In this document: in pieces, positions 1 to 64,000 of the stretch | Layout: each line of letters starts with the position of its first letter | Numbering within the stretch: position 1 is the stretch's first letter | Source: Haplodiscus bocki | Lineage: Eukaryota | DNA: 64,000 nt | Reading direction: 5' to 3' | NCBI GenBank assembly: GCA_965655095.1 | Contig: OZ296651.1 | Span: 49,104,001 to 49,168,000, forward strand | Program-made: the position numbers and the translations under genes | The notes under the pieces: model-generated | The model's database searches: none | Told to the model about the DNA's origin: nothing | Seen by the model: only the letters and a program-made list of their open reading frames with translations

Positions 1-1900
1 AGAAAGTAAAAAACCGAGCAACCCTGCCTATTGGCAAGAGTCTGCACATACCGGAGTTTCAAATGAGCGCTGGATAAGTGGAATCCAACACGTAGTGCCG
101 GAGAAAGGCCTCATTGAAAAAATGCAAGAAATACTGCTCTGATTCACGCACAACCAGTCGCAAAAAACCATGCGTGGACAAAGAAACGAACGAAACATGA
201 CACCCCGTGCAGCTTGCTACTGGTTTAAAGAGTGAGATTCATAATGACTACTGGATGGCCGCAACCTAAGAAGTAGTTCTCGAGAAAGTTTTCAAAAAAA
301 AAACGGTGAACTTTCTAAACACCAAATTAAAGTCACTATATTTCGAGAAAGAAGTATAACACCGACATCGTCTTGTTCACGAATCTTCCATATATCAGGC
401 TTCTTAGTAACTACCGGATGGTCGGAATCCGGCAAAAAGCTTTCAAGATAAATATCTTGAATAAGAAAAAAAAACAAAGGATTCACAGCTTCACAATTAA
501 AAAGTCAATTTTTCACGCGTAGCGAATGAATCATACGAAACGAGACAATAATTGCCAACCTGCGCAGTCTCCATAATGCGTAGTATTGAAAAACACTAGA
601 TGGCCGTTGTCCAAGAAGTCGTCTTAGAGCAGTACCGCTTTAAAAAACGACGCAAGTGAAACATTTTCCAATTTCAAATTGGAAGCCGAGTCATTCGGTA
701 GAAAAAAAATGCATCATCCTTTGCACATGCCATACTCCTGACACATCGGCTGTTTCATTGGATGTTTCAAATTGAAGAAAAAAAAGCAAGTGTCTCCGGA
801 AACTGATTTCAGAAAAAGTCAGGCAATTAGCCGACAACAGTCATTATGTCTTTTCCGCGCTCGCGAAACAAAGCAGGCTGAGCAAGCAAGCGATGAGAAT
901 TTCCCGCATTATTCAACTACCGTATTGCTGAACAGCCGACGCGACTTTTGAGCGGTTCAGAAAAAAGTTTGATGATCCCTTTCGATAACACTTGAGTGTG
1001 AAGTGTAACAGAGGGGCCAAACTGCGCTTTGCAACACTTGCGCGATTCGTCAACCGATTTCCAGCCGACAGTTGCGAGAACAAATCCTGGGATCCAAAGG
1101 TTACATCAAAACTAACAGAAGCAAAGTAAATCATGCATTGCTCAGTAGTTGGCTAGCAAAAAAGGAAAGAACGTGTGCCTTCAATCATCTTTCCGCCAAT
1201 TAGCCGACCCAGAGAGAGCGCAATGACCCCAATTAGATCCATAGATTCCGAGAAAAGCAGTTTTGATGAGAGTCGCATGTTAAAACCACTTCGATTGTCT
1301 AGTTACAGAGGGCGATCTATTTCACAAAAAATTACTGAATGCAATCAATGCTCCCTCATGGATCGTCTGCGATGCGAGGAGTCCAAGTAGTGCCTGATAT
1401 ATGGGATTTGAGCGCAGTCTCCAGGAACAACACTTGTTGAAACACGCAAGTGAAAACCTCGCAAAAACTTTCCAGTCAGAAGTAAAAACGATTCGTTTAA
1501 GAACTCTGAAGACAAAATCATCCCGGATACTACCTAAAATCTCCGGGCATCATGTTTGAGCCATCAATTTTGAAAAAAGGCTCGAGATAAATATTCTGGT
1601 TGAAGGGGACAAAATTTCCGATTTCGGAGGCTCAACCGACAGTTGCTCTCACGTTGCAGATACTTTAGGCACCGCCAAGTCAATTCTGCTGTGGAGAGAT
1701 CAACTCGCCAGATTTCAAGAAAAAAAACGAGAAACGAAAGTGAAAACTGCGTTGATTTCAAACTCAGAATTTCAAGAAGACAAAATTGACAATTCCGGTT
1801 ACTCTGCAGAGTACCTACGTGTATTGGAATTATGTTCAAGCAAGCGCTGGGTGACCGCAATCCCCCCATCAGTCGAGAAAACAGTTTTGAATACCGACAC
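1..1900 (-). mobile_element. Decayed BEL/Pao LTR retrotransposon pol remnant (RT end / Pao RNase H / start of integrase)
   Basis: Minus-strand fragments resemble BEL motifs: 'GFHLR..S' (~1445-1460; GF.L.K..SN), 'LLFSESMDLIGVIAL..GRL' (~1195-1270; VS.VFDP.G..AP), 'LHF' (~990-1010; ELH.F.D) and 'FLPDSDHPVV' (~410-445). Frames are broken by many stops. Homologous by eye to 17130-17640. Confidence 0.55.
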
Positions 1901-1939
1901 AATTTAAAACATCCTGGATTTTACATTTGGAAGCCAAGA

Positions 1940-2448
1940 TTTTTATTTTCCACCATATTCTTTAGAATATAGAAAGCAAAATCTTCCTCTCAAATGGGTG
2001 CCGTTTTTGTTTTTTTTTACCCGATGTTTGCCAATTGAGCTCGCGCTGAAAATGATGTTGGCTCGCGTTTCTGAAAATGAAATTTTCTTTCACTAAATTG
2101 TAGCAAGTTCGCCGTAGAATGCGAGTGAAATAGTAAGATTTTTGAAAAGGTTCACAAATTGAGTCTTTTTTGAAATTTTGAAAAGTTTAAATTTTTTCAA
2201 AAACGCTAAATGTGGCAATTTTTTCTACAATGCGTTTCAAATGGTATTATTGCTTACAAATGTCTTTTCCGCCCTAGTTATGAAGTTTGTCGGCAGAAAA
2301 TTAGAAAATTTTGAACGCAGGAAAAATTAGAAAATATTACGAAGAAAGAGTTTTTCGAGAAAAAACGTTTCCATTTTTTGAAAGCATTTCCTACAAAAAT
2401 GGGAGGGCGCAAAATAAAAAGTATGCCGGTGGTAGCCGGCCGTCTTGT
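1940..2448 (+). mobile_element. Non-autonomous Helitron/Helentron-like element, copy A (no expanded minisatellite)
   Basis: Aligns by eye along its length with the reverse complement of 50538-51575 (e.g. ACCCGATGTTTGCCAATT-AGCTC and AGCCGGCCGTCTT). 3' hairpin GCCGG-TGGTAG-CCGGC at 2425-2440 followed by CGTCTTGT. Confidence 0.6.
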
Positions 2449-4581
2449 TCATTAGGAAATTGAAACACACCATTTCCGGTACTCAGCAGAATCTCTAGGG
2501 GACGAGTAGTTGAATTACACAGAATAATTACACACTGGATGGACCAAAAGGATTGCTGGCAAGGAAGCGCTGCAGAAAAAGCAACTTGAACAATTGTTTG
2601 CAACAAAGCGTGAAAGCATGAACAATTTTTATAGTCTGGAGAAGCAGTGATTTTAGGAATAATTTAACATCAATTTACACCATTTGTAAGTTTGTAACGA
2701 AGGGGCAAAATCGACCGTAAAACCCTTGCTCCGCTCGACTCGCAAAACTTGCGAGAAAAATACTCCCAGCACACGAATCAACACATCTTCCCGGTTTTCA
2801 AACCACAAGTTGAGTGGGCGGGAGCAAAATGATTATTTCAAAAAAGTGAACGAATAAATCGTGCTGGCCAATAAGAGTTGTGAAAATGATAGAGTAAAAA
2901 TAGAAGTGTGCAAATTCAGAAAATGTAAATTTAAGTGACTGATTTAAGAACATATTAATCAAATACTACATGCAACTCTACTTCCTTTCACCTATCTCTA
3001 TTTACTTGCCAGAGAAACAAGTAATTCTTGGAAAGAAATTTCAACAAAATGGAACAAGAATTTTAGTAGAAAGTTCATTTCACCGCTGAGCCGGAGAGAC
3101 ACGAATCTAATCGCAAAAGAGAGCAAAGAGTACTGAAAAGCACATCCTATAGCACTTAAGCTCATCAGTTCAAGGCCTCAAAAATTTATCAAATAACAAT
3201 GCAAAAAGGCCAATTTTTCTAGCTCTTACTAGAAAATAACCAAATACTTCTAGACCGTTTTGTAAGCCTTCCGCTCATATATGATAGAGGGCTCTTCGTG
3301 TATTGATCCGGAAAAAAAAGCCGGATGAAAAAAGGTTGAATTATACACTGCTGCACAGACACTAGTACAGACGGTGGAATGAGAAAAAATCAGGAAAAAA
3401 CGTGTTCTAACATTCACTTTGAAGAACTCCCAAAAGAAAAACACAGAGCCACAGAAACTCAACAAAAACTGAAGAACACCCTTATCAAGCAAAGTTCAGC
3501 TCTGTTACAATGCGGGCTGTCCCGCTATAGACTTTTCAAGTAATGAAAACGTACGTACATGTAACAATTTTCCCTGTTTTTCCCTATTCGAAAACCATCA
3601 AAAACACTTAAATCGTCTTGGACGCCCTGCTCCGCTTTGAGAACCGATGTGAGGTTATTTACGGTCCAAAACGTCAATCTCGGTCAAATTCCAGAAATCA
3701 GGGGTTTGATGCAAACTTTACTTTCGAAATTCCCACAAAACAGGCAAAGGCTCACAAAACCTATTGAAGGCTCGAGACTGCTTTTGTGTTTCTCGAAATT
3801 TGGGTTCTCCTGAAAGGTCAGCTGCCATTTTTGGAGTTGGAAAAGTAAAATTAGAAGTAGCAATTTTCCTTTGTTTCTCGCTGTTTTAATGTTTGTTTTT
3901 AACAACACGCTGTTTTTAATCCGTTTTTGTTTTTCTTCGGCGAATATTAGAATCGTTGCAAAGTGAGGCAATATCGAATAATGTCGAAAACTATGAAGAA
4001 AAAAGCACTTCTCTACGAAAATTCCTTCGAAAAATCCCAACAAAAGCAAGCAGAGCCACACAAAAACTCAGCATAAACCTCAGAGCTCCTCTTTTCTCAC
4101 TGCTGAAGCAAAAAAGCTCTACTGAATCCTTAGTTGTAGCGTCATAACTCTTTGTTGTTAGCAAAATAGAAATAAAAGTAGCAGTTTTCCATGTTGAGGC
4201 AAAATATTAAAGTATTCAAATGCTTTTGGAAGTCTTGAAAAGTTACAACACTTGGAAGCGGTTCGTTCCATCTTCATGAAACAACAAAGCAATCTGCTCA
4301 ACACCGGTATCACCTGACTGACTCTTTCGAAAATGACAACTTTTCGAAATCCAAGGTTTTTATTGACAAAAACACTCTTCAAAAATTTTATCATAAAAAA
4401 CTGCAAAAACCTCCAAAATCTTGGAGATCATATCTACAGGCGCAACTGAACGTTTTAATGCCAATTTTTTTGAAATATTCAAAGAAAATTCCGGAATCCC
4501 GCAAAAAACCTCGGAGCGTGTCGAATAAAATTTCCTGCCACCAACCAAACCAGTTTGTAGAAAACTTTGATTGACTATTCA

Positions 4582-4779
4582 NNNNNNNNNNNNNNNNNNN
4601 NNNNNNNNNNNNNNNNNNNNNNNNNNNNNNNNNNNNNNNNNNNNNNNNNNNNNNNNNNNNNNNNNNNNNNNNNNNNNNNNNNNNNNNNNNNNNNNNNNNN
4701 NNNNNNNNNNNNNNNNNNNNNNNNNNNNNNNNNNNNNNNNNNNNNNNNNNNNNNNNNNNNNNNNNNNNNNNNNNNNNNN
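4582..4779. other. Run of N (assembly gap or masked block, 198 nt)
   Basis: Directly visible. Confidence 0.99.
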
Positions 4780-6099
4780 CATAAGTTTGACTGCGCGCTC
4801 TTTGCTAGTGTGTAAATTGATCGCGTGGGACACCCACGAAAAAAAATAAAACCCACCCGTAAAACACACCGCTACACGAGCTGACTCGTTTGAAAATTGC
4901 TGCAGCAGTTAAGTTAACGAATAGATTCTAATGAGCTTCTACTATCAAAGCACCAATGTACTTTCGCAGTGATATTGTCTCAATAAATGTAAAGGCGCAA
5001 AGATGTTTGATTGGGCTTCAGTATTGGCACTCAAGAACAAGAAGCGAGCCTCTGATCCTGCAAAACAGTCTCAGTCCTCCAGCTAGCAACGGTAGTCGTT
5101 CGCCGAAACACTTCAAGACCTCTCTACGATGCAGAAATTTTTATTTCCTAAAAAATTTTGTAACAAACATTTCCTGAAAAACAAAATCGAAACATGCATT
5201 GACGCGAAGTAGTAAGAGAATTTATTTGAAGAGGGTCCACTGGGCCAACAGATAAAACCGATGATCTTAGTTTCCAATAAGTTCAACCAGTATGGAAAAA
5301 ATACAGAATCTTCAACGCGTGCTAGGTCAGGCTAAACAACCTTACGAAAGGCTGAGCAAAACGAGATTGGTTAAAAAAATCGAAACTTGCGATGAACGGA
5401 TTAAATTCATATTTTGCAACACAATTTCGCCTGGCGGAAACATTCTTCAGCAGGAAAAACTTTATGTGAAATATTATCAAACAATAACCAGCACGAACAC
5501 TCGTAGCCAATGGGCTTCAGGTAGCTACTGGGTTCGAGGTACTACAGTGAAGTAGTAGAATGGAAATCAAAACTTGATAGGTGAGTTCTTGACATTCAGA
5601 TTGTTTTCGCAAAAAAACCATTCAGCGGTAAAAATTCAAAAAATGTAATTCTACGAAAAAAAGCAGCTTGTAATTGGTAAAAGCTTTGCATGCAAAGCAT
5701 CTCAAAACAAATGTCCAGTATCATCCCAGATTGGAAGAAACGGGTAAAGTATAAAAATTGAAGAACTACTCACTAACTCAAGCTAAAGAACAAAAAGTTT
5801 CAGCCATTTTCTCGGAAAAGTTTTCCCTACCGGAAACAGGCTCAGAGTCATGAGCCTCTCAGAAGAGTTCCGAGAAGTTTCACGTTCTTTGCAAAATGGA
5901 AAGAAAAATCAAAAAAAATACAAATCGAAAAACCGCAAAAAGGAGAACGCTAAAAGCTCGAAGCCGACAGAAAAGGAGCAAAACTGAATCACATCAGATT
6001 CCCGATTCTTCAAGTACTGGAAAAATTTTTGGTCTCCACAACCTTCTCAGCGTAAATTATGAGAAGGATACAATTCACCTCTCCGGGAATTGATAATCG

Positions 6100-7950
6100 T
6101 AGCATTACTATTCTTCGTCCTGATATAATACGAAAACAATCATCAACTCAGTACGCAGGCCATTTCCTCCGCTCGTTTGCCCAATCTGATTCTTTAAGTA
6201 AGTAGCTTCTCGCTTGAGTACATCATCATCCCACCTAACTTCCATGGTGTACTTGTTAGTCACAATAGACGAGATTCGCACAAAAGATCTACGTTCGAAA
6301 CCCTCCACCACCAGACTTTTTCAAACGTCTTTCGGGTTATTATCAACTTCTACGAGGAAAACTTCATCTCTTTTACTTAAAGTATTTTCGGCTTCACGAA
6401 GATTTTTAACGCAAAATCATCTCAATTAAGAACTTTTTCCGAGCACCATTGAGTACTCTCGTTGAGTTTTGGATTTCTGAAGAATCCAGAAGAATTTGGA
6501 AACATTATTATAAAAAAAATTTTAATGAAAAATTTTTGACTTCACTCGAACGACAGGCTGGACATTTTCCATCATTTTTTTCGACATCTTAATTTGCAGA
6601 CGAGCGTTGGCTGAAAACATCATAAGTCATGTCTTCCGCAATGACTTACTTGAAGACCGAAAAAAACACTAAGCGAAAATTATGAAAGTGGATGTTCTCA
6701 TCAACCTCTAAATCGACAATCTTCTACTTGTAGAAGCTTATTCGATAAAGTTATAAATCTTTCGGATATTTGGATTATAAAAAAGACAGAAATTGATAAT
6801 GTCAAAACTGTGAGTAGTAATGATCGTTCTCGATTCGAAACACAATGTTCGTCAAAACTAGCAGCTTGTTTTCAACCACCGAAAAGTCACTTCGCATATT
6901 TCTACTTATAAAGGGTTATTCTATGATATTGTTCACTTCTTTCTCTAGTTTCAAAAACAGATTGGTCGAAAATGTCAAGAAGTGCTAATGAAAAAATCAC
7001 TATCGTGTTGCAAAATCAATTTTTGCCAACACTACCTAACACATATCTCCCACGAAGGTTTCAATCATCAACTCTGACTGTACAAAGCTCGTTGGGAATC
7101 ATTTCATTGGTTTAGCTCCTGGCATCAGAATCCTGACAGATTGTACGAGTCGAAAAGATATACTGGCATTCAGTTTTCACGATACTTCTACGAAACTACC
7201 GGTTTCAATTCTCCCATCATGGTGCCCGCAGACACCGTTTTGGTAATGGAAAGTCATTCAACACTCAAATTTTCTGTTGTTTTCACTAGCAGTGTATTCA
7301 TGAAGACCATAACTTCTAAGATATGCTTTAGTTGTGACTACTCCAGATAATTATACATGCTTCTCCCAAGCGACAATTGCAATTTCTCCTATCAAGGTGT
7401 CAATCAATATTATTCTCTTCGTGAAACGGCATCAAGAAAAAAAACATTATTTTTCAAGTATCATCCTTCTGACGATGACCACATTGGCCCAAGTATTCGA
7501 GAAAAACAGAATTGCCAATTAATATTTTTGATTCCAACACAATTTCTTCTAAACGCCGGTGTTGATTTCAACCAAGGTCTCTATCTGCCATTTCCATTTC
7601 ACTTTTGAAGGACGTACTCTGACGTTATACTTTTCAATTTTGCTATTTGGTATCCGGAAACTGCTAGGCCAAAAATGCCGAAAAGAGCCATTATCAAGGG
7701 CGACCGTTCCCTATTTTCGAGTCAGGTCGCACCAGGAATTCGTCTCAATTTCTTTGATTAGGATTCTTCGGCCGCTTTCTCATTTGTAGAAGGGCAATAT
7801 TCATATATTTCATTCACTTTCTTTCCTTGTATTGAAACACTGGTTGACAGAAAAAGCGAATTGTAATTAGTAGCCAGTGTTTCCGATATTCCAACTTCTC
7901 AAACTTATCGCATTGATCTCTTCGATCAATGTCTCAGTAGACGGTCGCCC
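6100..7950 (-). mobile_element. Probable decayed Penelope-like element (RT plus GIY-YIG)
   Basis: Ordered degenerate minus-strand motifs: DKGNG-like (~7700), 'FLDAVS' (~7425-7440; SLDV.SL), 'AGTMMG' (~7215-7235; G.AMG), 'GRYVL' (~7020; RYVDD-like), 'LREAENTLSKRDE' (~6370-6400; IGET.R.L..R..E) and 'KREATYL' (~6200). All are heavily mutated. Confidence 0.4.
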
Positions 7951-10149
7951 ATAATGTATGCAAGTTTGGGACCTACATGGAAGAACTGTTGCGCAAAAAA
8001 GTCACAAAACGCGGTTAATGATGATTTTTATTGGTTTTCAAAAAGATGTTCTGCAAAACTATTTTTCAAACTCCTTCAAACAAAAGCTTCATCGAGAGCA
8101 GTTCGTGAATGATTAAGATTCTATGGTTCTCCCAATCTCGATAGAAAACTGAGTCTCAAAAGGGTAATTAATGAAACCTGCAAACGTAACTTCAAATGGC
8201 AAAGGGTATTCGCTTCTCAAAATCGCATTTCAGCCAAAGCGCAGGATTTTTCTTGAGACTAATCGATGAACTTCAGATCAACAATTACTGCCGCGCTATA
8301 GATGGAGAACATCGCAGCGTCGCTGCAACTTTTGTATTTTTCATTCTCTCAAGCTATTGACTTCGAAACTTCAGCGTCGAACGAGTAACTCCTAATTCAA
8401 TCTATTTAACTGGAAAATCCCGACACTCTCAAAAGTTTCTTTTGTTAAGCATTTTTGAACAATCTTCTGGAAAATGAGAACGAAACGCAAAAAGACGTCA
8501 TGCTAAACTTTTGCAAAGAATAAGTAGTAAATGTTTATGAGCTGAAAGATGAACAAGACCAGCAAAGTAGTTCTTGAGAAGAATTGTTCCAAAATCCCAG
8601 GAGGACTAGGAAACTTCCGTGTTCTGGTAAATTTAAACAACTTCCCGCCAAAAATAAAAAAAAAATTCTTGCAGTACAACAATGCCAATTTATAACCTGG
8701 TTTTGATTATGCCCATGATGAACAAAGCAAAGATCTAGTTAAAGAAAAAAAAGCTTCATGAAAATCGATGAAGAGTTTTTCCTGCTGGTAATATCAAACA
8801 ATTTTCCACTCAAAGTCAGCCCTAGTTTTAAAAATTTTCTGACCATTTGAAATCATAATTTAAAGGAAATGAAAATCCAACTCAAATTCATGCTGGTCCA
8901 GATTGACTCTGTATGACACTGAGGTGAAGCTTCGCTTCGCATACAATTGTAATAAAAGTGAGCAAAGGCATCGACTTATTGCCGACCGACGAAAATGCTT
9001 TCTTTGTGTTTTCAATATGATAAACTAAGAGAAAAATTCGCAGAAAATGGAAAACACATATGTAGGGAGTAGGACTTTCTGGCTCTACTGAATTTTTTTT
9101 ATTGCAGGATTTACAATCAGCACTCAAACGTCGCAGTCCTCCCAGTACCCGTCGAGAAAAACAACTTTGGAACAAATGGGAAACATAAAAACTTAGTATC
9201 TCGAAAAATATTTCCAAAGAATTCAGTCGAAGATTTTGCTACGTCAAAACAATTGCACTGGACTTATTTATATATTCTGCACTTTGCCGTCTCTTGGGAG
9301 AGCACTGGATGCCCGCAGTGCAACCAGTAGTTTGCGAGAAAATCAACTTGAAAACCTAGGCAAGGAAAAATGATCAAAGCAACCAAACAGATCAGAGCAA
9401 ACACGTTGGAATTAAGACACGGCACCTTCCGAGTTCTCCACATGTTTCTCAAAAGCAGGATACTGAAAAAGCAGCATTCAGTGACCTAAAATGCAAACGG
9501 TAGTTTTCGAGATGGACGATACTGAAGACGCAAAAGATCAACTGAAACTTCATAAAAATAAGTCTAAAAATTCATATGGAAGGTAAAAATGGCACCTACC
9601 GGGCCGTGATCGGCTTCACATATTTTGGGCTTTGAAATGACTGCTCGATGCTCTCAATCCATCCAGCAGGCATTGGGAAAGAAAAACATTTGAAGGCATG
9701 TAAAGCAAAAGTTTCACGGAATTTAAAAAACAGGTGAAAAGTCGTTCCGAAGGTATGAAATGGACTTCCCTGCTTCTCTGCAGACTCCCAAAAGTGCAAA
9801 ATTGGAAAATTCGGAAAGCTCCCGGTCGCAGTTAGTTGAATCAGCTTTGGAAGGACACCACTGGACAAGGAGACATCGATAAAGACACTTTCAACAAACT
9901 ACACAAAAACATCTTTGAATCATGAACCACAAGATATTGCACAATAGAAGTTGAAAAGGGACCAACCTCGTTGCTCATCAAAAAATCTAAGCATCCAGCT
10001 AAAGCACGGGCGATAGATGAACTCAGTCCTACCGGTAGCCTTCAAGAAAGACACTTAACGAGCGAAAAAAAGTCAAAACAATTCCAATTTAGCCAATTGA
10101 AATCAAGATTTTCGCACGATGTTACAAAAAAACCACTCATTATACTCCA

Positions 10150-13100
10150 CAAAACCTCTGGTTAATATATTAACGAAGCAGCGCTAGATGAACCGGATCA
10201 GACCAATAGCCGATTCGAAAAACGACAAACGAAAGGAAAAACATTAATTTTTTCGATTTCAGGTCAATTTTGCAAAATACAAAGTACGAAATCTTGTTAG
10301 AGAAGAAGGTGTTAGACAATCACTGCACCTCCAGCAAGAATCACGGCAACAATTTGGCCAAGTTGCTGTGAGTCGACAAAATCTGCGCCACAGTCTTCAA
10401 GAATAACGCCTTCGAAGAATGACACAAGTAGTAGCATGTTTGGTTATTCAATTACAATTTGCACACCATTCGTCAAAAAATGATAGAACACTTAGCCCCG
10501 AGAACTATAGAGAACTTCTAAGCAGGAAAAGTGAAATTTGCATTGGATGGACCCAATCCAAACACTGGTCAACAATGAAAACAGTTTTAACGAACGACAC
10601 CATTAGAAATATCTTTAATTTTTCCAACACAAAGTAAAACATAGGCGCCAAGGTGCCTAGCGCAAGGCTCGCGAAGATACCCAACCTCTTGACTACAACG
10701 CTGACTTCAAGCTCATGCAATGCCATGGAGCATGTAGCAAAATCCGCAGAGATTAGGCGGACAACAACGAACGGAGATAACAGCGGAGGTTTAAGGTAGC
10801 ATTCCTAACTTTAAACAAAATTGAACAGAAAAAAATTGTCATCTCAAAAATCAGCAAAAGCCAACCCGTATTTGGCAAATGCCGTCTCGGAACAGCAAGG
10901 TTCCAAACGTTGACAACTAGGGAGTTAATTAAAGGAATACGAATCTGGGAACAAAAATTCGTCCCAAAAAGCCCTGTTTTCTCGATAACTTTTCTCAGAA
11001 AACTCGACTAAGAGAATTTTCGTGCAACCAGAAGGTCTTATAAGCAATGAGAAGATTCTGAGGTTTAATAGGAGACACAATCACGAGTCAGTTTTTCAGG
11101 CTATGAGAGTCCTAGTAACTTATCGCAAAGGGCAAAAAAAGTTGAAAAAAATTGTTCTACATCCAAAGAATACCTTGGCCAGACCACCTATCTACGACCG
11201 AACATACCCTGAAAAGCCTTCGACTGCTTCTTCAGGCAATCAAGTGGGCGTCATCAAACTCAGTTCATTTCTATTTTGCAACCGGATATGAAGTTTTTGG
11301 AAGAGTCGACAAAGGTAAAGGAAACCCACTTTTCTTTCCCACAACTTTCGGAAAAAAATCCGGGATAAAAATTCGCTCAGAGTCGAAACCTGATACGAAA
11401 CTCATTGCTATTGCTCAAACAGTTCCTCAATTCTAGTGATATGCATCACTTTGAGGCACGCTAAACTGTAGATAATGCAAAATAATATTTAAAAAGTCAA
11501 TTTTTTGTTCAAAAAAATCGGTCAAAAAATTAGGAAAAAACAGGAAATTATCAGCCAAAGTCTGAATGCAACTAACGTTTGATATTCCATCACCTAACCG
11601 TCATTGAAATACCACAGATGTGATATTAGGTCGGAGAATTGTGAAAGAGTAACATTTACCCGCTGAAAAAATCTGGGTTTGCAATTATTTCCGCCAAAAA
11701 CTCGCCGACGGGAAATTTTCGGCTTCCAAAAATTTCAGCCCGGTCATTCACAACAATACCAATGCAGCTAAGCGATAAGCAAAAGGATCCTCTAAATGTG
11801 TTTGTAGAGAAGGAGCGTGAAAGTTGAGAAAGGCAGTGGGCAATGAGGAAGGTCACATCTGTTTCGAAAAAATCAGCTATTTTTTTGACTGAAATTGGCC
11901 GGAAAATTATTTTTCGCAACAACTTTTAGGGCACGCCACTCAACTGAACGGCGCGCCATCGATTAGTGCAAAAAATTAGCATGTCCAAGCTTACTGTAGA
12001 CAGAGGACTCAAAAATATACCGTGTGCCCTCTAAAAAATCCGAAAATTGAAATTTTTACGTCCAATAACTCGCTGAAAAAATTCGGCGGCCGAAAGTTTT
12101 GGACAGGATAGATCGTGAACCCATCGTAGTGTTTTTACAAGAATCCGATGCATCCGACCAATAGGTGCTGAGAAAATTAGATTTAAAGAGTTGAAACGCA
12201 GAGGGATGTCACGAACGGGAAAAAAACGAAATCAGTTTGACGTATCTTTCTGCGAAAAGGGTTCGCTCCGCTCGCCTAAAAATAGCTAGAATGAAGATGA
12301 AAACAGATATTCGCGGACACTCATCAGAAACATCGAACATTGGATAGTTGAATTATTACTGGACTAACTCAAGCCAATGAGTACATATTGAGTAAAACAT
12401 TTTCCCGAGAGACCTAATTTGACACACGATTTGAAAAAAAAACAAGATATTTCGCAATAAAAACGCAGAAAAAACGCATTGTCGGAAGGTTATGAAGCAC
12501 TTGATATCTGCCAAAACAAGCGACGACTCAGAAATCGAATTAGTGCTGGATTCACTTGATTAAAAGGCCACGTCAAGAACATTGATATCACACAGCGACG
12601 CGACATGATAAATTTGAACTCTAGCGGGAAAGCACACTTTGACAGCGAGAACGGAAAAGTTGTGGGTACTGAACGGATCGGAGAAAAAGTTGACAACCCT
12701 ATTCCAAAACACCCTTTAGTGGCAACTAAAAGAGAAGCAAAGCAGAGTTTAACAAAGCTGGCATGACACATTACGCCAGGTTTGTGAAACATCGGAGCAG
12801 CGTTAACCATGAAAACGGGAAGAAAGCTGTTAACAAAAAGAAAAATTCTAAAATTATCGGTACGAAAGTCTACCTCAGCAAAAAAAAATGAAATTTGCCT
12901 GACTGCCTAACATATCATTCCGGGGATCTTTCCTCAAGATGGAAGTTCGTTTCAAAGCGAAAAGGAGTAAGATAAAAAAAAGTTCTTCAATCCCAGATCG
13001 GTGGCAAACATAAACCCTATTGGAGCTCTCTAACCAATCACACATTAGTTTAACTGCCGGTAATCGAGCTTGAATTGTAGTACCAGCATTTGTGTTTGAA

Positions 13101-13950
13101 CTCGAAGTGATGCAATTGTAGCCAAAAGGCTAACCTGGTAAGCAACTAACGAAAACTATGTAATAATGCAAACTGTAGCAGTGTCAGGCAGGCTGAGTAG
13201 CACAAAAACGAACTCCCTCCATGAAAAATTGGAAAGTCATCAAAATTCAACACTTTCTAATTAAAATAGCTGGATTCGTATTCACTAAAATGATTTGGAA
13301 GGCAATCGACCAAAATTATGCATAATTCCAAATTTAACTACCTCTGCAGTATTGAAAAAAAGGCTAAAAAAACCATTCTGAAGGAAAATGTTCAATAATT
13401 AAACGATAATTGAAAGACATGCTCTCAGTAAAAGTTTTCCACGCGCAACTAGCTGAAAACCAAATTATAAGACAACCGAGCGAAAGCTCCACAAAGTTCA
13501 TGAAAATTAGCAATTTTTTGTTTACTTTCAGCGACCGAAAAGTTAGCGTGAAGAGCAACTTTGAGAGTTCTTGCTGTATTAGGCACTTTTTGGTCCTGTA
13601 TCTTAATAGCTCGGCTTACTGGCAAGATGGTTTCACAGGTTGGCAAGAGTGCAAAAAGCTTGAGGAAAACGCGATAAATGCTAATCTGGCGCATTTTATA
13701 ATAGCATAAAAAAAATTGAGCAAATTAAACACCTAAAGTGTCCGACTACATTTGTGTTCCCTGTTCAATTAGTTTCTACAAAGAGTTCATATTGATATCA
13801 AAATAGGAAACCAGCTAATTTTCGACTTATTCTAAAACACCTTTTTCGGAGGAATATTTCAAAAATTTGAAAAAATTCTTTGAAACACATTATTTTGAGA
13901 CGACTGAAACTGCACGAGTAGTGGAGAGGTTATTCGTTAGCCAAAAGAGA
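10150..13950 (+). mobile_element. Decayed CR1/L2-type LINE remnant interrupted by a non-autonomous element
   Basis: Degenerate 'GIFPQD' (~12920; G.FP..WK) and C-terminal 'LVLYLNSSAYW...KKLE' (13590-13670; Y.S..W...KLE). ORF1-like and endonuclease-like fragments lie upstream. Confidence 0.35.
11655..12285 (+). mobile_element. Non-autonomous MITE/HINE-like element
   Basis: Starts TTTACCCGCTGAAAAA (CCGCTGAAAA also starts the element at ~27160). Internal imperfect inverted pair TTTTAGGGCACG / CGTGTGCCCTCTAAAA. GC-rich 3' end GGGTTCGCTCCGCTCGCC. Non-coding. Confidence 0.35.
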
Positions 13951-15479
13951 GAAAGTTGAAGAAGGCAGCAAAACCAAGCTGTTATTGTTCATAAATTCTA
14001 TGACATTCTCCGGTTTTCTTCACAAAAAATGGCACGAGAAATCGAACAATTTTCGTTGATATTAACTTTGTCAATTTCTGCCGGAAGATTTTGAGGCGGT
14101 AGGCAAAGTAGCGAAAATCGGGTGAAAATAGCAAAATTCCTTTTCAAGGGTGGAGAAATTGGAGAAAGTATCAAAAATTCAATTTTTCGTACGAATTTGA
14201 AGTCTCGGCGAAATTAATTTCAAAAATTCAGAAAGTTTCAATGCAGAGTAGTTTCAGAAAAATTTCTGGACACGGAAAACAGATGCCTCCCAACTATGAA
14301 ACAAACATTTTTCTCAAAAAAAAAGATAAAAGGTAAATTTTTGATCGAGATTGGATTCGATCTCGGACGATCGTCGAGACCAAGCTCACATGGCAATTAA
14401 ACGGTAAATTTGATGAAAAGCGAATTGTCTTCAAAAAATAGAAAGAACCTTCCAAGATCAAATTTATCGAAAACTGTTTTTTTTCAAATTTACCTTCATG
14501 CTGCTGGGCACACTGGCAACATACATAGTTGAACACAAATTAATAAACAATTTTTATAAATTTGACATTACAAGTGTCGAATAGATGTCTCAAAAAAGGT
14601 CGAGCCATGCCGTAATAATATCGGAATCCTTGGTTTTCGATCTTGGAGACGGCTTTGAAAAGCCAATAGGTCTACAAATGCTGTCTTTCTTGGAAGTTTC
14701 CAACCAACTTGTATTTCAAAAGAGAAACCGAAAACCAGAAATCTGTACCATTTAGCTTATTCTTAGCGAGGTTGCTTTTAATTAAGAGCTCGATGCGACT
14801 TATGCTTCCTGGAAGCTTCAAACCATTCTTTTCTCGAAAATGGAAACAAAATCTTGACTTTAATTCCATCAGATTGCTCTGAAACATGGCGAGAAAAAGA
14901 TCAGAAACTGACAGATATTTTTTTCAAAAAATGTTTGGCTGGAATTGGTCTTCTAGCTACAGTGGCGGCGCAGGTAACAGAGGACATCTGAACATAGAAG
15001 CTACTAAGCTGCTTTTCGCAAACACTTGCGTTTAAAGTGAGCAAGGGCGTCGACTCATTGCCAATCGATGAAAACTGTTCACTTGATTTTCGATGTTACC
15101 AATAAGAACTATAAATAGAAAAATGATTTCTCTGGAAATGAAATGCAAAATACATCTGTATAAAACACGAAGTTTAAGCGCCTCCACCGATTTCCTATAC
15201 TGCGAGATTCGGAATGAGCACTGCATCGGCGCAAGCTAACCAACGGTCTTAGACAAAAACAGCTATGGAAAAACGCAAAAAAAAACTTTCGAATATCGAA
15301 AAACGAGTCCAAAGACTAGACGCTACAAATATGAAACGCAGAAAAAGAGACAAGTCTGCTTCTTCTCAGATTCCCCACATTTCAGGCTTTTCAAAAAGCT
15401 CCGGATGGGCGAAATCCAACGAGTAGTTTTCTGAGAAAATCAGCTTCAAAAAAGGACGCTATTGAAAAAATTTTCGATT

Positions 15480-18290
15480 CTCCAACAATACTTGGGACAA
15501 TTAGGGTAGAAGGTACGAAAAGGGGACAGCACGACTTCTCTCCAGGTAGCTCATGTCAGGGGCTTCTCAATTACCATTGCAGGGCCGCAACTCAACCATT
15601 AGACTTCAAGAAAAAAGACGATGGACAAATTTTCAAAAATCCAACAAGTAAAAAATATTCGCGTGGAAGGTTGAAATGAAACGTGTGAACATTGGACAAT
15701 TTAGAACGAAAAATGATTACTGCCAGTAGTCGTTAACATGAGCAATAACGATCGACACAAGTGAACTCAATTCAACTTTTCAAACAAAACCAGATAATTC
15801 GCGATAAAGTTGCAAGTAAAATATCTTGACAGCTTGTCAGAAACTCCCAGAAGCGGGCGGTAGTTGAAGCAGCATTGTACGGAACCAATCACACCAGTAG
15901 ATATAGAGAGACACTCTAACGGGTGACGTAAATCAAAACATCTTCGACTAAATAATGACCAACTCGAGAAATTTTGGATTAAAAGTGGAAAATAACTCTC
16001 CAAGTTGCTCGACGGAAAATCCCGACGGATGGACTCAATCAGACCGCTAGACGTTATGAAACACAATTTTAACGAACGATGCAAGAAAAGTCGATGATTC
16101 TAGATTTTTAGGTCACCAAAGTTCATCAAAAAAGATAAAAGTCGATCCCGGCAACTGCACGTGACAACCAGGTAGCGAAGCACCGCTGGACAGACTAAAT
16201 CCGACCGCCAAGAGAAAAACAGACGGCAAAGCAAGGCTTCGCAACATGCTCTGATTTGCCAGTTGAGATAACGGACCCCAGGAGACATTTGAAACGTTGA
16301 TACATGTGACTGACAGTTAAACAGAAACTACAACATCTGCTAACTAAGAATATTTCCGAGAAAGTCAGATTGAGTCAAGTAGCTGTCCGAGGGTTACACT
16401 CAAAAACTTGAGATGTCAATCATGCCTTTCGAGGTTACAACATTTTGCAGCTCAACTTCGAAGTTTGCACAATAAAAACACGGGAAAACGAACAAGCACC
16501 TGCCACATTGTCTCATAGTTCCAAAATTGATAAGTCAATCAAGTCTTTTCACTTTACGCCAATTTATCACCCAATATTAAAGAAGTTTGCAGAGTAAACA
16601 AGAAAAACAACACAAACGTACGAATCTTAAATTCAGAAGAAAAGAAAGTCAACATGACTTCTCAAGTTACACCTTTTCGCTGCCCAAATCTTTTGGAAAA
16701 GTGCAGAGTATTCAACGCGAAAATGAACAAGTACAGCGCAAAAAAAAACTGATTTTGACCATTTACACTAGATGACTAGAACCTGTGATGACATCACAGA
16801 AGGCAAGTCTTGGACAGGATAAAGAGCCAAGCATAGGCCAGTCTCAACACACTATCCCCCCTTCAGTAAAAAAAATTGTGAAGACAGTTCCAACGACGAC
16901 GCACATCAAAACATTGCCAAATTTCCCATTGCAAGTCAAAAATTCTATTTTTTTCAAATTTAACGCAACAAAGCACTTTCAAGTCAAAAGTAAAGATATT
17001 AGGCCACGTGAGCAAAATGGTACAGGCAGCGGCGTGGCATGAACACGTTTCAACACCAACGGGAACGAATATTTTAACGGAGAGAACCATAAGCTCCAGC
17101 GAGAAAACATAAGCTCCAGCGAGAACGAATAAGTGGCCAGTTTTGGACGGATCGAAAAGCGCTTGACGACACTATCCTATCAAAGTACGAAAAGAAAAAG
17201 AGGGGCGAGGTTGTGTTTCGCAACACCTCCAAGATTCTTGAACTGATTTCTAGCCGACAGTGGAGAACAAATCTTGGTACCTTGGTATACCAATACCCAA
17301 AAGTAGCAAGGAAGATCGTACACTTCCCAGTCGTTTTAACGTAAAGATAAAATTCCTTTGATCATCTGAACTTCCTCCCATTCACTGATCAAGAGAAAGC
17401 GCAATGATCTTAATCAGATCGATAGTTTCTGAGAGGAGCGCTTGTGACCAAGCTTGTAATTTGAAACTACTTCGACAAGTTGCAATAAACATCAACCATT
17501 TATGAAAAAAGTGCGAAACCAGCAACCGAGGACTCTGGGCAACTAGGAGTCAAATGAGCGCTTAATAAATGGAATTTCACCAGCAGTTGACATAAGAAAG
17601 ACACTTGGGAAGTAAGTGGGAACTTTCCTTTGAGGTTCCAATCAAAAGCTCTTTCTTCAGTTTTGAAAAACTTTAAGTGAACTGTCCCAGATATTTCACG
17701 GAGACTCTACATCGCGTGTTTGGGAATTCTGTTCAAATTACCGCTGTTCACACGCAGTCCGACCAAAAGTTTTCAAGAAAAACATTTCGGACAAACAACG
17801 CCAATGCAACTATCATCGATTTCTCGATGTGAAGTCAAGCATCTCATGGAGAAAAGAACGGAATTAACTTTCTCTCTCACTTGGCAAAAAGCTTTAGGCA
17901 CTGAGTAGTCTAGAGGACACAATCCCACCAGCAGTCAAGAAGGAAAAGAATTTCAACTAACGGAACATTAAAAACATCTTTGATTTGTCAAAAAATTAAA
18001 AGTTTTCATCAAAGAGTGCCAACAAACTTTGTGCTATTTAGCAGAACCTCTGGAAGACGAGTATTCAAATTAGCGGTGCACGAGTTCAATTCAACGATCG
18101 GCTTGCAAAAAAAGCACGTTTGACCAACGACGCAAAAATTTCGATTTCTCAATTAAAAGTCAACATTTTTCACAGTAATAGTACACAAAAGACCACTTAT
18201 GGTCCTTGGTACAAAATCCAAATAATGGATAGCTGAATTAATCTGGAAGTGACGCAATACGACCACTGGACAGGAAGAAAATATTTAACG
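15480..18290 (-). mobile_element. Decayed BEL/Pao LTR retrotransposon (RNase H plus integrase), with an internal repeat insertion
   Basis: ORF 15767-16084 contains 'VQCCFNYRPLLGVSDK' (VE..LN.RPL..VS.D of BEL integrase). 16100-16290 resembles the GVDYFGP/CLFTC region. 17130-17640 is homologous to 950-1480. Confidence 0.55.
16298..16830 (+). repeat. Dispersed repeat with internal ~110-120-bp tandem units, copy A
   Basis: Shared blocks with 24975-25375: GATA(C/G)ATGTGA(C/T)TGACA, GAGATGTCAATCA...TCGAGGTTAC, TTTACACTA, TTGGACAGGATAAA. Recurring AACAAG(T/C)ACCTG-like unit anchor. Confidence 0.6.
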
Positions 18291-18449
18291 TTTTAGCGAA
18301 ACTTCATGTTAAAGACATTCATTTTATTGAAAGCATAGATTTTTAGAGTTGAAAGGACGACATTGACAACCTTGGCCCCATGGCGGAAACCTCTAGATGC
18401 TAAGCAGATAAATAGGCCCTGAAAGGACGCAATCCAATCACTTGTCAGA

Positions 18450-19150
18450 CAAAAAAAAAACATTTTGAACGAACAACGCAAGTAAAATTCATCGCCTTTC
18501 AAATTACAACTCAATTTTCGCACAGTCTTACGAAAAAAGTCACTACTCATTGTAGTGCACTTTTTCTATCGGAGAGTGCCAATGAAAACCTCATAGGCAC
18601 CAAACGAATTAGACATTAAACGCTTAGAAAATAACATTATCGGAAAAATACGCTCCTGGAAGTGCTCAACACATGCAGTTTGCTTGATGAAGGTAGGACA
18701 ATATAAAAAATACAAACAATTGACGTGTTTTCGGTTTTTGATAGCAGCCACAGCCTTTGTCAGTGTCAAAACGGATTGCGCAAAAGTGAACCAGTATTTC
18801 AGAATCGATTGACACGATCAAAAACCAACAATTCCACGAATGTCGAAGAAAAATCCCATAAGAAAGACATTCGCTACGACTTTGAATTGAAAATCTTTGA
18901 AATAAAACAGCAATCTTGACAGGGTGCATGACTTTGCATGAATCCTGATACGAAACACTTTGAGAAATTAAAGACAGAAGCATCAGTAAGCGATTGAAGA
19001 AAAAACATTTTAAAATTACCCAAACTCGAAAAAAAACGAACCAAATCCTCAGTCCATCTATATTCAATCTATATCGTAAGCTTTTCGAACAAACTTGGCT
19101 TAAAACAAGAACGACTTTTCTTGATATAAAAATTCGACTTTTCTTGATAT
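18450..19150 (-). pseudogene. Possible relic of a Maverick/Polinton A32-like packaging ATPase
   Basis: Overlapping minus ORF fragments give 'KSRIFISRKVV' (region before Walker A), 'VAAIKNRKHVNCLYF' (A.AGRH..L..IY-like) and 'VEHFQERIFPIMLFSKR' (VE.QN..IVLFKSPR-like) in the expected order. Catalytic motifs are not intact. Confidence 0.4.
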
Positions 19151-20249
19151 AAAAATCATGGTGCAAAGAAGGTCAAAAATCCGATCTCAACAGAATCTCA
19201 AAACCCAATACTCTTACCTTCAGAAATTCTGGAAAATACTCCCATATCAAAATACAACCCGATCCCAAAAAATGGTGACTTATAGCAAAGATTTGGGAAG
19301 TTTGGGAACTTCTCAACAGAATTAGGCAAAAATACAGCTGAATTGATTTATAAAAGAGTTACAGCTGACTTCCAAAACAAAAAATTGCAAAATCAGCTGC
19401 TTCTCGCCCACTCGGAAAGGACCACGTGACTTTAAAATATTTAGAACTTTATTAAATTATGAAAAAGAGTGTTTTTCTATTAGTTTGAACTAGCAGGTAA
19501 AAGATATTTGAAAAGCAAAAATTGGAAATAGGCGCAACGAGTTGCGCTTGAGCTTAGAATTAGAAGCAAACACTAAACCCCGAGGGTTCCAAACGGTGCA
19601 CAGAAAAGGCTCGGTTCTCCAGCTGCAAAAATTGAAGATTTTCTCGAAGAAAAAAGTCAACTGAAAGTAGTAGCAATTCTCTACTGATAAGCACATGCAA
19701 ATTAAAGATTACTGCAAGATAGAACTTGATAACTTCCGCCGTAAAATATTAAGAAAAGAAAATTTTACCCTCAGTATGTAGACTTTTTTCTCCGAAATTT
19801 GCAAAATCGGAATGAACATGTTCTCGTTTTTCTAAAACTTCAAAATGTTCCTCTGGACACGTACAATGTAGTTTCAACAACCCTGCCCGAAGACGAAGAA
19901 AAATTTTTCTCTCGAAGTCCGAAAATTATTCCCTCAACATCTAAAAATTATAGATGCTTTTCAAAGAGATTTCTTTTCCCCAAAATGTTCCTAAATATAT
20001 AAAATTCTGAAGTTTTGATTTTGTTGAATGTTGAAATTCACTTTTCTAAATAACTATATGGTTCAATTGTTTCATCAGGGTGTGCGTCGAAAACGTTTCA
20101 CTCAAGGACTTCTAAAAAAAAACATCAATGTTTTACCGTCAAAATCCTGGCAGGCCAAAAATGCTATGAATGAATGAAGATCTCGGTTTTCAAACTAAAA
20201 ACTAACCAAAACTACCAGCTGGACTTTTGAATCAACAGCCCAATCGACA

Positions 20250-22400
20250 GCTCTTCGGTTGAGGACTATTGAATAGAAGAATATTCCATTTTTTCCTTCC
20301 GTTGGTATCCTAAGTGCAAAGCGCTAATAATTGACATATCTTGGTAATCAAATGGATATTTCTAACTAATTATTGGATTGACTTCCTGCATCGAGGTCTC
20401 AATCAGCAACTTTTTACTTGTAGAAGTCAAAGCCAATAAAAAATGTCTTTTTTTGTTCTGTAGGAATCTTGATACTCGGAAAAAGCCAGAAAGTGCTCAT
20501 AATGTTGGCATATCTCGACATTCACATTCAAAATTCTTTAGGACTACCTAGTTCATTCTTCCAGCAAAAGTATCAACAGTTTTTTCTGAAAAAGGACTTT
20601 TCAAAAACGCATCAATTTCAATTTCAACCGAGCATAACGGAACCGAAGCCTCTTCAGACGCACTGTAAAATTCAGAGGCAATTTTTCCTTTCCACTTTCA
20701 ACTTAGAAATTTTCGTCCAAGGGTCAATGCTTCTGTCGGATTTTTCTCATTTGCACAGATATGTTACGACTCTAATTTATCACATAGTAACTTTTGGCTG
20801 TGGTCCGATAACTTTTGCACATTTTTCTTTGCAATGAAAACTTGGAGACCAAGCTAAGTTTGGCCAATTGGACCGAAGTTGCCATATTATAGGTAGTTTA
20901 ATTCCACATGTAAGGTTCCAAAATACCAGAAGTTTGCACAGGCTTAACCAAGAGACTCTTTCCTACCAAAAACTTAATTTTGTTTGCGATCGAACAGTTT
21001 TCCGATTTTTTCGCGAGAGATTTGAAAATCAAGCTAATTTCAACTGCTTTGGCGATGATTGCCACATTATAAGTCGTTTATTCTAAACGTGAAGGGTCCA
21101 ATTGGCCTGCTTTGTTGACAGCTGATATGATAAGGCTCTCTGACGACATACTAAACGCCAGTTGTGGTCGATAAAATTTTTGAGGTTTTCATGAGTAAAC
21201 CTAAAAACCGAGCTTTAATGCGAGTTCGGAATCTTTTATAAGGCATTCAACTCCTCAATACAATTAAATTCTTTAAATAACATGAAAACTCAAATCAATC
21301 CGATAGTTAGTTTTAGTTTGGGTGACCAAGTTATTATAGCGAACAGATCTTGCAAATCCAGCTTTAGTCAACATTTTTCCCAAATTTTAGTGTTTGTAAC
21401 TGCAAGCAAGTCCGAGAAAAACCCTTAAATGCCATGGCATAAAAAATTCACCAATTATTATTCTAATACACTTTAGTTATTGAGAGGTTTCATTCGTTGG
21501 TCTTCTTTCCGTAAGAGTAATGAACATCCAGATTAATTTGGCGTTCTCACAAAATTTTGTCTATTTGAAGTCTTCTATCGTTGTAGCTAGGTCTTCAATT
21601 TACTTGAATTGTATATAGCTTTAACCAAAGTCTCCCATTTATGATACACTAAATTTTCGTTACAGTGTCAATGTTTCTCGATAAGTTGTTACTGCGAAAA
21701 AAAAACGATTATATTGAACTCCTTTTATTTGTCAAATTGAAGTCTTATATACTGGAATACTGGAAGTAATTCTAAAACGAGCTCTTATTTTACACGTGAT
21801 TGATGAAACCCTCACAGTCGATTGCCTCTTACGATTCGGCCGCAGCCTGACAATACAGAACTTTTCGATATGTTTTATAGCAACAGCACTTGAAAATCAA
21901 GCTATGTTCAGCTATTTTGATTTTATTCGTGAAATGTAGTACTATTTCTCAATAGATAAGTCTGAAAACAGCACATTTTTTTTGGTATTTTATGGAAACA
22001 GCAGTTCTTCATCTGCCATTTTGTGATTGAGGTACCACTGAAACGTGCTAGTTTTTTCTACGAGAGAGCGACATAATCGAGCTATTTCAGAAACTTTGAA
22101 CAATTTGTCACATTTCATTATCTCGGAGTAGTTACGTTTGAAAACTAACACAATTCCCAATTTTTATATTAGCGAAACGCCAACTAATTAGCTACTCTTT
22201 TTTTGGTCGGAAACTTTTTCAAAAAATATTAAAGGAAACAAACTTCCAGATCGGGAATTATTGGCCAATTGACAGTTCTGTGAACCTTCAATCCATCACC
22301 CTGGAAGGAAGAAAGGAAAATCAGGCCCATGTGGCATTGAAAGAGAAAAAGACGCCCAATGTATGACACACTGTTTTAGTTGCAGTCACAAATTTTTGTA
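20250..22400 (-). mobile_element. Decayed CR1/L2-type LINE ORF2 remnant
   Basis: Minus-strand 'IGPFTFRINDL' (~21070-21105; LGP.LF..YINDL) and 'NLAWSP' (~20845-20860; L.WS.H). Cys-rich PHD-like remnant at ~22270-22380. Confidence 0.45.
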
Positions 22401-22899
22401 AAGTCTTTCTCCGAAAACACGAAAACCGATCTATTTTGGAAACTTAGATTTACGTCAAATCCGTGAAGCACCGAGGTTTCATTTAAAAAGTGATGGCATG
22501 ATTTCTCGGTTTTTGGTAAGCTTTGGCCACGAGCTTACCACTGAGTCCTTAGTGCGTAAGTTTTTTTGCTTTCGATTCGTGACCGGCCGAAAATGCAATA
22601 AACATCTACGTCTTCGAACTCATAATTCTTTAAAACTACGTGTTCGAATTCAACCATCAAAGGCTCAAGCAACAACCCAGTACTTGAGGAAGATTATTCG
22701 ATGGAAACTAATGGGTCTAGATTTTTGAGTCGGAATACTGATAGTCCAGAAATGCCAAAAGAAGAGATCAATTTTTACATATCCCTATAATCAAACTTTC
22801 ATTTGTCCAAACATTGGCTTGATACCTTCCCTGAAGGGATCAGTTTTTTTGTAGAAGCGTTTTCGAAATGAAAATCATTGATCATTGCTTTTTGCACAA

Positions 22900-24800
22900 T
22901 AACGAAAACACGTCAGAGTGCAACTCTTATTATTATTATTCAACGATAATCAAACCCTTAATTCTCTCAGGCTTTCGCAATGAAATACTGCTTGCGCAAG
23001 TGTAAATTTTTCTATGAAAAATTATGTACGACAGAAAATTACAAATCAAAAAACTGACATCTTCCGACGAGGTCTCAACCGAAAACTTGTTACATGTTTG
23101 ATCAATCAATTCTGCACCCTTGACGGAAAATATCGCATCGCGACTGCGCCTCTTGTAACGATTCGAATTCGCCCCCACAGAAGGGTTGGACTTATCTTCT
23201 AACAAGGAGATGCACTTGATAAACCGAGGCGTAACGTAAATTGTACACGATTTCTAGAAAAAACTAAGTCCTGTACAAGCAGTACGTAAATTTTTCGATC
23301 TGCGTGTGTTCATGGGAGAAAGGAGATCGTTACCAACAAGCTCCTGCAACTCTATCGTTGAACTATTAAGATTACCAGAGGACGATATGCATTTTTTTCA
23401 AAAAAATTGCGAATTGCGGCCGAGATCAATGTTTGTTTTCACAAATTTTTTCATAAATATACCAATGAAAACTACACAAAACGAGTGAAGGGCTTGAATT
23501 TATGATCATTACGAAGACTAGTTTTTCCTATGCCCAAAGACTTGATTTTTCGACAAAAGAAAACAATATTTCGGCTACCTGAAAATTATTTCGAGGCATG
23601 GAACTTAATGCGGAGTAGCACAGAAGCATTGAACCTCAGCAGTAGTCATAGTAATAAGGTGCAAGTTACTCCATAGAAGTACTGGACTCCAAAGTACCAC
23701 TCAAGTGAATGTGTCAGAAGACGAATTATATTTCCGCCAGAAATCAATTCGGTCGAGAAATTTTGGAATTGCTTTTCCAAAATTAACCTAAAAATCTCCA
23801 CAGCAATCAAGCAAAGAACCACTTCGATACCAAGTCTCGTACCTGTGCGGAGATATGAGTGTTCAAATTTCCGCTTCCCAAAACACGGCACATTTTTTTA
23901 AAAAAATAGTTGCAACGATTGCTGCCCTAGAGCTTCGGGTAGATGCGCCCACTGAATCCAGAGCGTTCCAAACGCTTCTCAAGTCTCGCTGCTCCAGCTT
24001 AATGACCTTAGGCTGCAAAAAAAAATCAAAACATTAGGAACGGGGCAAATTTTATCTGGGAATGATAGGTTGACGCCATTCTTCCCTGAAAAACAAACAC
24101 ATAGCTTAGTGCAGAACGAGACATGATACGATTTGAATCTTTCCCAAAAGAAGCACACGTAACATCTGACGGGGCGATGATACGTGAAAAACATCAACTT
24201 TAAAAAGGTAAAAAATCGCCTCAAGATAACTTAGTTTTTGGCGAACTTTCGTTCGCTCTACATGATCCTCAACGGAAATGAACAGCTTGAGAACAACACA
24301 GGTTGAGTTCTGGTACTCTACCATTGTGCTGCTGAACACCTTCGACCGGAAAGTGGCTTCAAAAAAGGTAAGCTTTCGACGATTTTCGACAAAAAAATAT
24401 TTTTTGGTACCGTACAACTCTTCAGATTTCGACAGATATGATACTCAGTCTCTGAAACTGGAATTCGTTGCTAGATACGCGCCAAATTGTTGTAGCTATG
24501 TACGAGAACAAACTTGTTTCAAAACTTGATTTTATGGCAAAAGATTTGGGCAAAGATTCGGCTGTGGGAAAATTGTTCGCAACATTTGATCGTCAATAGG
24601 ACAAGCAAGGAAAGCACCAGATGTCATTCCTTACTCATAAGGTGTACGAGGCACTGAGGTACTAATCTGGCGTACTACAGTAGAAGTACCAATAAGCTGG
24701 TGAAAGTTTGACTTTTATGTTTTTTTTTCGCACAAAAAACCATGAAGGCAAAAATTTACAAATAAGTCTTCGGTGAAAAAGATTGAGAATCGACTGAAGT
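22900..24800 (-). mobile_element. Decayed BEL/Pao integrase region
   Basis: Minus-strand 'STMVEYQN' (H.G.E..R-like), 'NGVNLSFP' (TGVDYFGP-like) and 'KFEHSYLRTGTRLG' (W.F.P...P..GG.WE-like) in order. Very degenerate. Confidence 0.35.
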
Positions 24801-24974
24801 TTAATCAGAAGGAACTAGTCCACAAGGTTCCAATACCTCTGAGAAATCTGCCATCTCCGGAAACTTGTCTGAAAGGTGTCACGGAATTTGGGGGAAAAAT
24901 GACACTGACGCAAAGCTGAACTTCGAAACACAATTTGACTTGTCAGTTGAGGAGCCACAAGAGACTTCAAGCTA

Positions 24975-25375
24975 CGATAGATGTGATTGACACTTTCAAA
25001 AACATGAACCAGCTGTAAATCAAGAGTTTATTCGAAAAAGTCAAGTTGAAACAAGTACCTGTCACAGGGTCTCTCTCAAAAATTTGATGTCGATCAAGTC
25101 GTTTCAGATTACGCCTGAAGTTTATCAGGTTTGCACAGTCAGTAACGCGAAGCTAAACAATTACCTGCCACGCAGTCTCGATCGAAATATTGAGATGTCA
25201 ATCACGTCTATCGAGGTTACGCTACTTTGCCAATCAATGATCAGGAAGTTTTCACAGTAGACAGCGCAAAAATGAACATGTACCTGCCAAAAAGACCGTT
25301 TACACTATATGACGAATCTGATGACGTGAAGCAATCCAAGTTTTGGACAGGATAAAAAACTGAGCAGATGCAGGT
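24975..25375 (+). repeat. Dispersed repeat with internal tandem units, copy B
   Basis: Three unit anchors: AACAAGTACCTG (~25050), AACAATTACCTG (~25157), AACATGTACCTG (~25275). Homologous to 16298-16830. Confidence 0.6.
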
Positions 25376-27154
25376 TTCCATGCACATTCTTCCTTCACTT
25401 CAATTTTGTTTGCCACTTCACTTATGAAACACTTCGAACTTTCTTATTCCACTAAATTTGTAACGGTGATGGGGGAAGACTGATACCGGTGATCCTTTGA
25501 GTCAGAATGTGTAAAAAAAACGAGCGTCGACATAACGGAATTCTCGTTTCACTCAAAGCCCTAATAACAAAACGTCGTCATACAAGCAATCTGGCTAAAG
25601 CTGGAGGCCCTAAAAATTAGTAAATCGGAAAGATAACCACTTGTTGGACACTTTAAACTACTGAACAAAATTTTTGATAAATTATCAAACACTCCCAAAT
25701 TTAACGGGAAATAAGTTCAGGTGTCATTTTAATTGAGACTAGTAGCACAAATGTTGGTAAGTGAGGCAGAACTCCGAAAAAAATCAGAAAACAGCTTCTT
25801 TGACCTACTTAAATCAACGATACCTGACAAATTTAGATTTTATTACTGCCACAAAATTTAACGTTTGGAATTTACTTATTCTGAGTGCAAAGCTAAAATT
25901 ATAGTTCAGAAGGCGAAGAGCAAAAACTTGAGCAATCATTTTTCCTCAGAGGACGCAAAAACTTTTAAAGTGTTAGCTTGAAACAATATGCCAAAACAAA
26001 AGTTAAAACATTGATTTGGACAGCAAATTATCGAGAAGACACGCTAATACTGCAAAGGTGGCAACTTTACTCAGTCTTCGACTACCGAAAAAGTACTGTG
26101 CACTGCCTTCAAGCACATTGCTGGCTTAAATGTACCAGCTTGCAAAAAAATAAGTTTGATCTTTACAAATCCCTAGTTATTTTGAAGCCGAAAGTTAAAT
26201 GGCCATCGAGCTTTTTTCCAGACTCGTAATCTACGTCCCGGACAATTCTTCCACACGTTCACGACACCGTTCACGTCGTCATGATGTCACTGCCACTTTG
26301 TGCAACGTGATTATTTGATATTGCTTTTACTAACAGCTAGTACTAGTTTCCATCAGTGATTGATTTTTTAATCAATTTCGCCCTCAGCCAAGGTTATTTG
26401 TGAATAAATCCTTTGCCCTTCATAGTAGTTCCGTTGTTAAACAGTTGATGGAGTTTGATTGTTTCAGATAACTTTTGCATCGCCTAGAAAGTTAACAAAA
26501 TTTATAGACCGGAGAGAAATTTACGTTGAATCTTCGCCACGTTTCAACGGGTCTAATTTCAAAAGTTTACGTTTGTTGGATACCCTTTCAGAGATACACG
26601 AAGACAACCCATCATCTGTTACGGAACAACAGAAAATTCGCGGTTCTGTCGGTGCAATCTCGAGAAAGACGTTTCAAAACATCTATTTCAAGATTGGCTG
26701 AATTTCAACTTGCACTTCAATGCGAATTAACAGACTGTTCGAGAGAAAAGCACAGAAGTCACATCATTTCTCTCCAACACAACTTCGCCGAACACAACTC
26801 TGAAAAATCACTCAGAAGTAGTCAAGGCTACTAAGTTTTGAAGTATGATCTATGGAGATCATACGAATAATTTTTTGTTAAAAAACACGATCTTTGGACC
26901 GCAAACTATAAATTTCCGATAAACTAACTGCTGGTGAATATTTTTTTTCCACATAAAAAACGTTGTGAGGAATAGTATCAAAATAATAGAGTTCATTACC
27001 ACTGGCAGTTAATAGGCTACAGGTACCAAAGCAAAGAACATTGGAAAGGGCCACTGAAAAGGGATGTTTCTGACTCAGAATTTTTTCGCTGAAAACCCTA
27101 CGAAGCGGTAAGTTCCGACGAAAAGGTAGATTATATTCAGTACTATCTGAAGAG

Positions 27155-27535
27155 GTAAGCCGCTGAAAAGAGGGCGGATATCACTTCCGAGTTGGGAAGG
27201 AGATGTATAAAAGAAATTTTAGAGGTTCATCATTTTACGTCAAAAAATTGAATTTCTTTTATACGCAAAAATCTAAAATTTCAAAAAGTTTGGTATAAAA
27301 AACCTATGTTGTAGGGAAAGTTTTTTTTAGCCAAAAAATAGTCCATTATCCCGTGCAATTTTATACGTGAAAAGTTTCTGGGTAACACAAATGGGTTGGG
27401 AGAAATAGGCGTTGAAAAAAATGGGTAAAATGTCACCTTTTCTGGGTAAAATGAAGAGTAAAAATCACAATTCCATTATGTGCTAAAAGAAAAGCAATAG
27501 GGCATTCTGAGTTTCGCTCGAAGCCCTCAAAATTA
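27155..27535 (+). mobile_element. Non-autonomous Helentron(HINE)-like element
   Basis: 5' CCGCTGAAAAGAGGGCGG palindrome. 3' stem-loop AGGGC-ATTCTGAG-TTTCG-CTCGAA-GCCCT at ~27499-27527. Non-coding. Confidence 0.35.
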
Positions 27536-27734
27536 GCAAGAGCAATAGTGCTTGAAAAGTGGCTCAATACCTAAAAAGATAAGCAATGGCGCAATGAAAT
27601 GGAAATCCTCCAGGTTTGACATTAATTAAGACATCTAATGTGCTTTACACGTAGAAAATTCCAGTCCCTATGCATATCATTTCAAATTTTTTTATTCCGC
27701 CAAATTTGTAAAAGTCATAAAAGGAAAATGATAC

Positions 27735-27929
27735 CGGTGATCCAAGAAGAGCTGATATCTTATTTTCAACAGCATTTCTAACAACAGGATGAGCGTCTGA
27801 AGTCAATACTTCTTGCACACATCGAACTTGAGACTCTATCTTCTTCCGTTGGCGATCGAGTTTCAAGTTGACCTTCCGATTGATGGCTTCATCACTGACA
27901 GGCTGTAAGCTTCTCCTCCCTCTATTACC
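27735..27929 (-). CDS. Probable internal coding exon of host gene (GNRGRRSLQPVSDEAINRKVNLKLDRQRKKIESQVRCVQEVLTSDAHPVVRNAVENKISALLGSP)
   Basis: Strong acceptor TCTTTTTTTAG, 195-nt stop-free phase 0/0 frame with coiled-coil-like composition, weaker donor CCG|GTATCA. An in-frame stop just upstream coincides with the acceptor. Confidence 0.6.
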
Positions 27930-28689
27930 CTAAAAAAAGACACGTTTTGACAACTTCCTAGATGGGGTCAAACAAGATTACAGAATGAAACATACCCCCA
28001 TTGATCCATCAAATGCTTACTAGCCGTCAATCACTGAAAAACGCAATTGGAAAATACGTTTGATTACTAATAAATGAAATGTCATTACGGTTTTTTTACA
28101 AAATGAAAACAAGCGCATGGTGCTTTGCGCTGAGCTTGCGAAGAGCCAAAGTTAAGTTGGAGATGAGGACTTAAACACTCGAGTGTCAAGTTTTCTTGCA
28201 AGCGTAAGTTGTATATCTTGGCGTCTCACACGCAAAATAAATTGCCTGAAGTTCAGATCCGAAAATTTACAAACATGTCATCCACGACCGTGAACATTTT
28301 GAACATCGCTTTGCAAAAAAATGCACAATGCACATTCTCCGAAAAAATCTTGAATCTTCCAGGTTAACTTTCCAAGAAAATTTCCACAAAATATTAAAAC
28401 CGCGCAGAAAACAATTAGAATGCAATCAGCCATGTAAGATTGATAGTTGATTCCAATATTACTGATATTTTATCGCTCATAACACCTCACAGTCACCGAA
28501 AGGAATCGCTCTCTCGAAGACGTGGCCATGCAAAATGCGATGAAAAAGGAAAAAAAAACTTAGAACAAATATTCCGTTCAAAACTTAAGAGATGCTTCCG
28601 ACAACGCTGCATCAAATTCAGTGTGATCCTTTTGATGACGTTATGACAAAGATTATGAATACTTTATTTTGCTTGGCTATATTTCAAAA

Positions 28690-28915
28690 AGAGAGAAATA
28701 AGGTGAAAAAGTTGATATATAAGGTTCAAACAAGCACATCGCAATAACAGTCAGTCGATCCTTAACACCCCCGTTCGCTGACACTAGGAAGTCTTTAAGG
28801 GTTACTGCGTCGGCAAAACCATTGCCTTACCATCGGCCGTCCGGAACGCGGTTGAGAGGGCTCACAGCACAAGTTCAAAAAGGACGATTGATGAAAACCT
28901 CATTGACATAAGATC
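28690..28915 (+). mobile_element. Left part of an old Gypsy pol (RT) relic, split by the young LINE
   Basis: Degenerate 'LNTP' (INTP.G-like) and 'KKDD' (YxDD-like) fragments. Continues on the other side of the LINE. Confidence 0.3.
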
Positions 28916-28935
28916 AATAGAATAGAATAGAATAG
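28916..28935 (-). repeat. LINE 3' tail microsatellite (CTATT)4
   Basis: Plus strand (AATAG)4, 3 nt from the poly(A) signal. Confidence 0.9.
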
Positions 28936-28938
28936 AGT

Positions 28939-28944
28939 TTTATT
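28939..28944 (-). promoter_or_regulatory. Polyadenylation signal AATAAA of the LINE
   Basis: TTTATT on the plus strand, 24 nt downstream of the final ORF2 stop. Confidence 0.7.
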
Positions 28945-28968
28945 GTATCAGTACAAACGACCAATCAA

Positions 28969-31521
28969 CTAAAAATAAAAGTTTCTCAAACTCCTTGCAG
29001 GGAAAATATTTGTCAACATGGCTTTCTGTGTATAGGGAGCTTTTGGCAACCTATTCCGAAGTTTATTCGTGGCGTAGTCACATCGCTTAGGCAGTATCTC
29101 ATGCAGAATGTGGCTTTCGTCAGAGGTCAATTTCCGCATAAGTTGAGAGTCCTTCTGAGCAATTAGGTCCTTCATTGGTGTATAAGTTGGTATGATATTC
29201 AGCCGCACACACCTTCTTTGCAACTTGTCCAGTATCTCCAGCAGTCCTTTTGAGCAGCCACCCCAGACCACGCAACAGTAGCTTAATTTTGAAACAATTA
29301 AACTCTAGTAGATTACAACAAGATCTTTTTGTGGATAACCCATGTGTTTCAATTTGTTCAGCAGGTAAATATCACCAGAAATTCTTTTTTGTAGCGATTT
29401 GACGTGATTCTGAAATGTCAGCCTGTCATCAAATACGACGCCCAAAATGCAGTTTTCATTGGAAGTGGCAATGGTACTGGCAGCAGGGCTGACATTAGTA
29501 TACTGCAAAACCAAGCTTTTGGTTTTCTGCTGGTTAAGTATGAAGTTATGGTCCTGACACCAATGGTGAATATGGGAGAGCACCTCATCCGAGAAATCCT
29601 TGCCTTGTTTTCCACCACAAACGGCATTCGCATCATCAGCGTACTTTATTGTTCTGCAATATTGCATCTCAAATGGTGGAACACTCAAATCGGCATAGCC
29701 AACATTGAAGCACACTGGTCCCAAAACAGTGCCCTGAGGCACACCGCAATTAATCTGGATGATTTCAGAAGTGTCATTCTGATTGCTGACAAATTGTTTT
29801 CGCCCATGAAGGAAAGAAGATACCAAGTTGCACACTGCAATGGGAATGCCCGGAATTTTACGCATCTGCTGTAGCACAAAATGGTGGGGAATCCTGTCGA
29901 AGGCTTTGCTCAGGTCCACCGACATAATCCTGGCATAATCGCAGCCATTGGCCTCAAGAACACGACACTCATGAAGTATTCGGAGGAGCGCATACTCAGT
30001 GGAGCTTTGCTGCCTGAATCCAAACTGTAGAGGTTCCAGCCATTTATTGTATGCTCTTTTGATATACTTGGTGTATATCAACCGTTCAAAATGTCTTGCC
30101 AGGATCGGCGTAACCGATATCGGGCGCAAATCGTCTAAAGAGGTCACTTTGCTCTTTTTTGGCAGTGCTCGGATTTTTGCTATTTTGAACAAATCAGGAA
30201 ACATAGCTTGGCGCAAACACAGATTATAGATATGCATCATTGGAAGGGCCAACACGTGAGCGTTAGAGCGGAAAACCCAGTAGGGAAGACCATCATGTCC
30301 GACAGCAGACTTCTTGAGATTGAGTAGCGAGTAATAGACTTCATGAAGAGTAAACTCCAGTAATTCGTTGCTTTGAACCATTGTAGGACTGACGTAATTG
30401 TCAACAGTGGAGATGCTGGCAAAGTGTTTGTTGATGTCATTGGAATCGAAAAGACTTGTTTGGGTTTCCTTCGGTTTTCCACGCTGTTCATTGATGATAT
30501 TCCACCACTTTCTGGAACCGCGATCTCCACGGTTTCTGCTGATATTGTTTCTAATCATTTCGGTAATTTGCTTGGTGATGCTTTCCGCCCTGCGAAAATT
30601 GCGCTTCCGGAAAAGCTTGTAACGCTTTTTCAGCAAAAATTTGACGAGGGGACTGATGTAAAAGGGGTCTTTTGTGCTCAGTTTGACAGTTCTAATGGGG
30701 CAGAATTGATCGATCAAGATATTTAGATCATCAAATAATTGCGATAGGGCCACATTGGGATCCTCGATCTGATCTATATAGCTAAAATCACAAATGTCCA
30801 TGGCCCTGTTAAACGAATCTTGGTTTCGGGGTCGCTGGTCTCTAAACGAGACAAGAGATTTAGCTACGGGCAGGCTAACCCTCGGGCTGGCAATTATCGC
30901 AAGATGATCGCTTTTTAAGAGTGTTTTGAAGGAGCTTCCATCGTACTGGGCTGAACTACAATAGACATGGTCCAATTGATGGCCACCCCTTGTTGATCCA
31001 TGGTACAAGTCCGTTAGACCAAAGTCTTCAGCAACACATGAAAAATCAAAATCATTGAAATCACCGCATATGATTATTATGGCGTCGCCATAAACTGATA
31101 GGAGCTGCACGAGTGTATCAGAGATATAGGTGGCATATTCAGACTGACGACCAATCTTCGGGGGGTAGTAAAGCACCGCAAACAGAACTGTTGAAACAGC
31201 GACATGCTTAAGCCAGAGAACTTCATACCTGTCTTTTGAGGGTACATGTAATTGTTCCAGATCAACAGAGTTCTTATAGAAGGCAGCAACGCCACCGCCT
31301 TTACTTTTGGTCGATGAGCAATTGCTTCTGTCATGCCTGCACAGCGAATAGTTCGGAATATACAATAATGAGGAATCGAAATCTGGGGTCAGCCAAGTTT
31401 CTGTGAGAAACACAATATCAATTCTTTCGTTAACCAGATCACATCTCAACCTCTGTATTGCCTCTCGCTTTTTTATCGATCGAACATTGAGTAACATTAG
31501 TTTCGGCAGCGCCAAGTCTAG
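28969..31521 (-). CDS. LINE ORF2: APE endonuclease plus reverse transcriptase, with one premature TAG at 29305-29307
   Basis: APE motifs LLNVRS, FLTETWL, GGGVA, YYPP, GDFN, LDHVY, SDH. RT motifs RPIS, QFGFR, DLSKAFD, GVPQGTVLGP, KYADD, LGVVFD. The same frame continues past the TAG as SLIVSKLSYCCVVWGG...RRCVR to the stop at 28969. Confidence 0.95.
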
Positions 31522-31524
31522 TCA
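31518..31524 (-). promoter_or_regulatory. Putative stop-codon readthrough site UGA-CUAG at the ORF1/ORF2 junction
   Basis: Minus strand reads CAA ATC TGA CTA GAC TTG GCG CTG CCG AAA CTA ATG. ORF2 is in frame with ORF1. Confidence 0.7.
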
Positions 31525-32316
31525 GATTTGGTGCCAAGTGTCGTCAATTTTCTGCTCAAGATGCAAGTTGCGAATTCGCAGGAGCTTTTTGTCGGTGCCA
31601 GCCTCAATCAGTTCTTTCCTACGCTTGAGGGCAACCTGTTCCATTTTGGATTCTTCAAAAGTGAGCTCATTTGAAACAAACAATTTTGTACCGTAACTTT
31701 TCAGTTTGCCGAGGGAAACAAATATTAGCCTTTTGTCCCAGGGATTTTGCACTGAGAACACCAGTGGTCGTGGTTTATTAGGCGTATCATTGCTCTTGCC
31801 TAATCGCCTCACATCAGTAACCTGGCAAGTGACATTGATGTGCTTTAGGAGGGCATCTACTGCACTCTTGTCACGTTCCAAACGTTCACTTTGGGATTGA
31901 ACATCCGCTGGCTCAGGCAGTCCTCTTATTCTTATACCACGTTCTTGATGCGGTGGCTTTTGTGGTGGTGCAGACACTTTTTGGGGTCTAGGCATCTCCA
32001 AATTACCGTCGCTAGTCAGATCTTTCAGCGTTGAGACAATAGTCTTTATTTCTAGTACTTCGGTTTCAATTTTCTTAATCGTGTCAACTTTTGGATTCAA
32101 ATTATCGTCTTTGCAAATGTCGCAGATGAAGAGAATGTTTTCTGAATCTAGAAAGGCATAGATCTCACTTGGAAGTCGTGTACAGGTCAGATGATACCAC
32201 CCAAGACAACCACAGCATTGAATCCACTTTCCATTCTTCGCATTCCCAGTTTTCTTGCAGGCACAGCAGTCTTCTCCAGCTGACGTCGAGTCTCCCCGCA
32301 ATCCTCGAGAAACCAT
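31522..32316 (-). CDS. LINE ORF1 (264 aa): N-terminal PHD finger, short coiled coil, RRM/CTD-like C-terminal region
   Basis: C-x2-C...WIQC-x2-C-x2-WYH-x2-C...FIC-x2-C is a C4HC3 PHD. 'IRIRGLPE', 'RRLGK..PRPLV' and 'FVSNELT.EE...RKEL' are typical of CR1/L2-type ORF1p. Confidence 0.92.
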   Translation of the reverse strand: MVSRGLRGDSTSAGEDCCACKKTGNAKNGKWIQCCGCLGWYHLTCTRLPSEIYAFLDSENILFICDICKDDNLNPKVDTIKKIETEVLEIKTIVSTLKDLTSDGNLEMPRPQKVSAPPQKPPHQERGIRIRGLPEPADVQSQSERLERDKSAVDALLKHINVTCQVTDVRRLGKSNDTPNKPRPLVFSVQNPWDKRLIFVSLGKLKSYGTKLFVSNELTFEESKMEQVALKRRKELIEAGTDKKLLRIRNLHLEQKIDDTWHQI

Positions 32317-32377
32317 TCAATCTATTTAATAACTTTATCACAACAATTAGGCTATAATTTTCTAACTCGATTATGAT

Positions 32378-32412
32378 GGCCATTTTCGTTCAGGAGTTCA
32401 CGTTAAAAATGA
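32378..32412 (-). promoter_or_regulatory. Putative internal Pol II promoter of the LINE (Inr TCATTT plus YY1-like AAAATGGCC at about +25 to +33)
   Basis: TCATTT (32412-32407) matches Inr consensus TCAKTY exactly at the boundary with the microsatellite. AAAATGGCC (32386-32378) matches the YY1 core. Confidence 0.5.
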
Positions 32413-32439
32413 TAGAATAGAATAGAATAGAATAGAATA
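32412..32439 (-). repeat. 5'-flanking microsatellite, about (TTCTA)5
   Basis: Plus strand ATAG(AATAG)4AATA. Confidence 0.9.
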
Positions 32440-32950
32440 TCAAAGTCAACGATAGACAAAAACATCAAGAAAGGAGATGTGAAAAAGGCTTAGCTGTCCG
32501 AGAGGCAATTTTACTTTTCTTCAAAGGCTTTTGTTGAGAGGTGGATGAGAGGCAAAGAATTGTCGAAGTAATTTTAACAATTCTCATTTGGTTAAACTTT
32601 CCCCGAGAGTTCAGCAAGGATAATTTCAAAAACATAAAAAAGGTCAGTGCCCTCTTGATCAACAACTTGTCGCATGATATGATGCTGGCTCTCGACGTTT
32701 CTCAACGATCACTACTTGAATGGTTGCTGACCAGTGCAAAACTCTCTAGTCATCATGGAGAAAAGCAGGCTTTCTTTGGCCCTCAAGTAGGAGAAAGCGA
32801 AAACACCTTGAAAAAATACTGCACTATGCTTTTCAAGAACACTGTTTCTTTCTAGGTACCCAAGATGCGACGCCACTTGTTTCATAGAAGAGTTAGAACA
32901 GAAACCAGAAGTTGCTCTACGACACAGCCTAATTGTTATGATAAACTTCA
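32440..32950 (+). mobile_element. Right part of the old Gypsy pol relic (RT-RNase H connection)
   Basis: ORF 32541-32855 'NFKNIKK...LSHD..LALDVS...GEKQAFF...ESE' resembles AF..IK..L.H.D..L..DAS...GE.P.AF.S..L..E. Confidence 0.4.
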
Positions 32951-33710
32951 TAGGCAGATGTTTTTAAACTATTAAATTTTCTCTCCGACTGAAGTGTCAC
33001 AAGCAAGAAGGGAAAAAGAAAAAAGAAAACCCTATCAGGTTCTGGATCAATATGTGCCCCATGCTACTCTCTCAGTGTGCCGCAAAGGATGCCGCGATTG
33101 GTTGTGATCTCTGTCCCAAATGGTTTCTAGGGGCCTGATCAATCTCTCTGCGGTACAAATCGATGCGCTGACCAGCGTCCCAGCATGGATGGTTTTGTAT
33201 AGCCTGTGCTCTGAAGATTTCAAGGCGAATTGCCGGTGAGTCCTCTGGAACCTCCGGTTGATTTTTACGATCTCGAGAAAAAGATTGTACAATACAAAAT
33301 TCTCTTGGAAGAAAGGAAAAAATTCTAAAAACTCCTCCCTCTTATGCCCAAAAGGTAAAACTCACTTCCAAATCTAATGCTACGGAGTTTAAGTGATCGA
33401 GAAACACAGAATACATTGTTCAACATTAGCGACATTTCTCCTGATGTGCTCAGCTCAAGCATGCAGAAGAAACTGATTAACCATCTGTTTCCTTCAGTCA
33501 ATTAGAGCAATGTTTCGAAACTGAAACTGGCAATATTGTCTTGCTCTTCAACAATGCTCTCCAAACGTCTTCACCGGTCGAAAGTACACCGGTTGAGAAA
33601 CACTTCCAAAGCAGTCTCAGGAGAATCGTCTAACAAGTAGCTGTAGGGCATATTAAAAGGTGTTCCATTGACCCCTCGATGCATGTAAACGAGAAAGATT
33701 GAGGAACTTG

Positions 33711-35135
33711 TGTCATGAACTTCTGTCAGAGTATCGGGGAACATCTTTCAGGGATGAAGTTGGCTAGGTCCGAGTTCTGTTCAAAAGACTCAGGGCAACA
33801 CTGTCCACTTTCTTCTCCCCTTTGCCTAGTTCCGACGCTCATAATTATAACGCCACTGTCGAGTGCGATTTTCGACAGGGAACCTAGGGCTCTAAGGATG
33901 GTGTTATCAATTTACCGAAAATCAATTCTTACTATGCGGGCTAATTTACACTCTATTTGTTGAGTTCATTCCGATAATTGTTCAACGGCGTGGCTACTCT
34001 TCTCTGTAGTAAGTCCGTGAGCACTAGTGCTAGGTGAGTAATCTGCGTCGCGGTCGCTCCCTTGACACGCCTTCCTTATAGAAGCCCCCATAAGCATTGT
34101 TCAGAAAATTTGAACTTCAACAGTTTATTGCTTTTTTAACAGTTAACAGAAACGATTAATGATGATTCTTTCCCCCCCACTTTTTCGATATTGCTATTTC
34201 AACGAATCAAATCACGGCATTTATTGTTCAGACCGTCTTCTGCGACGTAAAGTTTGAGTCTTTGATCATATCACACTGCGCGGCCCATTCAATTCGAGGT
34301 GTCGGAACAAACCAGGGACAGCCTCTTACATTTATGGGTTTTTTCAGAAGTTGATTGGAAAACAGTAGACATTGCGAGACTACCACCGACGCCGACAAGG
34401 AACATTCATGCACAGAAAGTCAACAGTCCAAGCGAAGAAACAATACCAATTAATCAAGTGTAATTACGTTCATACATACGATAAAAATGTACCTGAAAGC
34501 GTTTGTGTCAAGCTGGATTAGGACCGAGGCGGATTAGTCGTTATTAAGATGGTTTGGATTATAAATTAACTTCTCAAGAAACAGATGGGAATTACTGTGT
34601 GCGCGTATGAAACTTCTGAAGTGTTTGGTACCGTGTGCTTGAAAGTAGCACCTTTTGTACCAAACGTATATCGAAATTGCTCGTGGTTTCTCCCAAATTG
34701 GGATAATTCATCTTTTGGTTTACATATTAGTGAAAATACTTGTTAATTCAAGACTGTATCGCCATGTTTTTCATCTGGTCACATTAAAGTCTTATTGAAT
34801 ATGCCAATCGTATTTAGTATTGTTTCTGCTCCTTTCTTTTCACTTTCTTTTGCTAAAATCATGAGTATGACGCTAAATGGGCGTCCCAACTCATCATTTC
34901 AATCCCTGTTTGGGTAGTTTCTGTGTCAATTTCCAAAAAGGTTTGGACAAGTCTGGGAAGCACATTTGAGCACCACACCAGCATTTCCGTCCATTGTGCG
35001 CTGGGGCACGCCCAAAACTCTAAAATGTCGGTGATTCAACGAAGTTTTGGGCTTTTCAAATGTCATTTTTTTGTGGGAAATTCTTTCTACGTACCTTTCA
35101 CATACTTCGCAGATGTTTTTATCTTTCTTTCGAAA
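33711..35135 (-). repeat. 3' LTR (~1425 bp)
   Basis: Collinear with 44725-46136 at an offset of ~11.0 kb, with shared blocks GACAGGGAACCTAGGGCT, AAAATTTGAACTTCAACAGTTTATTGC and GGCATTTATTGTTCAGACCGTCTTCTGCGACG. Ends ATGACA on the minus strand; its TG start is mutated (TTTCG). Confidence 0.85.
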
Positions 35136-35152
35136 TTCAATCCCTTGTTCGC
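35136..35152 (-). promoter_or_regulatory. Degenerate polypurine tract
   Basis: Minus strand GCGAACAAGGGATTGAA immediately before the 3' LTR. Confidence 0.35.
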
Positions 35153-35949
35153 TAGAAACCAAATCTGATTGGTCGTTCGTTGAGTCACCTCAATCGCTTT
35201 GACGTCATCGCTGGATTACGGCAGCCTGTCCCTTGCAGTGTCCGCTGTGTCATTGTCCGATAATTCGATGATGCCTCTCGTTTCGTATTCGTCAACCAAA
35301 TTGCTGTCGTTGCTAGTTGTTTTTGACGGTGTTGTAGTGCTTTCGATATATTCGCTCTGGGTGCTTTGTTCGTTGTTGCTATTGGATGACTGTAATATTC
35401 TGGAACCAGTTTCGGGTGTGTTCATTCCCATATCACTATTTCTTGATATGTGTTTATCTTTTAGCTCAATTAGAGCTGAGTGCAGCAGTGAGTTGGTCTC
35501 GAATGTCCTAACGCGTGAGAAAACTGGTAAACGCGTTGACTGAGAGTTTGGATGTTGTTCATTCCTTTCCATGTAAAATAATGTGGCTTGATCTGCTGTC
35601 TTTCATGATCATATCGTCCAAAATATCAAAGATTTCCTGTCTCGATTCGTCCAACTTTAATTCCGCTGATGTTGGTAATGGAAAAATATTGTTGTTCGTG
35701 CGGTTAAGAGCGTATTGTCTAAATTTTTTAGTGGTTTCAGTTATGTAGTCATTTGTGAGTGTAAAATGTATTTATGCTTTTCTGGTCGGGAAAAAACTGT
35801 GGTGCAGCACTCGGGCGTGAGCTAGTTTTTTCTGTCTAGACTGGTTAACGCCCTTTCCGCAAGACTGGTAAGTGACACGCAACTTCTATTGTGTTTTAAT
35901 CACATCTCGAAGTTGATGTGTTTAATACCATGTTGATTGTTGAAACAAT

Positions 35950-37700
35950 TAATGTAATTTGGAGTTCCTGGGATTTGATTTTAATTTGACCGTATTATGG
36001 ATAGTGGAGGTGTGGTTGAAGACAAATGTAATGACTACAAAGCTAACGAGGATGTTGATAGCGATTGGTACCCTCCCTTCTCTCAGGTCATCAATCTTGT
36101 TTCGACTGCTGCCAGTGTGAGACGCTCATCCGACGCCGCTTCAGTGGAAAGGAAAAAAGTGATGTGTATGTTGATGTTGTTGTTGGACAGTCTTATGATG
36201 GACAACCAGGTGTGTGAATTTGATGTGTCGTCATTGGTTATGTTATCGGACGAAGTCAGGAATGACCCAATATCCGTGTTGACCAGTATCCAGGCGCACC
36301 TCTGTTATTCAACAAATAATTTAGGTTATGAGATGGCTAACCCTCCGTCTAGGATTGACATGGAGTCTTGTTCTGGTGTGGAAGCCACTGCCTCCTGTGT
36401 CAATGTAGAGGAGTTGCAACTCAAAGCACAATCTGTTGTTTTGCCTTCGTGCCGCTTCGTTTCCCACTTCTCGAGGACGTCTGGGTTGGTTTTTTGGAAC
36501 ACCAGTACAGTGAATTCATCGTCGTGGAAAGTCAGTGGTTGTAATTGGGTTGTTTGTGGGTCCATTACGTTCGAACAGCACTTTTTGATAATTTTGTTTG
36601 TGAAAAACATAGTCGGCGGCTCTCAATACGAATTTCGTGGTACGTCTGAGTATCTGCTTGTGTTGGATCACGCAACTGTTTCAGCATCGCCGACTGGAGT
36701 TTCTTTGCAGCTAAAAAAAACATGTCCGTATCAGAACCGAAGAACTGCCATTGAAAAAGTCTATCGCTCCCTGTAGAAGCAAAAGTGTGCTCAGCGATGA
36801 TGAGACTAGGGCCGAGCTATGCAACATATTTCGTGAAGGTAAAAACTGCTTCTGTATTGTGTTGGTATGTGTATGTTATGGATGACTCAGACTTTTACTG
36901 ATGTTTAGACGCCTTTGATTTGGATAAACTTCCGCTACCTTTATCGAACAGTCAGCGCCCAAAAGTTTGAGGGTGGTTCCTGGCGTTGTGGAACGCGCCC
37001 ATTTTCGTAGTCAGAGCACTCTGAAAAGTTAATAATACCGGTGCCTGATGCTGTTTTTGTTTGGTTGGTTTATTTAGAAGTTATTTTTTTAAAGTTAACC
37101 TTGCTACTGGACCGTCTGGAGACTCGATATCATGTTAATCGTTTTGAAACTGACGCTGAGTAAATTGTTGAGACTGAGGACGTGGTTGCTCCGTCACCAT
37201 AAAAGGGTTGGAAGAAGAGGCGCCGTAAGGGTGGGGGGGCATTGGTCGGACTGACGCTGAGCCTAGATAGCACGAGTTTATTGCACCAGTGAAACACAAC
37301 GTGTCGTGGAATATACCAGAAACTATCGTGAGTCTCTATCATTTTTTCTAAAGGTTTTTTAATGATGGTTGGGTTAGTTTTTAGATGTTTGTGTGTATTG
37401 TTTCATCGTTTGCTTTTCATAGTTGTTGTTTTTTATGTTAACAGGCTATCATCTGTACAGTGTCGTATCCCCGTCCTATTCGTGCTCTAGTGTTCTGGAT
37501 CGGGACGTGTGGGATGTACTAACTCAACCTTGAGGATCCTGGTGATAAGGTGTATGCTTTTATGAAAACTTGAGATTGTGTGCATTTGAAGCGCACCTGT
37601 GTTTTGATTGGAAGCGTGTCTCTAGAATATCCAGTTGGTGAACTCCGTATTCTGTCTCGTATTCAGAAATGTGAACCATCTTCTGTTAGGATTCGTTGTG
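35950..37700 (-). pseudogene. env-like ORF remnant
   Basis: Located between pol and the 3' LTR. Basic site plus small/hydrophobic run 'LRRLFFQPFYGDGATTSSVSTIY' (~37170-37230), a Cys-containing C-terminal part ('KKCCS', 'DCALSC') and a Ser/Leu-rich terminal segment. Interrupted by stops. Confidence 0.45.
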
Positions 37701-39789
37701 TTTTTTGAACGGTGGCTCGGCACTACTACGTCAAAGTGTGGATTGTAACCTTGGTGATGGAAAGCCACTTGTTTTTTATGAAGATTTTACGCCCAACGGG
37801 TTCTGGACGTCTTATGGTAGAGTGGACATTTTTGTGTTTGGCAAACTGGACCCTTTCACGCTTGTGGAGTAATTGGTGTGGCGTTTGAAAAGCGTTAACC
37901 ATGACAATTCGTTGCTCTCCTCCACTTATTTGCGTCGTGGTATTATGCGCGACTCTGTCGAGTTTGCTGACTTGAGACATGTTGTATCGGAGATTACACC
38001 ACTATGTTATACTATACAGTTGTTTGTGTGTAATACATGTAGCATTGATTTACATGTTCGAACCGTCCAAAACTTTGGCGTGGATAGTGTATTTCACTAT
38101 GACAGCTCGATGCCCGTTCATCTTGACTTTTTTATGATGATTTACAACGACTAATAAATCAGCTTTAATTTATGGTTTCTAGCGAGTAGTGTTTTTGAAA
38201 TTCGTTACTATTGCGAACTTTACATTTTTTAAAGCTGATCTCGTAAAAGTGTACGAGCTTCACACTTTGCCGCTGAGTTTTGAATGGGAGAGATATACCA
38301 GGCCAGCAGCGGAAGATTCTGACATCCAATCGATGCTCTTTCTTGAGTGTTCTTTCTTCTCAGAGTGTTTTTTGTGCAACCAAGGTTTGGGCAACAAAAT
38401 GAAAACAAGGATTGCCAAGAACGAACGATTTCCGAAGAATGCACATCAGTTTATCTTTGGTTTAGTCGATCAAAAATTACAGATTACTTCTGCTAACAGT
38501 GTGATCGGGAAGCGCAAGCCATGTTTTTGTCCTGAAACAATGCATAGTAACAACGATTGTACATCTTCGAGTTGTTCGTTTAACTTGTGGACAAAGTGAA
38601 AAAACATGCGTAGCTGACGGTTTCCGGAAGCGAAACTCCCATGAATGAGTTTAAGACTTTTGTGCCTACTCAACATTCTCGTCAAGTGTCTTCTAAACTT
38701 CGATGCCAGTTTCCATATTGTTGTGGCTCATTGTTTGGATGTCAATTCCTTCCCCGAGCGGAAGAGTTTGCTGAATTTTTTTCAATTTTGTGCGTTTTGT
38801 GTTCGTCAAATTGATTTACTTGTTGTTGAAGTTGGCGTTACTCCTGTGGCGTTTCCTCTTACTTTTTCTAAATCTATTCTTCGTTTTCTCAAGTCAAATA
38901 TTTTATCATTTGGCGTGAGCATTAGGCATTTGTTTTCCAGTGGCACTTTGACTTTGGTGCACACGATTATGTCAGAGGCTGAAGCGTTCATAGGCAATTA
39001 CGACTATAGGCTTTAGGGTCCATTTAATGTTGGACGCCGGTTTGGAATCTGGCGTAATATGGTGGATTGTCAGATTCAAATTCGCACTCAACGTTTTCTT
39101 GACCGCATGGCAAGATTAGAAGCGAGTAATGCCCGCCATCGTGAACTCTCAGACGTAGGACAATCATCTCAAAGTGCTTCTGCCATGAGACCCTCAAGAC
39201 GTGGGGGTAGGAGTGGACCAATTGAAACTGTATAGTAAAATGTGTTGACGTAGAGTTGCCTTCTACTTTTCAGGTGAGTCTTTTTCCAAATGAAGCCAAA
39301 GGGACGTTTAATGTTAGTGAAACACTTTGTGGCAGAAAGTCGTCAGAAACATGTTGTGAAAGTGCAGTTGTCAAACGAACATTGGTCTGAGAAAAATGAT
39401 AGTTTTGGCAGCAAATCTGCGTCCCATGAGGTGTCTTCATTGGCTGTTGGCCCCAGTGAAAAAGATTTTATGACCAAAGGTATGGCCAATCGCGATAAAG
39501 TGCTTGCCAATTTGCGGGTTCGAAGGCTTCCACGTTCACCCAAATTTCAAGAGGGCAGACGTGGTTTTCCACCAATAGCGGTTGTGCATCTATTCGAGGT
39601 TCGCTCTTGTGTTTTTATTCGTTTTATATGTCCTTTGGTTCCAATGTTTGTAAATTGGTTGATTTGGAATTATATTTTTAGTCTGTTTTCTTTGTCGTAC
39701 ATAACATTGGACTTGAGTTATTCTAGTCAAGACCGATGAACTTAGTTTTCACTTATTTTGTTTTGAGTCTAGTGTAGGTCTGTCGGACG

Positions 39790-42700
39790 TGGTCTAGGTT
39801 GTTTTAATGTCTGTAGTCGTCTGTGTAATCCAGTTTCGGATTAATGCAGAAGGAGTGTTTCCCCCTCTTCTAGGTCTGTGTTCTGATGTTTTGGTGTCTT
39901 GCACCGTCGTTTGTTTTCGGTAGTCTTGGCTTGTCATTGGGTTCTCGTTCTGGCGGTTGTCAGTGTGATTGTCTGATTCGGGCACTGCTTCTGCAAATTT
40001 GGGACTGATTTCAAATATATCTGGTTTGATTAGGAAGTGCTCTGGAACCTTTCCGTAAGTGAAGCTCATCGCATGGTTGTCCTTGGATTTTCTGTTTCTT
40101 GTTTTTGAGGATTTTGAACTTATCTTGTTCAATGCGTATTAATGCGTCCTGTTTTACTTTTCCGATTGTGAAGTGTGAAAGGTTATGAGTTGGTGGTGGT
40201 TGCGTTAATTTTGATTTCAAGTTTTCGTTTTGTTGGATTTTGTTTTTTTTTCATTTCATTCCTTTTCGATATTTCTTCTTCGGTTTCTGGAGTTTCATCA
40301 GGCAAGCAGATGGCTAGTTCTTCTTCTGCTATGTCCAATGAGTCGACGTTCACTTCTATTGCTTGTGTTTGGATGTCAACTCAGATTTTGAGCTGAACTC
40401 ACTCATAGAGGAAGGTTTCAAATCTTGATAGGTTATCTGCTACTGTTTTCTTGGAGCCTGTTACCTAGACTATTTGAAAACGGAAATGGAGGTCGTAGTT
40501 GCAAGCGTTCCATTGTGCTGGTGGAATCGCTTTTGTCCTAAAGAATCTCATTACTCATTTATTAACTGTGAACACAAGTGTTGATTTTTTTTGCTTCCCA
40601 CAAGATATGACTGTATTCTAAGAATGCGTGGTAAAATGCTAGGATTTATTTGCAGTGCAAGCACATCTTTAGTTGTGGTTGTGTAAAAACTCGCGAGCCA
40701 GAAGCTTTGGTGGCGAAGTATATCCTTTTGGAACAGAGTTTTTGTTTATGGTTGTGTTCTGTCACGGGCGCGTAAACTGCGGAGGGGAAACTGGCGTCTG
40801 TCACTACGATGACTTTTTGTTGGGCAGTGGTTGTTTTAGCGCTATCCCTTGTGCTGTGTCTAATGCTTTGTTTCTCTGGGAATATTTCTGGATTACTTCT
40901 TGGGTTATCCTTACTTTGTTTTCCGATTTCAGTGGGGTGGTAAAAGTATTAGTATGTCGGACAGGCGTAATATGTAGTTTCTGTACTTCTTAGCAAAGCC
41001 TTTGAATCGTTGGATTGCTTTGTCAGATTTTGGCACTTCGACTTTTTTTGAGAAATTTTGGATTTTGTGCGTTTGTGGGGCTATGCCTTCAGCTGTGATT
41101 GTTCTACGTAAAAATTCCAGCTCTTGACCGCCAAAATGGCGCTTGTAGATTATGAGTTTGAGGCTTGGCTTTCTTATGCATTCGAAAACAGCTTTCATGT
41201 TCTAAATGAATTCTTTGCTGCTATCCGTATCTCGTCTTTTTACTGGGCGCATTGGTTCGTTTTTTTTACTGGGTCTGGGTATTCTGGCATACCTCGAGAA
41301 TGCCAACAGGGATCGGCTAAGGCCTTGTGCTAGCCTTTTGTCCGCAAACGTCCGTCTGGCGAAGATAAAGGCTAGTAGCTCTATGAATCTTTGATCCGCC
41401 ATTTGTGGATAGTGGTAGACCTGTGAGCAGTCTAGTTTCCAGGATAGTTGTTTACCTGCGAGATGTTATGCTGAGTTTAAAAGTGTACATTTTGGGTGAT
41501 TGTTAATGACATAATCATCCGAGATGAGGTTGTTGATTCTCTTGAGGTCTACTTGCAGCCAAAGTTTTCCGTTCGGTTTCCGGTTTGGTGAATATTGAGT
41601 TTGGTGATTTGGGGAATGGTGAGACGGTTTCGATGCCATGTTTGTGCATTACTGCTAATTCGGCTATGAAATCCTTTTTAGGTTGAAAGGCATAGACAAA
41701 TTTTGGCTGTAGACTGCTTTTTCGTTCTTGGGTGAGAGTTTAGCCTAAAACTCTTGATTGAGTCTAATGTCCAGTCTGTGGCGGGCGAAAATGTTATGGT
41801 ATTATACGAGTTTTTGTTCGACTACGTGTTTCTTCTACGTTTAAAAGAGGGTCTGTCTAGTTGATGTTATCGAAAATTCGTTGTTTTGGATGTTGATCGC
41901 GTTATGGGTTCAGATGTTCTAGTTCCTATAATTCCTATTGTTCGTCTAAGATGCGTCCATTTTTTGGTGTTATTTTGTCACTGTTTCTTGGGTTTTTAGG
42001 AATAGAAAACTAGAACCTTTCTGTGGTTGAGTCTTTTGTTTTATCTTGGGTAACTCATTAAAATATATGGTGGTTTGATCACAGTTGTCTTTTTGTAGGA
42101 CGCCTAAAGCTGCGGTATCAAGTGTTTTGAGTTGTTTCGTCTGTTTTGGTGATTACACTTGAAAGTTGGCAAGGGTGGTGCCTGTTTTTATTGAGTAGGT
42201 GTAGTCATTTGGGTGGCATATCTTGGTAAAAATTTCTTTCCTTCGTACCGTTGATAACGAATTGTCAACTTTTGTCTTATGATACTTCGTGGGAGTGATG
42301 ATGTCTGTAGTTTGATTTTAGCGTTTCGGGTTTACATAGGCTAATATTCTTGCGGTTGTCTTGGGTGGTATTGTTAGTGTCTATTGTATTCCATGTTTTG
42401 TGGTTTGTACGTTATTGTTTTTTTCCGTCTTCGTTGCCCTTGTTAGGTGTGCAAAATGGAATTAATCCCTGGTTTTTGTCAATTACTGCGTTGTTGTGGC
42501 GTAAAAAGGATATTTCTGTTTCTGAGTTTTTCATGTTGATCAGAGTTCCTTGATTATGAATTGTCTTTGGAATCGGGTTTCGCCGATTTCAAAGATGACG
42601 TGTAAGCTTGTGAGGGTTTTTTTGAGTTAGCCGTTTGCTACTTGGATATGAAATGGGGGCGAAGGTGCTTCGGTTTGGTGGTGGGCCAAACTGTTTTGCT

Positions 42701-42900
42701 TATATTGTTTTGTTTCTTGTCGAGAACAATTATTAGTGCTCGCGATTCCACCAGTGCGTTGACTGTAAGTTCAGCGTACTCGATGGGTGTGTCTAGTATT
42801 TTTCTATGTTTCTTAAAAGGTATCATTGTTGATATTGGTATGAATTTTCTGTTGTTTGTGAGATCTGTTTGAACTTGTTTTTGTATTGCATGTCCTAAAA
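39790..42900 (-). pseudogene. pol: Gypsy pol remnant (PR-RT-RH; integrase core apparently deleted)
   Basis: PR 'VNALVESRA' (ALVDSGA-like). RT 'MADQRFIELLAFIFARRTFADKRLAQGLSRS' and 'KAVFECIRK.SLKL...HFG..LEFLRRTI..GIAPQ'. 'IRIEQD..ILKN...IQGQPCDE' joins directly to the pol C-terminal tail 'RPRRGG...'. Confidence 0.85.
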
Positions 42901-43559
42901 ACATCTTGTCTTTGTCGAAAGGTCGGACTGTGTCATATTGGGCGTTGTTTTGGTTGTGTAGTTCTAACGTTTGTTCTGTTTTCTTTGTTTTGTCTAGGGT
43001 AAGGCCAGGTTACATATTCTTGACATCAGTGTGTGTGTATGTCTTCAGACATTGTTTTTGCATGAGTTATGATATTTTGAGTAGTGATGTTTTGTTGTTG
43101 GGTGTGTTTTTTTGTTTTTTTTTGAGTTTTGAAAATTTTTCATTTTTTGTTATTAGAATTGGCGTGGGTGTGTTATTTTCCTGTTCCGTTTTTTTGGTTG
43201 GGAGTAACATAGTGGGTTCTTTGTTTTTTTTGACATCCTTGATTAAAATGGCTTTTCTGTAGTTCTCGCCTTTTGTACAATATGGGTCTGATGTTACGTT
43301 CAATAAGCGTTCTGAGTATTGTTCCCTATATGTGCGATCATTGTTGACTTCTCTATCTACGTCTGAGGGTGTTAATTGTCTGCGTTCATCTGCGTGTTGG
43401 TCGTTAGTTTTCCATGTTCGAGGAGGTTCATGGTTGGTAAGGGTCGTTTTGTTGTCATGTATATTAGTCTCCTTTCTGGCGTAGTTTTGCACGTTGCGAA
43501 TTGTTTTGTAGTTCATGTGGTATGATATGAAAAGTGCCTTTTCGCAGTGGCGTTGCAAA

Positions 43560-44620
43560 TCAATTGAGGCTGTGTCGTGGCCTTGTGTTTTCGTGTCTGT
43601 TATAAATGTGTTTGAAGGATCGGAGACCTATTTTGCCTGATGTGTACCATTTCTCGAAATCGTAAACATGTCGTAGTTAGTTTAAAGATTCGACGTCTTC
43701 TTCTGTTTGTTGTGTTGGCATTCCGGGCTTAGTGTCTGTGGTAGTGTCGTGTTTTTGTTGTCTTTTTTGTCCTTTGTTGGTGGGGGTTTGTTTTTACCGG
43801 TAGGGTTTCATCAACATGTTTCAGCTTCGTGATTGTTTTTTTGCAGATTTCACATCTTGGTACCTTGGGTTCAACGCTTGTTGTTTGGTTCCCTTTTTTT
43901 GTTGTTGTTCTCTTTTTAGTTTCCAACGTTCTTCTTCAAGGTACCCTTCTTTCCGTCAACTGTAGCAGTTTCCCATCTTTCTGTGCATTGCTTCCTTGTG
44001 TTTGGGTTGAGCTTGGTTGATGGTTGCAAATGTTGTTTCGTCGAGTGTTACTAGTCCGTTGAGTTCCAGTTCTTTTTCTTGGTCATTGAGGATTCTTTCA
44101 TTTTTTCCGTTGTCAAAGTTTGCTAGGTTGATTATTCCCTTGGGGTGGGGTGGCATTATTGCGTGGAAGGATTGGTTTTTTTCCCGGGGCTTCCGTTCCA
44201 AAAGCGGCTTTTGCGAGTCGTTTTAGATCTTTGAGGAATTCATGTCAGTTTTGTTTTGTCGGGTGGAACATCAACGTTTACCATTAATTTCTTGCAGATG
44301 CCATTGCTTTGGTATCAACAAACCTGCCTTGATATATTTTTAGGACATCGTTGATGATTTCGTTTGTGGGTATGGTCTATTAGCGATAGTTTGTAACGCA
44401 TCCCTTCTCTTTAGCGATAGAAACGAGTTATTCTCTTCTCCTTCAGTAAGATGCAGGTACATTTTGAGGCTTGGGTTGAAAAAGTCTTCGAAGAAATCGA
44501 TCTTAATGTTTTTACATCGAATACCGGTAAGATGGCCGTGTGTCCTTTGGGCGTTTTTGATGTAGAGCAATGGCTGGTTGTTCGTTGATGCTCCGGCCTG
44601 GCTACTGTTTGTGCTAGCTC
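43560..44620 (-). pseudogene. gag: Gypsy gag remnant
   Basis: 'FFEDFFNPSLKMYLHLTEGE..NSFLSL.RRDALQT' and 'MPPHPKGIINLANFDNG...EKELELNGL', followed by a 'CEICKK' knuckle remnant. Confidence 0.7.
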
Positions 44621-44706
44621 TTGCACCTTTGCATTCGCATGGTGTTGTTTTCTTGGTATTGAAAGATTGAGCAAGCAGGTTCCTCTTTTTTCCAGTGGTT
44701 TCCCTT

Positions 44707-44724
44707 CAAAAACTTCTCTCACCG
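44707..44724 (-). promoter_or_regulatory. Degenerate primer-binding site, tRNA-Leu-like
   Basis: Directly after the 5' LTR end ...ATGACA comes CGGTGAGAGAAGT, matching 10/13 positions of TGGTGTCAGAAGT (complement of the tRNA-Leu 3' end). Confidence 0.55.
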
Positions 44725-46136
44725 TGTCATAAACTTCTAATTAAGTATCGGCAAACACAATTTCAAAGATAACGTCTTCATGGTCCGCGCGTAGTCCGTA
44801 AAATTCAATTAATCCTGTGAACTTTCTCCTACGCTTAGCGTGGTTCCGACGCCCATCTTGTTAAGGTCATCGTTGAGTGAGTTTTTTGACAGGGAACCTA
44901 GGGCTGCAAGGATGGTGTCATCAGTTTTGCGTAATTCATTTTCTACTCTCCGGTTTATTTTTGACTCTATTTGTTGAGGTACTTACGTTTTTTGTTCAAT
45001 GGCGAGGTAACTCTTCTCTGTTTCAAATTTCTGAGCACTAGTGCAAGGTGAGTACTGTGGGTTGTGGTAGTTCGCTTGACACGCCTTCCTGATAAAAGCC
45101 CTCGTAGGCATTGTTTAAAAATTTGAACTTCAACAGTTTATTGCATTTTTAACACTTACCAGAAATGAGTCATACTGATTCGTTTTTCCACACTTTTTCA
45201 TTATCACTATTTTAACGAATCAAATCAGGGCATTTATTGTTCAGACCGTCTTCTGCGACGCTAAACTTTGAGTCCTTAATTATTTCCCACTGCGCGGCCC
45301 ATTCAATTTGACGTGTTGGTACAAAGCAGGGAAACACTCTTACTTCCCCGGGGTTTTTTTAAAAGTTAATGGGGAAAATGTAGACAAACCGACGCCAATA
45401 CCGACGCCGTCAACGATTAATACTGCACAGAAATTCAACATCCCGAACTATTGGTAAGAACCAAAAATTAAGTGTAATGAAATCCAAGCAAACAATTGAA
45501 ACCTACCGGAAAATGTATAACGGTCAACTCGGATTAGGATCCAAGCAAATTAGTCCTTCCCAGAAAAGTTTGGATCAAATATTAAATTCTCAACAATATG
45601 ATGAGATTGAGGGTGGGCGCCTATGTAGCGTCAAAATCTTTGGTACAGTGTGCGTAAAGGTAGCAATTTTCGTACCGAGTTTAAATCAAATTTGCTAAAC
45701 GTTTCCCCCAAATCAGGATAATTCATCAGTTGGTTTATATATACAGTTAAAATAATTGTTAATATGAATCTGTATGGCTGTGTTCTTGATCTGTTCGTAC
45801 TGTAGTTATAATGAGTATCCCAATAACATTTAGTACTATTTCTATTCTTTTTTCTTCTCCGTTTTTCGGTTAAATTATGAGTGTGACGCTATATGTATTT
45901 ATTCAACTCCCGTTCCTGTAGTTTGTGTGTCAATTTCTTAAACTGTTTTGACATTCTGGGCGCAAAATTGCGCGCCACACTAGGCTTTGCGTCCATTGTG
46001 CGGTGATTTTTGCCCAGTATTTCAAATTGTCTGTGATTGAAGAAAGTTTTGGGCTTTCCAAAATTCATTTGTTTTGCGAAATTTCTTTCTATGTACCCTT
46101 CACATTCTTTGCAAATGTTTTTATCATTCTGCGACA
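44725..46136 (-). repeat. 5' LTR (~1412 bp)
   Basis: Minus strand starts TGTCGCAG and ends TTATGACA. Homologous to 33711-35135. Confidence 0.85.
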
Positions 46137-46249
46137 AATGATTTTCAGTTTGAGCAATATCAACGTTACATTCGCCTTCTTCCTGTTCTAGAACTACTTT
46201 TCAAACCAGGAGCCAACTATGATTCTGCTATCATTGATGGAAGATAGAG

Positions 46250-48050
46250 AGCGAAAATGCTTTTCACAAGGAAAGCGGAAATCGACGAAACTAAATTGAT
46301 TCAGTGTTTCAGTTGTCGACACTGGGCTAATCGCATCTCCAAATTATGCATGTTTGAACCAAATTGAGTTCTTTGTGGCTATGACCAAACTTCGAAAAGT
46401 CATAATGATTATTATTGTCAAATCTCCCATAACCACAGCGACAAATGTTTACCACTTGATTATGTGTACTGCATAACATGTTATGGTAACCACCGTGCAT
46501 TTGCTAGAAGATGCAAAGCTTTCAAAGATTCTTTCGCTCGAGTTGCTTCAAAATTCAATGGTTAAATCAAAATCTGAATCGCACAGATGTAAGTCCACTT
46601 TGCCGGATTATTATTGCAGTCAATTTCGTGTTTGGACCGCTACAAAAATGATGACGGTGTTGATCTAGTTGTTTTTTAGGAATCTCATGGTCAAATGGCT
46701 TGCTTCAAGGAAAGACGTTCAACTATGATTTATCTTTACCAGCTGATTATTGATCTAAAAACGAGAACCAAGATTGATTCCAAGGATCCCTGTCTGGCCG
46801 CTTTCTACGATTTAAAGAACGCTTTTGATTCAATAAATCAAGACTTTTTTTTTCTACTGTCTGCTCAAAAATGATTGGCAAGTAAAAACTATACCTCCTT
46901 TTTATGTTTCCCTCAGGAACAAAAGTGCTCGCCTGAAAGTGAATCAGTCTTACGGAAAGTTTTTCACTCCATCAATTGGTGTACCTCAAGGTGCGGTCCA
47001 TTCGCCATTACAATTCATAATTTTCAGATCCAAGTTTCTGAGGAACTGTGAAACAAAAAATAGGTAAGCTGTTGATGACACAAGCCTATGTTCTCATTTT
47101 GAATCCATCACGCAGTTCGAAACTCCCGATGAGTTTTGCAAAACCTAGAGATTGGTTATCAACAGTGCTCAATCTGAGCAAATTTTTTTTATTTATTTTT
47201 GAAATGTCGATAAAATATTCAATTATTTGTTTTGGCAAATTGCTTTTTAATCAAATAGATCGGCAATTGAAGTTTAGCTGTCATTTTGACCAATTGATGG
47301 CGTTCAACCTATTCGCTTGGAATAACCTTAAGTGTGTTTTAAATAGAAGGATTAAGCCGACTTTTCGTTTGAATTTCTTTAATGTGTGCATCAAATCTCA
47401 AAGTGATTGTAAAAATCACCTATGGTTTGATAGCAATCCATCATCACTCAATGGGATATGGTGAATTTTGTGACGACTGCCATTTCTTCGATATACAGCG
47501 GGTTTTACAAGCATGTTGCTTCCACTTTTTAAAAAATTCCTAATCAGAGAACAATGTTCTCATCAGGTTCCTAAAAGTCTCAAAGTTCTGGCTCAAAATT
47601 CAACGTTGCGATTACGCATTTCTATGGAGCATGTAAGTATCTGTAGGTCTTGTCTCAGGTTCAATGAACGTCATTTTTCGCAGAAGTTTGATGGGTTGCT
47701 TGAAGACATCCGCTGTTTTTGTTGCAGCAGATGTCGAGGCAGTATTCTAGTTTTATTTTATAAATTTTGGACGCATATTTGGCAAAGGGAAACTGACAGT
47801 AAGTCAGTTTCTACTCAATAGAAGTGACTGATTGTAGGAAATAAAATTCTCGAATGATTGGATTGCAATAATGTGTCTGCCATTTATCCCATTCTTACAT
47901 TAAGGCTATTGGTCAAAAATTTTGGATTGAATATGTTCAGATACGATACGTGGAATGCTGAGCTCCCGCTCTGTGAGTGCGGTGAATATGATACAAATGA
48001 ATATCTCATTTTTCATTGTCAACGTATAAATAGGCGTGCTTAAAAATGTT
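46250..48050 (+). mobile_element. Decayed, internally deleted I-group-like LINE (PHD remnant, RT, RNase H-like segment, CCHC)
   Basis: 'LIQCFSCRHW' (~46295), 'AAFYDLKNAFDSIN' (~46795-46840), 'GVPQGAVHSPL' (~46978-47010), and C-terminal 'PLCECGEYDTNEYLIFHC' (~47965-48020). Confidence 0.7.
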
Positions 48051-50537
48051 TTGATAGATGAAGAAATGAGGTCTTTTAACAATTTTAATTAGGAAAAGTT
48101 GATAGAGGCATTTATCGACCTATTGAAGATGAATGAAAGTATTCTCGAGTTTTGCGACACTTTATGGAAAAAGAAACCCAATTCATGTTGAATGAGATAT
48201 AACTGATCTGTTGACATATGTATTTGTGCAATAAAGACAATAAAAGGTTCTCTCTCTCTATTTCTTTCTCTCATCTTCCCCATCAAAGACCCGCACCAAA
48301 ACATTTAACACTTTAGGTTCTTGGAACAATTGTACACCAATGACAAACGATAAGAACCTTTGAGAAAACGCAAAAGATTTTGCGAGGTGCACCAATGAAT
48401 ACTACCTGGATTAAACGAACTGTGGTAAATTGAGTGGTACACCGAAATTCAGGATCGCTGAAAACGAACAATTGAAAAAAGTATCTCACTAAACTACAAT
48501 AATGCTGTTTAATTTCAATCTTTTCTAGAGCAACGGTATTTCATCTGGTCAACTGGATGCATATTGTTTGGTGTGAACTAGCACGGAGTTACTCAACGGC
48601 TTGCAGCCTTTTAATTTTCTGCAGTGTATAAAACATTTGTTACAAGAACGTTGACCTAGATTTATGCAATCATGAGACTGCTCATTGGTTTGGATCCCAT
48701 TAACTAATCATTTCTCCACAACAATCAATACTGAGGGCGTCGTTGATTTACGATTTAAAATTTACAAGCATTTTTAAATCCTTCCAGAAAAATGAAAATC
48801 GGCGACCCAAAGAAACACAAAAAATTGAACTCGATGTCTCTCATCTAAGCGACAGAGGAAACATCCGCGTGAAAGGATGAGAGGGAAGTCCTCTCTTTGC
48901 TCAATTTTCAAATCAACTCTGAAGTCAATATTGAGGAAGGCTGACCGATCGTCCAGTTGAAAAAAATAACCTAACCATGCAGTTACGAGGGCAAAGAAAA
49001 CTGGAAAAAAATCAAACAGGTGGGGAAAATTCAACGTAGTCCGTTCCAGGAATTTTAGGGAAAGAGGTGGGTGTCAAAAAGGGCCTTACATTTTTCATTT
49101 TTTTCGTTGTCTTTCCTTTCTCTCTGAAAGACTCTTCGTCCATTGGTTCTTTTTCTTCCCATGGCAGAACCGAAAGACCTCAGTTCAATCACTTTTTTTG
49201 CTTGGCGGCTTGTGGTTCGATTTTCAGTGAAGAACTCCTTGCGTCGCGAACGGCTAGTTTCTTCTCGGGAGCATCGCCAAAAATTGGAAACTCTCCAAGA
49301 ATTGCTGGTGCCCTGATGACCCTCCATAATTGCAAAAAATGCAAAGAAGAGATTCATATTAGAACTTTTGATTTTCTGAAAAAAGACTTCCGAATAATAC
49401 AGATGTTGACCTGAAAACAAAGTTATTAGAGAATGCTTCAGTTTATTTGGAGTAAACTTGAAACTCTCCCATTTTTTGGTTTTGAAGAACGAAACTTAAC
49501 AGTCTTCAACAGATTCCTTTTTTCGCCAGCAAAAGTATAGCTGTCCTCATTTGTTTCTAGCGCATAAGGAAAATTCTTTCATCCAAAACTCATTACTGCA
49601 ATAAAAAGTACTTATCGGGACCAGGTTGTTGAGTACAAAAATTCAAAGTCTGCCCGAGTACCCAAGAAGAGCAAAGTTTGTGGCCTTGTTAGCCACTTTG
49701 CCCGAATGGGTTTGAATTTTTAGTGAAGCATTGCAGTCAGAGGTTTTTAGACTTCAATTGCAAAGTATTTATGTTTTCCTGTTTCGAGTTTAGGTTTCGG
49801 TTCTTTTATTTTCTAGTTGTAAGAATTTAACTGGTCTTCAGTGGCTATCTAAAGCGCGTGGTGTGGCGAGATTTTTCTTGGAAAAATTATTTCACGATCA
49901 CCGTCAACGGTGCAATAACAATCCACTATGTAATCTTTCTTCAAATCTATTAACTACTGCTTCAAAAGTAGTCCAATCTACTATCTGTAACCATGCGGAT
50001 AATATAGAATTCAACAAAAGTTTATCTTCAACAAGTCTTCGTTTCATTTACCTTCCAAGCGGATATTGAATACTTATTTATTGTCCGCTTGTTTGGCTGT
50101 CTATTGTTCCAGTTCCTAATTTTCTTTCGTTCAGGGAAGGAGTCATTGTCAGAAAGTAATGTTTCAAAATTCAAGAAAAAATGTAGCACCAATCTCAAAG
50201 GGTTCACTAATGAATCAAATTGGAATCATGTTTTCCCGATTTGTGATTTTTATTTGAATTAAATTTATCAACAGATTATACACTAGCGGACTGAAATTTT
50301 GTTTCTCAAGGTCCGGTTTTATTTGCGGTAAGTATGTTCCATGCCGGCATGCACGGTACTTCTTCGCAAATTTGGTGCAATTATCGGTTAAGAACTGAAT
50401 ACGTACGCGCACTTTTGTCCTCTTGTGTTTCCATCAGTTTCGACTGTAGTAGTAGACACTTGACTACGTCTGTGATTAGTTAGTACCCCGTCCATGGTTT
50501 GTCTTCAACCAACAAAATCAATTTATGGGTGATTTTT

Positions 50538-51575
50538 CAAGAAGACGGCCGGCTGTCAGCGGCATATTTGGCGCCGTCCCACTTTTGTAAAGAGGGTTTT
50601 CAAAAAGATGAAAGCCTTTTTTATCTCGGAAAAACACTCTTTCTTGGTCATGGTTTCTAAGTTTTCAAACGTTGAAAGTTCTCTGAAGCTTTGCAAAAAA
50701 ACCTCAAAATTAAGCGGGAAAGAACTTTTAAGAGATAAAACCATTTTAAACGCATTTTACAGCAACGTTGCCACCTTTAGCGATTTTGAAATTATTTCAA
50801 GTTTTTTCCCAAAACCCAATCTTTTTTGACAAAAGACTCAAATTTTGTACGTTTTGAGCAATCTTAGTTTTTAACCTCAGCAACATTGGCAGTTCCGGCA
50901 TTCTTGGCAACCGCGGTAATCTCGGCAAACTTGGTAATCTCTGCATTATTGGCAATCTTGGCAACGTTGGCACTCTTGGCATTCTTGGCATTCTTGTACT
51001 TTTTAGCGCTTTTGGCATTCTTTTGCTTCTTGTCATGCTTGGAATTTTTGGCATTTCCGGTATTTTTGGCATTCTTGGCATTTTTGGCAAAATTGGCATT
51101 CGTGGCCTTTTTGGCATTTTTGGCATTTTTGGGATTCTCGGAATTTTTGGGATTCTTGGCTTTTTTGGCATTATGGGCAGTTTTGACATTTTTGGCATTT
51201 TGTTATTCTTGGAATTTCTGGCATGCTTAGCGTTTTCGGCAGTTTCGGTATTTTGAGCAATTTTGGCATTCTCAGCAGTTTTGGCACTTTTGGTATTTCT
51301 GGCATTCTTAGCATTTTTGGCATTTTTGACATTTTTGGCATTCTTGACTTGATTGGAATCTTTGGCATTCTTGGTAAATTTATCTTTTTAGGCAATAATG
51401 GCATTTTTGGCAAACTTGGCACTTTTGGCATTTTCGGCATTTTTTGCAAAAAATTTCAAGCGAGCCAACACCGTTCTCGCGGGAGCTTAATTGGCAAACA
51501 TCGGGTGAAAAAACTCACCCATTGGAGTAGAAAATTTTGTTTTCCATATTCTGAAGAATTTGACGAAAAATAGCA
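50538..51575 (-). mobile_element. Non-autonomous Helitron/Helentron-like element, copy B, carrying an expanded 9-bp minisatellite
   Basis: Both arms match copy A (1940-2448) in reverse orientation. The centre is replaced by ~560 bp of tandem repeat. Confidence 0.65.
50886..51446. repeat. 9-bp minisatellite, consensus GGCATT(C/T)TT, about 62 units
   Basis: Directly visible. Produces periodic ORFs (MPK/MPR)n, (GIF/GIL)n and (AFL)n. Confidence 0.95.
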
Positions 51576-52099
51576 ATTCAGCTGAGGAAAGAACGGTAGC
51601 AATTTGCATAGCTTTTGTAGCGATGCAGTGCAAGCACCACTCTCGAATATATTGACAAACTAAAATTGATAACTGAACTTCCAATAATTAGATGAATTTT
51701 CCACGGGGCATGTTTATTATGTTTTTTTGGCAATTCAGGGCTTCAGCGTGGCTGAATTCAGTGCTCAATGTTCAGCATTTCATTGAATTTCGTTTTGTAG
51801 CCGTTTTTTTGTGGTTGGGCTTGCAGTTCAATTCAGTCAAATTTCAGCTGCCTAATATCAGTTTCAATTTTTGTGTTGTAGTACGGTAACTCGTGTTCTG
51901 TTGTTGGTAGGTTGAGCAGGTTGTCCATTGACTTGGGCAGTTTCCTGTCCACTTTCACTGTTGGAATATTCGCACATCATGGTAGGTTGGCATGGATTGT
52001 GATAGTTTCTCAAGTTATCTAGTTATCCGTTTACCACATTGCATGGTAATTAGGCAGACTCTATATCCGTTAACAGTTTTCAAACCTGCCACAGTTATA

Positions 52100-54350
52100 G
52101 CATCCATGAAGTTACATTTAACTTCAATTTAGGCGCACTGAAGTTTTATTCAAAACTTGAGTCTTATTCAAAAACCCAGAATCTTTACCCTAACTTTCAA
52201 TGGAAGCTGGACCTGTTCTGTGGCACCAACTTCTACCAAACCCATAAATTTTCCCAGATATAAAGTTGTGAGACTTTAGGAAATTTTTTTCTGTTGCGAA
52301 AATTTCATGGCCTACACTGCTAGAGTTGGTCTTTTGTGACTAGCGAAGCTTCAATAAACCTTTTTGAGACTGCCAAATAATCTGCTCCTGCATTCATTTA
52401 TGGGCCAAGACTTCATCCATTTGAAGTAGAAGTACAAACAGGCCTCATTAAACTGTGAAAATTGTTTGTCGGGGTGCAGATAAGAGAGCCATTTTTAGCA
52501 AAAGACAGTCTTATAGGGTTAAAAGTTCGAATAGTAGGCCTGTTTCATAATATGCCAGAAGTTCATGGTTCAGAAAGGCCAAGTAAGACGGTTCTCTAAC
52601 TTTTCTCGTACTTTGTTGACCATTTTCAAATTTTTATCGGAAGTTGTTTGAGGAAGTATGGACATAGCAGCGGAATTTGAATGTAGAGAGGGGAAAAACA
52701 GTTTTTATTTTCATCTGGAAAGCAAACAAACTGCTCGATAGGCTTTGACGTTGCTGTAGAACAGCGAAAGTAAAACGAAAAATTGTATGAAAAGGGAACT
52801 TAACTTGTTGTCGTATGTATAGCAGTAGTTCACAATTGCTGACGTAATGGATACTGTCCTGAAAAACTTAGAATTGTTTCTTGACTTATTGACGACTTTC
52901 ATTCTGAGTTTGGATAAAATGCTTTCGGACTTCATGAAGGAGGGCTGAGTCCCTTGAGACACGGAGAAGATTTTGTCGCTTGCGTTTAGGAAGTTTTTTC
53001 AATTGGATGCCAATGGCTAATGCATATTATCCTAACTTCCCGGTAGTGCTCCTTTGGATCTTTGTTTTCTCATGATATTGATACACTCCAGGAAAAAGTA
53101 TATTTCTTGTTTTAACTTGTTCAAATCATTGCTAGCGAAGTAAACTTTTTTTGTTTGTTTAAAACGCCAGTTTTCCTTAAAGAAGCTTTCGCAAGCACTT
53201 GCGAAATCGTTCCCGTTTTAATTAAAATCCAGTTCTTTTGCTAGTTTGTTTAGGATTCCAGTTAGTTGAAATTTAACCTTTAGCTAAGGGAATATGAGAT
53301 GGGCGTTTATGAAATTTTATGGCCAAAGTATTTTTGTCTGTTCGTTCAAAACTACATCTCGCTAAAAACTACCTTTGTCTTCCGCCGTAAATACTGGTAA
53401 AAACAAGAAGAGTAGAATCACTGTCAAAAATTTCTCGAAAATTGCCTTTGTTGCGTTGTGTGCGGACACCATCCTTGAAAGTTGTATTGCTAGAACAACG
53501 GTATGGCGAGGTTCCAACAGGCTAAGTGTCTCTCTGCATCGTGGTCCACAGTGTCCAGTTGCGAGTTTCAGCAGTCCCCCGTTACTGGTTATGGACTGGA
53601 ATCGTGTTCCTGTTTTTCTTCAGTACTCTGTTGGTTTTCTTTGAAGGCAAGGGTGCAGAGAAAGCATGGAAAAGTCATGAAAGCTGCTGTTTTCATGGGT
53701 AATTCTGTCGCCAAGCCGTTGAAAGTTCATTGAGAGCTAGGGCAATTCCCTTGTTTAATTTGTTCTCCTTCTGCATTCAGAATAATACCTCTGTAAATGT
53801 ACACTTTGCGTTAGAAGAGTTGAATTGTTTTTTATACTGGATACCTATATCTTTGCGTTCAAAAACGAGTTTCTGATTGGAACTTGAATTAACTTGTTTT
53901 TCTATTGACAATCAATTGGCAGCAAGTCGATGAACATTTCTTTCTTTCTTTGACTATTTTTCATGTAAGTCATGAAGATATCAGTCAGTTTTACTATTTT
54001 TCAGAGATCCGATAGACCAAAAACTTTTTTTATCAGATCTTTGTTGTAATGATCATGGAGAAGTGGTTCCAGTTCCATTTGATGAATCTGCTAAGTTGGA
54101 AGATGTCATAGTTGTTTGCATTGTTGCTTGTTCATTGAACTTTTCTACTACTATGCCATAAAATCAGGAACTGCGAAAGCGAAGAAGCGGAAATGACAAA
54201 GAAGCTTTCGATTGGTATTTTGGTTAACTATTTAGTTTCGTCCGAGGCAAACCTACCAAACGCTCCCTTATGACAAAGAAGAAGTTCACAGCTCGATGGA
54301 GAGTGCAGTCGCTATAAACATTAGTTTTAAAATTTTTCTATCACTTCCGT
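52100..54350 (-). mobile_element. Decayed CR1/L2-type LINE ORF2
   Basis: Minus-strand 'ILKLMF' (APE start, ~54320), 'SRMVSA...KAIFEKFL' (RP.SL...K.FEK), 'DFASACES' (DF.KAFD), 'VSQG' and 'YTYDNKL' (YADDTKL-like), in order. Confidence 0.6.
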
Positions 54351-55417
54351 GTAACTGTAGACTCCTTCGAGCTTATAGGTTTTGGTGATAGGCAGTGCGT
54401 TAAGGTGAAGGTTAAGACTTGTGACGTCAGAAGTTGTCACTTTGTGCGACCGTAGATTTGCTTAGGTTTATTTCAGGACCTTCAAATCTTTGTGCATTGT
54501 CTTTGGGAACGGAACTCAAAAAAACCTATCATTCAGCGCAACATTTGGGAGCACAGTACAGGATAGTGTGGAGTCTTTCTTAAATTTATAGTCTTTGCAG
54601 GCTCATTATAATCAAAACTGATGGATTAGGTTAGTAGTATCGCAGTCTTGGTGAGATTTAGCAGAGATTAACAATGATTAAGCTGTTCTGTTCAAAACCA
54701 TTGTGAGGCACAGACTTCAGCCAACCAATAGCAGGTAGTTTTGTACGCAAATTTTTTGTCTTCAGGAGCTCCGCAGGGTCAAAATTTCTTCATATGTTTT
54801 GCTTGGAAAAAAATTTCTGCTTTTTCTTGCTTTCTGCAACAAATAAGGAAGGTAATGGTCTTCTGCGAGACCCGATCTTGTTGCAATGATTTTGATTTTT
54901 GTGCTGACCTAAATGGTTCGAAAAAAATCCTTTGCGTTGTTTTAGAGTTCGCACTAGAACAATGTGTGGATTTGCCAATTTTTGAGTTTTCAGCAGTTTC
55001 TAGTAGTAAAAGACTGTTCTGTGTTCTTTACTTAAAGACTTGTCTCTCTCAGTACCTGGAAAGAGCTTCTGATTTCATCTGTTTTTTCAAACGAGAGCTT
55101 TTTCGTAAAAGATCATAGAAAATGATAAGGTGTTCCTTCAGATTCAGGATGAGACTCTGGAAGAGTTTTAGTAAACCTATTAGTCGTTTAACTTGCTTCA
55201 CTGAATTTGCAACTTCCATTGGTACTGGGAACTTTTTGATTTTGTCATATTCAAATTCTAGGCCTGGTTTGCTGCGGTATTTCCGAGGAAACTAACGTTC
55301 TTTCTCCCAATGTTGCAATTATCCGGTGATAGTTTGAGCCCTCTTCTAAGAAAGCTTTTGAAGAATGGTCGTAAATTAGTTACATCTGGTTCAACTGATT
55401 CCACTTCGCATACAATA

Positions 55418-55617
55418 NNNNNNNNNNNNNNNNNNNNNNNNNNNNNNNNNNNNNNNNNNNNNNNNNNNNNNNNNNNNNNNNNNNNNNNNNNNNNNNNNNN
55501 NNNNNNNNNNNNNNNNNNNNNNNNNNNNNNNNNNNNNNNNNNNNNNNNNNNNNNNNNNNNNNNNNNNNNNNNNNNNNNNNNNNNNNNNNNNNNNNNNNNN
55601 NNNNNNNNNNNNNNNNN
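55418..55617. other. Run of N (200 nt)
   Basis: Directly visible. Confidence 0.99.
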
Positions 55618-57339
55618 AAGACTTGAATCGCGTTGAAACTGGCTAATTTTCCAAAAAATTTGCGGAAATTCGCTTTTTTTGCACTAGTTTGCCCCTGACC
55701 TAGCCTTTTTTGTTGCAAAGTTGTAGAATTGAGGAAAAGAGTTCTCGTTCATTTTTTGAGATAGCTTTAGATAGGTGGCTGTTTTGTGGACAAAATTAGA
55801 GACTAATTGTTTCCGAACATCGAGCTCCAGATACAAGTAATTTGAACCTTCATAAATGAAATCACTGAAACCGTTTCTTACAATTTATTCACGGACTTAA
55901 TTCAGAAATACTTTAAAATGGTGCAATTCTCGGACGCTTCTGATTGTCCAAAATTTACATTGAATCGCGTCCACAAATTACTGTAGGTACTGTGTATATG
56001 TCACCGCAAAGGTCAGCATTTTTGGAGCATCACATTTTCAATAGCTTATGCAAGGAAGTTTTTTGGAAAACTCTACAAATCTGAAAAGCCGGGAAGTGCC
56101 GAAGTTGGCACCGCACGTAAGATTACAGATTCACGGGATTTTTGAAAAGCTTTGGCTTTACGAAAAGAATTGGTATATCGGTTTTCGGTTTTTCTAGTAA
56201 AATTGTTGTTTCCCAGCGCCAAACCATTTGGAAAGGGACACTTCGGAACAATAAATACAGCTTGACGAAGTGATTGCTTCAAACTTTTTAGTATATGTGA
56301 AAGTGGAATCACGAAAAATATTTTCGGCCCCTTTCTTGGCAAAACATGACGGAGAGTATCATTGTAAGATTTACAGTGTCCAAAAATTGTAAAATTGTTC
56401 AGATAATTGTAATCCACTTGAAAAGTCTGGAAGAGCAACCATTTTAGAGTCAGATATATTGATAATGGCCGAAAACAATTAGAAGACACAATAACATTGG
56501 GCAAAATAACATAGGAGATGTTTTGAGAGCAGATAGTACCACTGGGTCAAATATTACAGAGAAAACTACTCCAGGAGTCAAAAATTATACAGTTTGAGGG
56601 AACATAAGTCAGTCAGGTGTGCTTGGGTTTTTATACAAAATGCCTTTGAAAATATTCAAATAACACAAGTACCAACCACTGTGCTCGCAAATGTCTTGCA
56701 CTTTGAGAACATAGTCACAACTGAATACCTTTGGTGTAAGATCACAATCTGGAAATATGTTTCTCAGAGGCATTTTTTGGTCTCCCAATTTCGGATATTA
56801 TTTGAATTATTCGATTTCATTAATATACGATAAATCTTATTCGATACTACAGAAATTTGATGAAACAAGTTGACAATTTTGCTTGATTAGTCTATAAAAT
56901 TAAATTTCACACTGACTTCTAAGTTTTCTTTTGGCAATCATCCAAGAGGGTCAATTAATTTAATCACATCACTGTATTTGTCCAGTCTGACCATTCATTT
57001 CCATCATGTATTCATCTTTCTAATCTTTTTCCAGAATTGGATTTTTGAGACTAAATTTTTAATTTTTTTTTATTTTAACATATGCGATAACGTGAGGTTG
57101 TTTGTGTTACATATCCTTTGTTTGTCAAGATTCTTTGAACACATTTCGGAGTTGACACATACAGTGGTTTCGCTTAAAAAATGAAAATCTGTAAAAATCT
57201 TCCACGGCACAAACAAGCCGGAAGTCCTTGTGAATCTCTTCTAAGATTGATTATGTCGATCCTTAAAGAGTCTTTGAAGATCTTTGCATGAAACATGAGG
57301 ATAAATCACTTGCATGAAACATGAGGATAACTCACTTAC

Positions 57340-57567
57340 AGTTCTGGTGACGTCAGAAGTAGCTCTTGCATGTGTTCTGTCTGGTTTGTTGTAGCCGATT
57401 GAGTCCAACTTGCGGATCTTGTCGACCAGATCAACCGACACTCTGTTCTCTTGGTTCTCCGACTTCTTCTTCATCTTGTTGCCCTCTATCACCGCTTTGG
57501 CTTCCTCCAAAACTTTATTCTGGTCAGATTTCAGCTTTTGAGCTGTTTCTGGATCTTTATTTAAATT
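57340..57567 (-). CDS. Probable internal coding exon of host gene (NLNKDPETAQKLKSDQNKVLEEAKAVIEG...ATSDVTRT)
   Basis: Acceptor CTCTGTTTAG, perfect donor GTAAGT, 228-nt stop-free phase 0/0 frame with charged helical composition. Confidence 0.75.
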
Positions 57568-57700
57568 CTAAACAGAGCTGAAATCTTAAAACTTCAATTA
57601 TGTGTTTAGTCGTGTTTTTTAGCTTCCCTCATTAAAGCATGTTGCGCCCAGTTTTTTTTCGAGCGTCTCAAAACCTTTGATTGATTCACAAACAACATAC

Positions 57701-57819
57701 GTAGTAATCCTTCTTGAATTTTCCTCCAACCCCAGTGATGAGTCGGCCATCTTTGTCTTTGATTGGTGCCCCTCCCCCGCTTCTCCCAAATTGAAGGAAA
57801 TCCGTCACTGCGTCTTCCG
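57701..57819 (-). CDS. Probable coding exon with CSPP1-like motif (EDAVTDFLQFGRSGGGAPIKDKDGRLITGVGGKFKKDYY); 5' boundary uncertain
   Basis: Donor TAC|GTATGT in phase with the next exon across a 133-nt intron. Candidate acceptor TTTGCAG. Motif resembles the 'PWGKGGGGAPLRD.KGNLIT' segment I recall from CSPP1-family proteins. Confidence 0.7.
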
Positions 57820-58183
57820 CTGCAAACATATCGTCACATCCATGAAGATAACTTCTCAAAAATGCAAAAACGATCCCGTACTGAGATAACACGCATGACT
57901 ACACAATTCCCACATTGGCCGTGCATGACAATGGATGAACCATGCATGGCCCCTGCATGAGAAAGCTACTGATTCAGAATTTGCAGAAAAAGTTAAGTAT
58001 ACAACGCAAGTCGTTGAACACGTTTCTATCATTCAAATTTTCAAAGAAAACAAAGTAAGCCAAATTTCAATTATCCAAAAATTCCGTCGACCTCCTTTGT
58101 GACACTTTTCTGAGTTCCATACTCATGGATGAGGACTTCCCTCATTTTCGTAATTTTGAGTTATTTCAGGTCACGATCTACAA

Positions 58184-58252
58184 TTTCTGATAGCTCGATT
58201 TCCTGATAGCTCGGTTTCCTGATAGCTCGGTTTCCTGATAGCTCGGTTTCCT
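58184..58252. repeat. 16-bp tandem repeat TTTCCTGATAGCTCGG, about 4.3 copies
   Basis: Three perfect copies, one degenerate copy and a partial copy. Confidence 0.95.
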
Positions 58253-59099
58253 AAAGATCTCGTAAAGTTTTTGAAAGACCTTGCACTGGAAAATGTTTAC
58301 ATCTTGTTCCCGTTTTAGCTATTAGATCTTATTCGCTTTGATAGATGATTTCATTACATGTCTCATCAGTCTCTTCTGTTATTTTGGGCCTCCATATTTT
58401 ACATGGTAAAGAAAATTCTTCAATGGCTAGTGTCATGTTTCTTTTTCTTTTTCTCAAACACGTTTTGCCAATTTAAAATTTAACCACTTCTGAGAATATG
58501 TTCACTTCTAAAGAGAATTTATTCACATTTTGTTCATCAATGTCACCCATGATCATCTATTATCAGCTGATTCGTACTCGCAGAATCAATAGAAAATATA
58601 GCAGTTTTTCCCCAAGAAATGTTTTTCTTGCTAGATTTTAGGCGTTTTTTGAAAAAAAAATTGTAATTTTAGTCGTTTTTGGAAACTGAGAGAAAAATTG
58701 CCTTGTTTCTTTTTCTCTCAGATTGCGATATGCAATTAATTAAACAATCAGTTTAGGTTATGTCTAAACTTTGAGTTTTGATGTAATTCATAATTGTTAA
58801 AGGAAGCCAGTGTTATTGGTTACACAACCGCATGAACTGTAAGTTTTATTACATAACTAAAGCCCAGTTTTGGTGATCGTAAACATTCAGAAAATATTGC
58901 TCACTCCTGACACGAATTTGAAAGTTTTGAATACTATGTCTAGCTATACTTCTTGGTTCGTTGTCTAGCTATACTTCTTGGTTCTTGGAATAAAACAGCC
59001 AAAGGAACGCTCTGAGATTTTAATTCAATTTATTCGAATAGATTAGAATAGAGAGCCTGGCGCAGAAAACAAGATATTTTAATTGAAATAATTTTACCT

Positions 59100-61900
59100 A
59101 ATAAATTTAAAATTTTAGTTGAATGAAATCATAACGAACAACCACAAAAATTCATCCCGTACCTAGACGATAAAAGAAGAGCAGGTGCGGAAAAAAACTG
59201 TATAATCACCAAAAATGGTTAAAAAAATTCTAGCAATCAGCCAAAACAAAAGATGGCCCAGATATTTGAGCGTTGATAAAAGAAGAAACAATGACGGAAG
59301 TCGGGTGGGACGGAAAAAGGGCAAAAATCGAACACGAGAAGTAACCCACCATATATCCTGATCCCAATACACAACTGAAGAAAAAACTGTAGGAGTTGAC
59401 ACGTTAAGATAACTGTGCAACCGATACCCCCTACTGCAGTGAAACAAATAGAACACCTGAAATGATTGTTCGCACCAGAATTGAACGCCAGAAAGTCAAT
59501 GGAAAAAACTTATTGATTGAGATAGATATTGGGATTTTCCGCAGTAGAGTACCGAAATAAAAGTGGCAAAACTTACAATAAGTATCGTCAACACAAATTT
59601 CAAAATTAAATTATTAATGGAAGGAAACATTGATATCCCAAAGAGAGTCAAACAAATCCAAGTAAACACATCAGACAAAAGGAACCAAAAAAACAGTACC
59701 CAAAACATTAATCAGAAAAAATCATAATATTAGGAACCATCTTTACACAGACTTGCATAAAATGGAAGCGTTGGTGTACTTCCAGTAAACCAAATACCAG
59801 AAGAAGAAACGGCCGATTCTACAACGCATCAAAATTGAAAAGCAACTACAAGTAACAAACAAGAGAAGCAACACACTGAAATTGTGTTGAGAAAAAAAAT
59901 GGCAAAGCATTTGCATCAGAAGATTTCAGAAAACAATAAGAAATGAAAGCCTGGTTAAAGCTAGGAAAGGGAATTAAATTTATGTTTCCATAGACTGTCT
60001 CACAGCAAAGACCAAGAAAAAAGAAAATCATCTCATGTTTAGGTAGAAACAAATTACAAAAGTTTTTTTATTCCTCCTTCTCATGAAGATTCTTGAAGTT
60101 TCCAGAAAGGAGGTAATGAAATCAACGGAACAGCCGATTTTGTATTGAACAGATGTAGAGAAGTAAACAGGATTAAATCAAAGCTTTGTGAAAAAACTAT
60201 TGTAAAAGACGTGAACGTGAGGATTCAGAAGAAAATACGAGTAAGATTTACCGAACGCACAGATATCAAAGTACTACCAGAAAGTGCCAGGGAGTGTCAT
60301 CTTTAGTAGACGATTCAACATCACTTATGGAAAATATCAACCATAGAAGGGAAATGTCATCAATTGACTTTTCGGGAAAAAACTGAGAAAAAAGAACAAT
60401 GAAATTGAAGCACAATCAAAACCCGGGCAATCATCGAAGAAATGAAAAGCCACAAACATACCATCCCACCTACAAAAGAAGTAGCAGGCACGAATTGAAA
60501 GTGCTTGGGGAAAAAACTTCATGAAAAAAAAGATAGATGATTTTTTTGTTTGTCCGACAGCTTTGCTGTAAAAACAGACAAAGAGACAATCAACAACTAC
60601 TCAATCAAAATTGAGGTTGATTAAATATTGTGGCGTTTTATTGAGATCAAAATTGCCCTACCTGGGAGAACCACAGAATCAAATATTGGACTTTCACGAG
60701 AAAACACGAAAACAAGTTGAAGCAATGTGAATATCGGCAAAAGATTCAGAGTACACAAACGGTCATACGAATTTTTCCATAGAAGGGGAAAAATCATGTA
60801 AGTTTGAAAAAACTGGAACAAATATAAACTGTTGTTACAGGTTCAAGATAGTTTTCTACGGTTCATCCAATATCGCAAAAGTTTTTAGACGTAAAATTAA
60901 TAGAAAAAAGGCCGTCGAAACCGCCAGCATGAATGCACGGTGAAATGTTACTATTCAGAGAGATCAAAAAACACATTTGGAAATATTGCAAGAAATTTCA
61001 AAGAGACTGAAAAACGCCGGATACAATGCAAGTGGATACAAATCCGAATTTTTTCAAAACAAACAACATTTGTGGGCTACGAAAGAATGAATTGGTAAAA
61101 AAGATGAACAAAGAAAACATCAAGGCCTTACTCGAAATTTAACTGCTAATTTCAGTTGGAGAACCAAAATGTTTCTTGGATACTATACAAGTTTTAGCAG
61201 AAGTTCAACCGAGAATCTCGGAAGAAAGCAAAAGTTTGCGGCAATTATAGAAAAAGACACTGAGTGGAATTTTCATGAAGCGTGGGAACAAAAAAGCTTT
61301 CAAAGCAATGAGAAAGAAGATTAATAAAACACGAACATTAACACAATTTGCAAGTGGCCGAGACAAAATTCTAGCAATGAATGCAAGTCGAACCGGACTT
61401 GCAAACATTGTCTGGGATAAAAACGACCGATCACTTTTTCGACCACTAGTATTCAGTAGTAGATGATTAAAAATACATTCATAGAGTCCAAAGAGAACTC
61501 CACTTGGGGAGATAATTGGAAACTTGCCCCAGTCTGGACTTCAGAAAAGCATTGCAACCGTTTTACGGAAGAACTTCATACTTGTACTCGAAGAAACATG
61601 CATTAGAATCAAAAAGGAGATTTATAGGGCGAACAGACAATGCAGCAAGACTGATCAGATAGCCCAATTATATGGCAAATTTTTATATTTTGGAAAATTA
61701 GCAATCATCTGAAAAAAAACCAGCAGAGAAAGCACATCTTCGAAAATTACAACTTATAGTTAATATGATATAGTCAAGATTTTCATTTATAATAACGACC
61801 ACGGATAATTTTGGAGCAATAAAATGGGAGTTAGACCAAGAGCACAATCAATGTTCGCCTTTGCTATTTGTTTAACGGGGAAGACATTTTCCGTTGGGAA
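59100..61900 (+). mobile_element. Decayed Gypsy gag-pol remnant
   Basis: PR-like 'VNGKNLLIEIDIG' (~59495-59535), RT 'CYRFKIVFYG.SNI..VF' (~60830-60890), and RH 'KAFKAMRKKI...QF...LAMNASRTGLA.IVW....FRPLVFSSR' (61275-61466). Confidence 0.75.
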
Positions 61901-61974
61901 AGATGAGGAATCAATTGAAGCAGCGTCTCAGATTAACCCAGTTGATTGCTACACCCGGGTTGACGTCGCAGAGA

Positions 61975-62145
61975 CATTCAGTGCTGATCAGCTTTGATTC
62001 AGAAAACTTTCAGGTCTGTTTCAGCGCTGTTCTGTACCTGAAAATCTGTGAACAGCGCTGATTCAACCCTGGCGTTTTTCATGTTCTCTGAATCAGCGCC
62101 GAAAAACGTCATAACTCTGAAACAGCGCTGTTCAGAGCTGATTAT
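61975..62145. repeat. Cluster of palindromic (T/A)CAGCGCTG(A/T)-like motifs
   Basis: TTCAGTGCTGA, TTCAGCGCTGTT, AACAGCGCTGATT, ATCAGCGCCGA, AACAGCGCTGTT and TCAGAGCTGA all lie within ~170 bp. Confidence 0.7.
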
Positions 62146-62814
62146 CTCTCGGACTTCAACTCGTCCAATAAAAACTGACATAATTCGAATAAGTTTTGGC
62201 CAACTTTACATTCAAATATTCTGTTTGTTCCAAGTTTTCAATTTAAAGCTTCTTCATCAACTGGAATAAGGATTGAGTTCCACGTGATTTCACTGGTGCA
62301 AGGCGGAAAAGCATGTAGAATATTCACAAACCCAATACAAGTCTCCAAATACTTTCTTTGAGAGAATAGCCGAAGCGCATTAAAATTCGGGAAGGTTCCG
62401 GAATTAAATCCGAGAGCCAATTGAATGGCAAAGTTTGGAAGCCACGCAGAAGAAACAAAAAAAGAAAAAAGCAGGTAGCGCAAATTGATCTTCAGTTATT
62501 TTTCAGAGACTTTGATTTCAATACTGCAAAAAAGTGAAAGAGAAGCTACATAACTAACTTGAAGATGTTTTGTACACTAATAGTAATAAAATTATATTCT
62601 CTGTTGAAACTTTCCCAGCGGTGGATTTAAGCGAATACGATGTAGCCGCAAGTACAATCCCTTTTCTTCAAACTAACCAGGTAGTTTAGATTCCGCAAAA
62701 AAAATCAGCGGAAGCCTAAAATTTGAAAATTTGATGAGGGTTTAATTTAAGTTTTTGGTGAAAGTACAGATATTAGGTAGTCCATAATACTTTGGTTCGT
62801 CTAAAATTACTGGA

Positions 62815-63019
62815 NNNNNNNNNNNNNNNNNNNNNNNNNNNNNNNNNNNNNNNNNNNNNNNNNNNNNNNNNNNNNNNNNNNNNNNNNNNNNNNNNNNNNN
62901 NNNNNNNNNNNNNNNNNNNNNNNNNNNNNNNNNNNNNNNNNNNNNNNNNNNNNNNNNNNNNNNNNNNNNNNNNNNNNNNNNNNNNNNNNNNNNNNNNNNN
63001 NNNNNNNNNNNNNNNNNNN
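62815..63019. other. Run of N (205 nt)
   Basis: Directly visible. Confidence 0.99.
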
Positions 63020-63049
63020 GGTTTTGTTCTTTTGTCCGAATATTTCAGT

Positions 63050-64000
63050 TTACTGTGTGTTGAAAAAATATGTTTAATTGTGCAGATCCATGATCATGCG
63101 AAATACTGGGACAAAGTACAGAAATTTGGCAGCAGGACATGAGAAGCAATATAGAAAAGGTCTGATGAACATATACACAACTGGTCCTAATTGGGATAAC
63201 ATTTCAAAAAAAAACAATTTCATCATCTTTTGCAAAAACATAAACTGAAGCCGTTAGCGGAAACAAGACAAGGAGTTCAAATCGATGATTCAGTAAAAGT
63301 TCACAACCCGAATCCAACTAGAAAACCATTCACTTTGAAAAAATTAATCCGCTGGCAAATAAACGACAGCGAAAATTCGTCTATCAGCCGATACGAAGGA
63401 AGTGACAAAAGTCCCGGAAAAGTATAAAACTCTATATGAGGCCCCAGAGAAAAAGCAAATCTCACCGATATAGTGCTTTTACATTGATTGAGAGTGAAGA
63501 ATTTTGTAGATCAGGAAATCTTTATATCGATTATTTTGCACCAAAATTACCTTCTAGTACTGGCGTAGGGAACGTATAGCACAAACTTTAAAGTATTTCA
63601 CTATATTTATCTTAAAACAGCTTCGGTTTCAGGGAAACTGTTATTCGCGCATCGAGAATGATGGGATACGCCGTACCTACCAATTTGAATTTTACGATGT
63701 TTGTACTACGCCATAACAGGATGCCAAAATAAAAAAGGTATCCAGTTTAATAGCGACAGACGGAAAAGCAAAACAAACGAGCTGCATAAGCATTCAATCT
63801 TTGATTCGCTTCGAAAAACAAAAATTGTTTTTAGAGGGAATGCTTTGAGTTAGGACAAATATGCAATCGAGAGCACGGAGCACACTATTCGGAAAGAAGA
63901 TTCATGGAAATAAAACAAAAATTAATTCCACAACTTTTTTATTTTCAGAAATTATCAAAAAGACCGAGAAAATGGACGCAACCCCGAACAAACATACCTT
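63050..64000 (+). mobile_element. Possible decayed LINE ORF2 fragment
   Basis: Weak ordered remnants: 'HDHAKYWD' (NAH...W-like), 'KSPG' (K.PG.D-like), and a Q...R.T-like segment at ~63855-63880. Confidence 0.3.

What the first reader, a model, noticed from the sequence alone, without database searches (positions are those of the whole stretch)
28969..32316. LINE with ORF1 and ORF2 in one frame joined by a UGA-CUAG readthrough signal: a predicted gag-pol-like ORF1-ORF2 fusion
Seen: from the ORF1 ATG (32316) to the final stop (28969) there is a single 3348-nt frame of 1116 codons. ORF1 ends ...CAA ATC TGA and continues CTA GAC TTG GCG CTG CCG AAA CTA ATG TTA CTC AAT into the endonuclease with no spacer and no frame change. 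The first ORF2 AUG is only 3 residues before the conserved Asn of APE strand 1 (PKL-M-LL-N-VRS), so initiating there would clip the first beta strand. Established: UGA-CUAG is the best-characterised leaky stop context in animals (AQP4, LDHB, MDH1, OPRK1, MAPK10; UGA-CUA in Sindbis virus). Characterised LINEs instead make ORF2 by termination-reinitiation (L1; UAAUG coupling in SART1). Inference: this element makes abundant PHD-ORF1p plus a minority ~1115-aa PHD-ORF1-APE-RT fusion by programmed readthrough, a retrovirus-like stoichiometry control that would also tether a chromatin-reader domain to the endonuclease. I cannot confirm from here whether this is already described for the family.
Basis: partly seen in the sequence, partly recalled or inferred. 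Interest (0 to 1): 0.9.

Follow-up and report, generated by a model that had tools for sequence, protein, structure and literature searches.

The report
LINE family with conserved leaky ORF1 stop
A jumping gene (LINE), probably in a stony-coral genome, has its two genes in one reading frame separated only by a UGA stop in a known "leaky" context; ten deeply diverged relatives I could check keep this layout, which suggests the second protein is made as a fusion by reading through the stop, a strategy I could not find described for LINEs.

Summary
The junction is real. ORF1 (32316..31522, minus strand) ends in TGA followed by CTAG. The endonuclease/reverse-transcriptase ORF continues in the same frame.

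Sibling copies at 97-99% identity (L002, L007) have the whole frame open apart from the junction TGA.

The decisive result is comparative:
- I read nine lineages in DNA. Their ORF1 C-terminal domains are only 32-52% identical to each other.
- The ORF1 stop is TGA in 9/9. The next base is C in 9/9, the next three are CTA in 8/9, and CTAG in 4/9.
- ORF2 is in the ORF1 frame in 9/9, with no further stop before the endonuclease.
- Six of the nine have no ATG before the catalytic Asn.
- Flanking bases are saturated (mean pairwise identity 0.30 and 0.28, against 0.86 on stop+4).
- Four more lineages are in frame by gene tables or by natural Trp-for-stop copies.
- An outgroup LINE has its own ATG and a different frame.
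- No RNA structure follows the stop.

The best reading is programmed UGA readthrough giving a minority ORF1p-ORF2p fusion (confidence about 0.7). It is unproven without translation data. I found no paper describing this for non-LTR elements.

The parts
28916..32353 (-). Whole LINE copy, about 3.44 kb.
   Evidence: Four copies at different sites (window, L001, L002, L007) share sequence from about 36 nt before the ORF1 ATG to the AATAAA and (CTATT)n tail. The flanks differ.
32317..32353 (-). Short 5' UTR.
   Evidence: Alignment of the four copies gives the 5' boundary.
31522..32316 (-). ORF1, 264 codons plus the TGA stop. It is intact. Domains: PHD finger, coiled coil, and an L1-ORF1p-type RRM plus C-terminal domain.
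   Evidence: AlphaFold model pLDDT 87. Foldseek best matches are the human LINE-1 ORF1p trimer and the Pygopus PHD. Profile against PDB.
32113..32268 (-). PHD finger of ORF1 (residues 17-68), Pygopus/MLL-PHD3-like.
   Evidence: Pfam PF00628, E 8.5e-06. PDB profile hits at 1.6e-10. Foldseek TM 0.78-0.84 to the Pygo PHD.
31528..31935 (-). RRM plus C-terminal domain of ORF1 (residues 128-263).
   Evidence: 2ldy, E 0.0032; 2ykp, 2yko, 2ldy, 2w7a.
31518..31524 (-). ORF1 stop TGA followed by CTAG: the proposed readthrough signal.
   Evidence: Conserved across lineages.
31489..31521 (-). Eleven in-frame codons between the stop and the invariant endonuclease Asn. They include the only early ATG (31497..31495).
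   Evidence: The spacer has no stop in any of the nine lineages and varies by whole codons.
28969..31521 (-). ORF2 (endonuclease plus reverse transcriptase), same frame as ORF1. In this copy it is broken once by an in-frame stop, with no frameshift.
   Evidence: P0002 is an intact 842-aa ORF2, 97% identical over 99% of the first piece.
30832..31500 (-). AP-endonuclease domain.
   Evidence: Pfam PF03372. Invariant N12, E41, D154, N156, H206 in 21 relatives. Model pLDDT 84.
29509..30162 (-). Reverse-transcriptase domain.
   Evidence: Pfam PF00078, E 1.4e-26.
28916..28968 (-). 3' UTR with AATAAA and the (CTATT)n tail (28916..28936).

Best explanation
The feature is a full-length but defective copy of a young, multi-copy LINE. 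The host is probably a stony coral.

The element encodes an L1-type ORF1 protein with an N-terminal PHD finger. In the same frame, directly after a single UGA, it encodes an endonuclease/reverse-transcriptase ORF2.

In the family, most ribosomes terminate at the UGA and make ORF1p. A minority decode the UGA with a near-cognate tRNA, because the stop sits in the termination-weak context UGA-CUA(G). These ribosomes continue and make an ORF1p-ORF2p fusion of about 1115 aa. This sets a low ORF2:ORF1 ratio and ties the enzyme to the ORF1p/RNA particle, as Gag-Pol readthrough does in some retroelements.

Shown: the anatomy, and the conservation of stop type, context and frame. Also shown: most lineages lack an ATG before the endonuclease.

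Inferred: that ribosomes actually read through, how often they do so, that the fusion is the active form, and that the coiled coil lets it join ORF1p trimers.
For: - Junction in the window and in three sibling copies: TGA CTAG, same frame.
- Nine lineages read in DNA have ORF1 C-terminal domains 32-52% identical to each other. These are the window family, L003, L004, L008, L009, L010, L011, and second elements in L002 and L001.
- In those nine: TGA 9/9, +4 C 9/9, CTA 8/9, CTAG 4/9, ORF2 in the ORF1 frame 9/9, and no stop in the 12-20 codons up to the invariant Asn.
- Column shares anchored on the stop (eight lineages) are 8,8,8,8,7,8 of 8 for +1..+6, against 3-6 of 8 at nearly every flanking position. 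Mean pairwise identity is 0.86 on stop+4, against 0.30 and 0.28 in the flanks. Chance of CTA in at least 7/8 independent sequences is about 4e-12.
- Only three of nine lineages have an ATG in the spacer. In the rest the first in-frame ATG lies after the catalytic Asn, and in four of them after the catalytic Glu as well.
- Gene tables without DNA show the same frame in two more lineages.
- Natural copies P0301 and P0240 have Trp at the stop position and run on into the endonuclease. P0217 also runs on without a stop.
- None of the 150 best of 733 ORF1 relatives exceeds 476 aa. Apart from those mutated copies (all under 520 aa) the stop is kept, and no full-length fusion protein was found.
- The outgroup P0008 (28% identity) has its own ATG and a different frame from the upstream gene.
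- UGA_CUAG is an established readthrough-prone stop signal, 1.5-17% in human genes. CUA selectively raises readthrough, and the +7 G doubles it (PMC9841425).
- Single-ORF LINEs with a PHD finger fused to ORF2 are known, so an N-terminal extension on the endonuclease is tolerated (PMC4120745).
Against: - There is no translation or protein evidence of any kind.
- The paper read here (PMC9841425) measured the motif in mammalian cells. I saw no measurements for cnidarians.
- One lineage (L004) has CAA rather than CTA after the stop.
- Three lineages, including the window family, do have an ATG just before the endonuclease. By the model, that ATG would cost only one strand residue.
- No stimulatory RNA structure follows the stop (z-scores -1.4 to +2.6).
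- In the LTR element Tca2, an in-frame gag-UGA-pol junction did not by itself direct readthrough in a reporter (PMC2194720).
- Human L1 makes ORF2p by an AUG-independent restart (PMC5009743), so a missing ATG alone does not prove readthrough.
- Most relatives come from unannotated metagenome contigs of unknown host, and several copies are broken.
Confidence: 0.7

Rival explanations
1. Termination followed by restart. Ribosomes release ORF1p at the UGA and then resume on the same RNA at or near the next codons, with or without an ATG, making a separate ORF2p. This is what is proposed for mammalian L1 and shown for SART1.
For: - It is the only mechanism documented for LINEs in the reviews read (PMC5972666; PMC5009743; PMC2241872).
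- L1 ORF2 initiation is independent of its ATG.
- The window family, L003 and L011 have an ATG 7-8 codons after the stop.
Against: - A restart does not need the two ORFs to be in one frame, yet 9/9 lineages in DNA and 4 more by other evidence are in frame.
- CTA is not a near-cognate start codon, yet it is the conserved triplet.
- There is no stop-start overlap and no conserved structure.
- Six lineages have no ATG before the catalytic Asn.
Confidence: 0.17
2. The in-frame stop is decay: a nonsense mutation in what was a single ORF, or a chance arrangement in a dead element.
For: - The window copy is indeed defective, with one more stop in ORF2.
- A few natural copies have a sense codon at the junction.
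Against: - The stop is present in every sibling copy read and in four other 264-aa ORF1 variants.
- It is present in all nine diverged lineages, always as TGA and with the same following bases.
- The sense-codon copies are a minority: 1 of 7 in the P0142 cluster.
Confidence: 0.02
3. UGA is not a stop here. Either the host reads it as a sense codon or selenocysteine, or the conserved bases are a splice signal (branch point or acceptor) for a subgenomic ORF2 mRNA.
For: - TGAC fits a loose branch-point pattern, and CTAG ends in AG (from the sequence; my own knowledge of splice consensus).
Against: - There is exactly one in-frame TGA in about 1116 codons in intact copies, at the domain boundary.
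- No SECIS or any other Rfam family reaches threshold in the window.
- Five of nine lineages lack the AG.
- A spliced template would yield intron-less copies, and none was seen.
Confidence: 0.03

Closest known systems
UGA_CUAG readthrough-prone stop signals of animal cellular genes (e.g. OPRL1, DUS4L; PMC9841425)
   Same: The same seven bases occur in the window and in three other lineages, and UGA-CUA occurs in eight of nine. It is a short linear context with no need for a downstream structure, and the downstream frame is open.
   Different: In cellular genes the signal adds a short C-terminal extension. Here it would give access to an entire 850-aa enzyme ORF of a mobile element. It has not been measured in cnidarians.
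Gag-Pol expression by in-frame stop readthrough in some retroviruses and LTR retrotransposons (PMC5009743; Tca2 gag-UGA-pol, PMC2194720)
   Same: An abundant nucleic-acid-binding first protein and a rare fusion carrying the polymerase. The ratio is set by a leaky stop.
   Different: This is a non-LTR element with no protease to separate the parts. No pseudoknot or other structure follows the stop. Those systems use a 3' structure or, for Tca2, non-canonical signals.
Bicistronic LINE translation: mammalian L1 (spacer with two in-frame stops, AUG-independent restart) and silkworm SART1 (overlapping stop-start)
   Same: Two ORFs lie on one RNA, and ORF1p has the L1 type of fold.
   Different: Those elements make separate proteins, and a fusion was looked for and not seen in rat L1 (PMC2241872). 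Here there is a single stop, no overlap, strict frame conservation, and usually no ATG.
Jockey-superfamily LINEs with type IIC ORF1 (PHD + Transposase_22): L2 subgroup 6 and CR1 subgroup 5 of Metcalfe and Casane (PMC4120745)
   Same: The same ORF1 architecture (PHD, coiled coil, RRM, CTD) upstream of an endonuclease-RT ORF2, and a 3' tail of short tandem repeats.
   Different: I could not place the RT in their phylogeny because no reference sequences were on hand. That paper does not discuss the ORF1/ORF2 junction.
Single-ORF LINEs with an N-terminal PHD finger (L2 subgroup 4, CR1 subgroup 6; PMC4120745)
   Same: A PHD finger is joined to the endonuclease-RT in one polypeptide.
   Different: In those elements the fusion is constitutive. 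Here a stop is kept, so the fusion would be a minor product.

Membership tests
Non-LTR retrotransposon (LINE) with AP-endonuclease | AP-endonuclease domain with catalytic residues, followed by a reverse-transcriptase domain in one ORF | tested here: met
   Pfam PF03372 and PF00078. N12, E41, D154, N156 and H206 are invariant in 21 relatives. Model pLDDT 84.
Non-LTR retrotransposon (LINE) with AP-endonuclease | Dispersed copies with common ends, different flanks and no LTRs; 3' tail of simple repeats | tested here: met
   Four copies share the 5' end and the AATAAA-(CTATT)n 3' end, with unrelated flanks. The protein cluster has 99 members.
Non-LTR retrotransposon (LINE) with AP-endonuclease | Target-site duplication flanking the copy | tested here: inconclusive
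   No clear duplication at the ends defined. A (CTATT)n run lies 57 nt upstream of the 5' end.
Type IIC ORF1 LINEs (L2 subgroup 6 / CR1 subgroup 5, PMC4120745) | ORF1 with an N-terminal PHD finger followed by an L1-ORF1p-like coiled coil, RRM and CTD | tested here: met
Type IIC ORF1 LINEs (L2 subgroup 6 / CR1 subgroup 5, PMC4120745) | Placement of the endonuclease-RT within the L2 or CR1 lineage by phylogeny with reference elements | not tested
   No Repbase reference sequences were available. The nearest named proteins are only 24-28% identical (Hydra, a fish).
Programmed stop-codon readthrough (UGA_CUAG type) | UGA followed by CUAG (core CUA) | tested here: met
   Window: TGA CTAG. CTA in 8/9 lineages and CTAG in 4/9. 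The motif is defined in PMC9841425.
Programmed stop-codon readthrough (UGA_CUAG type) | Downstream frame open and protein-coding, conserved across diverged relatives, with the stop and its context more conserved than the flanks | tested here: met
Programmed stop-codon readthrough (UGA_CUAG type) | Readthrough product or in-frame ribosome density observed | not testable with these tools
   No expression, footprint or proteome data are on hand.
Termination-reinitiation (SART1 / calicivirus type) | Stop and restart codons overlapping or adjacent, with an ATG or near-cognate start | tested here: not met
   No overlap. Six of nine lineages have no ATG before the catalytic Asn. The conserved CTA is not a near-cognate start.
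Termination-reinitiation (SART1 / calicivirus type) | Conserved RNA structure or motif near the junction that holds the ribosome | tested here: not met
   Folding of 120 nt after the stop in eight lineages gives z-scores from -1.4 to +2.6. The upstream 30 nt are not conserved.
Retroviral-type readthrough with a 3' pseudoknot | Stable structure a few bases after the stop | tested here: not met
   The folding tool does not predict pseudoknots, so only simple helices were tested.

The most novel reading that the evidence does not exclude
A whole clade of LINEs, deeply diverged and so far seen mainly in unannotated holobiont or metagenome assemblies, one of them a coral, has given up independent initiation of ORF2. 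It expresses its endonuclease/reverse transcriptase only as an ORF1p-ORF2p fusion through a conserved UGA-CUA(G) readthrough signal. That would be the first Gag-Pol-style recoding in non-LTR retrotransposons. It would also be evidence that this short stop context works as a readthrough signal in early-branching animals.
Probability: 0.55. Interest if true: 0.85.

Novelty: new variant of a known kind. Interest (0 to 1): 0.78.

Why it matters
How LINEs make a little ORF2p from a bicistronic RNA is a long-standing open question. The documented answers are restart mechanisms that are still poorly understood.

A LINE clade that uses a simple, conserved leaky stop would be a third strategy, convergent with retroviral Gag-Pol. 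It would give a natural case where the enzyme is physically joined to the RNA-binding protein, which bears on cis-preference. It would also extend the UGA-CUA(G) signal from mammalian genes to cnidarians.

It matters for annotation too. In these elements ORF2 has no start codon of its own in most lineages, so gene callers truncate it. Called ORF2 products started 32 to about 100 codons late in L010 and L004.

Tried and rejected
- **Other copies in the window:** none.
- **Rfam on the window:** nothing, so no SECIS or known recoding element.
- **RNA folding after the stop in eight lineages:** not different from shuffles.
- **The search for related loci with broad ORF1 alignments:** A four-sequence alignment found two metagenome loci and nothing in prokaryote genomes or viral contigs.
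- **L006 (ORF2 30% identical):** 5'-truncated, so no junction could be read.
- **Two contigs gave gene tables but no DNA**, as did the outgroup.
- **Word-index protein searches with ORF1 or its profile:** almost nothing, and no organism names.
- **Ten literature searches:** no description of readthrough in non-LTR elements. Two were poorly aimed (68, 69). The SART1 and L1 translation papers are not held.
- **From memory only, unverified:** some plant LINEs were reported with ORF1 and ORF2 in frame across an amber codon. I could not find the paper.
- **Pfam on eight other long ORFs of the window:** nothing.
- **Rejected readings:** private nonsense mutation, recoded UGA or selenocysteine, splice signal. 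See the rival explanations.
Full report
**1. The observation**

On the minus strand an ATG at 32316 opens a 264-codon ORF that ends in TGA at 31524..31522. The next four bases are CTAG. The same frame then continues to 28969.

Pfam finds a PHD finger in ORF1. Downstream it finds an Exo_endo_phos domain and an RVT_1 domain. The first ATG after the stop is the ninth codon, three residues before the endonuclease Asn that is invariant in 21 relatives.

The ORF list shows three ORFs in this one frame. The window copy's ORF2 therefore carries one more in-frame stop, with no frameshift, and this copy is defective. ORF1 is intact.

**2. What the element is**

- **Ends.** Four copies at unrelated sites (window, L001, L002, L007) share sequence from about 36 nt before the ATG to an AATAAA followed by (CTATT)n. 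This defines a 3.44-kb LINE, 32353..28916.
- **Copy number.** ORF1 and ORF2 products of the family sit in a 90%-identity cluster of 99 proteins. The cluster includes intact 842-aa ORF2s and several 264-aa ORF1 variants that all end at the same residue.
- **Host.** L007 is 97-99% identical to the window copy. It comes from JGI project Ga0126343, which a preprint names as a Cyphastrea sp. 2 coral metagenome (10.1101/391565). The window is therefore probably stony-coral DNA. Nothing suggests human sequence. The three N runs were left alone.
- **ORF1 protein.** An AlphaFold model of ORF1p has pLDDT 87. It matches the human LINE-1 ORF1p trimer and its RRM-CTD, and its N-terminus matches the Pygopus PHD finger. 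This is the 'type IIC' ORF1 of Metcalfe and Casane, known from L2 subgroup 6 and CR1 subgroup 5 (PMC4120745).
- **Clade.** I could not place the RT in a reference tree, so the clade name is open.

**3. The comparative test**

I read the ORF1/ORF2 junction in DNA in nine lineages whose ORF1 C-terminal 140 residues are only 32-52% identical to one another (the decayed L001 second element and the sibling copies were not in that matrix). The lineages are:
- the window family (four copies)
- L003, L004, L008, L009, L010 and L011
- second, different elements in L002 and in L001

They come from at least six different samples.

| Feature | Result |
|---|---|
| ORF1 stop is TGA | 9/9 |
| Next base is C | 9/9 |
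| Next three bases are CTA | 8/9 (CAA in L004) |
| Fourth base after the stop | G in 4, T in 2, A in 2, C in 1 |
| ORF2 in the ORF1 frame | 9/9 |
| Further stop before the invariant Asn | none |
| Codons from stop to Asn | 12, 13, 13, 13, 14, 15, 15, 17, 20, so indels were whole codons |

Sources.

I anchored eight lineages on the stop and counted the share of the commonest base per column. It is 8,8,8,8,7,8 of 8 for positions +1 to +6, and 3-6 of 8 at nearly every position in the 30 bases before and after. Mean pairwise identity is 0.86 on stop+4, against 0.30 and 0.28 in the flanks. So this is an island of nucleotide conservation in a saturated linker.

Only three lineages have an ATG in the spacer. 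In the other six the first in-frame ATG lies beyond the catalytic Asn. In four of those it also lies beyond the catalytic Glu, so an ATG-started product would lack essential residues.

Further evidence on frame and on retention of the stop:
- Two contigs for which only gene tables were returned also have ORF2 in the ORF1 frame.
- Among the 166 ORF1-family proteins held, three run on from ORF1 into the endonuclease. In two of these (P0301, P0240) the stop position is Trp, one transition from TGA.
- P0301 is one of seven proteins in its cluster, and four of the others end at the stop.
- None of the 150 best of 733 ORF1 relatives is longer than 476 aa, so no full-length fusion was found.
- Among the 120 best ORF2 relatives, those of 1100 aa or more carry no PHD domain.
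- As a contrast, the ORF2 of P0008 (28% identical) has its own ATG 24 codons before the Asn and lies in a different frame from the gene upstream.

**4. Mechanism**

UGA_CUAG is an experimentally established readthrough-prone stop signal, with efficiencies of 1.5-17% in human genes. Adding UA after UGA_C selectively raises readthrough, and changing the G halves it (PMC9841425). The conserved bases here are exactly that signal.

Folding 120 nt after the stop in eight lineages shows nothing beyond shuffled controls. The signal would therefore be the short linear context alone.

I conclude that the family most likely makes ORF1p by termination and a minority ORF1p-ORF2p fusion by readthrough. Several steps are inference:
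- that a fusion protein is actually made
- how efficient readthrough is
- which amino acid is inserted (from general knowledge, Trp, Arg or Cys)
- that the fusion joins ORF1p trimers through the coiled coil

Single-ORF LINEs with a PHD finger fused to ORF2 are known (PMC4120745), so an N-terminal extension is plausible.

**5. Rivals**

- **Restart after termination.** This is what is documented for LINEs (PMC5972666, PMC5009743, PMC2241872). Human L1 does not need its ATG, so the missing ATG alone is not proof. But restart does not explain strict frame identity or a conserved CTA.
- **Window family specifically.** The ATG would cost only one residue of strand 1 (model residues 8-12).
- **Decay, recoded UGA or selenocysteine, and a splice signal.** These are rejected for the reasons given under the rival explanations.
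- **A caution.** The LTR element Tca2 has an in-frame gag-UGA-pol junction whose flanks did not direct readthrough in a reporter (PMC2194720).

**6. Novelty**

In ten full-text searches and the reviews read, I found frameshifting, restart and 2A peptides described for non-LTR elements, but no readthrough. The ORF1 survey paper does not mention the junction. The library lacks most subscription papers and Repbase reports, so prior mention cannot be excluded. I recall, unverified, reports of plant LINEs with an in-frame amber codon between the ORFs. I rate this a new variant of a known kind.

**7. Conduct**

- ORF1 and the ORF2 pieces were searched apart. The step of searching a joined read-through protein was left out.
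- **Breaks counted.** Window copy: ORF1 none; ORF2 one stop and no frameshift. L001 copy: at least three frameshifts. L009 copy: at least one stop in ORF2.

Noticed in passing
window 32406-32446: A (CTATT)n run, the same unit as the element's own 3' tail, lies 57 nt upstream of the element's 5' end. It is not part of the element as defined by the other copies. It could be the tail of an older, almost wholly truncated insertion, a preferred microsatellite target, or chance.
   Followed up: partly
L002 9497-10529 and L001 about 4000-6600: Different, distantly related LINEs of the same ORF1 family (27-29% identical ORF1) lie within a few kb of copies of the window's family in the same assembly. 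Each has its own TGA-CTA junction, so several lineages coexist in one genome.
   Followed up: yes
Proteins P0301, P0240, P0217: These natural copies have no stop at the ORF1/ORF2 junction. P0301 and P0240 have Trp there, so ORF1 and the endonuclease form one called protein. Whether such constitutive fusions are active or dead copies is unknown, because no DNA could be fetched.
   Followed up: partly
Protein cluster of P0002: The 264-aa ORF1 proteins are filed in the same 90%-identity cluster as the 842-aa ORF2, although the two share no sequence. This explains why the ORF1 search returned almost nothing. The cause is unexplained: a clustering artefact or a bridging fusion member.
   Followed up: no
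window 50897-51448: A tandem array with a 9-nt unit, about 56 copies at 66% match, overlaps a 133-codon ORF on the minus strand. It is possibly a coding tripeptide repeat.
   Followed up: no
window 36000-44000: Strong strand asymmetry (GC skew up to +0.28, AT skew down to -0.44), with ORFs of 136-259 codons on the plus strand that have no Pfam match.
   Followed up: partly
window 4582-4779, 55418-55617, 62815-63019: Three runs of N of about 200 bases each. They were left as they are.
   Followed up: no
L004, L010 (called genes): Gene callers start ORF2 at the first downstream start codon, 32 to about 100 codons after the ORF1 stop. This cuts off the catalytic Asn, and in L004 the Glu as well. 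Database ORF2 proteins of this clade are therefore systematically N-terminally truncated.
   Followed up: yes
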